DNA of 63,804 nt, filler included, from Candidatus Rokuibacteriota bacterium (lineage in GTDB: Bacteria; JAUVQV01; DATDCY01): NCBI GenBank assembly GCA_031406795.1. It is 5 parts of 5 records of this genome, joined end to end, with 100 filler letters (N's around TTAATTAATTAA, not from the genome) between each part and the next. Parts side by side here need not be neighbours in the genome. Positions count along the whole stretch, not along the records: positions 32,457 to 53,606 come from JANOHV010000121.1; 4 more parts are not named here. One strand, given 5' to 3'. The position numbers and the translations under genes are program-made. Below are positions 1 through 63,804 of this stretch, one piece after another. The notes beneath the pieces are model-generated. The model saw nothing but the letters and a program-made list of their open reading frames with translations, made no database searches and was not told the DNA's origin. Position 1 is the stretch's first letter. Each line of letters begins with the position of its first letter.

Positions 1-173
1 AAATCACGACTGGGATTTTTTTGTGAACTTGGTGCCCGAGTCCGGGGGGTGCTTCTGTACGGGTTTGGTCAAGGCTTTGACTTGTGGGCGGGGTGGGGGG
101 CTGGGGCCCGCCCCACACGCACCCCGAGCACCACCGCCGCCAAGGCGCGTCCTGGCCTCCCGCGTGACCCGGG

Positions 174-734
174 CTAACGGATACGGGCCTGGATGGCCTT
201 GAATTCGGGGGTGCCGGCGCGCCCGAGCAACTGGAAGAGCACCGTCTCGGTGCAGGTGATCACCGCGCCGGCGTCGCGCTGCAGTTCGAGCGCGGTGCGG
301 GCGTTCCCGGGGTCGCGCGAGCAGACGGCGTCGGCGGCGACGTGGACGTTCACGCCGGTGGCGAGCAGGCCGAGGACGGTTTGCAGCACGCAGATGTGCG
401 TCTCCATGCCGCAGACGATCACCGTCGAGCGGCCGGTCTGCTCCAGCGCCGGCGCAAACGCCGGTTCGCCGCAGCAGTCGAAGGTCAGTTTTTCGATCGC
501 GGGCGTGCCCGCCAGTGCCGCGCGCAGTTCAGGGACGGTCGGCCCGAGACCCCGGGGGTACTGTTCGGTGAGCAGAACCGGCACGCCGAGCAGTTGTGCG
601 GCGGCAATCAGGTGCCCGGCGTTGGCGACGACGCGCTCGCGCTCGGCCATCACGACGGCGAGCCGCTCCTGGATGTCGACGACGAGCAGCACCGCGTCGT
701 CGCGGTCGAGTTGGAACGTGCTGATGCGTGTCAT
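174..734 (-). CDS. Isochorismatase-family cysteine hydrolase
   Basis: 186 aa; VVDIQERL, TEQYPRGLG, EKLTFDC and GMETHICV motifs (D/K/C triad). Confidence 0.88.
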   Translation of the reverse strand: MTRISTFQLDRDDAVLLVVDIQERLAVVMAERERVVANAGHLIAAAQLLGVPVLLTEQYPRGLGPTVPELRAALAGTPAIEKLTFDCCGEPAFAPALEQTGRSTVIVCGMETHICVLQTVLGLLATGVNVHVAADAVCSRDPGNARTALELQRDAGAVITCTETVLFQLLGRAGTPEFKAIQARIR

Positions 735-869
735 GGCCCCCCCTGTGATTTTGTCAATGACGGCATTCTAACACTCCTGAGCATTCTGGCGGCGGAGGTC
801 CGCAGCGACAGGACCCCGTAGCCTGCACTGGAATAGAGATATTTTGAAAACCGCAGGATCCAATCGGTG

Positions 870-904
870 AAAAAAAGGCGCCCGTCGCAGGAGCGACGGG
901 CGCC
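870..904 (-). terminator. Rho-independent terminator after acs
   Basis: GGCGCCCGTCGC/GCGACGGGCGCC 12-bp stem next to an A7 run (U7 on the minus strand), just past the acs stop. Confidence 0.8.
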
Positions 905-920
905 ACGAGGAACAGCGGTG

Positions 921-2897
<1,977 letters not shown>

Positions 2898-2945
2898 GCC
2901 GCCTCCTTGTGGTGTTGTTGCCGCTCCCCTGGTGATGGCCCGGGG

Positions 2946-4508
2946 CTACTCCGCCCCGATGCCGACGTATGCTCGTAATTTCTCGTCCTCGAACTTCGCC
3001 TCGGCCGTCGGCTCGCGGGTCAGCAGCGAGACCACGATCCCGACCAGGAACGCGCCCCCCATAGAGAAGACGCCCGGGTTCTTGTACTTCACGATCGGCG
3101 CGGCATTGTGGAAGATGTCCACCCAGACCGTGGGGGAGAGCACGATCATGGACACGGCGACGATCAGGCCGGTGTAAATGCTCGTCACCGCCCCCACGGT
3201 GGTGAAGCGCTTCCAGAGAATCGACATCAACAGCGCGGGGAAGTTCGCGCTCGCGGCGACGGCGAAGGCCAGCCCGACCATGAAGGCCACGTTCTGGCCC
3301 TTGAAGGCGAGCCCGAGCACGACCGCGAGGATGCCCAGGGTCACCGTGGCGGCCTTGGCGACCTTGACCTCTTCGCGCTCCGCGGAGACGCCCCGGCGGA
3401 TGACGCCGACGTACAGGTCGTGCGAGAGCGCGGAGGCCCCGGCGAGCGTCAGGCCGGCGACCACCGCGAGGATCGTCGCGAAGGCCACGGCGGAGAGGAA
3501 GCCGAGGAAGATCGGGCCGCCCAGCGCCTCGGCGAGCAGCGGCGCGGCCATGTTGCCGCCCTTGTCGATGCCTGTGATGACTTTCTGTCCGACGAGCACC
3601 GCGGCGCCGAAGCCGATGGTCACGGTCAGGATGTAAAAGTAGCCGATGAAGCCGGTCGCGTAGAACACCGACTTGCGGGCCTCCTTCGCGTCGGGGACGG
3701 TGTAGAAGCGCATCAGGATGTGCGGCAGTCCCGCGGTGCCGAACATCAGCGCGAGTCCGAGGCTGAACGTGTCGAGCGGGTTGGTGTACATGCCGCCGGG
3801 CTCGAGGAACTTCTGGGTGTAGAGTTTGGCGGCCTCGCCGAAGAGTTTGCCGTAGCTGAAATCGAAGCGCGAGCCCACCATCAGCACGAGCAGGGTCGCT
3901 CCGCCGAGCAGCAGCACGGCCTTGATGATCTGCACCCAGGTCGTCGCAAGCATCCCGCCGAACAGCACGTACGAGATCATCAGCGCGCCGACGAGCACGA
4001 GCGCGCCCTCGAACGGCAGGTTGAACATCAGTTTGAAGAGCGTGCCGGCGCCGACCATCTGGGCGATCAGGTAGAAGAGCACCGTCACGAGCGAGCCGAT
4101 GGCGGCGGCGGCGCGGACCGGCCGCTGCTTGAGCCGGTAGGCCACGACGTCGGAGAAGGTGTACTTGCCGAGGTTGCGCAGCGGTTCGGCGATCAGGAAC
4201 ATCACGATCGGCCAGCCGACGAGCCAGCCGACCGAGTAGATCAGTCCGTCGTAACCCTTGGTTGCGACGATCCCGGCGATCCCGAGGAACGAGGCCGCGC
4301 TCATGTAGTCCCCGGCGAGCGCCAGGCCGTTCTGGAAGCCGGTGATGCTCCGGCCGGCGGCGTAGAACTCCTTCGTGGTGCGGGTGCGCTTGGCGGCCCA
4401 GTAGGTGATTCCCAGGGTGCTGAGCACGAAGAGCAGGAAGAAGGCGATTGCCTCGGGGCTGAGCGTGCCGACGACGGTCTGGTAGGCGGCGGGCTGTGCG
4501 GTCGGCAT
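2946..4508 (-). CDS. actP: Cation/acetate symporter ActP (SSS family)
   Basis: [29 protein letters not shown] and [25 protein letters not shown]; lies between DUF485 and acs. Confidence 0.93.
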
Positions 4509-4512
4509 CGCC

Positions 4513-4824
4513 TCAGGCTCCGATCTTCTCGCGGACGCGTTTGACGAGCGCGTCGTACGAGGTGTTGGCCCAATAGACGTAGATGCCGGTGAGCACCCAG
4601 GAGAGCAGGATGACGCCGACCGCGATCGGGATGCCGATGGTCATGGCGGAGTTCTCGGAGAGTTTGCCCGACAGGAATGGCTTGTTAAACGCGATCAGTG
4701 CGATGAAACCGAAGTACAGCGAGAGTTCCACGATCGTCAGCACAGTCGAGATCGTTCTCTTCTGTCCTGCCAGGGCCTGGAAGTCCGGGTCCTCAAGAAT
4801 GTTGTGCGCCGATTTCCCGCTCAT
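4513..4824 (-). CDS. DUF485 (YjcH-like) small membrane partner of ActP
   Basis: 2-TM protein with a [12 protein letters not shown] motif directly upstream of actP; start placed at MSGKSAH after a GGAGAGG RBS. Confidence 0.85.
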
Positions 4825-4951
4825 GCTGCCTCTCCCCAATGGATAGATATCGCCGCGTCGGGTCGGCCGGGCTGCAGTCCGGCGCACGATCCCCGCACCT
4901 GGAGGGGCATGCTACCACCAAGAAAAACGGGAAAAATCATTACTTTTCCGC

Positions 4952-6862
4952 TCACCATATGGAGGCCCGGTAGCGCTCGATCACGAGCCCCTGCACTTTG
5001 GTCACCAGGCCGAAGGCCTCCCGCGCCGTCTTGCGCTCCAGCGCGCTCAGCCCGTCCGGGTCGACGAAATTGTCGGGTTCAAGCCCGGCCGCGGCCTGGG
5101 CGTGCTGATGGTGGATTCTCAGCAGCATCAGGAACTCGAACGCCTGCTCGAGTTCCTCGCCGTAGCGGCCGACGATCGTGTTCTGCTCGCGCAGCGCGCG
5201 CAGGCGGTCGAGTGTGCCGGTCTCCGGCGAGCCCTTCTCGAGCGCGAAGAGACGGGCCAGATCGACGATCGGGGCGATCGCCTTGAGCTTGAGGTTGAGC
5301 TGGTCACGGTGCTCGCCTTCCTTCTCGACGACGAAATGGTGGAGGAAGCCAAGCGGCGGCGGGTTCTTGATGATCTGATTCGCAAGAAAACCGAGGAAGG
5401 CCGGCGTGCGCGCGATGGCGGCCGCCAGGTGGGCGCGCAGCTGCACGGCGAGATCCTCGGCGCCGAACAGGGGGCGAAAGTCGAAGAGGATCAGCGAGCG
5501 CAGCACCGCCTCCGCGTCGGGATTGCCGACCCAGGAGGAGAAGGTCCGCTTCCAGTCGCGCAGCGGCCGGCACCACTCCGGGTTCGCGGCCATGTAGCCC
5601 CCGGGGCAGAGCGGAAAGCCGCAGCGCGCGAGCGCGTCGCGGACCAGCGGCGTGAAGGCCGCGAACCACGCGCTCGCCTGCCGCGCCTGCTCCTCGTCGG
5701 CCGGGTCGGTGTAGATGACCGCATTGTCCTGGTCGGTCTTGAAGGTCTGCTCGCGCCGCCCCTCGCTGCCGAACACGATCCAGCACCAGGCGACGGGGGC
5801 CGGCTCGAACTGTCTGCCGACCAGTTCGAGAACCTTGCGCACGAGCCGGTCGTTGATCTCGGTGATCACGCGGGTGAGGTTGCCCGCGCCGGCCCCCTCC
5901 TCCAGCAGGACGCCGATCATGCCGTCGACCGCGCGCGCGGCGCGGCAGAGGCCTTCCAGATCCTGCTGGTCCTCGATCTCGCGGACAACCGCGATCGGCG
6001 AGGCCCCCTGGAGCATCATCAAGTCGTGATTGGTGATCACCCCGCGCAGGCGCCCGTGCTCGAGAACGGGCAAGTGGTGCACGTTGCTGCGGATCATCTT
6101 CACCAGGGCCTCGAAGCAGATGTCGTCGGGTTCGGCGGTGATGACGAGCGGGCTCATGATCGTCTCGACGGGCGCCGCGCCGTCGAAGGCCGGGGCGGCG
6201 ACTTTGTCGCGGAGGTCGCGGTCGGTGATGATGCCGACGGGTGCGCGGTCGGCCGCCGCGATGACCAGCGAGCTGACGCGGTTGCCCGACATGATCAGGG
6301 CGGCATCGCGGATCGAGAGGTGCGGGGGGGCGGTGACCGCCGCGCGCTTGACGAGTTCGCCGACGGGGGTCGAGAACATCAACTGCTCGCGGCCGCCCCG
6401 GGCGCGGTTGCCGTCGCGCAGGTCGCTGAAGAGCTTGTCCATGTAGGTGGTGATGAACGTGCGGGTGAAGAATTCCCGGACTTCGGGCCGCCGCTCGAGC
6501 AGCGCGAGAAAATGCTCACGGGGGATCAGGTAGCAGAGCGTGTCCTCGACGGCGGCTACGTTGGTCCGCGAGCGCTCGCCGCTGAAGAGCGAGAGGTAAC
6601 CGATCGCGGCACCCTCGGAGCGGTAATCGACCTCGACTTCGCCGGCGTTGCCGGCCGAAAGGGAGACCTTGACCCCCCCCGACACGACGATCTTCAGAAA
6701 CTCGCTCGGCGGGTCCCCCTCAGCCAGAAGCGGCGTGCCGGCGGGGGAGAAATCGATTTCCACGTGCGCCGCCAGTTCGCGCAGGTCGGACGCTTCCAGC
6801 AGTCGGAACGCCGGAACGCGGGCGAGAAACGCGGCTACATCTTCGATGACCCAGTCACTCAT
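4952..6862 (-). CDS. cNMP-binding/CBS-pair/DUF294 putative nucleotidyltransferase (copy 1)
   Basis: N-terminal cNMP domain, CBS pair (GIITDRDLR, HHLPV), NTase motif FGSEGRREQTFKTDQDNA, and DUF294_C (LNLKLKAIAPIVD). Start uncertain (6862 or 6946). Confidence 0.9.
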   Translation of the reverse strand: MSDWVIEDVAAFLARVPAFRLLEASDLRELAAHVEIDFSPAGTPLLAEGDPPSEFLKIVVSGGVKVSLSAGNAGEVEVDYRSEGAAIGYLSLFSGERSRTNVAAVEDTLCYLIPREHFLALLERRPEVREFFTRTFITTYMDKLFSDLRDGNRARGGREQLMFSTPVGELVKRAAVTAPPHLSIRDAALIMSGNRVSSLVIAAADRAPVGIITDRDLRDKVAAPAFDGAAPVETIMSPLVITAEPDDICFEALVKMIRSNVHHLPVLEHGRLRGVITNHDLMMLQGASPIAVVREIEDQQDLEGLCRAARAVDGMIGVLLEEGAGAGNLTRVITEINDRLVRKVLELVGRQFEPAPVAWCWIVFGSEGRREQTFKTDQDNAVIYTDPADEEQARQASAWFAAFTPLVRDALARCGFPLCPGGYMAANPEWCRPLRDWKRTFSSWVGNPDAEAVLRSLILFDFRPLFGAEDLAVQLRAHLAAAIARTPAFLGFLANQIIKNPPPLGFLHHFVVEKEGEHRDQLNLKLKAIAPIVDLARLFALEKGSPETGTLDRLRALREQNTIVGRYGEELEQAFEFLMLLRIHHQHAQAAAGLEPDNFVDPDGLSALERKTAREAFGLVTKVQGLVIERYRASIW

Positions 6863-6958
6863 GTCTCTGGATTTTCCCCGCTCATCGGTGACTCCAGATG
6901 CTCGCGGGGACGCCTGACGCGTAACCGACGAGCCGTAATCCAACACGACTCAAATCGT

Positions 6959-6974
6959 AGCAAATAACGTGCCT
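6959..6974 (-). promoter_or_regulatory. Sigma54 (-24/-12) promoter of DUF294-1/actP/acs module
   Basis: Minus strand reads AGGCACGTTATTTGCT, matching GGCACG-N4-TTGCW. Confidence 0.72.
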
Positions 6975-7079
6975 GGCCTTCTTGCTGCCGCATCAATTAG
7001 AATTTCGCTGTAAATACAATCCGATGTGCGATCAGCAGCGGGTCGTTTCGGGAATGTTCCGCCCCGGGAGACTCGGTGC

Positions 7080-7094
7080 GTTACAAATGGTAAC
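7080..7094. promoter_or_regulatory. Putative enhancer (bEBP) site
   Basis: Palindrome GTTACAAATGGTAAC about 105 bp upstream of the sigma54 motif; 13/15 identical to 14588-14602. Confidence 0.55.
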
Positions 7095-7250
7095 CGGCGG
7101 CGGTCTGGTGCCACCTTTCATGCAGACAGCCCTCCGCAGGTCGGGGGCAACGAGCGTCAGCGGTGCCATTCCGTCGGCGATACGCGATGACGAAGCCTGA
7201 AATGGCCGGCAGTTGACAACACCAGAGGGTAGCGTCTACAAACCCCCATC

Positions 7251-8183
7251 ATGTGGACTGTCGTCGCAGCGCTGCTGCCCGCTGCAGCAGTGGGTGTCTT
7301 TTACTTCGGGACCCCGGCGCTCGCCGTACTCCTGATCTCGATCACGGTGTGTCTCGCCCTCGAGGCGCTCGCGCTGCGCCTGCAGGGTCGTCCGGTCATG
7401 CTCGCAGATGGCAGAGCGGTCCTGATCGGGCTGTTGTTGGGGATGAACCTCCCGCCCGGCTCGCCGGTCTGGTTAGTCGTAGCCGGCTGCGCGGTGGCGT
7501 CGGCGTGCGCCAAGCTGGTCTTTCGCGGGCTCGGGTCCAGCCCGTTGAATCCGGCACTCGTCGCGCGCGTTGTTCTGCTGGTCTGCTTCCCGGCGCAGAT
7601 GACGAACTGGAGCCCGCCGGGCGGTCTCTTCAGCGCAGCTCCCGGCGCGACACGCGCGCTCAGCCCGCTCGATGAGGTCGGCCGGGGGCTTCTGGCGCAT
7701 GGTACGGCGCTGGCGGCCGGCCGGCTGGATCTGCTCGACGGGTTGATCGGAAGGATCCCCGGCAGTGTTGGCGAGACGTCGGTGATCGCGCTCGCGCTCG
7801 GAGGAGCGTTCCTGCTTTGGCGCGGGATCATCTCCTGGCATATTCCCGTCGCGTTTCTCGGCAGCGTGGCGGCGCTTGCGGCAATCAGCTCGGCCATTGA
7901 CCCCGCCCGTTTCCCCGGCGCTGGTTTTCATCTCGTAACCGGCGGGTTGGCGCTCGGCGCGTTTTTCATGGCCACCGACTCCGACGCCTCTCCGGCCTCG
8001 CCGCGCGGAATGCTCGTCTACGGGGCCGGATGCGGGCTGTTGACCTGGATGATCCGCTCCTGGGGGGGCTATCCGGAGGGCGTCCCGGTCGCGATTCTGC
8101 TGATGAACATGTTCACGCCACTGATTGTCCTGTACTTTCCGCCGGGGCGATTCGCAGAGCCGGGGCCGAATGAGACTTCCTGA
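7251..8183 (+). CDS. RnfD/NqrB-family membrane protein (orphan, divergent)
   Basis: LNPALVAR, GSVGETS, FFMATD and GGYPEG motifs; no other rnf genes adjacent. Confidence 0.85.
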   Translation: MWTVVAALLPAAAVGVFYFGTPALAVLLISITVCLALEALALRLQGRPVMLADGRAVLIGLLLGMNLPPGSPVWLVVAGCAVASACAKLVFRGLGSSPLNPALVARVVLLVCFPAQMTNWSPPGGLFSAAPGATRALSPLDEVGRGLLAHGTALAAGRLDLLDGLIGRIPGSVGETSVIALALGGAFLLWRGIISWHIPVAFLGSVAALAAISSAIDPARFPGAGFHLVTGGLALGAFFMATDSDASPASPRGMLVYGAGCGLLTWMIRSWGGYPEGVPVAILLMNMFTPLIVLYFPPGRFAEPGPNETS

Positions 8184-8203
8184 CCCGCTTCCGGCAATGC
8201 CGG

Positions 8204-9067
8204 CTACCGCGCTGAAACCAAGCCGGCCGCGACCCGCCTGCCGTGCCGACCCCGGCCCGGCTCCCCGTCGATGAGAGCCGTCACCTCGGCGCCGAGCAGC
8301 AGCACCGCCGCGGAATAGTAGGCCCAGACGAGCAGCACCGCGGCGGCGCTCAGGGAACCGTAGACGAGCGAGAAACTCCCGAACGCCGACACGTACAACG
8401 TGAAGAGGTGCTTGGCCGCCTCCCAGAGGATCCCGGTGAAGAGGGCGCCCAGCAGGCAGGCGTGCGCGGACGCCCGGCGATCCGGGACGCGGTGGTAGAT
8501 CAGGAAGCAGATCAGCAGCGAGACGAGGAAGGGGACGACGTAGGCGAGCGCAATGTTGAGGAGCACCCCCGTCGTGGCGGGAAGCAACGGGGAGGGAAGC
8601 CGCCGCAGGTACTCGAAAACGGCAGTCAGGCCGACGCTCACCAGGAACGAGGCGCCGCACAGCACGATCATCAGCAGGTCCAGCCCCAGCCCGTGCAGCG
8701 TGCCCCGGGCTTTCGGGACGCCGAAGATGGTGTTCAGAGCGACCCTGAGCCAGCCGAAGATCGTCGTGGCCGCCCAGAGCAGGCCGATCGTCCCGACGAC
8801 TCCGTAGGTCCCGCGGTGGCTGAAGCTCTCGAGAAGATCCCGGTGCAGGGACGGGTCGAGCGCCGGCGCCGCCTGTTCGAGATAGCGACCCAGTTGCTCG
8901 GCGACGCGCTCGTCGGCGAACAGGTAGGACCCCGCGAACGAGAGCAGCAGCAGCGTGAAGGGCACCAGGCACAGCAGCCCCTGGAACGCGATCCCCGAGG
9001 CGAGGAAGAAACCCTGGTCGCGGTCGAATTTCGCGAGCGCCGAGCCGAGGAGGCGGATGGCCTGCAT
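8204..9067 (-). CDS. YihY/BrkB-family membrane protein
   Basis: ASGIAF..LL..VP, ALNTIF and YGSL..LLVWAYYSA..LLGAE motifs. Confidence 0.88.
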   Translation of the reverse strand: MQAIRLLGSALAKFDRDQGFFLASGIAFQGLLCLVPFTLLLLSFAGSYLFADERVAEQLGRYLEQAAPALDPSLHRDLLESFSHRGTYGVVGTIGLLWAATTIFGWLRVALNTIFGVPKARGTLHGLGLDLLMIVLCGASFLVSVGLTAVFEYLRRLPSPLLPATTGVLLNIALAYVVPFLVSLLICFLIYHRVPDRRASAHACLLGALFTGILWEAAKHLFTLYVSAFGSFSLVYGSLSAAAVLLVWAYYSAAVLLLGAEVTALIDGEPGRGRHGRRVAAGLVSAR

Positions 9068-9139
9068 GGGCTGATTATCGCGGCTGGGGTTCCCGCAATG
9101 CAAGCGGCAAGGTGCTCAGTCGAAAAGCGGGCGAGGCCG

Positions 9140-9433
9140 TCACGATCCGGAAGGGGCGGCGAAGAGCACCAGCTTGATCTTCCAGGCGGTCAACGCCACC
9201 CAGAGCAGCGACAGCAACACGAAGGAAACGAAGGGCAGGTGCCGGTCGAGGACAAAACGCGGGGTGACCTGACGGACAAGCCGGTCTGCCGGCTGCGTCA
9301 CCCGCTTGAAGAGACGGAAGGCGAAGTTCTTCTCCCGCGCCGACGCGGCCACCAGAAAGATGATCGCCTGCCCGAGGTAGACCATGGCCAGAAGCTCCAC
9401 GCCCGCCTTGAGCACCCTCACAAGCGCGAGCAT
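9140..9433 (-). CDS. Small membrane protein (YggT-like) downstream of SSS transporter
   Basis: 97 aa, two hydrophobic segments, VTQP..VRQVTPRFVLDRHLP motif, GGAGAGG RBS. Confidence 0.7.
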   Translation of the reverse strand: MLALVRVLKAGVELLAMVYLGQAIIFLVAASAREKNFAFRLFKRVTQPADRLVRQVTPRFVLDRHLPFVSFVLLSLLWVALTAWKIKLVLFAAPSGS

Positions 9434-9514
9434 CCGGCGCCTCTCCCCGGGGAACGGGCTTCGCTCCGGTGTCGGCGGGGCGGCGGGAACCCCGGGTTCA
9501 CGTCGTTGCCACGC

Positions 9515-11419
9515 TCAATCGTCGTGGCTGGAGGCGCCCACCGCGCCGCGCGGGTAGCGCACGCTCTCGACGAACTCCTGAAGCTCCCGGCTCGGGGCCG
9601 CGGTCAGCCGCGAGACGGCATAGATCGTCAGGAAGCCCGCCGGGATGCCGAAGATCCCGGAGGAGACGGTCTTGATCCCCCACCATTCCAGGCCGTAGAA
9701 GCGGCTGCCGATCATGTAGAAGACGGTCAGACAGAAGCCGACGGTCATCCCGGCGACCGCGCCGGTCTTGTTCGCGCGCTTGTCCCAGACGCCCAGCACG
9801 AGCGCGGGGAAGAACGAGGCCGCTGCGATGGAGAAGGCCCAGGCCACCAGTTCGACGATGATCGTGATTTTGTAGGTCGCCACCCATGCGGCGACGCCCG
9901 CGGCGAAGACGAGGAGGACGCGCGAGATCGTCAGGCGGCGCATGATGGAGGCGCTGGGGTTGAGCACCTTGTAGTAAAGGTCGTGGGAGAGCGCGTTGGA
10001 GATCGTCAGCAGCAGGCCGTCGGCGGTCGAGAGCGCGGCGGCCAGGCCGCCCGCCGCGACGAGACCGGAGATCACGTACGGGAGGCCGGCGATCTCGGGG
10101 GTCGCGAGCACGATGGCGTCCGCGCCGAGCGTCAACTCGCCGAACTGCAGGATGCCGTCCAGGTTCATGTCCCTGATGGCGACCAGCCCGACCAGGGCCC
10201 AGTTGGCGGTCCAGGCCGGCAGTTCGGCGATCTTGCTGCCGACGAGGGTGCTCAGCACTTCCCAGCGCGCGAACGCCGCGTATGCCGGGGCGGTGAAGTA
10301 GAGCAGGAAGATGAAGAAGAGCGACCAGCCGACCGAGGAGCGGGCGTCCTTCACGGAGGGCACCGTGTAGTAGCGCATCAGAATGTGCGGCAGCCCGGCC
10401 GTTCCGACCATCAGGCAGAAGGTCAGCGCCAGCATGTTCTTGCGGTCCATGCGGGCGAACGGCTGAAGGTACGGCTTGATCGGCTTGGAGGAGGCGACAG
10501 CGGTCTTCTGGGCGGCGATGAGTTTTTCGCGCTCGGCAATCGGGGTGGCCGGGTCCTTGAGTTTCTCGCCGATGGCCCGGCCCTCCTCGGCCCACTTTTC
10601 GCGGACCACGCTCTCCGCCGGGTCGGCGATGATCTCCTTCTCCCGGGCGTCGATCTTCTGGAGGATCTGCCCGTACATGATTTCGGAGACGGGCACGCCG
10701 GTGTGCTTGTAGGACATGACGGTCACCGGGGTCAGATAGGCGATGATCAGGATCAGGTACTGGGCGACCTGCGTCCAGGTGACCGCTTTCATGCCGCCGA
10801 GCAGCGAGCAGACGAGGATGCCGCCGAGGCCGACGAAGACGCCGACCCCGAAGTCGATGCCGAGGAACCGGCTGGTGATGATGCCGACGCCGGTGACCTG
10901 CGCGATCAGGTAGGTGAACGAGGCGGTGATCGCCGCGACGACGCCGATCAGGCGCGGGATGTTGCCGCCGTAGCGCGCGCCGAGGAAATCCGGGATCGTG
11001 TACTGCCCGAACTTGCGCAGGTAGGGCCCCAGAAAGACGGCCAGCAGCACGTAGCCGCCGGTCCAGCCCATGATGTAGGCCAGCCCATCGTAGCCCATGA
11101 CGTAGATCGTGCCGCCCATCCCGATGAACGTGGCCGCGGACATCCAGTCCGAGCCGGTGGCCATCCCGTTGAAGACCGAGGGCACCGAACGCCCGGCGAC
11201 GTAGTACTCCGAGATCTTCGCGGTCCGGGAGACGACGCCGATCAGCGCGTAGACGCCGATGGTCACGCCGATGAAGGTGTAGCCGATCGTCTTCGGCGGC
11301 AGGCCCATTTTCTCGGCGATCCCGAGCAGGATCACGAAGGCGATGAAGACGCCGGTGTACATCCCGTAGACCCGGCCGAGATTGTCGAGGAAGGCGCTGC
11401 TTCGCTGCTTGGCCATCAC
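9515..11419 (-). CDS. Sodium:solute symporter, VC_2705-like subfamily
   Basis: YYVAGRSVPSVFNGMATGSDWMSAA and GGLAAALSTADGLLL; overlaps the upstream DUF4212 gene. Confidence 0.92.
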   Translation of the reverse strand: MMAKQRSSAFLDNLGRVYGMYTGVFIAFVILLGIAEKMGLPPKTIGYTFIGVTIGVYALIGVVSRTAKISEYYVAGRSVPSVFNGMATGSDWMSAATFIGMGGTIYVMGYDGLAYIMGWTGGYVLLAVFLGPYLRKFGQYTIPDFLGARYGGNIPRLIGVVAAITASFTYLIAQVTGVGIITSRFLGIDFGVGVFVGLGGILVCSLLGGMKAVTWTQVAQYLILIIAYLTPVTVMSYKHTGVPVSEIMYGQILQKIDAREKEIIADPAESVVREKWAEEGRAIGEKLKDPATPIAEREKLIAAQKTAVASSKPIKPYLQPFARMDRKNMLALTFCLMVGTAGLPHILMRYYTVPSVKDARSSVGWSLFFIFLLYFTAPAYAAFARWEVLSTLVGSKIAELPAWTANWALVGLVAIRDMNLDGILQFGELTLGADAIVLATPEIAGLPYVISGLVAAGGLAAALSTADGLLLTISNALSHDLYYKVLNPSASIMRRLTISRVLLVFAAGVAAWVATYKITIIVELVAWAFSIAAASFFPALVLGVWDKRANKTGAVAGMTVGFCLTVFYMIGSRFYGLEWWGIKTVSSGIFGIPAGFLTIYAVSRLTAAPSRELQEFVESVRYPRGAVGASSHDD

Positions 11420-11694
11420 TCCTCCTCGTGGAGATTGTATTTGCGATCGACGAGATTCATCGTGCGGGAGTAGTTGAAGACGAGCAGCACGAAGACGATG
11501 AGGGAGCCCTGGGCCCCCATGTAATAACCGAGCGGGAAGCCGAAGATCACGATGTGATTCAGCGCTTCAACGAAGAACGCCGCGCCGAACGAAACGGCCG
11601 CCCAGACGATCAGCGTGATCGTCGTGAGCCGTTTGTTCTCCCCCCAGTAGGCGGCCAGTGTCGCCCGGTCCACCCTCGCCTGCTGCATGCTCAT
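11416..11694 (-). CDS. DUF4212 small subunit of SSS transporter
   Basis: YW.EN and GFPLGYYMGAQGS..VFV motifs. Confidence 0.9.
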   Translation of the reverse strand: MSMQQARVDRATLAAYWGENKRLTTITLIVWAAVSFGAAFFVEALNHIVIFGFPLGYYMGAQGSLIVFVLLVFNYSRTMNLVDRKYNLHEEE

Positions 11695-11834
11695 GTTCCC
11701 CTCCTGTTCAGATGTTGGCTAACAGGCCGCCGAGGAGGCCTGCCCGAAGAACGAGTTTTTCAGGACCCTGCCAAATCCTGCCGATTCTGTCCTTCCCGTC
11801 CGTCGTGGTCAACCCCTCGCGGTCTGTCCGCCGG

Positions 11835-12503
11835 TCAGGGTTTGCCGACGCGCAGCAGATCGCCGAGCGTCCGCACGCCGAGGCCGGGCAGCGCGCGCAA
11901 CTGGCGCTGCAGAAGTTGAGCCGTGATGAAGGCGTCGGTGAGCGCGTTGTGGGCGCCGCCGATCCGGATGCCGTGGCGTTGGGCGAGCGAAACGAGATTC
12001 AGTTCGCCTTCCGCCGCCGCGTAGCCTCCCGCGTGGCGGAGGCGCTGCTGCTCGACCCACCCGTGGATGCGCACGGTGTCCACGGCCCGCCGGCGCAGGT
12101 CGGCGGAGCGGATCGCGGACGCCTCGCGCGCGAGAAAGCCGAGGTCGATGCTGAAGAAGTGCCCGACCAGGATACGGTCGCCGCAGAAGGCGAGCAGCTC
12201 TTCGGCGACGATGTCGAGAGACGGTTTCGCGGCCACGTCGTCGGGGGTGATCCCGTGCACGACGATGCTCTCGCGCTTGAAGTTCGCGCGCGGGCTCACC
12301 AGCCGGTAAAAGCTGCGCCCGAGCTCGATGCGCGTGCCGGCCATCTTGATGGCGCCGACCGAGATCACCGAGTCGCGCTTCATGTCCAGGCCGGTGAGTT
12401 CGGTGTCCACGACGACGAACGGAATCTGTTCGATCGGCAACCCGGGGTCGACGACCGCCCCGGCCTTGAGAAACCCGCGAAACCTCTCGACGAGCGTGGC
12501 CAC
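11835..12503 (-). CDS. DEDDh 3'-5' exonuclease-like protein (DnaQ family)
   Basis: VVVDTELTGLD, GHFFSIDLGFL and HNALTDA; GTG start with GAGG RBS, 8 nt after the DUF294-2 stop. Confidence 0.88.
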   Translation of the reverse strand: MATLVERFRGFLKAGAVVDPGLPIEQIPFVVVDTELTGLDMKRDSVISVGAIKMAGTRIELGRSFYRLVSPRANFKRESIVVHGITPDDVAAKPSLDIVAEELLAFCGDRILVGHFFSIDLGFLAREASAIRSADLRRRAVDTVRIHGWVEQQRLRHAGGYAAAEGELNLVSLAQRHGIRIGGAHNALTDAFITAQLLQRQLRALPGLGVRTLGDLLRVGKP

Positions 12504-12511
12504 GTTTCCTC

Positions 12512-14419
12512 TCAGGCCCCTACGAGGCCGGGCCGGTACTGCTCGATGATCAGGTCCTGGACGCGGGAGATCAGCCGGAAGGCGTCCTTGAGCGATTTCT
12601 TCTCGTAGGTGCTCAGCGAGCCAGGGTCGATGAAACTGTCGCCCGGGCCGCCGGCCTGGATCTGCTCGAACTGGTGCTGGATGCGCAGCAGCGAGAGAAA
12701 TTCGAAGGCATGCCCGAGTTCCTCCCCGTAGCGGCCCAGCAGCGGGTGGTTCGGCCGCAGCGTGGCCAGGCGGTCCAGCGTGCTGGTATCCGGAATGCCG
12801 GCCTCCAGCGCGCAGAGTCGGGCGATGTTCACGATCGGCCCCAGCGCGCTGATCTTGAGGTTGAGCTTGTCCTTGTGCTCGCCCTGGGTGTCTACCGAGA
12901 AGGCGCCGAAGAACCCGAGCGGCGGGCGGTGCAGCGTGACGGTCCCGGCCAGCCGGGCGTAGAAAACATTCTGGTTGCGCATCGCCTGGGTCAGGTGCGC
13001 GCGCAACTCGTCGGCGAGGGAAAGCGTGCCGGCCAGTCCGCGGAAGTCGAAGAAGATCGTCGCGTGCAGCAGGGCCTCGGGCCCGGGGCTGGTGATCCAT
13101 CGGCTGAACAGGTCGCGCCACGCGGACAGCGGCTGGTTCCAGCGGGGGTTGTCGGCCATGTAGTTGGCCGGGCAGGGGGCGAAGCCGCAGCGAACGAGGC
13201 CGTCCTTCAAGAAGCGAGCGAAGCGGGGGAACCACGCCAGCGCCGCGGCCTCCTCCTCCGGGGTGCGCGGGTCGGCGTAGACCAGGGCGTTGTCCTGGTC
13301 GGTCCGGAAGGTCTGCTCCCGGCGCCCCTCGCTGCCGAAGGCGAGCCAGCACCAGGGCAGCGGCGCCGGCCCGAGACTGCGCAGCGCGAACTCGATCACC
13401 TTACGCACGAGCCGGTCGTTGATCTCGGTGATGATGCGGGTGATGTTGCCGGCGTGCGCGCCGTCTTTGAGCAGCAGTCCGACGATGCTGGTGACCTTCG
13501 CCGCGGCCTGGACGAGCCCGTCGAGGTCCGTCTGGCCCTCGATCTCGCGGACGACGGAGATCGGCGAAGTCCCCTGCAGCACCAGCAGGTCGTGGTTGGT
13601 GACGATCCCCCGCAGGCGGCCGTCGTCCACGACGAGCAGATGGTGGATGTTGTGGCGGAGCATCGTCAGCAGCGCTTCGAAACAGTAGTCCCCGGCGTCC
13701 GCCTTGATCAGCGAGGTGCTCATGATGTTGGCCACCGGTTCGGAGGTCGGGCGCCCGCGGGCGGCGACCTTGTCGCGCAAGTCCCGGTCGGTGATGATCC
13801 CGACCGGGACGCTGTCGCCGTCGGTCAGCACGAGCGAGCTGATGCCGTGGTGCGACATCAGCCGGGCAGCGGCCTGGATGGTGATGTCGCGTGAGGCTGT
13901 TGCGGCCGGGTGCGTGATCAGATCGCCGACCGCCGTTGTGAACAGCAGCTTCTCGCCGCTGCCGAAGAGTTGGCTGCGGCTGCGCATGTCGGTGAAGGCC
14001 TTGTCCATGTACTTGGAGAGAAACGTGCGGTGGAAGTACTCCCGCACCTCGGGGTGGGCTTCGAGCAGCGCGAGGAAATGCTCCCGCGGCATGAGGTAGC
14101 ACGTCGTGTCCTCGACGGCGGTGACGTCGGTTCGGGAGCGATCCCCGCTGTAGAGGGAGAGGAACCCGATGGCGTCCCCCTCGGAGCGGTAGTCGATGAC
14201 GATCTCCTCACTGTCGCTCGAGCGCATCGAGACTTTGGCTCCCCCGGTGCGCACGACTTGCAGGGAGTCGCTTGCCGGCCCGCCCTGGGTGAGGATCGGA
14301 AATCCCTTCGGGTAGTACTCGAGAGACATTGAACCGGCAAGAGCGCTCAGGGTCGGTTCGTCCAGGAGTTGGAATGGGGGTATCCCTTGGAGGAACGAAA
14401 CGGGTTCAAACGTAATCAT
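12512..14419 (-). CDS. cNMP-binding/CBS-pair/DUF294 putative nucleotidyltransferase (copy 2)
   Basis: Same architecture as copy 1, with FGSEGRREQTFRTDQDNA; clearly paralogous. Confidence 0.9.
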   Translation of the reverse strand: MITFEPVSFLQGIPPFQLLDEPTLSALAGSMSLEYYPKGFPILTQGGPASDSLQVVRTGGAKVSMRSSDSEEIVIDYRSEGDAIGFLSLYSGDRSRTDVTAVEDTTCYLMPREHFLALLEAHPEVREYFHRTFLSKYMDKAFTDMRSRSQLFGSGEKLLFTTAVGDLITHPAATASRDITIQAAARLMSHHGISSLVLTDGDSVPVGIITDRDLRDKVAARGRPTSEPVANIMSTSLIKADAGDYCFEALLTMLRHNIHHLLVVDDGRLRGIVTNHDLLVLQGTSPISVVREIEGQTDLDGLVQAAAKVTSIVGLLLKDGAHAGNITRIITEINDRLVRKVIEFALRSLGPAPLPWCWLAFGSEGRREQTFRTDQDNALVYADPRTPEEEAAALAWFPRFARFLKDGLVRCGFAPCPANYMADNPRWNQPLSAWRDLFSRWITSPGPEALLHATIFFDFRGLAGTLSLADELRAHLTQAMRNQNVFYARLAGTVTLHRPPLGFFGAFSVDTQGEHKDKLNLKISALGPIVNIARLCALEAGIPDTSTLDRLATLRPNHPLLGRYGEELGHAFEFLSLLRIQHQFEQIQAGGPGDSFIDPGSLSTYEKKSLKDAFRLISRVQDLIIEQYRPGLVGA

Positions 14420-14435
14420 GGCTGTACGAATCAAT

Positions 14436-14451
14436 AGCAATCCGCGTGCCA
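14436..14451 (-). promoter_or_regulatory. Sigma54 (-24/-12) promoter of DUF294-2/SSS module
   Basis: Minus strand reads TGGCACGCGGATTGCT, a perfect TGGCACG-N4-TTGCW match. Confidence 0.8.
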
Positions 14452-14587
14452 TTGATGAAGAGGGCCGGACGCTGACGGAAACTCCTCTAATACCGGCACG
14501 TTAGAAACCGTTTGGCTGATGCTTTCAGTTGCCGGCGCGGGATCTCGGGAAAAAAAGGTACGGCCCGGCAGATCGGTCAGGCGGCGT

Positions 14588-14602
14588 GTTACAAGAGGTA
14601 AC
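14588..14602. promoter_or_regulatory. Putative enhancer (bEBP) site
   Basis: Palindrome GTTACAAGAGGTAAC about 137 bp upstream of the sigma54 motif. Confidence 0.55.
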
Positions 14603-14625
14603 GGCACCGCAATGAGGAACTTCGT

Positions 14626-15333
14626 TCATGAAGAGACAATCAGCGGCAGGATCTCCTCCGGCGGGCCGATCAGCAGTGCGTTGACGGGCAGCTCGCCGAC
14701 TGGCTGTACGGGGGAGATTTCGACAAGGAAGGCGCCCGCCTTTCTCGCAACGCCGGCGAACAGCGCTGCGGGGGTGTTCCGGACCGAGGTGCCCGCGACG
14801 ATGAAGACCTCGCATTGCGAAAGCGCTTCGAAGCAGTTGACCAGCAGCTCCTGGGGGACGTGCTCCCCCTGCCAGAGGATGCCCGGCCGGACCAGGCCGG
14901 TACAGATCGGGCAGGAGGGCGGATTCGCGATCGGGATATCGCGGTTCACGGAGCGCATCCCGCAGCGCGTGCAGCGGACCACCCAGAGGTTTCCGCGCAA
15001 CTCGAGCACACTCCTGCTCCCGGCGAGCCGGTGCAGACCGTCGATGCCCTCGGTGGCGAGCGTGAACTCCTTCATGCGACTCTCCAGCGTCGTGAGCGCC
15101 TGGTGCGCCGCATTGGGGCGCACGCCGGCCAGCCGCGCGCGGTGTTCGTCGTACCACCGCCAGACCGCGAGCGGATCCTCGAAGAAGGGAAGCGGTGAGT
15201 CGAGGTCGAAGGCCGGCGTTTCACCGGCGGGAATCAGGCCCGCGCCGGTGAGGACGAAGACCCGCCTGGCCTTCGAGAGGCGGGAGCGGACTTCCTCCAG
15301 CAGGCGGCTCTGCTCTGCAGTCGCTGTTGCCAC
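14626..15333 (-). CDS. Sir2/CobB-family protein with degenerate active site
   Basis: LTGAG, PNAAH.AL, IDGLH..AGS, Zn site CTRC/CPIC and AGTS..PAA are present, but TQN is TEG and the catalytic HG is RG. Confidence 0.85.
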   Translation of the reverse strand: MATATAEQSRLLEEVRSRLSKARRVFVLTGAGLIPAGETPAFDLDSPLPFFEDPLAVWRWYDEHRARLAGVRPNAAHQALTTLESRMKEFTLATEGIDGLHRLAGSRSVLELRGNLWVVRCTRCGMRSVNRDIPIANPPSCPICTGLVRPGILWQGEHVPQELLVNCFEALSQCEVFIVAGTSVRNTPAALFAGVARKAGAFLVEISPVQPVGELPVNALLIGPPEEILPLIVSS

Positions 15334-15382
15334 CGGGAGACTGTAGCATACACGCACCCCGCGGCCCGGCCCGCGCACCGGG

Positions 15383-15562
15383 TCAACCCGGCTTTTTGTC
15401 TTCCGTGGCCTGCTGTTCCTGCCACCTGCGGTAGCACTCGAGGCCACAGAAATGGTGCACATAGTCGGGACCCTCGTGCGTGTGCGCCAGATCGTGGGGC
15501 ATCTCCTTCATGCAGATTGAGCAGGCCAGCGGGGCCTCCTGCTGCGGAGTCTTGTCGCTCAT
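15383..15562 (-). CDS. DUF3330-like small Cys/His metal-binding protein
   Basis: CSICMKE...EGPDYVHHFCGLECY..W; strong AGGAGGT RBS. Confidence 0.75.
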   Translation of the reverse strand: MSDKTPQQEAPLACSICMKEMPHDLAHTHEGPDYVHHFCGLECYRRWQEQQATEDKKPG

Positions 15563-15580
15563 CCCGATCACCTCCTTCGA

Positions 15581-15652
15581 GGGCAGGCCGCTGAAAAAGG
15601 CCCATCTGCGGCTCGCACGCCTTGCATCTGGACCCTTTTGAGCAGCCCGCCC
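15581..15652. repeat. Palindromic MITE-like element, family A (short copy)
   Basis: GGCCGCTGAAAAAGGCCCATCTGC...GCCTTGCATCTGGACCCTTTTGAGCAGCC; related to 58882-59000 and 61818-61888. Confidence 0.75.
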
Positions 15653-15704
15653 ATTGAATATTGTAACATTCATGCATCCTGGAGATGGAGACTACAGGAA
15701 TTTA

Positions 15705-16892
15705 TCAACGTTGTCTCGAAGCCGAGGGCCCCAGCAGTCCCTGGGGAATCCAGATTCCAAGCGTCGGGTAGACCCCGCCCTCCGCGTCGAGCCCGGCAGC
15801 GATACCGAGCCGCACGGACAGCGGGAAGACGTACGAAAAATAGAGGTCGAGGCGGATCTCGGCGCCGATTCCGGCGTGCAGTTCGCCCGTTCGGAACGCC
15901 CCGGCGCTCCAGGCTTCGCCGGCGTCGACGAAGAGCGCTCCATGGATGCGACGCAGAAAGAAAGGGGCCGACACGCCGCCGCGTCCGACCTCCAGCAGCG
16001 GGAAGCGGTACTCGAGGCTGGTGAGAAGCGCGCGCTCCCCGCGGAAGCGGTTGGGCGCGTACCCGCGCAGGCGCAGAGTCAGGTCGTCGGGAGCGGTGTC
16101 GATCTCGCCGGCCGTGCTGCCACCCAGGCTGAAAATGCCCTGTTGAGGCGGGCCGCCGCTCACGCTGCCGACGAGCAGGCGGGCCGCAAGCACGTGGCGG
16201 GGTGCGGGAAGCGCGAAGTACTCATTCCAGTCGAGGGTGGTTTGGGTGAAGGTCCGGGTACTGCCGAAGCCCTTCTGGAAATGCTCCAGCCGCAGGTCGA
16301 CCCGGCGGCCTTCGCTCGGGCTGACGGTGAGCGGCCAGCGGTGGGCGTCGGAGGAGGACCAGGCCAGGCGTGTGGAGCCGAGTTGGCCGGTTGCCGGCAA
16401 AACGTCGTCGTCTCCCGGCGATGGCGGCAGGGGGGAGAGCGCGGTGAGTTCGCGGTAGCGATACCCGAGGGCGATCGCCCGGGAGGAGTCGAGGCCAGGG
16501 AAGTCCAGGCCGATGTCGGCGCCGAGGGTGCGGAGACGCTCGCTGTAGTCGGCGCTGGCGCGACCGCGCTTGAGCAGGCCGCCATGCGTGCGGTCAATGT
16601 CCGAGGAGGTCAGGCTCACGGTCGGTCGCAGGCCGGCGTAGGTGTAGTCCAGCCAGTGCATCAGCCGGCCGCTCTCCGGCCCGTACAGGCCGGTGAAGGT
16701 ATAGCGGTGTCGTTGGAGCACATCCTGGCCGCCGGTGATGAGCCCCGCCAGCGTCCCGCTGGCCGGGCTGTATGCCGCCCACGGAAACCAGAGGCGGGGC
16801 AGGATCGTGTCGAGCGGGGAGTAGGCGGTCGATGCCGCCGGCGTTATCGTTCGGGCTGCGGGGTCCTGCCTGCCACCCCGCCGCTGGGGTGG
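15705..16892 (-). CDS. Omp85/BamA-family outer-membrane beta-barrel protein (5' truncated by contig end)
   Basis: LRGY, SLEYRFP, LFVDAGEAW and GIGAEIR barrel motifs; frame stays open to the gap. Confidence 0.8.
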   Translation of the reverse strand, partial: PPQRRGGRQDPAARTITPAASTAYSPLDTILPRLWFPWAAYSPASGTLAGLITGGQDVLQRHRYTFTGLYGPESGRLMHWLDYTYAGLRPTVSLTSSDIDRTHGGLLKRGRASADYSERLRTLGADIGLDFPGLDSSRAIALGYRYRELTALSPLPPSPGDDDVLPATGQLGSTRLAWSSSDAHRWPLTVSPSEGRRVDLRLEHFQKGFGSTRTFTQTTLDWNEYFALPAPRHVLAARLLVGSVSGGPPQQGIFSLGGSTAGEIDTAPDDLTLRLRGYAPNRFRGERALLTSLEYRFPLLEVGRGGVSAPFFLRRIHGALFVDAGEAWSAGAFRTGELHAGIGAEIRLDLYFSYVFPLSVRLGIAAGLDAEGGVYPTLGIWIPQGLLGPSASRQR

Positions 16893-16992
16893 NNNNNNNN
16901 NNNNNNNNNNNNNNNNNNNNNNNNNNNNNNNNNNNNTTAATTAATTAANNNNNNNNNNNNNNNNNNNNNNNNNNNNNNNNNNNNNNNNNNNN
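16893..16992. other. Artificial contig linker
   Basis: N run with TTAATTAATTAA (stops in all six frames). Confidence 0.99.
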
Positions 16993-17115
16993 CTCGTAAC
17001 TCGCCTTCGGCTCAAACAACGAGCCCGCGTCCCTGCGGGACCGCCCCGGGCGGCACTCCGCGCTGATCGGCGTCTTCGCGCATCTTCCCTCAGTGACGCC
17101 CCCGCCGCCTTGCCG
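16993..17115. repeat. Palindromic element, family B (truncated, inverted copy)
   Basis: AACTCGCCTTCGGCTCAAACA is a reverse-complement variant of the TGTCTGAGCCCGCAGGGCGAGTT core at 17290-17312. Confidence 0.55.
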
Positions 17116-17195
17116 TGATCTGTGTCGTTCTGATCGTGATGTCCGTTCACAGGAACTCTCTCTCTGAGTCCGGATAACTGAGTTTGAACGGGTCA

Positions 17196-17392
17196 GGGCG
17201 GTGGCGGTACGGTGTTGTGCGGCCGCGTGGCGGAGCGCGAGGGAACCGGAGCTGCCGCACCGGAGCGTCCCCGAAGGGGCGAAGCGTGCTGTCTGAGCCC
17301 GCAGGGCGAGTTGCACGCTTCGAGCGCAGGGGCGGACAGGCTCCGGTCGAGCGCGGAGCTGGCGGCCGCACGACACCGTGCCGCCGCCGCCC
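17196..17392 (+). repeat. Nested long-hairpin element, family B
   Basis: 31-nt outer arms (17196-17226 / 17362-17392) with inner stems ACCGGAGC/GCTCCGGT and CGAAGCGTGC/GCACGCTTCG. Confidence 0.7.
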
Positions 17393-17416
17393 CGAAACGG
17401 TCGCTTGATCTGTCGG

Positions 17417-18514
17417 CTAGTACTTGCGGCCGGAGACGCCCTTCGTGCTCTTGCTCGTCACGTGGGCTTTCTCCGCCGGCCGCAGCGAGCGGACGGCCGC
17501 GCCGGCCCGCCACATCTCCGAGTCGCGGATGATGCCCAGCTCCTTGGCGAGCTGCTTCTGGTAATCCCGCTTGCCGCACTCCTTGATCACCCGCTCGGCT
17601 TCCTTGCCCGAGGCGACCCGCGCGTACAGCTCCTTGAAGACGGGCAGGGTGGCCTTCTTGAACTTCGGCTTCCAGTCCAGCGCCCCGCGCTGCGCCGTCA
17701 CCGAGCAGTTCGAGTACATCCAGTCCATGCCCTTCTCGTCCACGAGCCGGATCAGGCTCTGCGTGAGCTCCTCGACGGTCTCGTTGAACGCCTCGCTCGG
17801 CGAGTGGCCGTTCTTGCGCAGCACGTCGTACTGCGCCTCCATGATGCCCGCCAGCGCGCCCATCAGCACGCCGCGCTCGCCCGTCAGGTCGCTGTTGGTC
17901 TCGTTCGGGAACGTGGTCGGGAACAGGTAGCCCGAGCCGATGCCGATGCCCAGCGCGATGCAGCGCTCTGCGGCGCGCCCCGTCGCGTCCTGGAACACCG
18001 CGAAGCTCGAGTTGATGCCGGCGCCGGAGAGGAAGTTGCGCCGGACGCTGGTGCCGGAGCCCTTGGGCGCCACCATGATCACGTCCACGTCGCGCGGCGG
18101 CACGACGCCGGTCTTCTTGCTGTAGGTGATGGAGAAGCCGTGCGAAAAGTAGAGCGCGTCGCCGGGCTTGAGGTTCTTCTTGACGGCCGGCCAGATCTGC
18201 CGCTGCGCCGCGTCGGACACCAGCACCTGGATGACCGTGCCCCGCCGCACCGCCTCCTCGATGTCGAAGAGCGTCTTGCCCGGCACCCAGCCGTCTTTGA
18301 GGGCGCGGTCCCAATCGCGCTTGAACGACTTCGCCTGGCCGATGATGACCTTGAAGCCGTTGTCCTTCAGGTTCAGCGCCTGGGCCGGACCCTGGACCCC
18401 GTAGCCGATGATCGCGATGACCTCGTTCTTGAGAACCTTGCGGGCTTTCGCCAGAGAAAACTCCTTGCGCGTCACCACGGTTTCCTTCGAGCCGCCGAAA
18501 TCAATAATCGCCAT
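17417..18514 (-). CDS. ilvC: Ketol-acid reductoisomerase (Bacteroidetes/fungal Ilv5-like type)
   Basis: IGYGVQG.AQALNL, FSHGF, MVAPKGSG, SDLTGERGVLMG and EAFNETVEE. Confidence 0.95.
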   Translation of the reverse strand: MAIIDFGGSKETVVTRKEFSLAKARKVLKNEVIAIIGYGVQGPAQALNLKDNGFKVIIGQAKSFKRDWDRALKDGWVPGKTLFDIEEAVRRGTVIQVLVSDAAQRQIWPAVKKNLKPGDALYFSHGFSITYSKKTGVVPPRDVDVIMVAPKGSGTSVRRNFLSGAGINSSFAVFQDATGRAAERCIALGIGIGSGYLFPTTFPNETNSDLTGERGVLMGALAGIMEAQYDVLRKNGHSPSEAFNETVEELTQSLIRLVDEKGMDWMYSNCSVTAQRGALDWKPKFKKATLPVFKELYARVASGKEAERVIKECGKRDYQKQLAKELGIIRDSEMWRAGAAVRSLRPAEKAHVTSKSTKGVSGRKY

Positions 18515-18608
18515 CAGTTACTCTCCCCCTGGTTGACCGTGCGCGTGCACGGTCGTTTCGTGCGTTGTTGGTTGCGCAATGCCGCCCGTCGGCACGGTGC
18601 CGGGCGCG

Positions 18609-20156
18609 TCACGGCTGGTCGGACGCGGGCTTTTCCGGTCCGGCCTGGGTCGCCAGCATTCTGTTCACGCCCGACACGTACGCCCGCACCGAGGACTCGA
18701 CGATGTCGGTCGATACCGCCCGCGCGGAGATCTCGCGACCCCCCTCGAACTGCACCTTGATGCTGGCCTCGCCGAGAGCGTCCTTCCCGGAGGTCACGGC
18801 GCGGATCTGGTAGGAGAGCAGGGTCCCGCTGACACCCGTGATCCGGTCCACGGCATGGTAGGCCGCGTCGACGGGACCGTCGCCCGTCGCGGAGTCCTGG
18901 TGGGTCTCGTCACCGCGGCGCAGCACCACGGTGGCGGTGGGGATGGAGCGGGTGCCGCTCGTGGTCGCCAGATACTCGAGCGACCAGATTTCCGGCACCA
19001 CCGCGAGGATCTCCTGCTCGACGAGCGCGGTGAGATCTTCGTCGAAGACGTCCTTCTTCTTGTCGCAGAGTTCCTTGAAGTGCACAAAGGCGCTGGTGAC
19101 CAGCTCCTTGTTGAGATCGAAGCCCAGCTCCTGGAGGCGTTTCGCGAAAGCGTGCCGCCCCGAGTGCTTGCCGAGGACCAGTTGGACCTTGGAGAGGCCG
19201 ACGGAGGCCGGGGTCATGATTTCGTACGTGCGCGCGTCCTTGAGCACGCCGTCCTGATGGATCCCGGATTCGTGCGCGAACGCGTTTCGCCCGACGATCG
19301 CCTTGTTCGGCTGGACATCGATCCCGGTGATCCCCGAGAGCAGGCGGCTGGTGCGCATGATCTCCTCGGCCTGGATCCCCGTCGTCGCGTCGAAGAGCGC
19401 AGGGCGGGTCTTGAGCGCCATCACGATCTCCTCGAGACTGGCATTGCCCGCGCGCTCGCCGATGCCGTTCACCGTGCACTCCACCTGTCCGGCGCCGTTC
19501 TGGATCGCCGCCAGCGAATTGGCGACGCCGAGGCCGAGGTCGTCGTGGCAGTGGACCGAGAGCACCGCGCGGGCGATGTTCGGCACCCGCGCGCGGACGA
19601 TCCTGATCAGTTCGCCGAACTCCGAGGGGATCGCGTACCCCACGGTGTCGGGGATGTTAATCGTCGTCGCGCCGGCCTCGATCGCGGCCTCGACGACGGT
19701 GCAGAGGAATTCCCAGTCCGAGCGGAAGGCGTCCTCGGCCGAGAACTCCACGTCTTTGGTGAGGGAGCTGGCGTGCCGGACCGCCGCCACCGCGCGCTTG
19801 AGGATCTCCTCGCGGGTGGTGTTGAATTTCTTCTGGATGTGGATGTCGCTGGTGGCGATGAACGTGTGGATGCGCGGCCGGGCGGCGTGGCGCACCGCGT
19901 CCCAGCAGCGGTCGATGTCGGCGGGGACCGCGCGCGCCAGGCCCGCGATCACCGGGCCCCGCACCTCCCGGGCGATCTCGCGGACCGCTTCGAAATCGCC
20001 GTCCGATGCCACGGGGAAGCCGGCCTCGATGACGTCGACGCCGAGGCGCGCGAGCTGCCGGGCGAGGGTCAGCTTCTCGGTGTTGTTCATCGAGAACCCC
20101 GGTGACTGCTCGCCGTCCCGCAGCGTGGTGTCGAAGATCAGGATCCGGCGGTTCAC
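18609..20156 (-). CDS. leuA: 2-isopropylmalate synthase
   Basis: IFDTTLRDGEQSPG, HCHDDLG, NGIGERAGNA and GKHSGR, plus a C-terminal regulatory domain; GTG start overlaps the pssA stop. Confidence 0.96.
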   Translation of the reverse strand: MNRRILIFDTTLRDGEQSPGFSMNNTEKLTLARQLARLGVDVIEAGFPVASDGDFEAVREIAREVRGPVIAGLARAVPADIDRCWDAVRHAARPRIHTFIATSDIHIQKKFNTTREEILKRAVAAVRHASSLTKDVEFSAEDAFRSDWEFLCTVVEAAIEAGATTINIPDTVGYAIPSEFGELIRIVRARVPNIARAVLSVHCHDDLGLGVANSLAAIQNGAGQVECTVNGIGERAGNASLEEIVMALKTRPALFDATTGIQAEEIMRTSRLLSGITGIDVQPNKAIVGRNAFAHESGIHQDGVLKDARTYEIMTPASVGLSKVQLVLGKHSGRHAFAKRLQELGFDLNKELVTSAFVHFKELCDKKKDVFDEDLTALVEQEILAVVPEIWSLEYLATTSGTRSIPTATVVLRRGDETHQDSATGDGPVDAAYHAVDRITGVSGTLLSYQIRAVTSGKDALGEASIKVQFEGGREISARAVSTDIVESSVRAYVSGVNRMLATQAGPEKPASDQP

Positions 20157-20962
20157 GGCCGGTGCTCCCCCCTGGGATGGTGCCGGTGGGTCTCGTCCGG
20201 GACGCGCGCGAGACGGGTCCGCCGCGCGGAGGAGCGACGCAGCAGGAACATGAGCACCGGTTCGACCGGGCCGGAGAGCAGGTACAGGACCGCCAGGGAG
20301 AACAGCGAAATCTGCGGGTGGATGGCGATCAGCGAGATCAGGATGATGACCGAGACCATCAGGTAGAAGGCGCGGTGCGGCTTGGTCTCGAGCTGCTTGA
20401 AGCTGCGGTAGCGCACCGTGCTGACCATCAGGAAGGAGAGCAGGTAGGTCAGCAGCACGAAGAGAATTCCCGAGGTCTCGCGTCCGCCCGCGTGCATGTG
20501 GTGGAAGAACAGCACGGTGACGGCCAGCGTGCCTCCGGCCATCGGGATCGGCATCCCGGTGAACCAGCGTTTCTCGGTCGAAGCCGCCTGGACGTTGAAC
20601 CGCGCCAGGCGCAGCGCGCCGCACGCCACGAACAGAAACGCGGCGACCCAGCCGATGCGCGTGAAGGCCTTGAGCTCCCAGACGTAGATCAGCAGCGCCG
20701 GGGCGACTCCGAAGGAGACGAGGTCGGCGAGCGAATCGAACTCCACGCCGAAGCGGCTCGAGGTGCCGGTCATCCGTGCGACCTTGCCGTCGAGGCCGTC
20801 CATGAAGGCGGCGATGATGATCGCCACTGCGGCGTACTCGAACTTCAGGTTCATGGAAGACACGATGGCGTAGAACCCGGCGAACAGGTTGCCCGCGGTC
20901 AGCAGGTTCGGGAAGATGTAGGCGCTCTTGGGCGGGGGGGGGCGCAGGGCGGGTTCGCTCAT
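20153..20962 (-). CDS. pssA: CDP-diacylglycerol--serine O-phosphatidyltransferase
   Basis: PNLLTAGNL, DGLDGKVAR..S.FG.EFDSLADLVSFGVAPA and ALRLARFN. Confidence 0.94.
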   Translation of the reverse strand: MSEPALRPPPPKSAYIFPNLLTAGNLFAGFYAIVSSMNLKFEYAAVAIIIAAFMDGLDGKVARMTGTSSRFGVEFDSLADLVSFGVAPALLIYVWELKAFTRIGWVAAFLFVACGALRLARFNVQAASTEKRWFTGMPIPMAGGTLAVTVLFFHHMHAGGRETSGILFVLLTYLLSFLMVSTVRYRSFKQLETKPHRAFYLMVSVIILISLIAIHPQISLFSLAVLYLLSGPVEPVLMFLLRRSSARRTRLARVPDETHRHHPRGEHRP

Positions 20963-21585
20963 CAACTGGTCCTCCAGCGGGCGATGACGTCGGAACCGCC
21001 GCGCAGGCGATCGCCGATGCGCACGGCGGGTTCGGCTGCCGGGGGCAGGAACAGATCGACCCGGGAACCGAAGCGGATGAGCCCGTAGCGCTCGCCGCGC
21101 GCGACGACCGCGCCGGGCGCCAGGTGACAGACGATGCGCCGGGCGATGAGCCCGGTGATCTGCACGAAGCGCACGTCCCCGCGCGGCGTGCGCACGGTGA
21201 CCGAGGCCTGGACGTTGTCGCTCGAGGCCTCGTGCTTCCAGGCGGCGAGAAATTTCCCCGGGCGGCGCGTGACATCGATGACCTCGCCCGCGACGGGCGA
21301 GCGGTTGACGTGGACGTTGAAGATCGAGAGGAAGATGCTGATCTGCGTGCCGCCGTCGGGCTGGCGGACGATCTCGATCACCCGGCCGTCGGCGGGCGAA
21401 ACCAGCGTCGCCGGGTCGGCGGGTATCTGCCGGACCGGGTCGCGGAAGAACCAGGTGACGAACAGCGCGAGCACGAACGCCACCCCGGCGGCCGCCCGCC
21501 ACTGCAGGACGGCGCAGAGCAGCACCAGCGCGAAGGCGGGGAGAATGAAGGGCCAGCCTTCGCCGGCGATCGGGAATCGTGTCAC
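20962..21585 (-). CDS. psd: Phosphatidylserine decarboxylase proenzyme (short type)
   Basis: FFRDP, SPADG and FNVHVNRSP; RFGSRVD self-cleavage site. Confidence 0.93.
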   Translation of the reverse strand: MTRFPIAGEGWPFILPAFALVLLCAVLQWRAAAGVAFVLALFVTWFFRDPVRQIPADPATLVSPADGRVIEIVRQPDGGTQISIFLSIFNVHVNRSPVAGEVIDVTRRPGKFLAAWKHEASSDNVQASVTVRTPRGDVRFVQITGLIARRIVCHLAPGAVVARGERYGLIRFGSRVDLFLPPAAEPAVRIGDRLRGGSDVIARWRTS

Positions 21586-21598
21586 GGGCCGGCTCGTC

Positions 21599-22096
21599 TC
21601 AGCCGCGGCCGTCGCGGGCGCGGGCGATGGCCGCCCGCCCGGTGCGCACGACCTCCTTGATGCCGAGCGGCTGGAGTATCTCGAGGAGGGCCTCGACCTT
21701 GTTCTGGTCGCCCGTGGCCTCGAGCGTGTAGGAGCGCGGGCTGACGTCGACGACCTTGCAGCGGAAGATGTCGACGATGCCGAGCAGCTCGGCGCGGTTT
21801 TCGGGGCTGGCGTGCACCCGCACCAGCACCAGTTCGCGCTGCACGACGTCCTCGCCGGTGAAGTCCGTGACCTTGATCACGTCGATCAGCTTGTTGAGCT
21901 GCTTGGTGATCTGTTCGACGATCTGGTCGTCGCCCCGCGTGACGATCGTCATGCGCGAGGCGGTCGGATCCTGCGTTTCGGCGACCGAGAGGCTGTCGAT
22001 GTTGAAGCCGCGCCCGGAGAACAGACCCGCGACGCGGGCGAGTACGCCGAACTTGTTCTCCACCAGGACCGAAATCGTGTGTCGCACCGTTGTCAC
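21599..22096 (-). CDS. ilvN: Acetolactate synthase small subunit
   Basis: HTISVLVENKFGVLARVAGLFSGRGFNIDSL and EQITKQLNKLIDV. Confidence 0.95.
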   Translation of the reverse strand: MTTVRHTISVLVENKFGVLARVAGLFSGRGFNIDSLSVAETQDPTASRMTIVTRGDDQIVEQITKQLNKLIDVIKVTDFTGEDVVQRELVLVRVHASPENRAELLGIVDIFRCKVVDVSPRSYTLEATGDQNKVEALLEILQPLGIKEVVRTGRAAIARARDGRG

Positions 22097-22109
22097 CTCG
22101 TCGCCGCCG

Positions 22110-23816
22110 TCAGATCAGGATCATCGTTTTGAGCGAGGCGCCCGCGGGGACCATCGGGTAAACGTTCTCCTCGGGGGAGACCCGCATGTCCACCATCACG
22201 GGGCCCGGCGTGGCGAACGCCCGCTCGAGGGTCGGCACGACCTCCTCGGGCCGGGTCGCCCGCAGCCCGGTCGCGCCGTAGGCCTCGGCGAGCTTCACGA
22301 AGTCGGGAGCGCAACTCAGGCAGGTCGAGGAGTACCGCTTGTCGAAGAAGAGCTCCTGCCACTGCCGGACCATGCCGAGAAAGCCGTTGTTCAGGATGAC
22401 CACCTTGACGGGCAGCCGGTACTGAACGGCCGTCATCAGCTCCTGGATGTTCATCTGGATGCTGCCGTCCCCGGCGATGTTCACCACGAGGCGGTCGGGA
22501 AAGGCGACCTGCGCGCCGATGGCGGCCGGCAGCCCGAAGCCCATCGTGCCGAGCCCCCCGGAAGTGATGAACGAGCGGGGATGAGCGAACTTGTAGAACT
22601 GGGCGGTCCACATCTGGTTCTGCCCGACCTCGGTGCAGATGATCGCCTCGCCGTGGGTCAGCTCCCAGATCTTCTCCACCACGTACTGCGGCTTGATCGT
22701 CTTGGGATCGAGCTTGTACGAGAGCGGCTGTTCCGTCGCCCACTCGCGGACCCGGGAGAGCCAGGGCTGGTGCTTGGCCTGCCAGTCGACCTTTCCCGGG
22801 CGCAGGTGCGGGAGCAGGTCGTGGAGAACGCTCTTCACGTCGCCGACGATCGGCAGGTGCGCGCGGACGTTCTTCGAGATCGAAGTCGGATCGATGTCCG
22901 CCTGGATGATCTTCGCGCCGGTGGCGAATTCGTCGACCTTGCCGGTGACGCGGTCGTCGAAGCGCGCCCCGAGAGCGACGATCAGGTCGGCGTGCGAGAT
23001 CGCCAGGTTCGCCGCGTAGGTCCCGTGCATGCCGAGCATGCCGAGCGCCAGTTCGTGTGTGCCGGGGAAACCGCTGAGCCCCATCAGCGTGCAGGTCACC
23101 GGGACGCGGGCAATCTGCGCGAGTTCGAGCACCTCCGCCGCGGCGTTCGCGCCGACGACGCCCCCGCCGACGAGCACGACCGGACGCGCCGCCTCGGCGA
23201 GCATTTCGGCGGCGCGGCTGATCTGCTTGGGGTGGCCCTTGTAGGTCGGGTTGTAGCTGCGGAATTCCAGCTTCTCGCGCCAGTGCGGCTCGGTCTTGTT
23301 GCTGAGCACGTCCTTGGGCAGATCGACGAGGACGGGACCCGGGCGGCCTGTGGTCGCGATGTAGAAGGCCTCCTGGATGGTCTCGGCGAGATCCTTGACG
23401 TCCTTGACCAGATAGCTGTGCTTGACGCACGGGCGCGTGATGCCGACGATGTCGGCTTCCTGGAAAGCGTCGTTGCCGATCAGCTGCGTCGGCACCTGGC
23501 CGGTGAGGACCACGAGCGGGATCGAGTCCATGTAGGCCGTCGCGATGCCGGTGACGGCGTTGGTCGCACCCGGCCCGGAGGTGACCAGCGCCACGCCCGG
23601 GCGTCCCGAGGCGCGGGCGTAGCCGTCGGCGGCATGCACTCCGCCCTGCTCGTGGCGGACGAAAAAGTGCTGCAGCGGGCTGGAGAAGAGCACGTCGTAG
23701 ACGCCGAGAATCACGCCGCCCGGATAGCCGAACAGGTGGGTGACTTTCTCGCGGATCAGGCTCTCGATGAGGATCTCCGCGCCGCTCTTCTTCGCGGAGG
23801 TGCGGCTCGCGCTCAC
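22110..23816 (-). CDS. ilvB: Acetolactate synthase large subunit
   Basis: [29 protein letters not shown] and the GDGS...NN TPP motif. Confidence 0.96.
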
Positions 23817-24040
23817 CGCCCGGCCGCCTCGCGCAGGATCGCCGTCATCTTGTCCTTGCCGGCCAGCTTGAGTTTCTGGATGGTGCGCCGGTCCAGCTCC
23901 TGATTCGGCTGGAGATGGTGCAGGCGGTCGAATTCGGCGAGTTGCTGCTCATAGCGCTGGTGCTCGGCCCAGAGCCGGCGGAACGCCTCGTTTTCGGCCA
24001 GCAGTTTCTTCGCGACCGGACTCTCGATCTCTATCGGCAC
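23813..24040 (-). CDS. DUF465 (YdcH-like) protein
   Basis: F..L..EH..YE..L and [10 protein letters not shown] coiled-coil pattern; GGAGG RBS. Confidence 0.75.
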
Positions 24041-24159
24041 TCCAGCACCCTCCAACCGGTTGATTCTCTTGTCATGTTAACGGATGGGGTCCGACGTGTC
24101 AACGAAACGGGCGGCGCGCGCACGTCGGCGCGCAATCGGGCGGCACGGCGCGAAAAGCG

Positions 24160-24900
24160 TCAGGACCCGGCGCGGCAGGCCACGGCGTCGCAGGGCCGCA
24201 GATAGTGCGGCATCAGCGTCGTCAACTCGGAGTCGCGCACGTCGCTGAGCGCCTCGGCGCCGAGGAGGGCGATCACCGCGGCGCGCGGGTGAGCCAGCGG
24301 CGGGGGGACGAAGCGGACGGTGCGCCCGGCGGGGAGCAGCCCGCAAAAGACGGCCGGCACTTCGCCGACCACGAGGCAGCCGGCGGGAAGCTCCTCGGCG
24401 AAAGCCGTGAGCGGCAGCAGGGCGTCCGGCTCCAGGCGTCGAGCGCCTGCGGGACCGCGGTCGAAGTAGGCCCGGAAGACCTCGCCCCGGCGCGCGTTGA
24501 GCACGGCGCAGACCGGAGATGTTCCGGGCGGGGCGTTTGCGGCGAGCGCGGCGAGGGTCGGAATGCCGTAAAGCGGCACGCCGAGCGAGAAGGCGAGGCC
24601 CTTGGCGGTGGCGATGCCGGCGCGCAGGCCGGTGAACGACCCCGGACCCTGCGAGACGGCCACCGCCGCACAATCGCGCAGGGAGCGGCCGAGTGTCGCG
24701 AGCAGCCACTCGAGGGCCGGCAGCATCCGCTCCGAGTGGCTCTCGTGGTTGCGCAGGGTGATCTCGCCGAGCAGCTCCCCGCCGGCCGAGACGAGGGCGA
24801 CCCCGCCCATGACACTGGCGGTCTCGATGCCGAGCACGAGTCCCGTCGGCGGCTGGTCGGGTCTCTTCTTCAACGCGGCACGCCGATCACCCGACTTCAA
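24160..24900 (-). CDS. tsaB: tRNA threonylcarbamoyladenosine biosynthesis protein TsaB
   Basis: LGIETAS, HSERMLP, GPGSFTGLRAG..AKGLA, ARRGEV and P.YLR. Confidence 0.92.
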   Translation of the reverse strand: MKSGDRRAALKKRPDQPPTGLVLGIETASVMGGVALVSAGGELLGEITLRNHESHSERMLPALEWLLATLGRSLRDCAAVAVSQGPGSFTGLRAGIATAKGLAFSLGVPLYGIPTLAALAANAPPGTSPVCAVLNARRGEVFRAYFDRGPAGARRLEPDALLPLTAFAEELPAGCLVVGEVPAVFCGLLPAGRTVRFVPPPLAHPRAAVIALLGAEALSDVRDSELTTLMPHYLRPCDAVACRAGS

Positions 24901-24932
24901 TGGTGTTCTTCACGCTGCAGTACCGGTCGACC

Positions 24933-25058
24933 CGCGTGAGGGCGCGATTTTTCGTCCCGGCAAGGCAGCCCGGGAGATCGCGCGGAGGCGTACTGGTGTA
25001 CGCCGCACAAGCGAATCGACGGGCAACGCCGCCGGGGCGGAAAAGCGCCCCTCACGCG
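24933..25058. repeat. Palindromic element related to family A
   Basis: Arms CGCGTGAGGGCGC.. / ..GCGCCCCTCACGCG; internal GCAAGGC...GGCAACGCCGC motif as at 58882-59000; central GGCGTAC/GTACGCC hairpin. Confidence 0.6.
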
Positions 25059-25071
25059 AGCCGGCCAACGT

Positions 25072-25524
25072 CTATTTCGCGGGGGGTTTGACGGAGAGGA
25101 CGGGGCAGTGGGCCTTGCGCACCACCTTCTCCGCCGTGCTCCCGAAGATGATGTGCTCCATCCCCGAGCGGCCGTGGGTGCCGATGACGATCATGTCGAC
25201 GTCGTTGTCCTTGGCGTAGCGGATGATCTCCAGGAACGGCATCCCGTACAGGATCACATTCTCCCATTCGAGCCCCTGGCGCCTTTCCGCGGGAATGAGC
25301 ATCTTGAGCTGCCGGCCGGCCTCGGCCGTCATCTCCTGTTCGAGCGCTTCGGGGGCGGAGACGCGGGCGAGACTGAGGCCCTCGGAAAAGATCTTCTCGT
25401 TGACCACGTGCATGAGGATCAGCTTGGCCCGGCAGTTGTGGGCGAAACTGACGGCGTAGTCGAGTGCCTCGAGTGAAGCCTCGGAGAAATCCGTCGGGTA
25501 AAGAATCTTCTTGAGTTTGAACAT
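25072..25524 (-). CDS. Universal stress protein (UspA family)
   Basis: KILYPTDFS and DMIVIGTHGRSG...FGSTAEKVVRKA.CPVL. Confidence 0.95.
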   Translation of the reverse strand: MFKLKKILYPTDFSEASLEALDYAVSFAHNCRAKLILMHVVNEKIFSEGLSLARVSAPEALEQEMTAEAGRQLKMLIPAERRQGLEWENVILYGMPFLEIIRYAKDNDVDMIVIGTHGRSGMEHIIFGSTAEKVVRKAHCPVLSVKPPAK

Positions 25525-25600
25525 GGCCGCCTCCCTTGCGTCGAGATCAGGATGAAACGCTTACTCGCGGAAAAATTCTATCATGGTTCTCGAATCTCAC

Positions 25601-25627
25601 AAAAGGCCCCGTGCGGCTGCGGGGTCC
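25601..25627 (-). terminator. Probable intrinsic terminator downstream of infB...tatD operon
   Basis: Minus strand GGACCCCGCAGCCGCACGGGGCC followed by TTTT. Confidence 0.5.
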
Positions 25628-25785
25628 TGACGCTGCGGACCTCCATCGTGCTCACTCCGTTCCGCCGCTGGAGACCTCCCCTCCGCGCCACCCCTCCGCC
25701 CAGTGCGTGCCTCACCCCAAGGGGTTCGTGGCCAAGCCGCCTGCCAGGCGTCCGGCACGCAAGCTGGACCTGCTGCCGAGACCCT

Positions 25786-27186
25786 CTAGCCGACCTCGTT
25801 GTAGGGCCGGATTCTAAAGGCTGCGCCGAGTTCCTTTTCGGCGATGCGCCGGCAGGCCTCGACATCGACGCCGGGCAGCGCCACGACGCTCGCGGTGACG
25901 CTCGGCACGAATGCTCGCGCCTCGCGGATGAATTCCCTGACGGCCGCGTAGGCGGCCTCGCCGGCGTCCGGGCGGCAGATCCGCGTGTACCGGGCGGCGT
26001 CCGGCGCGTTGAGGCTCACCGAGAGCGCGTCGACCACCCCGGCCATCTCGGGCAGGATGTCGCGGCCCAGGAAGAGCCGGGATTGCCCGTTCGTGTTGAT
26101 GCGCACACGGGCGCCCCGGGTCTTCAACGCCTGGGCCACCTCGCGCACCACGTCCCAGCGCAGCAGCGGTTCGCCGAAGCCGCAGAAGACCACCTCGTCG
26201 TAGCCGCCGATGTCGCCCGCGGCCTCGAGCACTTCCTGCGCCGTCGGTTCGTGTTCCAGGTGCAGGTCGTGCCCCTTGACGATCGGGCTGCTCTCCCGGG
26301 TGCAGAACGTGCAGCGATTGCTGCAGCGGCCGGTCACGTTGAGGTAGAGGGAGTTGCGGATCGGGTAGGCGATCTCGGGCGCCGGGGGCGGGCACGGGAG
26401 ACCGAACAGGGCGCAGGCATTGCGGGTGCTGATGCGCCGCACGTCGCGCTCCGCGAGGCCCTTGAGCGCGGCCAGGGCGGCCGCGGTCTCGGCGACATAG
26501 GCCGGCTCGTTGCGCTGGCCGCGGTGCGCCTGGGGGGCGAGGAACGGGGCGTCGGTCTCGACCACCATTTTTTCGATCGGCAGCGCGCGCGCAACTTCGG
26601 GCAGCGTCGAGCGCGGGTAGGTCAGCGGGCCGGCGAGCGAGAGGATGAACCCGAGCGCGAGAGCCCGCTCCCCGTCCTCCCGGGTTCCCGAGAAGCAGTG
26701 CAGCACCCCGCCGATCTCGCCGGCGCGCTCGCGCTCCAGCAGCGCGAAGGTGTCCGCCGCGGCGTCGCGCGAGTGGATCACGAGCGGCTTGCCGAGGGCG
26801 CGGGCGAGCGCGATGTGGCGGACGAAGAGTTCGGCCTGCCGGTCGCGGGGCGATCGGTCCCGGTAGTAGTCGAGCCCCGTCTCGCCGATGGCGACCACGC
26901 GGGGGTCGGCGGCGAGGCGCGCGAGTTCCTCCCATTCCCCGCTCGTGACGGCGGCCGCGTCGTGCGGGTGCACCCCGGCGGTCGTCGTGACGAACCCCGG
27001 GTGGTCGGCGGCGATCGCGAGGTTCCGGTGCAGGGAGGCCAGGTCGATCGACGCGCTGACGATGTGGATGATCCCGGCGGCTCGCGCGCGATCGAGGACA
27101 GCCGGGAGATCGGACGCGAACTCCGGCATGTCGAGGTGAGCGTGCGTGTCAATCAGCGGCGGCAGGGGCGAAAAGGGGGCGCTCAC
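25786..27186 (-). CDS. TatD-family DNase fused to TatD-associated radical SAM domain
   Basis: IDTHAHL, GVHPH, IGETGLDY and ETDAPFL, followed by YLNVTGRCSNRCTFC (CxxxCxxC) and VVFCGFGEPL. Confidence 0.92.
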   Translation of the reverse strand: MSAPFSPLPPLIDTHAHLDMPEFASDLPAVLDRARAAGIIHIVSASIDLASLHRNLAIAADHPGFVTTTAGVHPHDAAAVTSGEWEELARLAADPRVVAIGETGLDYYRDRSPRDRQAELFVRHIALARALGKPLVIHSRDAAADTFALLERERAGEIGGVLHCFSGTREDGERALALGFILSLAGPLTYPRSTLPEVARALPIEKMVVETDAPFLAPQAHRGQRNEPAYVAETAAALAALKGLAERDVRRISTRNACALFGLPCPPPAPEIAYPIRNSLYLNVTGRCSNRCTFCTRESSPIVKGHDLHLEHEPTAQEVLEAAGDIGGYDEVVFCGFGEPLLRWDVVREVAQALKTRGARVRINTNGQSRLFLGRDILPEMAGVVDALSVSLNAPDAARYTRICRPDAGEAAYAAVREFIREARAFVPSVTASVVALPGVDVEACRRIAEKELGAAFRIRPYNEVG

Positions 27187-28724
27187 TCGACGATCCTCGG
27201 GAAGAGCGGCCCGGACGGACGCAGCGGCACCCCGGGAGGCAGCAAGTCGAAGGGTCCGGGGACGACCGCGGCCGGCGTCCCCGCCAGGCCGAGGTCGCGC
27301 CACATCCGCTCCGCGGTGCCCGGGAGGAAGGGCCAGAGCAACACCGCCGTTGCCCGCAGGGCTTCGAGGCAGCCGCGCAGACACCGTCCGAGCCGCGGGC
27401 CTGCGGCGGGATCCTTGGCCAGCGACCAGGGCTTCTCGTCGTCGATCAGCTTGTTCGCCTGGCCGACCAGAACCCAGATCGCCCCCAGCGCGGCGTGGGG
27501 AGCGATCCGCTCGATTGCCGCTGCGGTGTCGGCTGCCGCCCGAGCCGCAGCCGCAGCCAGCGGGCCTTCCGCCGAAGGCTCCCCGGGGACCAGCCCGGCG
27601 AAGTACTTGCCGGTCATGGCGAGGACGCGCGAGAAGAGGTTGCCCAGGTCGTTGGCCAGGTCCGCGTTGATCCGTCCGACCAGCGCCCGCTGCGAGAAAT
27701 CGCCGTCGGGGCCGAACGGAACCTCGCGCATCAGAAAGTAGCGCAGCGGGTCGACCCCGTAGCGGTCGGCGAGTTCCCCGGGGTCGACGACGTTGCCGAC
27801 CGACTTCGACATCTTGCGCCCCTCGATGGTCCACCAGCCGTGCGCGAAGATGGTATGCGGGGGCGCGATCCCGGCCGCGTGGAGCATCGTCGGCCAGTAC
27901 ACCGCGTGGGTCGTCAGGATGTCCTTGCCGACGAGGTGGAGCGCTGCGGGCCAGAAGCGCTCGAAGCGCGGGTCCGCGGTGCCGTAGCCCGGCGCGGTGA
28001 TGTAATTGGTCAGCGCGTCGAACCAGACGTAGGTCACGTACTCCGGGTCGAACGGCAGCTCGATGCCCCAGGCCAGGCGCTTCTTCGGGCGCGAGATGCA
28101 CAGGTCGCCGAGGGGCTGGCGCAGGAACCCGAGAATTTCATTGCGGCGCGACTCGGGCTGGATGAACCCGGGGTGGCTCTCGATGTGGGAAAGCAGCCAC
28201 TCGCGGTGGCGGCCCATGCGGAAATAGTAGTTTTCCTCGGCGAGGCGCACCAGCTCCCGGCCGCAGTCGGGGCAGCGTCCGGCTGCGGCGTCCTTGTCGG
28301 TCCAGAAGCGCTCGTCGGGGACGCAGTACCACCCCTCGTAGGCGGCCTTGTAGATCTCGCCGCGCGCCAGCAGGTCGGTGAGGAGCCCCTGGACCACGCG
28401 CACGTGCCGCGCCTCCGTGGTGCGGATGAAATCGTCGTTGCTGATGCCGAGTTTCTGCCAGAGCGCCGCAAAGCGCACGACCATGCGGTCGCAGTGCTCC
28501 CGGGGGGAGATGCCGAGTTTGTGGGCCGCCTGCTCGACTTTCTGGCCGTGCTCGTCGGTGCCGGTCAGGAAGAAGACCTCGGCGCCGCGCTGGCGGTGGA
28601 AACGGGCGAGCGCGTCGGCGACCACCGTGGTGTACGCGTGCCCGAGGTGCGGCACGTCGTTGACGTAATAGATCGGCGTCGTGACGTAGAACGGCGCCGG
28701 CCCCTGAACCGCGCTGCCGGTCAT
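27183..28724 (-). CDS. metG: Methionine--tRNA ligase (short form)
   Basis: YVTTPIYYVND.PHLGH, TGTDEHGQK, YVWFDAL and KMSKS; no C-terminal tRNA-binding domain. Confidence 0.96.
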   Translation of the reverse strand: MTGSAVQGPAPFYVTTPIYYVNDVPHLGHAYTTVVADALARFHRQRGAEVFFLTGTDEHGQKVEQAAHKLGISPREHCDRMVVRFAALWQKLGISNDDFIRTTEARHVRVVQGLLTDLLARGEIYKAAYEGWYCVPDERFWTDKDAAAGRCPDCGRELVRLAEENYYFRMGRHREWLLSHIESHPGFIQPESRRNEILGFLRQPLGDLCISRPKKRLAWGIELPFDPEYVTYVWFDALTNYITAPGYGTADPRFERFWPAALHLVGKDILTTHAVYWPTMLHAAGIAPPHTIFAHGWWTIEGRKMSKSVGNVVDPGELADRYGVDPLRYFLMREVPFGPDGDFSQRALVGRINADLANDLGNLFSRVLAMTGKYFAGLVPGEPSAEGPLAAAAARAAADTAAAIERIAPHAALGAIWVLVGQANKLIDDEKPWSLAKDPAAGPRLGRCLRGCLEALRATAVLLWPFLPGTAERMWRDLGLAGTPAAVVPGPFDLLPPGVPLRPSGPLFPRIVE

Positions 28725-29701
28725 GGGCGGCTCACGACCGGCCGAAGGTGCCGCCGGGCGGCGGCGACCACGGCGCGTTCGACCTCCTCGAACGTGCCGC
28801 GGGCCGTCGCGCCGGCCGCGTTCCGGTGCCCGCCGCCGTCGAACCGGGCGGCGAGTGCGGCAACGTCGACCGCGCCCTTGCTGCGGAAACTCAGCCGGAT
28901 CAGCCCCGGCTCCGTCTCCTTCAGGCAGAACGAAATCACCGCGGTGTCCAGCGAACGGGGGAAACTCGCCCACTCCTCGCTCTCGGCCGGCGATGCCAGT
29001 TTGCCGAGCACCGCGAACGGCAGGCGGATCCAGCAGATGCGCCCGTCCGGGGTGCGGCGCAGATCGGCGAGCGTCTGGCCGAGCACCCGGAGGGTATCGA
29101 ACGTGACCGAGTCGTAGACGGCTTGCGCGATGCGCGCCGGGTCGACGCCGCTGCCGACCAGCAGGCACGCGATCCGGAAGGCGCGCGGGGAGGCGTTGCC
29201 GTGGCGGAACGAGCCGGTGTCGGTGAGAATCCCGGTGTACAGCGCCTCCGCGAGTTCGCCCGCGGGGCGCACGCCGAGAGACACGGCGAGCCCGTGGACG
29301 ATCTCCGCGGTGGAGCAGGCTGCGGGGACGACCAGATTCAGATCGCCATAGCCCGGGTTCGAGGCGTGGTGGTCGATGTTCACCACCGTGACCGGTGGAC
29401 GCGGGTCGAGCAGTCCGCTCGCCCGGCGCGCGTCGCCGCAATCCAGCGCGATGACGGCGCGGTACGGTTTCCAGCTGCGGGGCGGGCGGGTGTCGAAGCG
29501 GGCGATCCCGGGCAGGAAACGGTACGCCCGCGGCACCGGATGGCTGTTCACGATGTCGGCGCGGCCGCCGCAGTGCCCGATCAGCAGCCGCAGCGCGCAC
29601 TGGGAGGCGACCGAATCGCCGTCCGGGTTGACGTGGCCCGTGACGAGGAAGCGCCCCCCCCCGCGCAGCAGGGCCAGGATGCGGGCGCGGTCCCGGCTCA
29701 C
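28721..29701 (-). CDS. nrnA: DHH/DHHA1 phosphoesterase (NrnA-like nanoRNase/pAp phosphatase)
   Basis: HVNPDGD, IDHH, TDTGSF and GGGH..AAG. Confidence 0.9.
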   Translation of the reverse strand: MSRDRARILALLRGGGRFLVTGHVNPDGDSVASQCALRLLIGHCGGRADIVNSHPVPRAYRFLPGIARFDTRPPRSWKPYRAVIALDCGDARRASGLLDPRPPVTVVNIDHHASNPGYGDLNLVVPAACSTAEIVHGLAVSLGVRPAGELAEALYTGILTDTGSFRHGNASPRAFRIACLLVGSGVDPARIAQAVYDSVTFDTLRVLGQTLADLRRTPDGRICWIRLPFAVLGKLASPAESEEWASFPRSLDTAVISFCLKETEPGLIRLSFRSKGAVDVAALAARFDGGGHRNAAGATARGTFEEVERAVVAAARRHLRPVVSRP

Positions 29702-30078
29702 GGCGTCAAGTCTCCGCCGCCGCCCTCCGCGTCGCCCTCGTGCTTGAGTTTCTCGAGCACCTCGGAGATGTGGACGCTGTAGGCGATCGAGCGGTCGTGC
29801 ACGAAGCGCAGCTCGGGGATCCGTTTCGCCTTGATGCGGTGCATCAGCACGCCGCGGATCATGCCGGCGGCGTGGCGCAGCGCCTCGATGGTGTCCTCGG
29901 CCTGGGACTCGTCGAGCAGGCTGACGTAGAACTTGGCGCTGCGCAGGTCTTCCGTCGTTTCGACCCGGGTGAAGCTCACGAAGCCGATGCGCGGGTCCTT
30001 GAGCTCGCGCTGCACGATGGTCGAAACCTCCTCGAGCAGGAGCCTGTTGAACCGTTCGCTGCGTTTGAACTGTTTCAC
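29698..30078 (-). CDS. rbfA: Ribosome-binding factor A
   Basis: ELKDPRI, DLRSAK.YVS and IPELRF..D.S; downstream of infB. Confidence 0.94.
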   Translation of the reverse strand: MKQFKRSERFNRLLLEEVSTIVQRELKDPRIGFVSFTRVETTEDLRSAKFYVSLLDESQAEDTIEALRHAAGMIRGVLMHRIKAKRIPELRFVHDRSIAYSVHISEVLEKLKHEGDAEGGGGDLTP

Positions 30079-30089
30079 GATCGTTCCTC

Positions 30090-30371
30090 CTAGAGGATCT
30101 CGCTGCGCACGCTCTCGACGCTGGCGAGGTGGAGCTCCTCGATGAATGTTGCCACGTGGGCGAGGGTGCTCTCGACCTGGTCGCGGTCCTTGCTCACGCA
30201 GGCGACCCCGAGCGTCGAGCGCTGCCAGGCGTCGAGATCGCCGACTTCGGCGATCGAGACGTTGAAGCGGTTGCGCACCCGGTCCTTGACGCTCTTGAGG
30301 ACCCTGCGCTTGCCCTTGAGATCGTGGTTCTCGGCGAGCCGCAGTTCGATCGTGCCGATGCCGACGATCAT
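30090..30371 (-). CDS. DUF503 (YlxP-like) protein
   Basis: MIVG...LKGKRRVLKS.KD..RNRFNVSIAEV...D.WQ. Confidence 0.9.
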   Translation of the reverse strand: MIVGIGTIELRLAENHDLKGKRRVLKSVKDRVRNRFNVSIAEVGDLDAWQRSTLGVACVSKDRDQVESTLAHVATFIEELHLASVESVRSEIL

Positions 30372-30394
30372 TGTCGCGGCCGCCGCCTCACGGG

Positions 30395-32356
30395 CTAGGA
30401 GAGCGTTCCCGCGACCTGGACCTGGGTGAACGCCTCGAGGATGTCGCCCTGCTTCAGGTCGTTGTAGTTCTCGACCCCGATGCCGCACTCGTAGCCGGCC
30501 GCGACCTCCCGCGCGTCGTCCTTGAAGCGGCGCAGCGAGCGCAGCTTCCCGGTATAGATCACGATGCCCTCGCGGATGACGCGCACCTCCGAACTGCGGG
30601 TGATCTTGCCGTCGAGCACGCCGCAGCCGGCAACCGTGCCGATCTTGGGCACCTGGAAGAGCTCGCGCACCTCGGCCCGGCCCTGGATCTCCTCTTTGTA
30701 GCTCGGCGCCAGCAGGCCGGTCATGGCCTTCTTGATGTCCTCGGTCACCTGGTAGATGATGCCGTAGAAGCGCATGTCCACCTGCTCGTGGGCGGCGATG
30801 GCGGCGACCTTCGGCTCGGGGCGGACGTTGAAGCCGATGACTACGGCGTTCGACGCCGCGGCGAGCAGGATGTCCCCCTCGTTGATCGTGCCGACCCCCT
30901 TGTGGATCACCCGGACCTTGACCTGGCTCCCCGAGAGCTTGACGAGGGCGTCGGAGAGCGCCTCGACCGAACCCTGCACGTCGCCCTTGAGCACGATCAG
31001 CAGCTCCTTCGCGTCGCCGTCCTTGACGCGGGAGAAGAAATCCTGGAGGTTCAGGCGCGGGCGGCTGACAACCTCGCCCCGGGTCTTCTGCTCGCGCATC
31101 GCGATGATCTGTCGGCCCTTGCGCTCGTCGGAGACGACCTGGAAGGATTCCCCCGGGGCGGGGACCCCGGAGAGGCCGAGGACCTCGACCGGGGTCGACG
31201 GCGGGGCGTCGCGCAGGGCTTCGCCGGCCTCGTTGTAGATCGCCCGGACCTTGCCGGACTGCACACCGGTCACGAAGAAGTCGCCGACGTGCAAGGTGCC
31301 GTCCTGCACGAGGACCGTCGCGACCGGGCCGCGCCCGCGGTCGAGCTTGGACTCGACGATGGTGCCGCGGCAGGGTTTGTTCGGATTGGCCTTGAGTTCG
31401 AGGACTTCGGCCTGCAGCAGGATCATCTCGAGCAGGTCTTCGAGGCCGATGCGCTTCTTCGCCGATACTTCGACGTAGATGGTCTGGCCGCCCCAGGCCT
31501 CGGGGATCAGGCCGCGTTCCGCCAGTTGCGTCAGCACCTGCTGCGGGTTGGCGCCCGGCTTGTCGATCTTGTTGACCGCGACGATGATCGGCACCCCGGC
31601 CGCCTTCGCGTGGTCGAGGGCCTCGACCGTCTGCGGCATGACGCCGTCGTCGGCGGCGACGACGAGCACCACGATGTCGGTGACCTGCGCGCCGCGCGCG
31701 CGCATCGCCGTGAAGGCCTCGTGTCCGGGGGTGTCGAGAAAGACGATCGTCCCCCGCGGGTGAACGACGTGGTAGGCGCCGATGTGCTGGGTGATCCCGC
31801 CCTTCTCCTGCTCGGTGACGCTGGTGCTGCGGATCGCGTCGAGCAGCGAGGTCTTGCCGTGGTCGACGTGACCCATGATCGTGACCACGGGGGCGCGGTG
31901 CACGAGCACGCCGGCATCGACTTCCGCCGGGAGCCCCTCCTCTTCGAGGGAGACTTTCTGGACGAGCACGCCGAATTCCTTTGCCACGTCGCTGGCGCTG
32001 TCGAAGTCCAGGAACTGGTTCACGGTGTACATGCGCTGCTTCGACATCATCCGCTTGATGATGTCGTTCACCTTCACGCCGACTTTGTCGGCAAGATCCT
32101 TCACCGAGATCCCCTCACTGATCAGGATCGGCGTCGGGGCGGCGGGGGGCGGGGCGGGCGCTTCGGCGCTCGGGGCCGGAACCGCAGGCTGCGCGGCGGC
32201 CTGCGGCTTTTCAGGCGGCGGCGGTGCCGCCGCGGCCGGGGGGGGAGCCGGGGGCGCGGTCTGAGCCTTCGGTTCCGCGGCGGCCGCGGTGCGACTGGCC
32301 GGCCCCCGCGGGGCGGCAGCCTTCGCCGGGGTCTTTGCCGGTTTCGGGGTAGCGGT
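30395..32356 (-). CDS. infB: Translation initiation factor IF-2 (5' truncated)
   Basis: [16 protein letters not shown] and NKID; Ala/Pro-rich N-terminal linker runs into the gap. Confidence 0.97.
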
Positions 32357-32456
32357 NNNNNNNNNNNNNNNNNNNNNNNNNNNNNNNNNNNNNNNNNNNN
32401 TTAATTAATTAANNNNNNNNNNNNNNNNNNNNNNNNNNNNNNNNNNNNNNNNNNNN
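32357..32456. other. Artificial contig linker
   Basis: N run with TTAATTAATTAA. Confidence 0.99.
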
Positions 32457-32585
32457 GGCCTGGCGGTCACGGGTGCGGAGGAGGGGGTCGGTCGGGCGGC
32501 AACCTCCGCGGTGGTCACCGGCATCTTCCTGATCATCCTGGCGGACGCCCTCTTCGCCGTCGTGATCGCCTACCTGCCGTTCTGA
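32457..32585 (+). CDS. MlaE-family ABC permease, C-terminal fragment
   Basis: Hand translation GLAVTGAEEGVGRAATSAVVTGIFLIILADALFAVVIAYLPF*. Confidence 0.85.
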   Translation, partial: GLAVTGAEEGVGRAATSAVVTGIFLIILADALFAVVIAYLPF

Positions 32586-32603
32586 GGGAGGCACGTACGG
32601 GTC

Positions 32604-33410
32604 ATGAGCGGAGAGGCTGTTCAAACCGGGTTGGGGCCCAGGACCGTTCAACCGGCGGCGGCGGGCGGGAGCCCCATCATCCGGGCCGACGGCCTCGAGG
32701 TCGGCTTCGGGGGCCCGCCGGTTCTCACGGGGGTGAGCTTCTCGGTCCAGCCCGGGGAGATCTTCGCGATTCTCGGGGGGAGCGGCTCGGGGAAGACGAC
32801 GCTGCTGCGCGTGCTGCTGGGGCTGCAGCCGGCCAGCCGCGGCAGCCTGAGCGTCGCCGGAATCGACCTGGTGGGCGCCACCGAGGAGACGAAAGCCGGA
32901 GTCGTCCGCAATCTGGGGGTCGCTTTTCAGACCGGGGCGCTCTTCGGTTCGCTGACTCTTGCCGAAAACGTGATGGTGCCGATCCGGGCGCAAACGGGCC
33001 TGCGCGAATCCACGGCCAAGCTGCTTGCGGGGATCAAGCTGGCGAGCGTCGGGCTGGCGGCCGCGGCCGGCCTGCTTCCCGCGCAGGTCTCCGGCGGGAT
33101 GCGCAAGCGCGCGGGCATCGCGCGGGCCATGGCGCTCGACCCGAAGATCCTGGTGCTGGACGAGCCCTCCTCCGGACTCGACCCGTTGACGTCGGCGGAT
33201 CTGGACAGCCTGATCCTGACCTTGAACCGCTCGCTCGGGATCACCGTCGTGATGGTCACCCACAATCTGACCAGTGTCTTCTCGGTGGCGCAGCAGTGTA
33301 TTCTCATCGATGCCGAGGTGAAGGGGATCCTGGCGCAGGGGTCTCCGGCAGAGTTGCGCGGGGAGCATCCGAACCCGAAGGTGCGGGCCTTCTTTCAGAG
33401 CACGGCTTAG
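32604..33410 (+). CDS. MlaF-type ABC ATP-binding protein
   Basis: GGSGSGKT, VSGGMRKRAGIARA.ALDP and LDEPSSGLDP. Confidence 0.92.
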   Translation: MSGEAVQTGLGPRTVQPAAAGGSPIIRADGLEVGFGGPPVLTGVSFSVQPGEIFAILGGSGSGKTTLLRVLLGLQPASRGSLSVAGIDLVGATEETKAGVVRNLGVAFQTGALFGSLTLAENVMVPIRAQTGLRESTAKLLAGIKLASVGLAAAAGLLPAQVSGGMRKRAGIARAMALDPKILVLDEPSSGLDPLTSADLDSLILTLNRSLGITVVMVTHNLTSVFSVAQQCILIDAEVKGILAQGSPAELRGEHPNPKVRAFFQSTA

Positions 33411-33419
33411 GAGAGGACG

Positions 33420-34487
33420 ATGGCGACAGAGGCCAACAAGTTCAAAGTCGGGATCTTCCTGATTGCGGGCTTCCTGATCTTCAATGGGGCGCTCATCTGG
33501 ATCGGGGCCTCCCGGCTCTTCGAGAGCACCCGGGAATACGTCACGTACTTCACCGAGAGCGTGCAGGGCCTCGACGTGGGATCCGCGGTGAAGTTCCGCG
33601 GGGTGCCGCTCGGCCGTGTCAAGGAGATCCATGTCGCGCCCGACAGAGTGCTCGTGGAGGTGCGGCTGGAGATCACGCCGGCCTTCCAGGTCACGCCCGG
33701 GATGCGGACGACCCTCGCCTCTTCGGGAATCACCGGGATGGCCTTCGTGGAGATCGCTCTTCCGCCCGAGGGGGCGCCGCCGCCGCCCAGGCTCTCCTTC
33801 ACGCCGCGGGGGGCGTACATCCCCTCCCAGCGCTCCTTTCTGACGAACCTCATGAGCGCGCTCACCGACATCGCGGCGCAGGCGCGCGGCACGGACCTGC
33901 GGGGGCTCGTGGCGGAGTTTCGGGAGCTGGTGAACGCGGTCAATCGCCGGGTCTCCGGCCCGGAAGTCGGCAACACGCTCCAGCGCATTTCCGAGGCCGC
34001 GGACGCCCTCGACATCCTGACGCGCCGGGTGACGGCCTTTCTCGAGGATCCGAAGTTCTCGGGGGCCGTGGGGCGCGTCGGCACCGCGCTGGAGGATCTG
34101 GAGAGCGGCGCCCACTCCGTCAAGTCGCTGCTGGCGGATCCGCGACTCGCCGAGACGCTGGGGGATGTCCGGGCGGCCGCCGATGCTCTGCGCAAGTTCT
34201 CGGAGGAAATGAACGCCGAGGCGGCGGCGCTGCGCGCGGGCGAGCGGCTCGATTCCGTCGAGCGGAACCTCGAGGGAGCGCTCGACGGCGTCGACAAGGC
34301 GGCCGGGGCTGCGGCTCAGACTGCCGCGCGCTGGGAGCGCCTGGCGGGCGGGGTCGAACACTCGCTCCAGGATGCGCTGACCCGGATCGGCCGGGCGGCC
34401 GGCCGGCTGGAGAGCCTGGCGAAATCGCTGGAGGCGAGCCCCTCGCGCTTCCTGCTCGAAAAACCGGCGAAGGAGGATTTCCGATGA
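33420..34487 (+). CDS. MCE/MlaD-domain protein with long helical C-terminus
   Basis: N-terminal TM followed by YFTESVQGLDVGSAVKFRGV..GRV. Confidence 0.9.
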   Translation: MATEANKFKVGIFLIAGFLIFNGALIWIGASRLFESTREYVTYFTESVQGLDVGSAVKFRGVPLGRVKEIHVAPDRVLVEVRLEITPAFQVTPGMRTTLASSGITGMAFVEIALPPEGAPPPPRLSFTPRGAYIPSQRSFLTNLMSALTDIAAQARGTDLRGLVAEFRELVNAVNRRVSGPEVGNTLQRISEAADALDILTRRVTAFLEDPKFSGAVGRVGTALEDLESGAHSVKSLLADPRLAETLGDVRAAADALRKFSEEMNAEAAALRAGERLDSVERNLEGALDGVDKAAGAAAQTAARWERLAGGVEHSLQDALTRIGRAAGRLESLAKSLEASPSRFLLEKPAKEDFR

Positions 34488-35092
34488 GAGCAGTGCTGGC
34501 TGCACTTCTATTGACGGTCCTGCTGCCGGGGTGCGGCGGCCTGCTGCGGGAGTCGAAGCCCACGGTCTGGCTCGCGCTCGAGCCGGCCTTGCCGGCCGGG
34601 GGAGCCCGCGCCGGGGCGCCTTCGCTGGAGGTCGACACCTTCGCGACGGCCGCGGCCTTTCGCGGCGACCAGGTCTCGGCCCGGGTCGGGCCCTCCCGGT
34701 GGTCATTCACGTCGTACCACCACTGGGTCGCCGATCCGGGGGAGATGGTCGCTTCCTCGACCCGGGACTATCTGAGCCGTACCGGGCTCTTCGGCGCGGT
34801 ATTCACGCCGCCGGGGCCGCTGGAGGCCGATTACCGCCTGAGCGGTGCGGTCCGGGGGCTATACTGGGACCGCGAAAAGGGGACGGCGGTTCTCGAACTG
34901 GAGGCCACCCTGATCGCGCGTCCCGCCACGCTGCGGGGATTCTGGGTCTACCGCAAGGAGACACCCGTGGCGGGCGACGAAGTGCAGGGCTTCCTGCATT
35001 CGGCGTCGGCCGCCCTGGGCCTCGCGCTCGTGGATCTCAGCCGGGACCTCGCCGCGGCGGTCGGCGGCGCCCCGCCGCCGGGAAGCCGTTAG
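34484..35092 (+). CDS. ABC transport auxiliary lipoprotein (PqiC-like)
   Basis: LPGC lipobox, YHHWVADP.EM and DYRLSG; ATG overlaps the MCE stop. Confidence 0.82.
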   Translation: MRAVLAALLLTVLLPGCGGLLRESKPTVWLALEPALPAGGARAGAPSLEVDTFATAAAFRGDQVSARVGPSRWSFTSYHHWVADPGEMVASSTRDYLSRTGLFGAVFTPPGPLEADYRLSGAVRGLYWDREKGTAVLELEATLIARPATLRGFWVYRKETPVAGDEVQGFLHSASAALGLALVDLSRDLAAAVGGAPPPGSR

Positions 35093-35111
35093 CAGCCTGC
35101 TTGGGCTGCTA
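35090..35111. terminator. Hairpin between convergent stop codons
   Basis: TAGCAGCC-TGCTTG-GGCTGCTA; no U tract. Confidence 0.4.
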
Positions 35112-35113
35112 GC

Positions 35114-36283
35114 TCAGAAGGCGATCTTCCTGACGACCCGGTGAATGAGCAGCTCGCTCGCCGGCGCGGGGTGGTAAGTGAGCCGGACCTGCACGTCGGC
35201 GCTCTTCGTTCCCGCGGGTAGTTCCTTGACGAACCGCTCCCGCGTGGCCGTGCGCGGCGGGAGGGAGAAGTCCAGAATCTCCTTGATCTGCCAGGCGCCG
35301 AGCCGCTGGCGGCCCTCCGCGTCCAATCCCATCTCCCAGTACTCCCGCCGCCCCAGGTTGACCACGGTTCCCGTATCAGTCGTGGCGGTCGCTTCCAGGA
35401 CCGCCTTCGCCGTCCAGAGTCAGCCGTCGGGGATGCGGTGCCCCGCCCGGTTGGTCAGCTCCACTTCCACGACGGCCGTGGGCACCCAGGTCCCGGGCGT
35501 CGTTTTCACCGCCGCGGCCTGCACCTCGAAACCGATGCCCTCCCGGACCATCTCGACATCGTAGGCGCCGGGGAAGGTGTGGCCACGTTTTTCTTTGCGC
35601 ATGTGGCAGTCCTGGCAGGTCTCGGTGCCGCCGTTGCCGCGATAGCCGTCCTGGTAGCTGCCGTAAAGGGTGTTGCACATCACGATTTCGCCGTCCGGCT
35701 GAGTCTGAACGCCATGGCACTGACCGCAGAAGACCGACGATGCGAGCGCCGCCGAGCGCTCCGTGGGGTGGTCGGACGTCAGCACGCCGCGCGGACCGTA
35801 GTAGACGCCCGGGGCGGGAGCGCCGCGCAGGTTCTTCTCGACCGCGACCATCGTGTGGTGGCAGATCACGCAGTTGACGCTCAACTTCGCCAGTTCGTCC
35901 TTCGCCGCGGACTTCTTGGCCGTATCCTTCTCGTCCACGGCCGCGACGATGAGCTCGGCGACCTGCCTGATCAGCGGCTCAGAGGCTTCCCGCAGCATCG
36001 GCGCGTGGCAGCCCATGCACCGCATCAGGTTCTCCCGGGTGACCGGCTTCTTCCACTCCTGTCCGAGGCCGAAGACGATGAAGTTGCGCAGCCCCCCCAG
36101 CGAGTGGACGATCGATTGGGCGTGGAAGGACTTCTGCCACTCGTCGTGGACGCTCTCGTGGCACCCCCGGCAGGTCTGCGGGTTGAAGGCCCTCGCCAGA
36201 TCGTCGATGGTGGCGTACTCCGCGCGGGCGGCGCCCGGCAGGATCGCCGTAAGCAGCGCGATCAGCAGAAGCGGCGTTTTCAT
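35114..36283 (-). CDS. ExtKL-type multiheme cytochrome c selenoprotein (UGA at 35420-35422 read as Sec)
   Basis: Signal peptide and five CxxCH motifs (CRGCH, CMGCH, CVICH, CGQCH, CQDCH). GHRIPDG-TGA-LWTAKAVLE continues in frame to 35114, and a SECIS-like hairpin follows the TGA. Confidence 0.88.
35384..35405 (-). promoter_or_regulatory. Bacterial SECIS element
   Basis: 14 nt after UGA: GGCGGUC-CU-GGA-AG-C-GACCGCC, a stem with a bulge and a G-first apical loop. Confidence 0.75.
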
Positions 36284-36348
36284 CGGCGGCCCCCTTTTCT
36301 ATTGGAACCTGACGCTGCCCCCGAGTCTCCCGCCGCGGGACATGAAAG

Positions 36349-38322
36349 TCAAGGTTCGTGCGTCTGCGGCGCCGCTTCGGCGAACCGTGCCGCGATCGCC
36401 TTGAATTGAAGCTGGTTCGCCAGAAAGGCGTCGAGCACATCCGGGTCGAAATGCGTGCCGCGGCCTTTCGCCAGGATGCCGGCGGCCTGCTCGTGCGTCA
36501 TCGCTTCCTTGTACGAGCGGCGGCTCACGAGCGCGTCGTAGACATCGGCGACGGCCATCAGGCGTCCGGCGATCGGGATCTGCTCGCCGCTGAGTCCCTG
36601 GGGATACCCGGTGCCGTCCCACTTCTCCTGGTGCGTCAGCGCGAACTCGCGGGCGATCCGGAGGAAGGAGTCGTCGCCGAGGTGCCGCTCGGCCATCTCC
36701 AGTGTGGCGTCGCCGTAGCTCGTGTGGTGCTTCATCTCCTCGAACTCCGCGCTGGTCAGCCGCGTCGGCTTGAGCAGAATGTTGTCGCGCACGCCGACCT
36801 TGCCGATGTCGTGCAGCGGGGCGAGCCTGAAGAGCAATTCTATGGACTGGTCATTGAGGAAATCGCGGAAGCGCGGGTGTTCGCGCAGCCGTTCGGCGAG
36901 GACCTTGACGTAGTGGCGGGTGCGCTGGATATGTCCGCCGGTCTCGCTGTCGCGCGTCTCCGCGAGCGCGGCCATGCTCTGGATGATGACGTCCTGCGTG
37001 AGCGAGAGCTTGCGGGAGAACCTGGCCGCCACGCGCTCGCCCTGACGGAAGCGCAGGTAAGAGAGCAGGGCGAAGCTCCCGGCGAGGACGAACTGGGGGA
37101 TAAGCGGGGAGACGAAAAGCCCTTCCCGCGTGAAGAGCAGAAACGAACCTCCCCAGAGGAGCCCCGAGCCGACGACCAGCAGCGGCAGTCCGGCGATCGC
37201 GCCGGCGCGCGAGAGCACGAGGGTCGCCAGTGTGCCTGCGAAAAGCGCCGCCAGCAGTTCCCAACCGTGCGCGGAGCGTGGGCGTTGCAGGAAATCGCCC
37301 TGGATCAAGGTGTCCAGCGCCGCCGCGTGCACCTCCGGCCCGGGGAAGACCGGGTCGAAGGGGGTGGCTCGCAGCTCCTTCAGCCCGGCGGCGGTGGTGC
37401 CGACGATGGCGATGCGCCCCGCGAGGGCCTTCGCCGGAATGCGTCCCTCGAGCACGGCGGCCGCGGAGAAGTAGTCGTACCCATGCCCGGCGCCTCGAAA
37501 GCGAACGAGCATGTTTCCGTTGCCGTCGATGGGGATTCTTCGCCCGGCGACCTGGAGGTGTCGGGGCGCTGCGGCGGCCAACGCCACGGCCACGTCGCCC
37601 CCGCCGCGGGCGCGCAGGAGCGCCGCGAGCACCAGACTCGGGTAGGTCTCCCCGCGGTGTTCGATCAGCAGCGGGATGCTGCGCAGGGTGCCATCCGGGT
37701 CGGGGGCAACATTGAAGAAACCCGAGGCGCCGGCCGCACGCGAGAGCTGCGGCAGGTTGCAGACGACCTGCGGCGCCTGGACGAGGCGCACCTCGTCGGT
37801 GCGCCTCTCCCGGTCGATCGCGAGCGGGTGCAGCAGGCAAGCGCCCGGGTCGCCGTTGCCGGTGGCCGGGCCGAAGCCGAAGGCGTACCCGAGTACGAAG
37901 GGGCCGGCCGCGAGGGCTTCGGCGAGGCGCCGGTCATTGTCGACCGCCCGGCCGGACGGATCGCCGACGCTGACGACCACCCCGAGGTCGCGCTCGATTT
38001 CGCGGGTGACCAGCGACAGGGAGGTGCGGTCGGGTTCGGCGAAGACGATGTCCAGCGCGACGGCCGCCGCGCCGAGATCGCGCACCCGATCGAGCAGCTG
38101 CGCCACCCGATAGCGTGGCCAGGGCCACTGGCCGAAGCGGGCGAGGCTCTCCTCGTCGATGTCCACGACCACCGGGACCGCGCCGGCCGGTCGGTGCGTC
38201 GCGCCGCGCAAGAAGCTGTCGTAGACGCGCCCTTCGACGCCCCGGTAGGCGCGGGGGGAGGACCAGCACGCGATGGCGACCAGCAGGGTGAACCCAAGCC
38301 CCGCGGCGACGATCTGTCTCAC
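36349..38322 (-). CDS. CHASE2-sensor HD-GYP phosphodiesterase
   Basis: VDIDEESL..FGQWPWPR, DIVFAEPD and PGPEVHA (CHASE2), 3 TM segments, then LHDIGKVG and HQEKWDGTGYP. Confidence 0.93.
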   Translation of the reverse strand: MRQIVAAGLGFTLLVAIACWSSPRAYRGVEGRVYDSFLRGATHRPAGAVPVVVDIDEESLARFGQWPWPRYRVAQLLDRVRDLGAAAVALDIVFAEPDRTSLSLVTREIERDLGVVVSVGDPSGRAVDNDRRLAEALAAGPFVLGYAFGFGPATGNGDPGACLLHPLAIDRERRTDEVRLVQAPQVVCNLPQLSRAAGASGFFNVAPDPDGTLRSIPLLIEHRGETYPSLVLAALLRARGGGDVAVALAAAAPRHLQVAGRRIPIDGNGNMLVRFRGAGHGYDYFSAAAVLEGRIPAKALAGRIAIVGTTAAGLKELRATPFDPVFPGPEVHAAALDTLIQGDFLQRPRSAHGWELLAALFAGTLATLVLSRAGAIAGLPLLVVGSGLLWGGSFLLFTREGLFVSPLIPQFVLAGSFALLSYLRFRQGERVAARFSRKLSLTQDVIIQSMAALAETRDSETGGHIQRTRHYVKVLAERLREHPRFRDFLNDQSIELLFRLAPLHDIGKVGVRDNILLKPTRLTSAEFEEMKHHTSYGDATLEMAERHLGDDSFLRIAREFALTHQEKWDGTGYPQGLSGEQIPIAGRLMAVADVYDALVSRRSYKEAMTHEQAAGILAKGRGTHFDPDVLDAFLANQLQFKAIAARFAEAAPQTHEP

Positions 38323-38325
38323 TCG

Positions 38326-38970
38326 CTATCTCACGGTGACTTCGACGCGGCGATTCCTCGGTTCGGAAACATTGTCTCCCGTCGGCACGAGAGGGTTGAC
38401 TTCGCCGTGGGAGGTGATGTCGAGCGCGCCGGGATCGAGCCCCTCCGCGACGAGCAGAGCGCCGACTGCCATCGCCCGGCGCAGAGAGAGCGCCATGTTC
38501 GTCCGCGCGTCTCCGGCGGTGTCGGAGTGGCCGACGACGCTCGTATCGACGGAGGCGTACTCGCGAACGGTGGCGATTATCGCGGGGAATTCGGCCCGGG
38601 AAACCCCGGTCAATTCCGTTGAACCCTGTTCGAAATAAAGGAGGAAGTGGCGCGGCGGCGTCGGCTGCGCCGCAAGGGCGGCTCCGAATGTCGCCTCGAG
38701 TTCGGCGGCACCCATCGTTGCCGGCGCGGTCGGTGCGCTCCCCGCGTCACGGATGCGCGTGGCGTCTCCCGCCCGGTCGAGGGTGCGGCTGCCCGCCCGG
38801 TTCGACACGATTACGCGGCCGACCTTGCCGTCGGCGTCGGGCAGCAGCACGACCGCGTTCAGCGGTTGGGCGGGCGGCGGCGGGGCGACCGCCGCCGGAT
38901 GTGGCGTCGCGCAGGCCGCCAACGGCAGCGCGAAGGCGAGGGCAAGCCGTAGATGGATGCGCATGGTCAC
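38326..38970 (-). CDS. OmpA-C-like peptidoglycan-binding lipoprotein
   Basis: LAAC lipobox; GHSD..G...N..LS.RRA..V and NRRVEV. Confidence 0.92.
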   Translation of the reverse strand: MTMRIHLRLALAFALPLAACATPHPAAVAPPPPAQPLNAVVLLPDADGKVGRVIVSNRAGSRTLDRAGDATRIRDAGSAPTAPATMGAAELEATFGAALAAQPTPPRHFLLYFEQGSTELTGVSRAEFPAIIATVREYASVDTSVVGHSDTAGDARTNMALSLRRAMAVGALLVAEGLDPGALDITSHGEVNPLVPTGDNVSEPRNRRVEVTVR

Positions 38971-39431
38971 TCCGAGACCCTGGCGGCGAAGTGCGTGCCC
39001 CGCACGCCGATGGTCGCCACCGGGGTCACGAAAATCGACGACTCCGGCGCGAGGCGGCCGATGAGCCCCGAGACGTAAGCCATGGTGCCGCGCAGGAACC
39101 GGGCCGTGAAACCCAGCTTGCCGTCGGCGGGCACGAAGAGGAATTTTTCGATCCCGAAATGGCTCGAGGGGCCGAGCGAGATGAGGGAGTCATCGCGAAG
39201 GACAATACCCAGCCGTCCGTCAGGCCCGGTTTCCAGGATGTCGCCTGAGTTCAACTTGAAACCAGGCAGGGCGGGTGTCTGTCGCCCGTCGCGAACAACG
39301 ACAGCCTGTCCGAAAACCTTCTTGATACTGCCGACGGTCTTTTCGTCGGCGACGGCCGGGCGCGCGATCAGCAGCAGCGTTTGAAGCAGCGCGATTCCGG
39401 CGAGCACTGCCACGCTCCGGAGGCGACTCAT
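38967..39431 (-). CDS. Secreted FecR-domain protein
   Basis: Signal peptide, GDILETG.DG and DDSLISLGPSS, ending TPVATIGVRGTHF. Confidence 0.88.
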   Translation of the reverse strand: MSRLRSVAVLAGIALLQTLLLIARPAVADEKTVGSIKKVFGQAVVVRDGRQTPALPGFKLNSGDILETGPDGRLGIVLRDDSLISLGPSSHFGIEKFLFVPADGKLGFTARFLRGTMAYVSGLIGRLAPESSIFVTPVATIGVRGTHFAARVSE

Positions 39432-39533
39432 TCCCGATCCTCCTTCAACGACGAAACCGGTCGCAGGCCCCTCGCCGGGACCAGGCGACCGGTTCCGGTC
39501 GGTGCTGCCGTACCTGAGAAGTGAAGCGGAGTG

Positions 39534-39968
39534 CTAGCGGCTCGAACCGCCGCGGCTCCAGCCGGAACCGCCGCCGTAGTTGCCGCCGCCGGCGCCACCA
39601 GCGCCGCCGGCACCGCCGGCGCGGTTGCCGCCGCCGCCGTAGCCACCGCCGCCACCGGAACGTCCGCCGCCGCCGTAGCCGCCGCCGCCGCCGGAGCGTG
39701 CGCCGCCACCACCGCCGCCGCCTTCGGTCCGGGGCTTGGCTTCGGCGACATTCAGCGCGCGACCCTTGAGATCCTTGCCGTTGAGGGCCGCGATTGCGGC
39801 CTGAGCCTCGGCCTGAGCGGCCATTTCGACGAAGCCGAACCCGCGCGACTCGCCGGTGAACTTGTCCTTGATGACGTTGGCTGACGCCACGGCACCGTGG
39901 GCCTCGAAGGCCTCACGAAGGTCGGCGTCCGTGACCTGGCGCGAGAGATTGCCGATGAAAATGTTCAT
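39534..39968 (-). CDS. RRM RNA-binding protein with Gly-rich tail
   Basis: RNP2 IFIGNLS, RNP1 RGFGFVEM, and GGGGY/RSGGGG repeats. Confidence 0.95.
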   Translation of the reverse strand: MNIFIGNLSRQVTDADLREAFEAHGAVASANVIKDKFTGESRGFGFVEMAAQAEAQAAIAALNGKDLKGRALNVAEAKPRTEGGGGGGGARSGGGGGYGGGGRSGGGGGYGGGGNRAGGAGGAGGAGGGNYGGGSGWSRGGSSR

Positions 39969-40228
39969 ACTCTGCTGCTCCTCCTGTTAACGTTGGGGCC
40001 GGCGATCCGCCGTTTCCCGGTTTTCGCGGCTGGTTCCTTCCGCGCCATGCCTGACATGAGAACACACCCCGCCCCCCGTCGTCAATCGCCTCGCGGGGGC
40101 CGCCGCCCTGTCCCGCGCGTCAGGGTGGGACCATTTGACAGGGCTTGTCTCCTGGATACAGAAATCATTACTCGAGAGCGCCTGTTCCGGAGCCAGATCT
40201 TCTCCTGACATTGAGTGCAGGTCCATTC

Positions 40229-41503
40229 CTACCTCGAAGTGGACCTCGAAAGATTCGCCCGAAAAGCTTGGGGAGCAGCTGCTTTTGATCGCCGGTCGTG
40301 GCGGTTGGGGCCGCCGGAGCCCCCGGGCCGGCCGCTCGGCCGCCGGTCCGCGCGGAACTCGGGCGCTCCGGCGGCGGGCTTGGCTGCGTAGTCGAACCCG
40401 TCGAGGGTCTTGCGCGGGATCGGTTCGCCGAGGGTACGCTCGATGTCGCGCACCATCGCGGTGTCCTCGCTGGTGACGAACGTGAAGGCATCCCCGGTGC
40501 GCTCGAGCCGCCCGGTTCGTCCGATGCGATGGGTGTAGGCATCCACCGTGTCGGGCACGTCGTAGTTGATGACGTGGGAGATCTGGGAAATGTCGATGCC
40601 GCGGGCCGCGATGTCGGTGGCCACGAGCACGGTGTACGTGCCGTTGCGGAAGCCGTCGAGGGCCTCCTGCCGCCGGTTCTGGGAGAGGTTGCCCTGCAGC
40701 GAGGCCGCCCGGTGCCCGAGCTTCACCAGCTGTTCCCCGACGCGTTTGGCGCGGTGCTTGGTCTTGGTGAAGACCAGCACGGAGCCGGTGTCGGTGTGCT
40801 TCAGAAGATCGAGCAGCAGCGGGGTCTTCAGGTGCGCGACCACCGGGTAGAGCGCGTGGGCTACGGTGCTCGTCGGCTTCAGGGTGCCGACCTGGACGGT
40901 GACCGGGTCGTGCAGGATTTCGGCGACCAGGTGGCGCACCTCTTTCGGCATCGTCGCCGAAAACAGGAGGGTCTGGCGCTTCGCCGGCAGGTGCTTGACG
41001 ATCTTGCGAACGTCGGGCAGGAAGCCCATGTCGAACATCCGGTCGGCCTCGTCGAGGACGAGCACTTCGACGTGTTCGAGGTTCGCGGTCCGCTGGCCGA
41101 GGTGGTCGAGGAGCCGGCCCGGGCAGGCGACGACGATGTCGACCCCGGCCTTGAGGGCGCGCATCTGCGGGTTGATGTTGACGCCGCCGTAGATCGAGAG
41201 GCTGCGCAGGTTCAGCGGGCGGCAGAGCGTCACCGCCTGCTGATGGATCTGCTCGGCCAACTCGCGCGTCGGCGCGACGATGAGCGCGCGCACGCGGCCG
41301 CGGTGGCCGGTGGCGAGGCGCTGGAGGATCGGGAGCAAAAAGGCCGCGGTCTTGCCGGTGCCGGTCCGGGCCAGGCCCATGACGTCGCGGCCCGCGAGGG
41401 CGCTCGGTATGGCCTGCTCCTGGATCGGGGTCGGTTGCTCCCAGCCGAGTGTTTGGATGCCGGCCAGAATACGGGTGTCGAGCTTGAACTCCTGGAACTG
41501 CAC
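40229..41503 (-). CDS. DEAD-box RNA helicase (RhlE-like)
   Basis: TPIQ, GTGKT, PTRELA, DEAD, SAT, ARGID and HRIGRTGR; GTG start with AGGAG RBS. Confidence 0.95.
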   Translation of the reverse strand: MQFQEFKLDTRILAGIQTLGWEQPTPIQEQAIPSALAGRDVMGLARTGTGKTAAFLLPILQRLATGHRGRVRALIVAPTRELAEQIHQQAVTLCRPLNLRSLSIYGGVNINPQMRALKAGVDIVVACPGRLLDHLGQRTANLEHVEVLVLDEADRMFDMGFLPDVRKIVKHLPAKRQTLLFSATMPKEVRHLVAEILHDPVTVQVGTLKPTSTVAHALYPVVAHLKTPLLLDLLKHTDTGSVLVFTKTKHRAKRVGEQLVKLGHRAASLQGNLSQNRRQEALDGFRNGTYTVLVATDIAARGIDISQISHVINYDVPDTVDAYTHRIGRTGRLERTGDAFTFVTSEDTAMVRDIERTLGEPIPRKTLDGFDYAAKPAAGAPEFRADRRPSGRPGGSGGPNRHDRRSKAAAPQAFRANLSRSTSR

Positions 41504-41726
41504 GAAAGGCTCCTTCCGGTTGCTGTCGTGGGACGAATCCATCGGTTGAGGGAGGGATCGTTCCGGTTACTGAGTGAAATACATCGATCCTAAGATAGGT
41601 CTCGCGTCGGCAATATGCAAGCGAATTCGCAGCGCGCCCCGCGCCGGTTTCCCTGGTGGACATCATGCCCGGTGACAGGTACCCTGCGCCAATCCGATTC
41701 GAAATGCTCGCACAAAGGGGAGAGCT

Positions 41727-44700
41727 GTGGGAGAAATCATCGTCGGCCTGGCCGTATTGTTTGCCATCGTTTACGCCATTGCGAAGTTCGCCGCCGGCGG
41801 TGCCGGTGAGCGCGTGAACAACCTGGAAAGCCGCGTCCGGTATCTCGAAGGCGAGATAGGCGAGTTGAAACGGTCCCTCGACGATCTGAGACGCGAGCGA
41901 CTCGACCGTCCGGAACTCCGCACGCCTGCGCCGTCGCCGCCCCCCAGGCCGGATCTGCGCGACTTCGCGCCGCCCCCTGCCGCGGAGCGGGCGCTCCCGG
42001 AGGACGTACCGCGCCCCCGATGGGAGCCCGCCGCTAACCGGCGCCCGCAGGAGCCCGTCGGGATCGCGGCGCGTCGTCCAGATCCGCCTTCGACTGCTCG
42101 CTCCGCGCCGCTACGTGCGCCGTCGCCCGAATCGTTCCTCTCGGGTGTCGATTGGGAGAGCTTCATGGGCGTGAAGCTCTTCGCGTGGCTCGGCGGCTTC
42201 GCGCTCTTCCTCGGCGCCGCGTTCTTCGTGAAGTATTCCATCGAGCACGAGCTGATCAGTCCCCTGATGCGGGTCGCGATCGGCTTTGTCCTCGGTATCG
42301 GGGTGATCGTCGGCGGGCTCCTGCTGCGCCCGCGCGGCTACGCTGTCACGGTGCAGGCGCTCTGTGCCGCCGGCGTGGCGGTGCTGTACGCGGATATCTT
42401 CGCCGCTCGCTCGTTCTACCATTTCATCGGCACCCTCCCCGCATTCGGGCTGATGTCCCTGGTGACCGCAGCGGCGTTTCTACTCGCCCTGCGGCTGGAT
42501 GCGCAGTATGTTTCGGTGCTCGGCCTGATCGGCGGCTTTCTGACGCCGTACCTGCTCTCCACCGGCGAGAACAACCCCGTCGGCCTCTTCGGCTACATTC
42601 TGCTGCTGGACATCGGTCTTCTCGCGGTCGTGCTCAAGACGCGCTGGAGTTTCCTCGTGCCGCTGAGCGTTCTCGGCACGCTCGCGATGGAGGCGGGGTG
42701 GACCGGAAAGTTCTTCACCGCCGACCAGGTCGGCACCGCGATGGTGGTCTGGCTGCTCTTCGCGTTCCTCTATCTCGCCGCCGCGAAGGCCGCGGGGAGG
42801 ATCGGCGCGCGCGATCCCGTTCTCGATCTCGGCGCCGTGGCCCCGGCGCTGGCCGCGATCGGGTTCTCCGGGTACCTCCTGACGGTCGGGGGACTCGGTG
42901 CCCAGCCGGGTTACGTGCTCGGACTGGCCTCGCTCGCGCTTGCCGGCGTCAGCGCGCTCGTTCTTTTCGAACCCGGATTCGAGAGGGCGCACGCCGCGGC
43001 GAGCGCCGCCGCCTTCCTCGTGCTGCTCGCGTGGTTCTCCCGGCATCTGACCGAGGCGCTTCTGCCCTGGGGTCTGGCGTTCATCCTCGTCTTCGCGGTG
43101 CTCACCGCCGTCGTCCCGATCGTGCTGCTGCGGCTGCGACCGTCCGCACCGCCGCTCCGCGGGGCGGCCGCGATCCCGGCACTTGCGGTGCTGCTTTTCG
43201 TGGTGCCGGTGGCGCGCGAAATCACCGGATTCGTCCTCTGGCCGGCGTTGACGCTCGCGGCCGCGGTCGCGCTCGCCGCGGCCTGGATCCTCGGGGAAGC
43301 CGCAGTCGCGGTCGCCGTCGTGATCGCGGTCTTCCTGCCGATGGGCGCGTGGATCGGCACCGCGCACGGGGACCGGGACCTCCCCGGCCTCCTCGGTGTC
43401 GTGGCGTTCTTCTCCGTCGCCCTGTTCGCCGCCGGACTCCTGCGTCTGCGCCGCACCGGAACCCCGCCGCCTCCGGCCCCCGACTGCGGGCGGCCGCTCG
43501 ACGCGCCGGAGGGGCTGCTCTCGTTCGTCGAATTGCCCTCCCTCGCGGCGCTGCTGCCGTTCCTGCTCATCATTGCAGCCGCGCTCGCGCTGCGACCGAC
43601 CGATCCCTCGCCGCTCTTCGGCATCGCGCTGCTGGTGACGGTTCTTCTGCTCGCGCTGGTGCGGCTGCGCTGCGCCGATTTGCCCGGCCTGGCGGCGCTC
43701 CTCGCGACGGCAGTGCTCTGCGCCGCCTGGAACGCTTCGGGCCTCCGGCGGGATGCCCCCTGGCTCCCGTTCGCGTGGTACCTCGGGTTCATCGCGTTGC
43801 ACCTCGTCTTCCCCTTCGTCTTCTCCGGCGCGCTGCGCGAACGCACCGTCCCCTGGATGACGGCCGCCCTCGCCGGTCCGCTGCTCTTCTTCCCGGTCTA
43901 CCAGGCCGCCGTCGCCGCGTTCGGCAAGCAGCTCATCGGCCTGCTCCCCGCGGCGCTCGCGCTGCCGTACCTCGGCGGGCTGCTCTTCATCATCCGGCGC
44001 CTTCCCGCCGGGGGCGAGGCGCGTCTCACGCAGTCGGCGTGGTTCGGCGGGGTGGCGCTGTTCTTCGTCACGCTCGTCTTTCCGCTCCAGTTCTCCAACG
44101 AGTGGCTGTCGGTGGCGTGGGCGCTCGAGGGCGCGGCGCTCGTCTGGCTCTTCCGTCGCGTGCCGCACCCGGGGCTGCTCTGGTGGGGCGCGGGGTTACT
44201 CGCGATCTCGTTTGTCCGCCTGGCGCTCAACCCCGCGGTGATGAGCTACCACCCGCGCGCGGCGACCCCGCTTCTCAACTGGTATCTCTGGGCCTACGGC
44301 CTCGCGGCGCTTGCGCACTTCACGGCGGCGCACCTGCTGCCGCGGGAAGAGTTCCGCGTGCAGGGCATCTCCCTGCGCCCGATGCTGCGCACCCTGGGCA
44401 CCGTGCTCGCCTTTCTGCTCGTGAACATCGAGATCGCGGATTACTTCAGCACCGGCACCGCGCTGACCTTCCGCTTCTCGGGGAGTTTCGCGCTGGATCT
44501 GACGTACTCGCTCGCGTGGGGCGCGTTTGCGCTGGTGCTGCTGGTCGCCGGCATCCGTTCGGGCAGCCGCGGCGTGCGCCTCGCGAGCCTCGGGCTCTTC
44601 GGCGCCACCATCCTCAAAGTCTTCCTGCACGACCTCTGGCGGCTCGGCCAGCTGTATCGCGTCGGGTCGATCGTCGTGCTCGCGGTGCTGCTCATCCTCG

Positions 44701-44810
44701 TGTCCTTCCTCTATCAGCGCTTCCTGGGGCCGGCGACCGCGCGTCCCCCGGCGCCAGCGAAGCAGTCAACGGGGGACGACGCCGATGAAGACGCCGGGGA
44801 GGAGGGTTGA
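41727..44810 (+). CDS. DUF2339 large multi-pass membrane protein
   Basis: WESFMGVKLFAWLGG..L.LG..FFVKYSIE, LIGGFLTP.LLSTG and a C-terminal KVFL.DL..L..LYR. Confidence 0.88.
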   Translation: MGEIIVGLAVLFAIVYAIAKFAAGGAGERVNNLESRVRYLEGEIGELKRSLDDLRRERLDRPELRTPAPSPPPRPDLRDFAPPPAAERALPEDVPRPRWEPAANRRPQEPVGIAARRPDPPSTARSAPLRAPSPESFLSGVDWESFMGVKLFAWLGGFALFLGAAFFVKYSIEHELISPLMRVAIGFVLGIGVIVGGLLLRPRGYAVTVQALCAAGVAVLYADIFAARSFYHFIGTLPAFGLMSLVTAAAFLLALRLDAQYVSVLGLIGGFLTPYLLSTGENNPVGLFGYILLLDIGLLAVVLKTRWSFLVPLSVLGTLAMEAGWTGKFFTADQVGTAMVVWLLFAFLYLAAAKAAGRIGARDPVLDLGAVAPALAAIGFSGYLLTVGGLGAQPGYVLGLASLALAGVSALVLFEPGFERAHAAASAAAFLVLLAWFSRHLTEALLPWGLAFILVFAVLTAVVPIVLLRLRPSAPPLRGAAAIPALAVLLFVVPVAREITGFVLWPALTLAAAVALAAAWILGEAAVAVAVVIAVFLPMGAWIGTAHGDRDLPGLLGVVAFFSVALFAAGLLRLRRTGTPPPPAPDCGRPLDAPEGLLSFVELPSLAALLPFLLIIAAALALRPTDPSPLFGIALLVTVLLLALVRLRCADLPGLAALLATAVLCAAWNASGLRRDAPWLPFAWYLGFIALHLVFPFVFSGALRERTVPWMTAALAGPLLFFPVYQAAVAAFGKQLIGLLPAALALPYLGGLLFIIRRLPAGGEARLTQSAWFGGVALFFVTLVFPLQFSNEWLSVAWALEGAALVWLFRRVPHPGLLWWGAGLLAISFVRLALNPAVMSYHPRAATPLLNWYLWAYGLAALAHFTAAHLLPREEFRVQGISLRPMLRTLGTVLAFLLVNIEIADYFSTGTALTFRFSGSFALDLTYSLAWGAFALVLLVAGIRSGSRGVRLASLGLFGATILKVFLHDLWRLGQLYRVGSIVVLAVLLILVSFLYQRFLGPATARPPAPAKQSTGDDADEDAGEEG

Positions 44811-44811
44811 C

Positions 44812-46827
44812 GTGCGGCCGCCCCTCGACCGCGACAGGTTCCGCCTGAAGAGACTCGCGCGCTCCGCGTCGTTCGCCGCCGCGGTTGTCCTCGCCCTCAG
44901 AGTCGCTTCCGCGGCCGCACTCCCCCCGGCCTGGGAGTGGTCGCAGGAAATTTTCGTGCCGGGGAGCGGACTCGCCGAACTCCGGCTCCCCCTTGCGACA
45001 CTCGACCGCGCCGCCCCGCTCCAGGAAGACCTGCGGATCCTCGACGCGACGGGCGCGGAGGTCCCGTACCTGCTCGTGGTCGGCACGCCGCCCGAGGAGC
45101 CGCGCACGTTCGCGGCCGTCGAGGTTTCCCAGCAGCTTCAGGCCGAGAGCCTCGTCGGCGTGTGGCGCGTCGCCTCGGAGCGGGCGATCGACCTGGTCGT
45201 CCTGCTCACCCCGGCGCGGGATCTGGTCAAGGCGGTGACCGTCGAGTCTTCCGTTGACCGGATCACCTGGCGCGTGCTCGCCGCCCGCGTTCCGGTGTTC
45301 CGCCAGCCCGACGGGGCGGCGCAGCTCGCGGTGCGGCTCCCCGGCGGCATCTACCCCTATCTGCGGGTGAGTATCGACGACGCGCGGGAGCGACCCGTCC
45401 CGATCACGGGGCTCGAGGTGCGCACGACTGCGCGCGACCCGGAGGGGCTGGAGACTCTCCCGGTGGCCGCACGCCTTCTCTCCTCGTCCGGGGGGAGAAG
45501 CCGGTACCAGCTTGAACTGCCGGGACGCCACTTCCCGCTGCACCGTCTGGAGATCCGCCCCGAGGACCCGCTGTTCGCCCGCGCGGTCACGCTCGCGGAG
45601 CGCACCGTCTCCGGGGGGGAGGTGCGCGAGAAGACGCTCGGCCGCGGCCGCATCCACCGCCTGGGCGACGGCGCTGACCGCGCCGAGGTGCTCTCGCTGC
45701 CCGTCTCCGTCCGCAGTATCGGCGCGCGCCAGCTGGTGCTCGCCGTCGACGACGGGGACAGCCCGCCGCTCACGCTGCGCGCCCCGCTCGTCCTGCATCT
45801 CCCCCCCGTGGCATTGCGCTTTGCGGCGCGCGGCGGCGAACGCTACACGCTCGTCGCGGGCAACCGCGCCGCGACCGCACCGCGTTACGACCTCGAAGCC
45901 GTGCCCGGGCTCGCGGGGCGCGCAGCCGCGGTCCGCGCGAGTCTTGGTCCGCTGCAGCGCAACCACGGCTTCGCGCCTCCGGTGCCGGCTCCCGGCATTC
46001 CGGCCGCGGGGGGCGCCATCGATCCCGCGCGCTGGCGGCACGCGCGCAAGCTCACGACCGTGGCCGGCGCGGTCGCGGCTCTCGAGATCCCCCCCGAGGT
46101 GCTCGCCGAAGCGCCGGGGCTCGCCGACCTGCGCCTCGCCGACGGGCTGACGCAGGTCCCGTACGTCCTCGACCGCGAGTGGCTGGAGCGCTCCGCCCCG
46201 GTCGCGCTGACGGCGCTGCCCTCGGACCGAGACTCGCGGATCAGCCGCCACCGGCTGGAGTTGCCCCACCCGGGCCTGCCGCTGACCGATCTCGTCTGCA
46301 CGGCAACCGGCGCGACCTTTCAGCGCTCCGTGGTGCTGTACGAGGAGGGGGTGCCCGGCGAAGGCGGCAGGCGCGCCATCGCCGGGAGCACGTGGCAGCG
46401 CCGCGAGGCGCAGCCGGGGGCTACGCGTTTCGCGATTCCGCTGCGCGCCGCGCGCCGCGGTCCCCTCGTGCTCGAGATCGACGAGGGCGACAACGCGCCG
46501 CTCCCGCTCGTCGGCTGCGAGATCCGGTGGCAGAGCCCGCGCTTGCTTTTCAAGGCGCTGCCGGGGCAGCAGCTCGCCCTGCTCTACGGCAACGCGGCCG
46601 CCGCGCCGCCACGCTACGATCTCGCCCTCGCGGCCGACGAAATGCTCGCCGCGGACGCGCGTCCCGCGACGCTTGCCGCGGCGGTCGACCCGCCTCGCGG
46701 CGCGCCTGCGCTCGCGCTGCCCGCAGGGTGGGGCGGCGGCGTCTTCTGGGGGGTGCTCGTCCTCGTGGTCGGGGTGCTGGTCGCCGTGATCGCCAGGCTG
46801 CTGCCGGAGGGCAAGCCGCCCGCCTGA
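44812..46827 (+). CDS. DUF3999-like exported protein with C-terminal TM anchor (two internal repeats)
   Basis: Twice DLR....VPY, D.GD..PL and GN.AA..PRYDL; follows DUF2339. Start uncertain. Confidence 0.72.
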   Translation: MRPPLDRDRFRLKRLARSASFAAAVVLALRVASAAALPPAWEWSQEIFVPGSGLAELRLPLATLDRAAPLQEDLRILDATGAEVPYLLVVGTPPEEPRTFAAVEVSQQLQAESLVGVWRVASERAIDLVVLLTPARDLVKAVTVESSVDRITWRVLAARVPVFRQPDGAAQLAVRLPGGIYPYLRVSIDDARERPVPITGLEVRTTARDPEGLETLPVAARLLSSSGGRSRYQLELPGRHFPLHRLEIRPEDPLFARAVTLAERTVSGGEVREKTLGRGRIHRLGDGADRAEVLSLPVSVRSIGARQLVLAVDDGDSPPLTLRAPLVLHLPPVALRFAARGGERYTLVAGNRAATAPRYDLEAVPGLAGRAAAVRASLGPLQRNHGFAPPVPAPGIPAAGGAIDPARWRHARKLTTVAGAVAALEIPPEVLAEAPGLADLRLADGLTQVPYVLDREWLERSAPVALTALPSDRDSRISRHRLELPHPGLPLTDLVCTATGATFQRSVVLYEEGVPGEGGRRAIAGSTWQRREAQPGATRFAIPLRAARRGPLVLEIDEGDNAPLPLVGCEIRWQSPRLLFKALPGQQLALLYGNAAAAPPRYDLALAADEMLAADARPATLAAAVDPPRGAPALALPAGWGGGVFWGVLVLVVGVLVAVIARLLPEGKPPA

Positions 46828-46899
46828 CGGGCCAGCATTCTTGACAATGGCCGGGTTTTCCCGGCATATGCCTCTAGCATCGGGAGACTTGAACCGCCA

Positions 46900-47646
46900 A
46901 TGGCCACCTGGGTACTGCGTCTGATCGTGCTGAACACGGGGGTCTTCCTCTTCACGGCCGTCAACCCTCATCTGCTGGGCCGGCTGGCCTTCGTGCCCCG
47001 GTTCGCCCTGATCCAGCCCTGGACCATCGTCACCTATCAGTTCGCGCACGCCGGGATCGGCCACCTGCTGTTCAACATGCTCGGCCTCTATTTTTTCGGC
47101 TCGCGGCTCGAGGAGCATCTCGGCTCCCGGCACTTCCTGGGGCTGTACTTCGCGAGCGGCGTCGCCGGAGCCCTGCTGTCGTTCCTGAACTTCAACACGC
47201 CGATCATCGGCGCCTCGGCCGCAGTCTTCGGGGTCTTCCTCGGTTTCGCGCGCTACTGGCCGCGCGAGCGGGTCTATATCTGGGGCATCCTCCCCGTGGA
47301 GGCGCGGGTGCTCGTGGTGGTCATGACCGTCCTCGCGCTCTTCGGCGGTTTCGGCATCGGCGGGGGCGGCATCGCCCACTTCGCGCACCTCGGCGGCTTC
47401 ATCGGCGGCTGGGTCTATCTGCGCTGGGTGGGGTGGAGTTCGCCGGCGGCGCGCTTTCAGCGCCGCGCGGCAGCGCCGGCAGTGCGCCGGGGGGATCTCG
47501 AGCGTTGGCGAAGCACGGACCGGGAAGCCTTGCACCCGATCAACCGCGCCGAGTTCGACCGCGTCATGGCCAAGCTCGGGGCCGAGGGCCCGGGAAGCCT
47601 GACGAGCGAAGAGCGTGCGCTGCTCAATCGGTTCGCGCCGGAGTGA
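46900..47646 (+). CDS. Rhomboid intramembrane serine protease
   Basis: HLLFNM, GASA and AHFAHLGG; small C-terminal domain ending GSLT.EER..L. Confidence 0.92.
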   Translation: MATWVLRLIVLNTGVFLFTAVNPHLLGRLAFVPRFALIQPWTIVTYQFAHAGIGHLLFNMLGLYFFGSRLEEHLGSRHFLGLYFASGVAGALLSFLNFNTPIIGASAAVFGVFLGFARYWPRERVYIWGILPVEARVLVVVMTVLALFGGFGIGGGGIAHFAHLGGFIGGWVYLRWVGWSSPAARFQRRAAAPAVRRGDLERWRSTDREALHPINRAEFDRVMAKLGAEGPGSLTSEERALLNRFAPE

Positions 47647-47718
47647 TCGCGGCGGGGAAGTGGCTGCGGGCCGCCTTCGAACAGGCGGGGATCCCCTGCC
47701 GGATGTGGTGAGGTCACG

Positions 47719-48858
47719 GTGCCAAACGTGGAGTTGACGATCTATCGCCGCCTGCAGAGGCATCTCGACAATCAGGCTGTCGGCTTCCCCAAGGCCTGGT
47801 CGGGCGCCGACATCCGTTTGCTCAAGAGATTGTTCTCTCCCGATGAGGCGAGGGTCGCTCTCCAGCTCTCCTGCAAGCCGACGCCGGAGAGACTGATTTT
47901 CGAGCGCGCAGCGTCCGCATTCTCCGAAGAACAAACCGGACGCCTGCTCGAGACCATGTTCATGAAAGGCGCCATCGGCCGGAAGGAGAAAGACGGGATC
48001 GCTCACTGGCAGCTCGTGCCGCTCGTGGTCGGCATGTATGAGAATCAGGACGGCAGTCCGTCTCCGGAGTTTCTGCACGATGCCTTCGCCTATTTCAAGA
48101 CCCTGAGCTATTCGGCGGCGTTTCTTGCGGTCAAACCCTCCCAGATGCGGACTATCCCGATCAATCAAAGCGTGTCCGTCGAACACTACGTCGCCACGTA
48201 CGATCAGATCCTCGGCATTGTTGACGCCTCCCCGGGTCCGTTCGTCGTGCTGCCCTGCATTTGCCGCAGGAGCAAGGCGATGAGCAGCAAACCTTGTGCG
48301 AAGACTTCGCGCGAGGAGACCTGCCTCGCCTTTGGCGACATGGCCAGGATGGTCCTGCGCCGCAAACACTGCCGCGAAGTGACCCGGGACGAAGTGCTGG
48401 AGATCCTCCGGCAGAACGAGCTCGACGGTCTCGTCCTGCAGCCGGCCAACGCCCGGCAGCCGGAATTCGTCTGCTCCTGCTGCGGATGCTGCTGCGGGAT
48501 GCTCTCATACCAGAAGCGGCTGCCGCACCCGGTCGATTTCTGGGCGAGCACCTATCGCGCCGAGGTCTCCGCCGCCGCGTGTACGCAGTGCGGCACCTGC
48601 GTCTCCCGCTGCCAGGTGGGCGCGGTCACGCTTTCCGGTCGATCCGGCGAGGCGACGATCAACCCGAGCAGATGCATCGGTTGCGGCCTGTGCGTTCCAA
48701 CCTGCCCGTCGGCTGCAGTCCGTCTGGAAAGAAAGGAATCCGAACCGGTCCCACCCGTGAACGAAGAGGACCTCTATGACCAGGTCATGCACAACAAGAA
48801 GGGCGCGGTGGCACGGCTGATGATACTGTTGAAAACAGCCTTGAAATTGAAGCCGTGA
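47719..48858 (+). CDS. 4Fe-4S dicluster-domain protein
   Basis: CICR, CSCCGCCC, CTQCGTCVSRC and CIGCGLCVPTCP. Confidence 0.88.
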   Translation: MPNVELTIYRRLQRHLDNQAVGFPKAWSGADIRLLKRLFSPDEARVALQLSCKPTPERLIFERAASAFSEEQTGRLLETMFMKGAIGRKEKDGIAHWQLVPLVVGMYENQDGSPSPEFLHDAFAYFKTLSYSAAFLAVKPSQMRTIPINQSVSVEHYVATYDQILGIVDASPGPFVVLPCICRRSKAMSSKPCAKTSREETCLAFGDMARMVLRRKHCREVTRDEVLEILRQNELDGLVLQPANARQPEFVCSCCGCCCGMLSYQKRLPHPVDFWASTYRAEVSAAACTQCGTCVSRCQVGAVTLSGRSGEATINPSRCIGCGLCVPTCPSAAVRLERKESEPVPPVNEEDLYDQVMHNKKGAVARLMILLKTALKLKP

Positions 48859-49173
48859 GCAGGCAAGCGAACGCTTCGAAGGGAGGCTCACGACCCGCAG
48901 GGACGCGTCGCGCGCAATCGGGAAGATTTCATACGGGTCGAGCCCCTGGCTCCGGGCGAGGCCCTGAGTCCCTCGCGGAAGCCCTCGGTGGCGATCACGT
49001 CGGTGTTCGTCTGCTTTCTCCCCCGCCGGGGAGTTTCAGGAAAGACTTGAATTGTCCTGATTTGTTCTTGGAAATCAGGTGGTTGTCTTTCATGGTAGAA
49101 GAGCCTAGCACAAATTGGCATGCGAAATATCTACTTGGATGCGGATAGCATTCGTGTGTTAGCGGCCATCAGA

Positions 49174-49370
49174 GGGTTTTCGCCCGGATCTGGCTCCTGA
49201 GTGGGAAAGCGTACCCGGTAATTTATTCTAGCAGCAGGATGCTCGCCTTTGACGAGGAATCTAAGTGCGGGACCACGGCCCGTCAAGGCATTATCTCCGG
49301 GGATCAGCCCGGGGAACATGGCATTCAGGAGCCGGGGACGGTAGAGCCCCACCGGTTCTTCAAGCCGGTG
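49174..49370 (+). ncRNA. Candidate structured ncRNA (unassigned)
   Basis: Nested stems with G-U-type mismatches: 49174-84/49340-49, 49189-203/49322-36 and 49245-54/49281-89; 3' hairpin CACCGG/CCGGTG. Confidence 0.4.
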
Positions 49371-49392
49371 CATGCCATCGAACGCATTCCGC

Positions 49393-49824
49393 CTATTTCG
49401 CCCCGCCCAATCTCAGAAAAGATTCATGATGGCCCGGTTCGAGGTGAGCCATATACTGGACAATATCGAAACTGGTCAGCATTCCCACAGGCCAGCGAGT
49501 GCCGACATGCGGGTCCACGATGATCAGGTGATAGTGTTTCAGCTTCTTCATGAGTTCAATGGCCTTCTCAACCGGCCATTGGGGGTCAACCTCCATCCGG
49601 TAAGGCCTCATGATCTGAGAGGCCTCAACGGTATCCACATCATCCCGATAGTGGGCCAGGAGCTCCATGTACGTTATCAGCCCCCACACCTCGCCGTTTT
49701 CATTGACGACTACCACAGACCTGAACTGATTGTCGTCCAGCATGGCGGCGACATTCCGCAGGCTCTCCTTGGACGAGCAGGTAATCACTCCCTTATGCAT
49801 GATGTCGCAGACACGAACGCTCAT
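49393..49824 (-). CDS. CBS-pair protein
   Basis: 143 aa; V.DIM..VITC, VWGLIT..EL and VGMLTSFDIV. Confidence 0.85.
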   Translation of the reverse strand: MSVRVCDIMHKGVITCSSKESLRNVAAMLDDNQFRSVVVVNENGEVWGLITYMELLAHYRDDVDTVEASQIMRPYRMEVDPQWPVEKAIELMKKLKHYHLIIVDPHVGTRWPVGMLTSFDIVQYMAHLEPGHHESFLRLGGAK

Positions 49825-50225
49825 CTGCCTTCGCTCTTTTCGTCTCGCGCGATGCTCCTGACAATATCCTTTGCGTCCAGAATGCCGAGCACGGAGCGGT
49901 TGGTTGGTGGATCACCGACAACGATGAGATGCTCTCTCCTGTTCTTCGTCATGAGCGCAATCGCCGCCGGCAACGGCGTGGCCGGGGTCGTGGTGAAGGA
50001 ATGCGACTGGAGAATGTCCTTGGCTCGTACGGCATCAAGATCCTTGTCGTAAGCTCGAAGAATACTGTCTGCAGATATCATTCCCTGGACTTCGCATTTC
50101 TTGTTGATGACCACGCAGTACCTCAGGCGATTCACGACCATGATCTGGGCAACGCTGCGAACACTCATTTCCTCATTGCAGGTCATTGCCCCTCTTCGCA
50201 TCAGATGCTTCACCAGTTCAGCCAT
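49821..50225 (-). CDS. CBS-pair protein
   Basis: 134 aa; VKHLM, GMISADSI and LGILDAKDIV; AGGAG RBS; overlaps the next gene. Confidence 0.85.
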   Translation of the reverse strand: MAELVKHLMRRGAMTCNEEMSVRSVAQIMVVNRLRYCVVINKKCEVQGMISADSILRAYDKDLDAVRAKDILQSHSFTTTPATPLPAAIALMTKNRREHLIVVGDPPTNRSVLGILDAKDIVRSIARDEKSEGR

Positions 50226-50442
50226 GATGATTGTTTTGCTCCTTGCTAATGGTGTGGATCATGGGAAGCCTGCGAAGACATGTGCATTGAAATCTTCTTG
50301 CCTGTATCCGCAGACAGTAGAGTCTTTTGCAGAAGACTACAACAGGGAATTCCCTTCGTCATCGGGCGGCAGGCCAGGGCCCGCCGCGACCCAAAGCGCG
50401 GCGGGCGCCTTCCAATTGAGCCGCGCCGGCGCCCGGTGAAGA

Positions 50443-50627
50443 TCACTTGACCCAGGGCAGGTACTCAAGTTCAGTCGGTGTGTGTCTCATCGCGGGCGTG
50501 GCTGGCGGCGGCCGCGGCTCGTCCCACAGTGACAGGTGCGTGAGCGTGCGCGCAAGACGCGCTGATCCTCGATGAACGCAACGATGCGCATCGCACCGCC
50601 GCAGTCCGGGCAGACCAGCGGGTCGGC
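50443..50627 (-). mobile_element. Degenerate IS91-family transposase C-terminal remnant
   Basis: Hand translation ADPLVCPDCGGAMRIVAFIEDQRV, then a frameshift to THLSLWDEPRPPP...ELEYLPWVK*. Confidence 0.65.
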
Positions 50628-50956
50628 CGCCCCGCGCAGATCCGCGACCTACCGCTCCGCAACCCCCCGGCCCGGGAAGGCGGCGGAGTCGACGTAGGAC
50701 CTGAAGTAGGCGGAAATCTCCTCGTCCAGCAGCCAGAGCTCGGCGTCCGGGTCGCCCCCGCGCGCGGCGAGGTCGCTGTAGAGCCGGCGGAAGGTCTCGA
50801 GGTGCTGGAATTCCCGGTCCTTGAGGGTGGCGAAGAGCTGCTGCAGCTGCGGATCGCCGCTGCGCTCTTTGGCCACCCGTAGAACCGGATGCCCTCCTCC
50901 TCCATCATGAGGGCCACTTCGGCCGCTTCGAGAAGGCTGAAGTTCTGCATGCTCAT
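50628..50956 (-). pseudogene. Rubrerythrin/ferritin-like protein pseudogene
   Basis: ALMMEEEGIRFY, a -1 frameshift near 50877, LF..L.DREFQH..TF, an internal TAG at 50649, and truncation at the IS91-like sequence. Confidence 0.75.
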
Positions 50957-51031
50957 GTCTGCGCTCCCCGCCTGGTTGGCCCGTGCGCCGCCGGGCGCCT
51001 CATGGCGTTCTCCTGCTGGCGTTCGCGAATG

Positions 51032-52693
51032 TCATGCCGGGCTTCCTGGGCATTCCGGGTTCACGCCCCCCTTGTAGCAGAGATCGGCGAAACGGAACTT
51101 TCCCAGGGGACAGGCCCGCTCGCACCTAAGACAGGCCGTCCCGCTGCACCGGTCCATCCTGAGATGATGGACGACCTTCCCGTCTTTCGTTTCCATGGTG
51201 AGCGCCCTTTCCGGACAGGCTTTGACGCATTCCTCGCAGGCGGTGCAGCCGCCGAAGGCACGACTGCACTCCAGCCCCACCTTCTCGATCACCCGGAGGC
51301 CCGCTCTTCCCAGTTCGGCGATATCGCGGGGGACGACTTTCACCACGTGGACGCTCATCGCGGTCGGAGGCAGCGAGGGGAGCCCGTAGATGTCGATGAA
51401 CCTCTGGTATTGCTCCCACGGCATCCCTTCTCCCCAATAGGAAAGCTCGAGGAGATAGGCCTTCTGGAAAACCTCGGATTCGGCAAACATGCAATGGTTC
51501 GCGCGGAGATTCCTTGCCCGGTCCTGAAGCACGCCGAGCAGGTCAGGATTCAGGACGATGTCCTTCGCGAGGGAAAGGGAGGTGTTCCCGATCTGATAGA
51601 TGGTCTTGACCTTCGGAGGTACCATCCCGATGCTGAAAGCTTTCCTCGCGTCGACATACGTGCCCGAGGCCCCGGCCATGTAGGCGGTCTTGATCTCGCC
51701 GATCTCGATTCCCGCCTCCTTCGCCAGGGTGAGGTACCCCGCCCGAATCGCTCCTATCGCCTTTCCCGCCTCGATCAGGTCGGCCTCCGTGAAGGTTATC
51801 CCGAAGCCCAGCCCGAGCGTCTTGTCCTTGGTGAGTATCTTGGGGAGCTTGATGAGGCCGTCTTCCATCCCCTGGTTCAGAAGAGCAATCACACCCGTGC
51901 CGGTGATGCCGAGAGGTGCGCGTGCGCCCTGCTCCTTGACCACCCCCCCGTCGAGATCGACCAGGGGGCCATCTCCGGGCAGCAGCGCATCGTTCAGGAC
52001 CGCGCATCTCCAAAGCGCCCCCTCGGGGTTGATGTCGCTCATCGCGCCCGGAGCGGCGAGCATCCCGCGGCTGATCTGCTGGCCCTCGAGCGCAGGGCCT
52101 GCCGCGGCGGAACCGGTAATGATCTTGTTGCCAACCTTGAGCGCCATCTCCGCGTTGGTTCCGTAATCGACGGCAAGCGCTATCTCGTCTCTTTCCAGCA
52201 TGCCGGACTTGACCATCAGGGCGAGGGCATCGGCGCCGATTTCATGCCTCACCGCCGGTGGGATGAAGACGGCACAACGCTCAGGGACTGCGAGATTCCG
52301 GATCTCTCCGGCCGGTCTTGTCTTGGCGTCCCTGTTCGGAGGCTGAATCCCGAGCAGGCGCTTCTTGTTCTCGCCGGCATAGGCGAGGTCGCGGATCTCG
52401 ATCCCTTCGAACAGCGAGAGCTGTATCGGGTTACCGCAGACAGCAAGACGTTCGCAGCTCTCCGGCGCCACCCCCAGGGCCGCGATGACCTGGTTGACGG
52501 CTGAGATGAAGATATCGTGCGTGACTTCCATTCCCGCATCGACGGCAAACGTCAGCTGGTCCATGATGTTCGCGCCGGGAAGCGGGTGGCGGGAGGTAAT
52601 GACCGTTGCGAGGATCTCTTTCGACTCGAGGTCGACGGCCTGTCCCCGGAAGCCGCTCGTCCCCAGATCCAGAGCTATTCCATAGCGTGCCAT
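51032..52693 (-). CDS. RamA-type corrinoid protein reductive activase (ASKHA ATPase with C-terminal 2x[4Fe-4S])
   Basis: ALDLGTSGFR, RHPLPGANIMD, HEIGADALA, DYGTNAEMAL, GSAAAGPALEGQ and CTACEECVKACP...CLRCERACP. Confidence 0.88.
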   Translation of the reverse strand: MARYGIALDLGTSGFRGQAVDLESKEILATVITSRHPLPGANIMDQLTFAVDAGMEVTHDIFISAVNQVIAALGVAPESCERLAVCGNPIQLSLFEGIEIRDLAYAGENKKRLLGIQPPNRDAKTRPAGEIRNLAVPERCAVFIPPAVRHEIGADALALMVKSGMLERDEIALAVDYGTNAEMALKVGNKIITGSAAAGPALEGQQISRGMLAAPGAMSDINPEGALWRCAVLNDALLPGDGPLVDLDGGVVKEQGARAPLGITGTGVIALLNQGMEDGLIKLPKILTKDKTLGLGFGITFTEADLIEAGKAIGAIRAGYLTLAKEAGIEIGEIKTAYMAGASGTYVDARKAFSIGMVPPKVKTIYQIGNTSLSLAKDIVLNPDLLGVLQDRARNLRANHCMFAESEVFQKAYLLELSYWGEGMPWEQYQRFIDIYGLPSLPPTAMSVHVVKVVPRDIAELGRAGLRVIEKVGLECSRAFGGCTACEECVKACPERALTMETKDGKVVHHLRMDRCSGTACLRCERACPLGKFRFADLCYKGGVNPECPGSPA

Positions 52694-52705
52694 CTGCCGC
52701 TTCTC

Positions 52706-53605
52706 CTACGGTGCCGCCAGAGCTCCGAGATCGCCCGTCAGGGCTTCGGTCCTGAGACCCACGCCGATGATGAAGAGCCGGCTGTCGCCACCGGGTGCGG
52801 AGATCTCCTCCCAGAAGACTTCGCGGGGCAAATAATCGATTCTGAACCAACCGGCGTCGGTCTTCACCAGACCCTTGGTCCTCACAACCTCCCCGTAATG
52901 CCCTTCCATCAGCCGTTGGAGAAACCACGTCACTCCCGTCTTCTTCACCTCGCGGTCAAAGGTCCACGAAAATGTCTCGTAATCGAAATCCCGGCCGTGG
53001 TCGGTGCCGGGCTGGACCAGCAAGGCGGGAGGCTCCGGCGCCTCCTTCGAAGAAGCTCTCTTTGCGCAAAAGCGTTCCCAGTCCGCGAGCGAGATCTGCC
53101 CGAAGCGGGTCATGAGTATGTCCGCGTCGGGGTTGTACGTCTGGATCGTCCCTTTGATCAGCAGGACGTCATCATAGGAGGCCCGGTCGCACTTATTGAT
53201 CACCACGAGCGAGGCCGGCTTGATCTGTCCTTCCATGAAGTAGCGGTTCTGCTGATAGAGATCGAGGAAGCGCATGGCGTCGAGGATCAGCAGTATGCCG
53301 AAGTCTTCGACGCACGCCTCCATGCCGGGGGCGTCCAACAGACGGAGAACTCCCGACACGGAGGCGGCTCCGGTAGGCTCGATGAGCAACAGGTCGGGAT
53401 CATAGCGCTGCTTGATCTGGACGATCTGCTTTCGTATCTCGGGCGCGAGCGTGCAGCAGACACACCCGTTCGTCAGCTCTATGACCTCGGCCTCCTGCCT
53501 GCGGATCAGACTCCCGTCGATTCCCACCTCCCCGAGCTCGTTGACAAGAACGACAAGCCTCTTCTTGCCCCCGAGCTCGCGGAGGAGGTTCAGGATGAAG
53601 GTGGT
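52706..53605 (-). CDS. CobW/COG0523 G3E GTPase metallochaperone (5' truncated)
   Basis: VNELGEVGIDG, GCVCC, IEPTG, INKCD and RTKG. Confidence 0.9.
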   Translation of the reverse strand, partial: TTFILNLLRELGGKKRLVVLVNELGEVGIDGSLIRRQEAEVIELTNGCVCCTLAPEIRKQIVQIKQRYDPDLLLIEPTGAASVSGVLRLLDAPGMEACVEDFGILLILDAMRFLDLYQQNRYFMEGQIKPASLVVINKCDRASYDDVLLIKGTIQTYNPDADILMTRFGQISLADWERFCAKRASSKEAPEPPALLVQPGTDHGRDFDYETFSWTFDREVKKTGVTWFLQRLMEGHYGEVVRTKGLVKTDAGWFRIDYLPREVFWEEISAPGGDSRLFIIGVGLRTEALTGDLGALAAP

Positions 53606-53606
53606 C

Positions 53607-53706
53607 NNNNNNNNNNNNNNNNNNNNNNNNNNNNNNNNNNNNNNNNNNNNTTAATTAATTAANNNNNNNNNNNNNNNNNNNNNNNNNNNNNNNNNNNNNN
53701 NNNNNN
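53607..53706. other. Artificial contig linker
   Basis: N run with TTAATTAATTAA. Confidence 0.99.
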
Positions 53707-53834
53707 CGGGGCGCCGGTGCCGGTGCCGCCGCGGGGCGCGGCGTGGCAACGGCCGGCCGTGCCGCAGGCGCGGCCGCGGGCGCGGCCTGCTGCACCGCCG
53801 GACGCCCGGGAACCGGCGCGGGAGGCTGGGTCAC
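53707..53834 (-). CDS. N-terminal fragment of gene following recA (Ala/Pro-rich; identity unknown)
   Basis: GTG overlaps the recA stop (GTGA); [19 protein letters not shown]... is open into the gap. Confidence 0.4.
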
Positions 53835-54889
53835 TTCTTCCGGGCCCCCTTCTCCTCGACCGCAGGTTCGGTCGGGCGGAGCACCCGCGGCTTGATTCCG
53901 GCCTTCTCGCGGATCTTCACGTCGATGCGCTCGAGGATGTCCGGATGCTCCTTCAGAAACTGGCGCGTCGCGTCGCGGCCCTGGCCGATCCGCTCGCCCT
54001 CGAAGGAGTACCACATGCCGCTTTTCTCGACGATCTCCATCGCGGCGCCCTGGTCGATCAGATCGCCCTCGTACGAGAGCCCCTCGCCGTAGAGGATGTC
54101 CAGCTCGCATTCCCTGAACGGCGGCGCCATCTTGTTCTTGACGATCTTGACCTTGGTGCGGTTGCCGACGACATCCTGCCCCTTCTTGATCTGGGCGATG
54201 CGGCGGATGTCGATGCGCACCGAGGCGTAGAACTTCAGCGCGCGGCCGCCCGGCGTCGTCTCGGGGCTGCCGAACATGACGCCGATCTTCTCGCGGATCT
54301 GGTTGATGAAGACCACCGTCGTGTTCGAGCGCGCGATGGCGGCGGTGAGCTTGCGCAGCGCCTGCGACATCAGGCGCGCCTGCAGGCCGACGTGGGCGTC
54401 GCCCATCTCGCCCTCGATTTCCGCCCGGGGGACCAGCGCGGCAACCGAGTCCACGACCACGATGTCGATGGCGCCGCTGCGCACGAGCACCTCGGCGATC
54501 TCCAGGGCCTGCTCGCCGGTGTCCGGCTGCGAGATCAGCAGATCGTCGGTGCGCACGCCGAGCGCCCGCGCGTACGTCACGTCCAGGGCATGCTCGGCGT
54601 CGATGAACGCCGCGATCCCGCCGGTCTTCTGGGCTTCGGCGACGATGTGGAGCGCCAGCGTCGTCTTGCCCGACGATTCCGGCCCGAAGATCTCCACCAC
54701 GCGGCCGCGTGGGACACCGCCGATACCGAGCGCAATGTCGATGCCCAGCGCGCCGGTGGAAATGACCCCCGTCTCCGGCGGGGACTCGCCCGAGCCGAGG
54801 CGCATGATCGAACCTTTGCCGTACGACTTCTCGATCTGGAGGATTGCCAGTTCCAGCGCCTTCTCTTTGCCGTCCTTCGCGTCTGCCAT
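53831..54889 (-). CDS. recA: Recombinase RecA
   Basis: [33 protein letters not shown] and [10 protein letters not shown]. Confidence 0.98.
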
Positions 54890-55065
54890 CAGTCCGGGCT
54901 CCTTCGTCTGCCCTGCCGAGGAATTTGCGGCAGGTTGGTTGTCGTCAGAATACCACCGTTCGAACCCGCGGGGAACAGGCCGCCGCGCGCAGAGGATCCA
55001 CGGGGGTCACCGCGCTGCCCCGCCCCCGGCGGGTGACGCCGCCCTCGCCGGGAAAACACCGCTCA

Positions 55066-55563
55066 TCACCATGCGGGCACCTCCTCGAGATGCTCGAGAA
55101 GCATAATCAGTGCCAGTTCGCTCGCCCGCGCGCGCACCCGCCGGCGGTCGCCCGCGAACAGCACCCTCCGGCAGCGCATCCGGCCGAATCCGCACACGGC
55201 GACATAGACCAGCCCGACGGGCTTCCCGGGACTGCCGCCGCCCGGACCGGCAACCCCCGTCACGGCGACCGCGATCTCGGCGTTGAAGACGCTGCGCGCC
55301 CCGCGCGCCATGGCTGCGGCGACCGGCGCGCTCACCGCGCCGAAGCGGGCGAGCATCGCGCGCGGCACCTGCAGCACTCCGGTCTTGATCTGGTTGTGGT
55401 AGGCCACCACCCCGCCGAGCAGATACCGCGAACTCCCCGGCACGCCGGTGATCCTGCTGCCGACGAGGCCGCCCGTACAGGACTCGGCAAACGCCAGGCG
55501 GGCGTGCCGCGCCAGCAGGGCGCCGCCGACGCGCGCGGCGAGGGGGTCGGCGGCAGGCATCAT
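55066..55563 (-). CDS. CinA C-terminal-type nicotinamide-nucleotide amidohydrolase (PncC)
   Basis: AESCTGG, PGSS.Y, GAVS and TGVAGPGGG..KPVGLV. Confidence 0.9.
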   Translation of the reverse strand: MMPAADPLAARVGGALLARHARLAFAESCTGGLVGSRITGVPGSSRYLLGGVVAYHNQIKTGVLQVPRAMLARFGAVSAPVAAAMARGARSVFNAEIAVAVTGVAGPGGGSPGKPVGLVYVAVCGFGRMRCRRVLFAGDRRRVRARASELALIMLLEHLEEVPAW

Positions 55564-56033
55564 GCCCCCAGCAACACGCGGGCGGCCTGGAGCGCGAGAT
55601 TCGCGTAGACCCCGGCGACGACGTCGTCGGCCATCACGCCGAACGGCGTGCGCCACTGCCGGTCAATCCGGCCCGCGGGAAACGGCTTCCAGATGTCGAA
55701 CAGCCGAAAGAGCAGAAATCCGGCGAGCAGCCACCCGGGCCCCGACGAAAAACCCGCCAGCGCAATCAACTGGCCGACGATCTCGTCGACGACGATCCTT
55801 CCGTGGTCATGGGCGCCGTAGCGTCTTCCGCAAACGCCGGCGGCCCAGACCCCGGCCGGGAAGAGCAGGGCCACGGCGATCGCGACGGCCGGCAGGCCCG
55901 CCGCCGCGAGCGGGAGGAAGAGCGCTACGCCGACGAGGCTGCCGACCGTGCCCGACGCGAAAGGCGAAAAACCCGCGCCGCACCCGGTGCCGATAGCGAC
56001 CGCGAGCGCACCCACCACTCGGGTCACCGGCAC
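55560..56033 (-). CDS. pgpA: Phosphatidylglycerophosphatase A
   Basis: GFSPFASGTVGS, IVVDEIVG, FRLFDIWKPFP and GVMADD. Confidence 0.93.
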   Translation of the reverse strand: MPVTRVVGALAVAIGTGCGAGFSPFASGTVGSLVGVALFLPLAAAGLPAVAIAVALLFPAGVWAAGVCGRRYGAHDHGRIVVDEIVGQLIALAGFSSGPGWLLAGFLLFRLFDIWKPFPAGRIDRQWRTPFGVMADDVVAGVYANLALQAARVLLGA

Positions 56034-56215
56034 CGCCCTCCCCATCCGCAATTGCGGGAAAATCCCAGGTTTTCTCGGACTTGCGGCACGACTCTAGCAC
56101 CGCTCCGGCAGGAGCGTCAACCGCGCCGGGATCCCGGTCGCGGCCTGCCCGGTCGGGGAGATGGCTTCAGCGGGATGCTGCGCGGCGGCGGCAGCGATGA
56201 CGAGGACAGCCCGTG

Positions 56216-56497
56216 CTATTCCTCGTCCTCCTCGTCGTCCTCTTCCTCGTCCTCGAAATCGTCCTCGAAGTCGTCCTCGTCGAGGTCATCGTCGAATTCG
56301 TCGTCGATGTCCTCCTCGTCGTCCTCATCTTCATCCTCATCCGCGTCGTCGTCGTGTTCGCCGCGTTCGCCGTGCCGGCCCGCGGCCTTGGCCTCACCAT
56401 GACAGTCGACGTATTCATCGCACTTGGTGCAGCAGGTCAGTTTCATCTTTTCCACTTCCTCGCAGCTGTAATAGTGATCGCACAGATCGCAACACAT
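56216..56497 (-). CDS. Small hypothetical protein: two CCxxCDxYxxC repeats plus Asp/Glu tail
   Basis: 93 aa; GGAGGG RBS; co-directional with flanking genes; non-random Cys pattern. Confidence 0.7.
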   Translation of the reverse strand: MCCDLCDHYYSCEEVEKMKLTCCTKCDEYVDCHGEAKAAGRHGERGEHDDDADEDEDEDDEEDIDDEFDDDLDEDDFEDDFEDEEEDDEEDEE

Positions 56498-56603
56498 CTT
56501 CCCGCGCCCTCCCCGCGCCGCAGCCTCAGCGCCCGGCCCCGCGCATCAATCCGCGCATGCGCACGGCCCGAAGATGGTTTCTAGCAAAGCGTTCGGTCCC
56601 AAG

Positions 56604-58100
56604 TCAAGTGCCTTTTTCCTCGGGGGCCGCATCCCCGCCCCCGGCGGGCTCGACCCAGACGCTGACCTTGTTGCGCCCGTCCTTCTTCGCCCGGTAGAGC
56701 GCCACATCCGCGCGCCGGATGAACTCATGCGCATCCGGGTTCCCGCCCTGGCTCACCGTGGCCCCGATGCTGACGGTCACCCCGTGACGCGCGCCCCCGG
56801 GGACTTCGAGGCGCACGGTCGCCACGGCAATGCGGACGCGCTCGGCGTAGGCGCCGATTTCGTCCCCGCCGATCTCATGGAGGATGACGCAGAACTCCTC
56901 ACCGCCGTAGCGCGCCACCACGTCGACGTCGCGCGTGTTGGCGCGGATCGTGTGCGCCACCGCCTTGAGCACCTCGTCGCCGAGCAGGTGCCCGAAGCGG
57001 TCGTTGAAGTCCTTGAAGCGGTCGATGTCGATCAGCAGCAACCCGAGCGGCACGCTGTATCGGCGCGAGCGGGAGATTTCCATCTCGAGGCGCTCGCAGA
57101 AATGCCGGTAGTTGAAGAGGCCGGTCAGCCCGTCGGTGATCGACAGCTGCAGCGTGCGGGCGTAGAGGTTGGCGTTTTCGATAGCCAGGCCGGATTGATT
57201 GGCCAGCGTCAGCAGGAAATCGCGCTGGTCGCGATCGACCGCGGCCGCGGCGCTCTCGACGACCAGCAGGCCGATCGGGCGGCCTTTGGACTGGATCGGC
57301 ACCAGGATGCTCGTCGTGGCGTGGATGCGCGCGTAGAACTCCGCCGGCGTGTCGTGGAGCAATTCCTCGGCGTCGAGGATGACGACCTTGTTCTCCGCCA
57401 GCGCGCGCCCGAAAACGGGGTACCGCGCCGGGTCGAGAACCAGCGGTTCCGCACGCGCGACCCGCTCTTCGAGTACGCCGCGCTCGCCGGCGAGGAAGAT
57501 CATCCCGCCCGAATACCCCAGGTCGTTGACGATGCTCTGCAGCACGATGCCGAGCACCCCGTCGAGATGCAGCGTCCCGGCCATCGCGCCCGCCACGTGC
57601 TGCAGGATCGTCAGCTCCATCAGCCGGCGATCGAGGAGGCGATTGACGTCGGAGAGGATGCTGTCCGTGCTGGTCGGGTGGCGCGCCGCGTCGGCGCTCG
57701 TCAGCCGCCGCGGCCGGGACTGCGCGCGGCTGGCGAGGATCGTGCGCACCAACCGCACCAGCTCGGGGGGGTCGAAAGGCTTGGTGAGGTAATGATCGGC
57801 TCCCGAGGTGTACGCGTACAGCTTTTCGCTGTCGAGCGAACGTACGGTGCAGATGACGATCGGGATGCCCGCGGTCAGCTGATCGCTCTTGAGCAGGCGA
57901 CAAACCTGGTAGCCATTCATGCGCGGCATCATCACGTCGAGCACGATCAGGTCCGGGGTGCGGTCGATCGCCTTCTGGATTGCGTCGACCCCGTCGCCCG
58001 CGGTGATCACCTGCCAGCCCTCGCGTTCGAGGATCAGGCGATTGAGGTTCAGGATGTCCGGCTCGTCGTCGACGACGAGGATCAGGGGGGCCTCGCTCAC
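56604..58100 (-). CDS. Response-regulator diguanylate cyclase (REC-GAF-GGDEF)
   Basis: VDDE, LDVMMP and KPF receiver motifs; GAF region; TDGLTGL; RxxD I-site (RDVD) and GGEEF. Confidence 0.93.
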   Translation of the reverse strand: MSEAPLILVVDDEPDILNLNRLILEREGWQVITAGDGVDAIQKAIDRTPDLIVLDVMMPRMNGYQVCRLLKSDQLTAGIPIVICTVRSLDSEKLYAYTSGADHYLTKPFDPPELVRLVRTILASRAQSRPRRLTSADAARHPTSTDSILSDVNRLLDRRLMELTILQHVAGAMAGTLHLDGVLGIVLQSIVNDLGYSGGMIFLAGERGVLEERVARAEPLVLDPARYPVFGRALAENKVVILDAEELLHDTPAEFYARIHATTSILVPIQSKGRPIGLLVVESAAAAVDRDQRDFLLTLANQSGLAIENANLYARTLQLSITDGLTGLFNYRHFCERLEMEISRSRRYSVPLGLLLIDIDRFKDFNDRFGHLLGDEVLKAVAHTIRANTRDVDVVARYGGEEFCVILHEIGGDEIGAYAERVRIAVATVRLEVPGGARHGVTVSIGATVSQGGNPDAHEFIRRADVALYRAKKDGRNKVSVWVEPAGGGDAAPEEKGT

Positions 58101-58127
58101 GTTCGGCTCCTCACGGGTCGCCACCGG

Positions 58128-58799
58128 CTACGGCCGCACGATTTCCGCGCCCTTGGGAGGCGCAAACCGGAACAGCCCGGCATCGAGGCCGCTGTCGGCG
58201 CGCTCCCCGGAGAAAACCAGGTGCGTGACATTGCCGAAGGCGTCCTCGACGATCGTGCCCGCGAGGCGACACTCGCCCGGCGCGACTTCGAGCACCAATC
58301 GCGACAGGTCGGAGGCCTCGACGCGCGGGCGCAGCGCGATGCTCACGAACCCGCCGGCCCCCGGCGCGAGGTCGCGATCCTCCCAGGAAAATTCCGCGGC
58401 AAAATCGCCGCGGCCGAACAGGAACAGCAGCGGCGTCTGGCGCGTGAAGGCGGCGTCCATCGGCTGGACCACCACCTGCCGTCTCTCCGGGCGGTGGAAC
58501 CAGAGCTGCTTGCCGTCCGCGACGATCAGCTGGGGGTCGGGCGCGTCGTATTCCCAGCGCATCCGCCCGGGCGCCTGGAAAAAGAGCCGACCGCCGCGCG
58601 TGCGGGTGCGCCCGAGGCTGGCGACCCGGCTCTCCTGGGCAAAGGCGGCCGTAAGATCCCGCAGCGCACCGTATCGTGTCTGCACGCAGCGCAGCAGCGC
58701 CGCGGGATCTTCCGCCCGGGCGGGAACCGCGAGGGCCGAAAGGGCGACCGCCAATGCGACGCCGACACTCCAGGAACGACGGACCGTCCGTTTCTTCAT
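58128..58799 (-). CDS. lolA: Outer-membrane lipoprotein carrier LolA
   Basis: Signal peptide, A.F.Q, PGRMRWEY..PDPQLIVADGK.LW and F.F.PPKG. Confidence 0.9.
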   Translation of the reverse strand: MKKRTVRRSWSVGVALAVALSALAVPARAEDPAALLRCVQTRYGALRDLTAAFAQESRVASLGRTRTRGGRLFFQAPGRMRWEYDAPDPQLIVADGKQLWFHRPERRQVVVQPMDAAFTRQTPLLFLFGRGDFAAEFSWEDRDLAPGAGGFVSIALRPRVEASDLSRLVLEVAPGECRLAGTIVEDAFGNVTHLVFSGERADSGLDAGLFRFAPPKGAEIVRP

Positions 58800-58881
58800 C
58801 TGGTTCCCCTGATCGCCGACTCAGTCTATCAGCACACCGAACAACTCTCAAACAAACAGAAGCCCGTCCCGGTCGCGGAGA

Positions 58882-59000
58882 GGGTGTTCAAAAGGGTTCA
58901 GGTGCAAGGCGCACTCCGAAGGGGCGACTGAGGCGGCCTCGTGGCCGCCGCAGGGAGCCTCAAGGAGGGCAACGCAGCAGATGGGCCCTTTTCAACGCCC
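58882..59000. repeat. Palindromic MITE-like element, family A (full copy)
   Basis: GGGTGTTCAAAAGGGTTCAGGTGCAAGGC...GGCAACGCAGCAGATGGGCCCTTTTCAACGCCC terminal inverted arms. Confidence 0.78.
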
Positions 59001-59007
59001 GTAACGG

Positions 59008-61776
59008 TCAGAACGGATACCCGATCGTCAGGTGCCAGCGGGAGGGCGCCTCCCCGGGCGCGCGATTGAGCTTGTGGCCCCAATCGAGCCGGATCGGCCC
59101 GACGAGCGTCTCGTAGCGCAGCCCGGTCCCGACCGAGGTCTTGATCCCCGAGGGGGGTTGCCCGACCTGGTCGGACCAGAGCTCCCCGGCGTCGAAGAAG
59201 AGCACCCCGCGTAGCTTGCGGTACAGCTTGAAGCGCACCTCGAGGTTCCCCTGGGCGAACACGTTGCCGCCGAGCGGGTTGCCGGCGTCGTCTTTCGCGC
59301 CGATGCTCTTGAAGCCGTAGCCGCGCACGCTGCGGTCCCCGCCGAGAAAGAAACGCTCCGAAAGCGGCAGATCGCCCCCGCCGAGCAGCAGCTGGGTGAA
59401 TCCGCCGCGCAGACCGAGCGCGATCTCGGCGCCGGACCCGAGCGGCAGGTACCATGAGGTTTCGAGCTGATACTTGGTGAACGAGATATCGCCGCCGAGA
59501 AACGGCCGCGCGAACTCGACGCTCGCGAGCTGGAAGGAGCCGCGCCGCGGCGCGATCGGATTGTCGCGCCGGTCGTAATCGAGCCCCAGGATCAGGCTGC
59601 CGATGTTGAAACTCTCCAGGGTCCCGAGCTCGGCCGTGAGGTCCGGTACCACGTTGGAGTAGTCCACGAACTCGTAGCGGTAGCGCAGGTTGAGCAGCAA
59701 CCGCGGGGTCAACTCCCGGTTGACGCCGAGCGCCAGCCCCTGGCGCCGCAGCTGGTACCCGGGTTCCTCCCGGCGCTCCAGATAGAGGTCGGCCTGCCCC
59801 TTGAGATCGAAGTCGAGAAGCCACGGTTCCTGGTAGAACAGGTCGTGGCGATCGCCGATCTCGCTCAGCTTGGTCTTCCAGCGCAGACTCCGCCCCGTGC
59901 CGAAAAGATTCTGTTCGCCGGCTTCGACGAACCCGCGGAAGCGCTCGTCGCTGGCGTAGCCGAGGCCGAGGCCGACGAAGCCGGTCGGCCGCTCGCGAAC
60001 GGCGAGGACCAGGTCCTGCGGTCCCTCGGGCAAGACCGGCTCCGGCAGGAGGTAGCGCACTTCCCGGAAGAAACCCAGCTCATAGATCGCATTCTTGCCC
60101 TTCACCAGGGCCTCCGGGTTGAGCGGCTTCCCGGCCGCCAGCGGCAGCTCGCGCAGGATGACGCGCCGCGCGGTCCGACCGTTGCCCGTGACGGCGACGC
60201 TGCCGAGACGCTGCAGCCCGCCCTGCACCACCGTGAACCGCAGATCGACGTTTGCGCGACCCTCGCCGAAATCCGGGCGCACCGTCACGGCGCACTTCGG
60301 GTACCCGGCCCGCGCGAAGGCGGCCCGCACCCGTTCCGCGGCGGGCTGGAGTTGCGCCGCGCGGTAGGGGGCGCCTTCACGCAGACCGACGACCGCCTCG
60401 AGCCGCGCCTTCGACAACGCGACCGCGCCGGCGAAGGAAATCGAGCGCAGCAACGAGCGGGGCCCCTCGCGAACGGTGAAGATCACCACGGCGCCCGCGG
60501 GCCCGGCCTCCGGCCAGACCTCCGCCGGCGGCACCTCAACCCGCGTGAAGCCGGCGTCGCGGTACCAGGACAGAATCCGGCGCCGGTCACCTTCGAGCTC
60601 GGGGGCCTGCAGCAGCCGCAGATCCTCGCCGAGGGAGGCGCGCGTGCCCAGCCGCTGGCGCACCCAGCTCTCGCTGAACTGCGTGAACCCGACCAGCCGC
60701 ACCTCCGCCACCGCCACCGGCCGGTTCTCGCGCACCGTGTAGACGACCTGCCCGGTATCGTAGTCCGCCTTGGCGTCGACCTCGACCAGGTAGTAGCCCC
60801 GCTCCTGGTAGAAGGCGAGAATCCGTTCGCGCCCCGCGGCGACCTCCTCCTCGTCGAAGAAGCCCGACCGCTGGAACGTCAGCAGCGGCCGCAGGTCGCG
60901 CTCGTCGAATTCCTTGTTGCCGCGGAAGACCGCCTCGAACCGGCGCCCCTCGTCGATCTCGAGCGTGATCGTCACGAACCGGTAACCCCCGCGCCAGAAC
61001 GAGAGCAGGCCCTTGATCGGGTTGGTCAGGACCGCCAGCAGCGCGAGCGACCCCTCGCCCGCCACGACCTGCGAGCCGATCCGCACATCGAGGTAGCCGC
61101 GCCGCTGGTAGAAATCCCGCAGATTTTCGAGCCCGCGCTGGAGATCGGCGCCGCGGAAGAACGTGTAGCGGCTCATCCCGAGCGCCCCGAGGATTTCGTC
61201 GGCGCTCAGGCCGCGGTTGCCGTGCAGGAGCACCTGCCGCACCACCCGGGGCCGCCCCTCGTCGATGCGGTAGGTCACCCGCACCTCGCCGGCCTCGCGG
61301 GCGACCTCCTCGACGACCGTCGTGCCCTCGTACCCCTGCTCCTCGTAATGACGGAGCATCCGCTCGATGTCCCCGCGCACGATCGCCTCGCTGAACGGCT
61401 CGGCGGCGCGCAGCCGCAGCAGCCCGGCCAGGTCGCGCTCGAGCACGAGGAAGTTCCCTTTGACGCGTACCTCCCGGACCAGCAGGTGCGGCCGCAGCGT
61501 GAAACTCACCGTCGCGCCGTCCGGACCGTCGATCAGCCGGGCCTCGGCCTCGGCGAAGAGGCCGGTCGTGCGCAGCAGGCGCAGGTTGCGCTCGAGCAGC
61601 TCCGGCGTCAGCGGATCGCCCGCCCGGACCGCGACGAGATCGGCGTAGCGGTACGATCCGATCCGGTCCTCGGGCGCGAAGACAACCGCGGCGACTCGTG
61701 GGGGATCGGCCGCGAAGCCCGGCGCCGCAGCGGCAAGCAGCGCCGCAACCAGCGCGGCAAGACAACCTGACAGCAC
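59008..61776 (-). CDS. BamA/TamA-family outer-membrane assembly protein with multiple POTRA domains
   Basis: Repeated Y..RGY POTRA units, EQNLFGTG, ERFFLGGDRSVRGY, GPIRLD and terminal F. Start uncertain: the ORF-track TTG at 61827 lies inside a repeat. Confidence 0.9.
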   Translation of the reverse strand: MLSGCLAALVAALLAAAAPGFAADPPRVAAVVFAPEDRIGSYRYADLVAVRAGDPLTPELLERNLRLLRTTGLFAEAEARLIDGPDGATVSFTLRPHLLVREVRVKGNFLVLERDLAGLLRLRAAEPFSEAIVRGDIERMLRHYEEQGYEGTTVVEEVAREAGEVRVTYRIDEGRPRVVRQVLLHGNRGLSADEILGALGMSRYTFFRGADLQRGLENLRDFYQRRGYLDVRIGSQVVAGEGSLALLAVLTNPIKGLLSFWRGGYRFVTITLEIDEGRRFEAVFRGNKEFDERDLRPLLTFQRSGFFDEEEVAAGRERILAFYQERGYYLVEVDAKADYDTGQVVYTVRENRPVAVAEVRLVGFTQFSESWVRQRLGTRASLGEDLRLLQAPELEGDRRRILSWYRDAGFTRVEVPPAEVWPEAGPAGAVVIFTVREGPRSLLRSISFAGAVALSKARLEAVVGLREGAPYRAAQLQPAAERVRAAFARAGYPKCAVTVRPDFGEGRANVDLRFTVVQGGLQRLGSVAVTGNGRTARRVILRELPLAAGKPLNPEALVKGKNAIYELGFFREVRYLLPEPVLPEGPQDLVLAVRERPTGFVGLGLGYASDERFRGFVEAGEQNLFGTGRSLRWKTKLSEIGDRHDLFYQEPWLLDFDLKGQADLYLERREEPGYQLRRQGLALGVNRELTPRLLLNLRYRYEFVDYSNVVPDLTAELGTLESFNIGSLILGLDYDRRDNPIAPRRGSFQLASVEFARPFLGGDISFTKYQLETSWYLPLGSGAEIALGLRGGFTQLLLGGGDLPLSERFFLGGDRSVRGYGFKSIGAKDDAGNPLGGNVFAQGNLEVRFKLYRKLRGVLFFDAGELWSDQVGQPPSGIKTSVGTGLRYETLVGPIRLDWGHKLNRAPGEAPSRWHLTIGYPF

Positions 61777-61817
61777 GCGTGCGCAAGCGGGGAGTCGGGA
61801 GTCACGGGAACAGAGCA

Positions 61818-61888
61818 GGCTGCTCAAAAGGGCCCAGATGCAAGACGCGCGACGAGGGAAATCCGGGCGGGGGGGGGGGACCCCCCCC
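61818..61888. repeat. Palindromic MITE-like element, family A (truncated at contig end)
   Basis: GGCTGCTCAAAAGGGCCCAGATGCAAGAC left arm. Confidence 0.7.
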
Positions 61889-61988
61889 NNNNNNNNNNNN
61901 NNNNNNNNNNNNNNNNNNNNNNNNNNNNNNNNTTAATTAATTAANNNNNNNNNNNNNNNNNNNNNNNNNNNNNNNNNNNNNNNNNNNN
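61889..61988. other. Artificial contig linker
   Basis: N run with TTAATTAATTAA. Confidence 0.99.
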
Positions 61989-61989
61989 G

Positions 61990-62052
61990 AACGGCAGACT
62001 GTTGGCGCAGACCGCGGTGACCCTGCAAAAGAATGTGGTTAGACAGCCGTAA
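61990..62052 (+). CDS. C-terminal fragment of DUF3494 ice-binding-like protein
   Basis: Hand translation NGRLLAQTAVTLQKNVVRQP*, the characteristic DUF3494 terminal motif. Confidence 0.72.
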   Translation, partial: NGRLLAQTAVTLQKNVVRQP

Positions 62053-62112
62053 GGACTGAGACAGAAAGGGTCCAGCAGAGACAGCAACTGACCGCCTGGT
62101 TTGATCGCCTAC

Positions 62113-62158
62113 GCGGCGGGGTTCCCGGAAAAACGGGGACCCCGCCGTTTTCTTTTTC
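62113..62158 (+). terminator. Rho-independent terminator
   Basis: GCGGCGGGGTTCCCG-GAAAAA-CGGGGACCCCGCCGT followed by a T-rich run. Confidence 0.75.
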
Positions 62159-62277
62159 TCCAGTCCATGAGCGGCGCCTTCCCACGCTTTCACGAAAAGG
62201 ACAGCCGCGTTTCACTTCCTCCGGGGACTGCCGTTCACTCCGATCGCATTCATGGTGCAGGTTCCTTCCTGATCGCA

Positions 62278-63804
62278 TCACAGGCTCGTCAGCTCATACA
62301 CCATATCGCCGACGAAGCGCCGGAACGACTCGTTCTCGACGAACTGCTTGTAGACCTGCGTGTCGTCCTTGAGCAGCAACTGCATCACCTTGCCAAGCGC
62401 CTGGTCGTGGGCCATGCGCGCGGTGTGCGGCGTATTCTCCCTGGCGTTGCGGTAGGCCGCGTCGGCGGCGACCTTGGGCGCGATGTCCTCGCGGATCCGC
62501 TTCGCGACCCGATCGCCGTCGGTGAACATCGTGCCGAAATGCTCGTTGAACGCCTTGAGGATGTTGCTCAGGCGGTCGAGCTCTGGCTCGGGCTTGCGGC
62601 CTCCCCCATCCGTCGGGACGGGTTCGATCTCGGCATCCGCATCCGCCAGCGCGATCTTCATGACCGCCTTCTTCTCGACGCGGTAACTGTCCATGTCGAT
62701 GGCTTCGAGGATCCCCCTGGCGAGATCGGGGTCCTTCGGCGCCGGCAACTTGGGCGTAAGCAGGTTCAGCAAGATGGAGAGCCGCTCCCACGCGGGGTTG
62801 CTGAAGGGCAGCACCGAGGCCAGGAAATCGTAGGTGCGCGTAAAGGTCTTGGCCTTGCCCTTGAAGTCAACCTGCTGGTCCTCGTCGAGCTCGCTGATGT
62901 AAACCGCCACGCACGCATCGAGGATCGGGTCGAGCTGGTCGCGGTCGGCGCCGCCGAGGAACAACTCAACCACCTGACGCTCCTGCGCCGGCGAATAGAC
63001 CTGTACGCCATCGAGCGCAGCTTTGAGATCGTGCAGCTTGTTGGGGTCGGTCTCCTCGGCCAGCAGCGTCGTGCGGTAGTAGTCCTGGAAGGCGAAGGTG
63101 ATCGCCGCGGCATTGTTTTGGAAATCGAGCACGAAGCAGTCGTGCTTCTGCGGATGCGCGCGGTTGAGCCGCGAGAGCGTCTGCACCGCCTTGATGCCCG
63201 AGAGCGGCTTGTCCACGTACATCGTGTGCAGCAGCGGCTCGTCGTAGCCGGTCTGGAACTTCTCGGCGCAGATCAGGAAGCGGTACGGGTCGCTCTGGAT
63301 CTTCTCGGCGATGTCGCCGCTCGCGAAACCGTTGAGCGACGTTTCACTGACCTTGGCCCCACCGTACTCGTGCTCTCCCGAGAACGCGACGATCGCCTGG
63401 AATGGGCTCTTGCGCTGCATGAGATACGCCTGCACCGCGTGGAAGTACTGGATCGCGCGCTCGATGCCGCTCGTCACCACCATCGCCCGCGCCTGCCCGC
63501 CGATCTTCGCGGCCGCCAGCACCTGCTCGTTGAAGTGGTCCACCATGATCTCGGCCTTGAGCCGGATCGCGTGGTCGTGGCTCTCGACATAGTAGCGCAG
63601 CTTCTTGTTGGCCCGCTTGGTGTCGAACTCCGGGTCGTCCTCGCTCTTCTTGACCAGCTTGTAGTAGCTGTCCACCGGCGTGTAGGCCTTGAGCACATCG
63701 AGGATGAAGCGCTCCTCGACCGCCTGCTTCATCGTGTAGCTGTGGAACGGCCGGTGCTTGATCCTGCCCTCGGCATCGGGCGGCAGGGGCTCGCCGAACA
63801 TCTC
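62278..63804 (-). CDS. hsdR: Type I restriction endonuclease subunit R (5' truncated)
   Basis: YTMKQAVEE.FILDVL, KIGGQARAMVVT, KFQTGYDEPLLHTMYVDK and AVQTLSRLNR. Confidence 0.93.
   Translation of the reverse strand, partial: EMFGEPLPPDAEGRIKHRPFHSYTMKQAVEERFILDVLKAYTPVDSYYKLVKKSEDDPEFDTKRANKKLRYYVESHDHAIRLKAEIMVDHFNEQVLAAAKIGGQARAMVVTSGIERAIQYFHAVQAYLMQRKSPFQAIVAFSGEHEYGGAKVSETSLNGFASGDIAEKIQSDPYRFLICAEKFQTGYDEPLLHTMYVDKPLSGIKAVQTLSRLNRAHPQKHDCFVLDFQNNAAAITFAFQDYYRTTLLAEETDPNKLHDLKAALDGVQVYSPAQERQVVELFLGGADRDQLDPILDACVAVYISELDEDQQVDFKGKAKTFTRTYDFLASVLPFSNPAWERLSILLNLLTPKLPAPKDPDLARGILEAIDMDSYRVEKKAVMKIALADADAEIEPVPTDGGGRKPEPELDRLSNILKAFNEHFGTMFTDGDRVAKRIREDIAPKVAADAAYRNARENTPHTARMAHDQALGKVMQLLLKDDTQVYKQFVENESFRRFVGDMVYELTSL

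Follow-up and report, generated by a model that had tools for sequence, protein, structure and literature searches.

A five-heme cytochrome gene of the ExtKL/MccSep family with an in-frame UGA in Candidatus Rokuibacteriota, and the altered pocket of its clade

In the genome of a Candidatus Rokuibacteriota bacterium (assembly GCA_031406795.1, record JANOHV010000121.1) a gene for a five-heme cytochrome is split by an in-frame TGA codon, which raises the question whether the locus encodes a truncated protein or a single selenoprotein, and what such an enzyme would do in a genome where it stands apart from the partners that accompany its relative in Geobacter. The gene lies on the minus strand of the window (the whole stretch of 63,804 nucleotides that was analysed, to which all positions refer). 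Translation with table 11 ends at codon 288, a TGA (35420-35422) that follows GHRIPDG, giving 287 residues, while the frame itself runs on for 101 more codons to a final TGA at 35114-35116. The TGA split, the 101-codon continuation, a hairpin 14 nt downstream, five CxxCH motifs and an additional Cys in IVMCNT, all described in the first-pass annotation, were confirmed, and the locus comprises the following features:

36290..36296, minus strand: purine-rich Shine-Dalgarno-like site, 6 nt 5' of the ATG, read from the sequence
36283-35114, minus strand: mccsep/extKL clade-3 gene, 389 aa including the predicted Sec288, with matches to NF040886 and PDB 9wt8
36221..36283, minus strand: putative signal peptide, residues 1-21, ending in A-R-A, predicted from the sequence
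36158..36172, minus strand: CxxCH 1, C38-H42 (sequence and alignment)
36104..36106, minus strand: His60, in a shortened loop at the place of Geobacter MccSep R83 (alignment)
36005..36019, minus strand: CxxCH 2, C89-H93; H93 corresponds to MccSep H122, which ligates the active-site heme proximally
35858..35872, minus strand: CxxCH 3, C138-H142 (sequence and alignment)
35714..35728, minus strand: CxxCH 4, C186-H190 (sequence and alignment)
35675..35677, minus strand: Cys203 (in IVMCNT), the sole Cys outside CxxCH, corresponding to MccSep C239, distal ligand of heme 2
35603..35617, minus strand: CxxCH 5, C223-H227 (sequence and alignment)
35420..35422, minus strand: in-frame UGA, predicted Sec288, aligned with MccSep U325
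35117..35419, minus strand: 101 post-Sec codons, completing an Ig-like beta-sandwich (AlphaFold2 model and fold search)
35384..35405, minus strand: SECIS hairpin with a 7-bp stem, starting 14 nt past the UGA (folding and conservation)
35282..35305, minus strand: clade-3 signature R327-x-G-A-W-Q-I-K334, in place of the Geobacter K372 segment (alignment)
35090..35111, no strand: perfect 8-bp inverted repeat between two convergent stop codons, without a T-run

A hydrophobic leader preceding the same mature start is common to the aligned homologues. The inverted repeat downstream of the gene (folding z -2.71, 2/200 shuffles) is a possible shared terminator of the two convergent genes, but a scan of positions 34800-36700 returned no terminators and no promoters, and did not call this repeat. 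Folding of the 68-nt gap upstream of the gene gave z 0.31, and an Rfam scan of the window yielded no matches at gathering scores. In one RNA run, contigs matching stretches of the gene at 91-97% were present, but the UGA was spanned by none of them; such contigs cannot show transcription.

A genome scan confirmed 241 relatives of the gene, the best 80 of which were kept as loci. Four of these were dropped before tree building: L034 for its premature TAG, L045 because it meets a contig end, L049 for stretches of N, and L105 for a Pro in the column of the internal stop. Among the remaining 76 public loci the column of the internal stop holds TGA in 67, Cys in 8 and Trp in 1, which bears out the first-pass expectation of Cys or Sec at this position in homologues. 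The hairpin taken alone is modestly above chance (-14.2 kcal/mol, z -2.21, 5/200 shuffles in a 33-nt window); longer windows give z -1.41 (41 nt), -0.64 (63 nt) and -1.13 (83 nt), and those of 63 and 83 nt favour another fold over the SECIS stem. It is conservation in the alignment, and not the folding energy of the window hairpin, that makes the case for a SECIS. An alignment of 68 UGA contexts, of which 59 are distinct and from which L009 and the duplicate L043 were omitted, has 93.5% of its cells paired, with four of six pairs changed on both sides, a result reached in 0/500 shuffles, while slid controls are 22-61% paired; the covariation is inflated by the kinship of the rows and by the use of their consensus to define the structure. 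Four-fold degenerate stem positions are nearly fixed (24 C in 66/70, 33 G in 68/70 and 36 C in 64/70 rows), whereas positions 6, 12 and 39, outside the stem, are variable. The window copy carries two T-to-C changes within the SECIS, at 35391 and 35403, both of which turn Val into Ala; one converts a U-G pair to C-G, and the other places a unique C at position 32 from the UGA, where T is found in 69/70 Sec-type rows.

The proposal that the organism has selenocysteine machinery is upheld by the genome, in which selA and selD score over their cut-offs, selD with an in-frame TGA of its own, tRNA-Sec reaches 69.2 bits (gathering 47), and in-frame TGA codons are present in two formate dehydrogenases as well. 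The match to selB is partial, spanning positions 158-580 where contig C88 begins, and falls below the whole-protein cut-off; a search of the genome did not turn up its N-terminal quarter. The selA gene is cut by the end of contig C93, so the two genes are possibly adjacent across an assembly gap. Taken with the alignment, SelB would almost certainly read the hairpin and direct insertion of selenocysteine at UGA288.

The contrary reading, in which the TGA is a real stop, separating two genes or marking a decaying one, or is read as Trp, appears highly improbable to us. Gene callers do stop there, and all 29 aligned database proteins (of 120 listed) end at the preceding PDG; moreover, the window hairpin has the deviant C at position 32, a TAG interrupts L034 prematurely, and the Sec column of L077 is occupied by Trp. 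However, eight homologues have Cys at this very column, the table-11 ORF after the UGA encodes only 83 aa and has no leader, the gene's own stop is TGA, the host selD and both formate dehydrogenases also contain an in-frame TGA, and mass spectrometry demonstrated Sec in the Geobacter orthologue (PMC13510729, in the sections available to us). As for the individual deviant loci, L077 (match 1407-2402) is related to clade 3 on a long branch; its Sec column reads TGG, its hairpin is weakened, and it is a Sec-less derivative that retains the heme-ligating Cys. In L034, a clade-3 gene, the TAG coincides with a conserved Trp that precedes the Sec codon, and L031 of the same clade has a second TGA about 27 codons past Sec; both genes look broken, being either pseudogenes or assembly errors.

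The read-through protein matches the NCBIfam model NF040886 (ExtKL) with 371.9 bits against a cut-off of 250, and the solved Geobacter MccSep (PDB 9wt8) with E 5e-53 over residues 22-356, the UGA falling on U325 and Cys203 on C239, so the likeness to Geobacter ExtKL noticed earlier has been substantiated. In the family alignment the five CxxCH motifs, four distal His residues, Cys203 and the Sec column are all conserved, with Cys203 kept in 79/79 rows (drawn from the best 80 of 241 relatives). An AlphaFold2 model built with an alignment of full-length homologues reached pLDDT 91.3 and pTM 0.87; it replaced a model built with the truncated database proteins, for which pLDDT was only 70.4. In a fold search its residues 227-369 match Ig-like domains, with the parts on both sides of the UGA belonging to one such domain, which a genuine stop would therefore cut. 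MccSep entries were absent from the results of both fold searches, an absence that says nothing about the fold; by structure, the model comes closest to Thermochromatium tepidum pentaheme cytochrome c552 (PDB 5ze8; Z 22.6, with an rmsd of 3.2 across 303 residues), which has only 22% identity and a weak sequence match confined to residues 12-96. Judged from its sequence, the window gene is one selenocysteine-containing five-heme cytochrome of the ExtKL/MccSep family.

MccSep of Geobacter sulfurreducens is ExtKL (GSU2937-2936; PDB 9wt8, 9wt9, 9wta-c), encoded in the ext cluster (described, in the part available, in PMC5877670) and listed, in the portion of a review accessible to us, as a known selenoprotein family. 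According to the available sections of the report by Mihara et al. (Sci Adv 2026; PMC13510729; preprint 10.1101/2025.11.18.688581), it is a periplasmic homotetrameric polysulfide reductase with weaker activity towards selenite, in which U325 and C239 are essential, the Sec sits beside the heme-ligating Cys, and the ligands of heme 2, H122 and C239, are called strictly conserved; the R83A and K372A substitutions lowered the activity and did not fully restore the sulfur-reduction phenotype. The window protein shares with it a putative signal peptide, the five CxxCH motifs, the predicted His/Cys ligation of heme 2 (H93/C203), Sec at the same column, a downstream hairpin and an Ig-like domain at the C terminus, and is 36% identical to the Geobacter-titled homologue L098. 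It differs in its length (389 residues versus 450), in the absence of R83, in having Ile at the K372 column, Leu in place of P326 and a Trp at position 290, and in the lack of a C-terminal insert and of an ext cluster.

Mihara et al. sorted 637 homologues into five clades (PMC13510729). In our tree, which was inferred by a quick method from rows drawn from the best 80 of 241 relatives, the window gene falls into a 43-row group (SH-aLRT 95) and has a U-L-W motif, of the U-x-W type characteristic of clade 3. The group includes records titled Nitrospirota, Thermodesulfovibrio, Desulfobia, Electrothrix, Thermodesulfatator and Thermosulfurimonas, and its members from T. dismutans and Electrothrix are labelled as Sec-type clade 3 in the available MccSep supplement, where TDIS_RS01570 of T. 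dismutans represents the clade and the Electrothrix entries are found in data S1/S2 (PMC13510729). Both the read-through and the family were already established, and the gene is a new member of a catalogued clade. The window gene has the same U-L-W motif and UGA context as this clade, and differs from the catalogued members in its host, from a phylum of six genomes, and in its long branch among Nitrospirota.

The pocket was compared between 40 clade-3 rows (L031, L043 and L077 left out) and 27 rows of the group that contains Geobacter. TGA is present at the Sec column in 42/42 clade-3 rows, and the heme ligands are all kept. Arg in the R83 loop was found in none of the 40 clade-3 rows versus 24/27 comparison rows, with His at this place in 17/40, and Lys at the K372 column likewise in none versus 27/27; in the window protein this column is taken by Ile333, while Lys334, present in 39/40 rows as is Ile333, stands one column off and is followed by a two-residue gap. 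Pro after Sec (P326) is found in 1/40 versus 27/27 rows. The C-terminal insert of 6-15 residues, presumably corresponding to the 'extended beta-hairpin' of the structure, occurs in 0/40 versus 24/27 rows, and its absence means that the oligomer of clade 3 may differ. On the other hand, F68, D197, N204, W290, D321, R327, W331 and Q332 are invariant in the 40 clade-3 rows, as is A330. From the alignment it is plausible that Arg327 and Lys334 compensate for R83 and K372, since Lys334 lies one column from K372, beside the gap, and Arg327 is a new arginine in the same segment. We found no assay of a clade-3 enzyme in print; nor did we find these differences between the two groups stated in the literature, although the MccSep supplementary figures, which lie outside the part available to us, may show them.

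The gene is convergent with an MlaF/MlaD/ABC-auxiliary operon and has upstream of it, at 36349-39431, FecR, OmpA-like lipoprotein and CHASE2/HD-GYP-type genes in one block; none of its neighbours is an ext gene. That it stands alone, as the first-pass annotation stated, is true; the implication that this is exceptional does not hold, because ExtJ and the 12-heme ExtM adjoin the gene in just 2 of the 80 related loci (best 80 of 241), L098 and L102, and solitary occurrence is ordinary, the rule outside Geobacter. ORF clustering across the 80 loci revealed no conserved partner family. In the 40 of 44 clade-3 loci covered by a Pfam search of 67 flanking ORFs, based on crude ORF calling, the neighbours are mostly housekeeping genes and include no rhodanese or multiheme families. 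Porin-like genes (DUF3034, OprD-family) were observed at one examined clade-3 locus only, L064 (6737-10494), on both sides of the gene and on the same strand; according to the available text of Digel et al. (PMC11976967), a porin is absent near the cable-bacterial homologues. A convergent MlaD gene occurs in three other clade-3 loci (L036, L037 and L046), which we take as chance. Genomes G001 and G003 conserve the FecR/OmpA/CHASE2 block together with an RNA-binding protein and a DEAD-box helicase; co-transcription of the cytochrome gene with this block is unsupported, as G001 has the block without the gene, and in G003 the Mla block is located elsewhere. The suggestion that the organism would use different partners agrees with tblastn searches of the genome, in which no match at E 0.01 was obtained with Geobacter ExtI, J, O, P and Q, and those with ExtH, M, N and S were weak (query labels other than ExtJ and ExtM were assigned by us from gene order).

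The host genome (G000; 99.91% complete, 3% contamination, 278 contigs) is the only one of six in its phylum with a clade-3 gene, three of the others, G001, G002 and G005, being just 77-88% complete. The gene is nested in an 18-row branch titled Nitrospirota (SH-aLRT 99) with 56-67% identity and a branch length of 0.41, and its GC3 of 0.90 matches that of its neighbours; an old transfer from Nitrospirota would be the simplest reading of these data. The window copy shows 18 departures from the consensus of its sub-branch, the second most among 16 rows. Gene decay was judged an unlikely cause, as most of these changes are conservative and they agree with a move to GC-rich codons.

A second Sec-type MccSep paralogue is encoded at G000:C271:2816-4057 (L004:1465-2706); it has the motif U-P-S-H-N-R, scores 465 bits against NF040886, is common to G001, and retains K372 and P326 while lacking R83. 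An FtrD-like gene follows it in G000, and in G001 its neighbourhood is different. A distant pentaheme cytochrome at G000:C234:16245-17723 (L005), with no internal stop and 62.4 bits against NF040886, far below the cut-off, has relatives in G002 and G003, and a tandem pair of distant pentaheme-type cytochromes (5 + 4 CxxCH), also with no internal stop, lies at G000:C143:4990-7347. In total, 55 unvetted frames with at least three CxxCH motifs were counted in the genome; two adjacent ones at G000:C156:1-16571 contain 70 and 26 of them (3887 and 1692 codons from stop to stop), the first running off the contig. Both dsrA and aprA score over the cut-off, aprA on contig C1 and the dsrAB cluster at G000:C13:27482-38681, where we take the upstream genes to be dsrMKJOP and the downstream ones dsrD and dsrL; the DsrD candidate has no NCBIfam match. 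Among the four PF00384 matches of the host there is no Psr/Phs-type subunit; they comprise the two Sec formate dehydrogenases, one NuoG-like protein and a fragment.

Clade 3 is the sole MccSep type that we found in Thermosulfurimonas dismutans (G063) and in two Electrothrix genomes (G061 and G062), whose proteins are 43-44% identical to that of the window. G061 contains L067 and has the title Ca. Electrothrix aarhusensis; in its genus a clade-3 gene is carried by 9 of 14 genomes, each with TGA and the same hairpin, and selA is present in 13 of 14, including all nine; the other five have only distant pentahemes without an internal stop. As in the window's genome, two MccSep types are found in the two closest Nitrospirota genomes; G064 and G065 have clade 3 beside a copy with U-P-T-P-N-R. 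In cable bacteria, the small pentaheme cytochrome sPHC has been proposed from its heme packing as a nanowire candidate (Digel et al., EMBO Rep 2025, PMC11976967), and the same electron-transfer reading is repeated in the accessible part of a 2026 paper. WLE99185.1, named in the available supplement of Digel et al. as one of two RB proteins called sPHC, with a two-gene structure, appears among the Sec-type clade 3 entries of the MccSep supplement (PMC13510729). Like the window protein, it belongs to clade 3 and is without a nearby porin, but sPHC is described as two-gene and possibly nanowire-forming. The word 'selenocysteine' has no occurrence in the main text of PMC11976967, 'cable bacteria' is absent from the main text of the MccSep paper (PMC13510729), and no paper in the collection searched names both 'Electrothrix' and 'selenoprotein'.

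The protein could be an electron carrier or a filament subunit, or serve to detoxify selenite, with little role in sulfur respiration. This we regard as improbable. The best structural match of the model, c552 (5ze8), is of unassigned function according to the available text of PMC11976967, the same source offers the heme-packing argument for nanowires, and Geobacter MccSep does reduce selenite, if more weakly (PMC13510729). However, TGA in all 42 clade-3 rows, aligned to a Sec that lies beside a heme-ligating Cys, is the mark of a catalytic site, and the nanowire proposal treated the RB sPHC as two genes.

On balance, we consider the window protein to be probably a periplasmic polysulfide reductase with a rebuilt pocket, by analogy with Geobacter MccSep; for clade 3 in general, reduction of polysulfide or selenite is plausible. 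The five-heme selenoenzyme would be exported, with four hemes predicted, from the alignment to the solved enzyme, to be bis-His ligated (distal His54, His172, His235 and His282) and heme 2 ligated by His93 and Cys203. Sec288 would attack the S-S bond of polysulfide, the adduct would be handed to Cys203, and electrons arriving along the heme chain would release sulfide, as proposed for Geobacter MccSep. The anion pocket would be rebuilt, with R83, K372 and P326 lost and Arg327 and Lys334 probably providing positive charge. Electrons may come from unlinked periplasmic cytochromes of the cytochrome-rich host with aprA and dsrAB rather than from an Ext complex, and the gene, probably acquired by transfer from Nitrospirota, may complement the second paralogue. 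Several observations count against this reading: R83 and K372, both needed by the Geobacter enzyme, have no aligned counterpart in clade 3; clade 3 is the sole type in the sulfide-oxidising G061 and G062, where net polysulfide reduction is unexpected; and the gene is confined to one of six genomes of the phylum, with the N-terminus of SelB unfound, a branch of 0.41 and 18 departures from the consensus.

The His/Cys-heme enzymes TsdA and SoxAX form S-S bonds for thiosulfate. The available text on MccSep likens its mechanism to the reverse of theirs (PMC13510729), and clade 3 might use the same Sec/Cys-heme chemistry on another sulfur substrate or in the oxidative direction, for example joining sulfide into polysulfide and so feeding sulfur disproportionation or sulfide oxidation, with the hydrophobic Leu289-Trp290 and Trp331 setting a new specificity. 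We think this unlikely, though deserving of weight: the altered pocket is shared without variation by the whole clade, no strong MccSep match other than clade 3 turned up in T. dismutans or in either Electrothrix genome, every Electrothrix-genus genome with the gene has selA, and its pairing with a second copy type in G064, G065 and G000 suggests divided labour. Against it, the gene is not universal in that genus, being missing from five of 14 genomes, and occurs in Thermodesulfovibrio-titled records; a disproportionating metabolism requires a reductive branch, for which ordinary reduction of polysulfide would do; and Arg327 and Lys334 could just be substitutes for R83 and K372. The stronger proposition that clade 3 as a whole is a distinct selenoenzyme making or exchanging periplasmic S-S bonds, and not simply reducing polysulfide, is one we would advance as doubtful conjecture.

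The polysulfide reductase reading carries over to the whole family what has been demonstrated for a single Geobacter enzyme, and clade 3 of this family is without two residues which that enzyme needs; it is the type carried by a sulfur disproportionator and many cable bacteria. Disproportionation is called the least understood metabolism of its kind in the available part of PMC13490349, which, like that of PMC10553843, says nothing on clade 3. With one sPHC protein placed in clade 3, the question arises whether this proposed nanowire component of cable bacteria is in fact a selenoprotein with a catalytic role. If clade 3 were indeed a distinct enzyme, the split candidate would be one selenoenzyme, the Rokuibacteriota host would use it alongside another paralogue in which R83 is likewise absent, and the clade would fill in a missing step in the periplasm, both for the disproportionation of elemental sulfur in Thermosulfurimonas and Thermodesulfatator and for sulfide oxidation in many Electrothrix cable bacteria.
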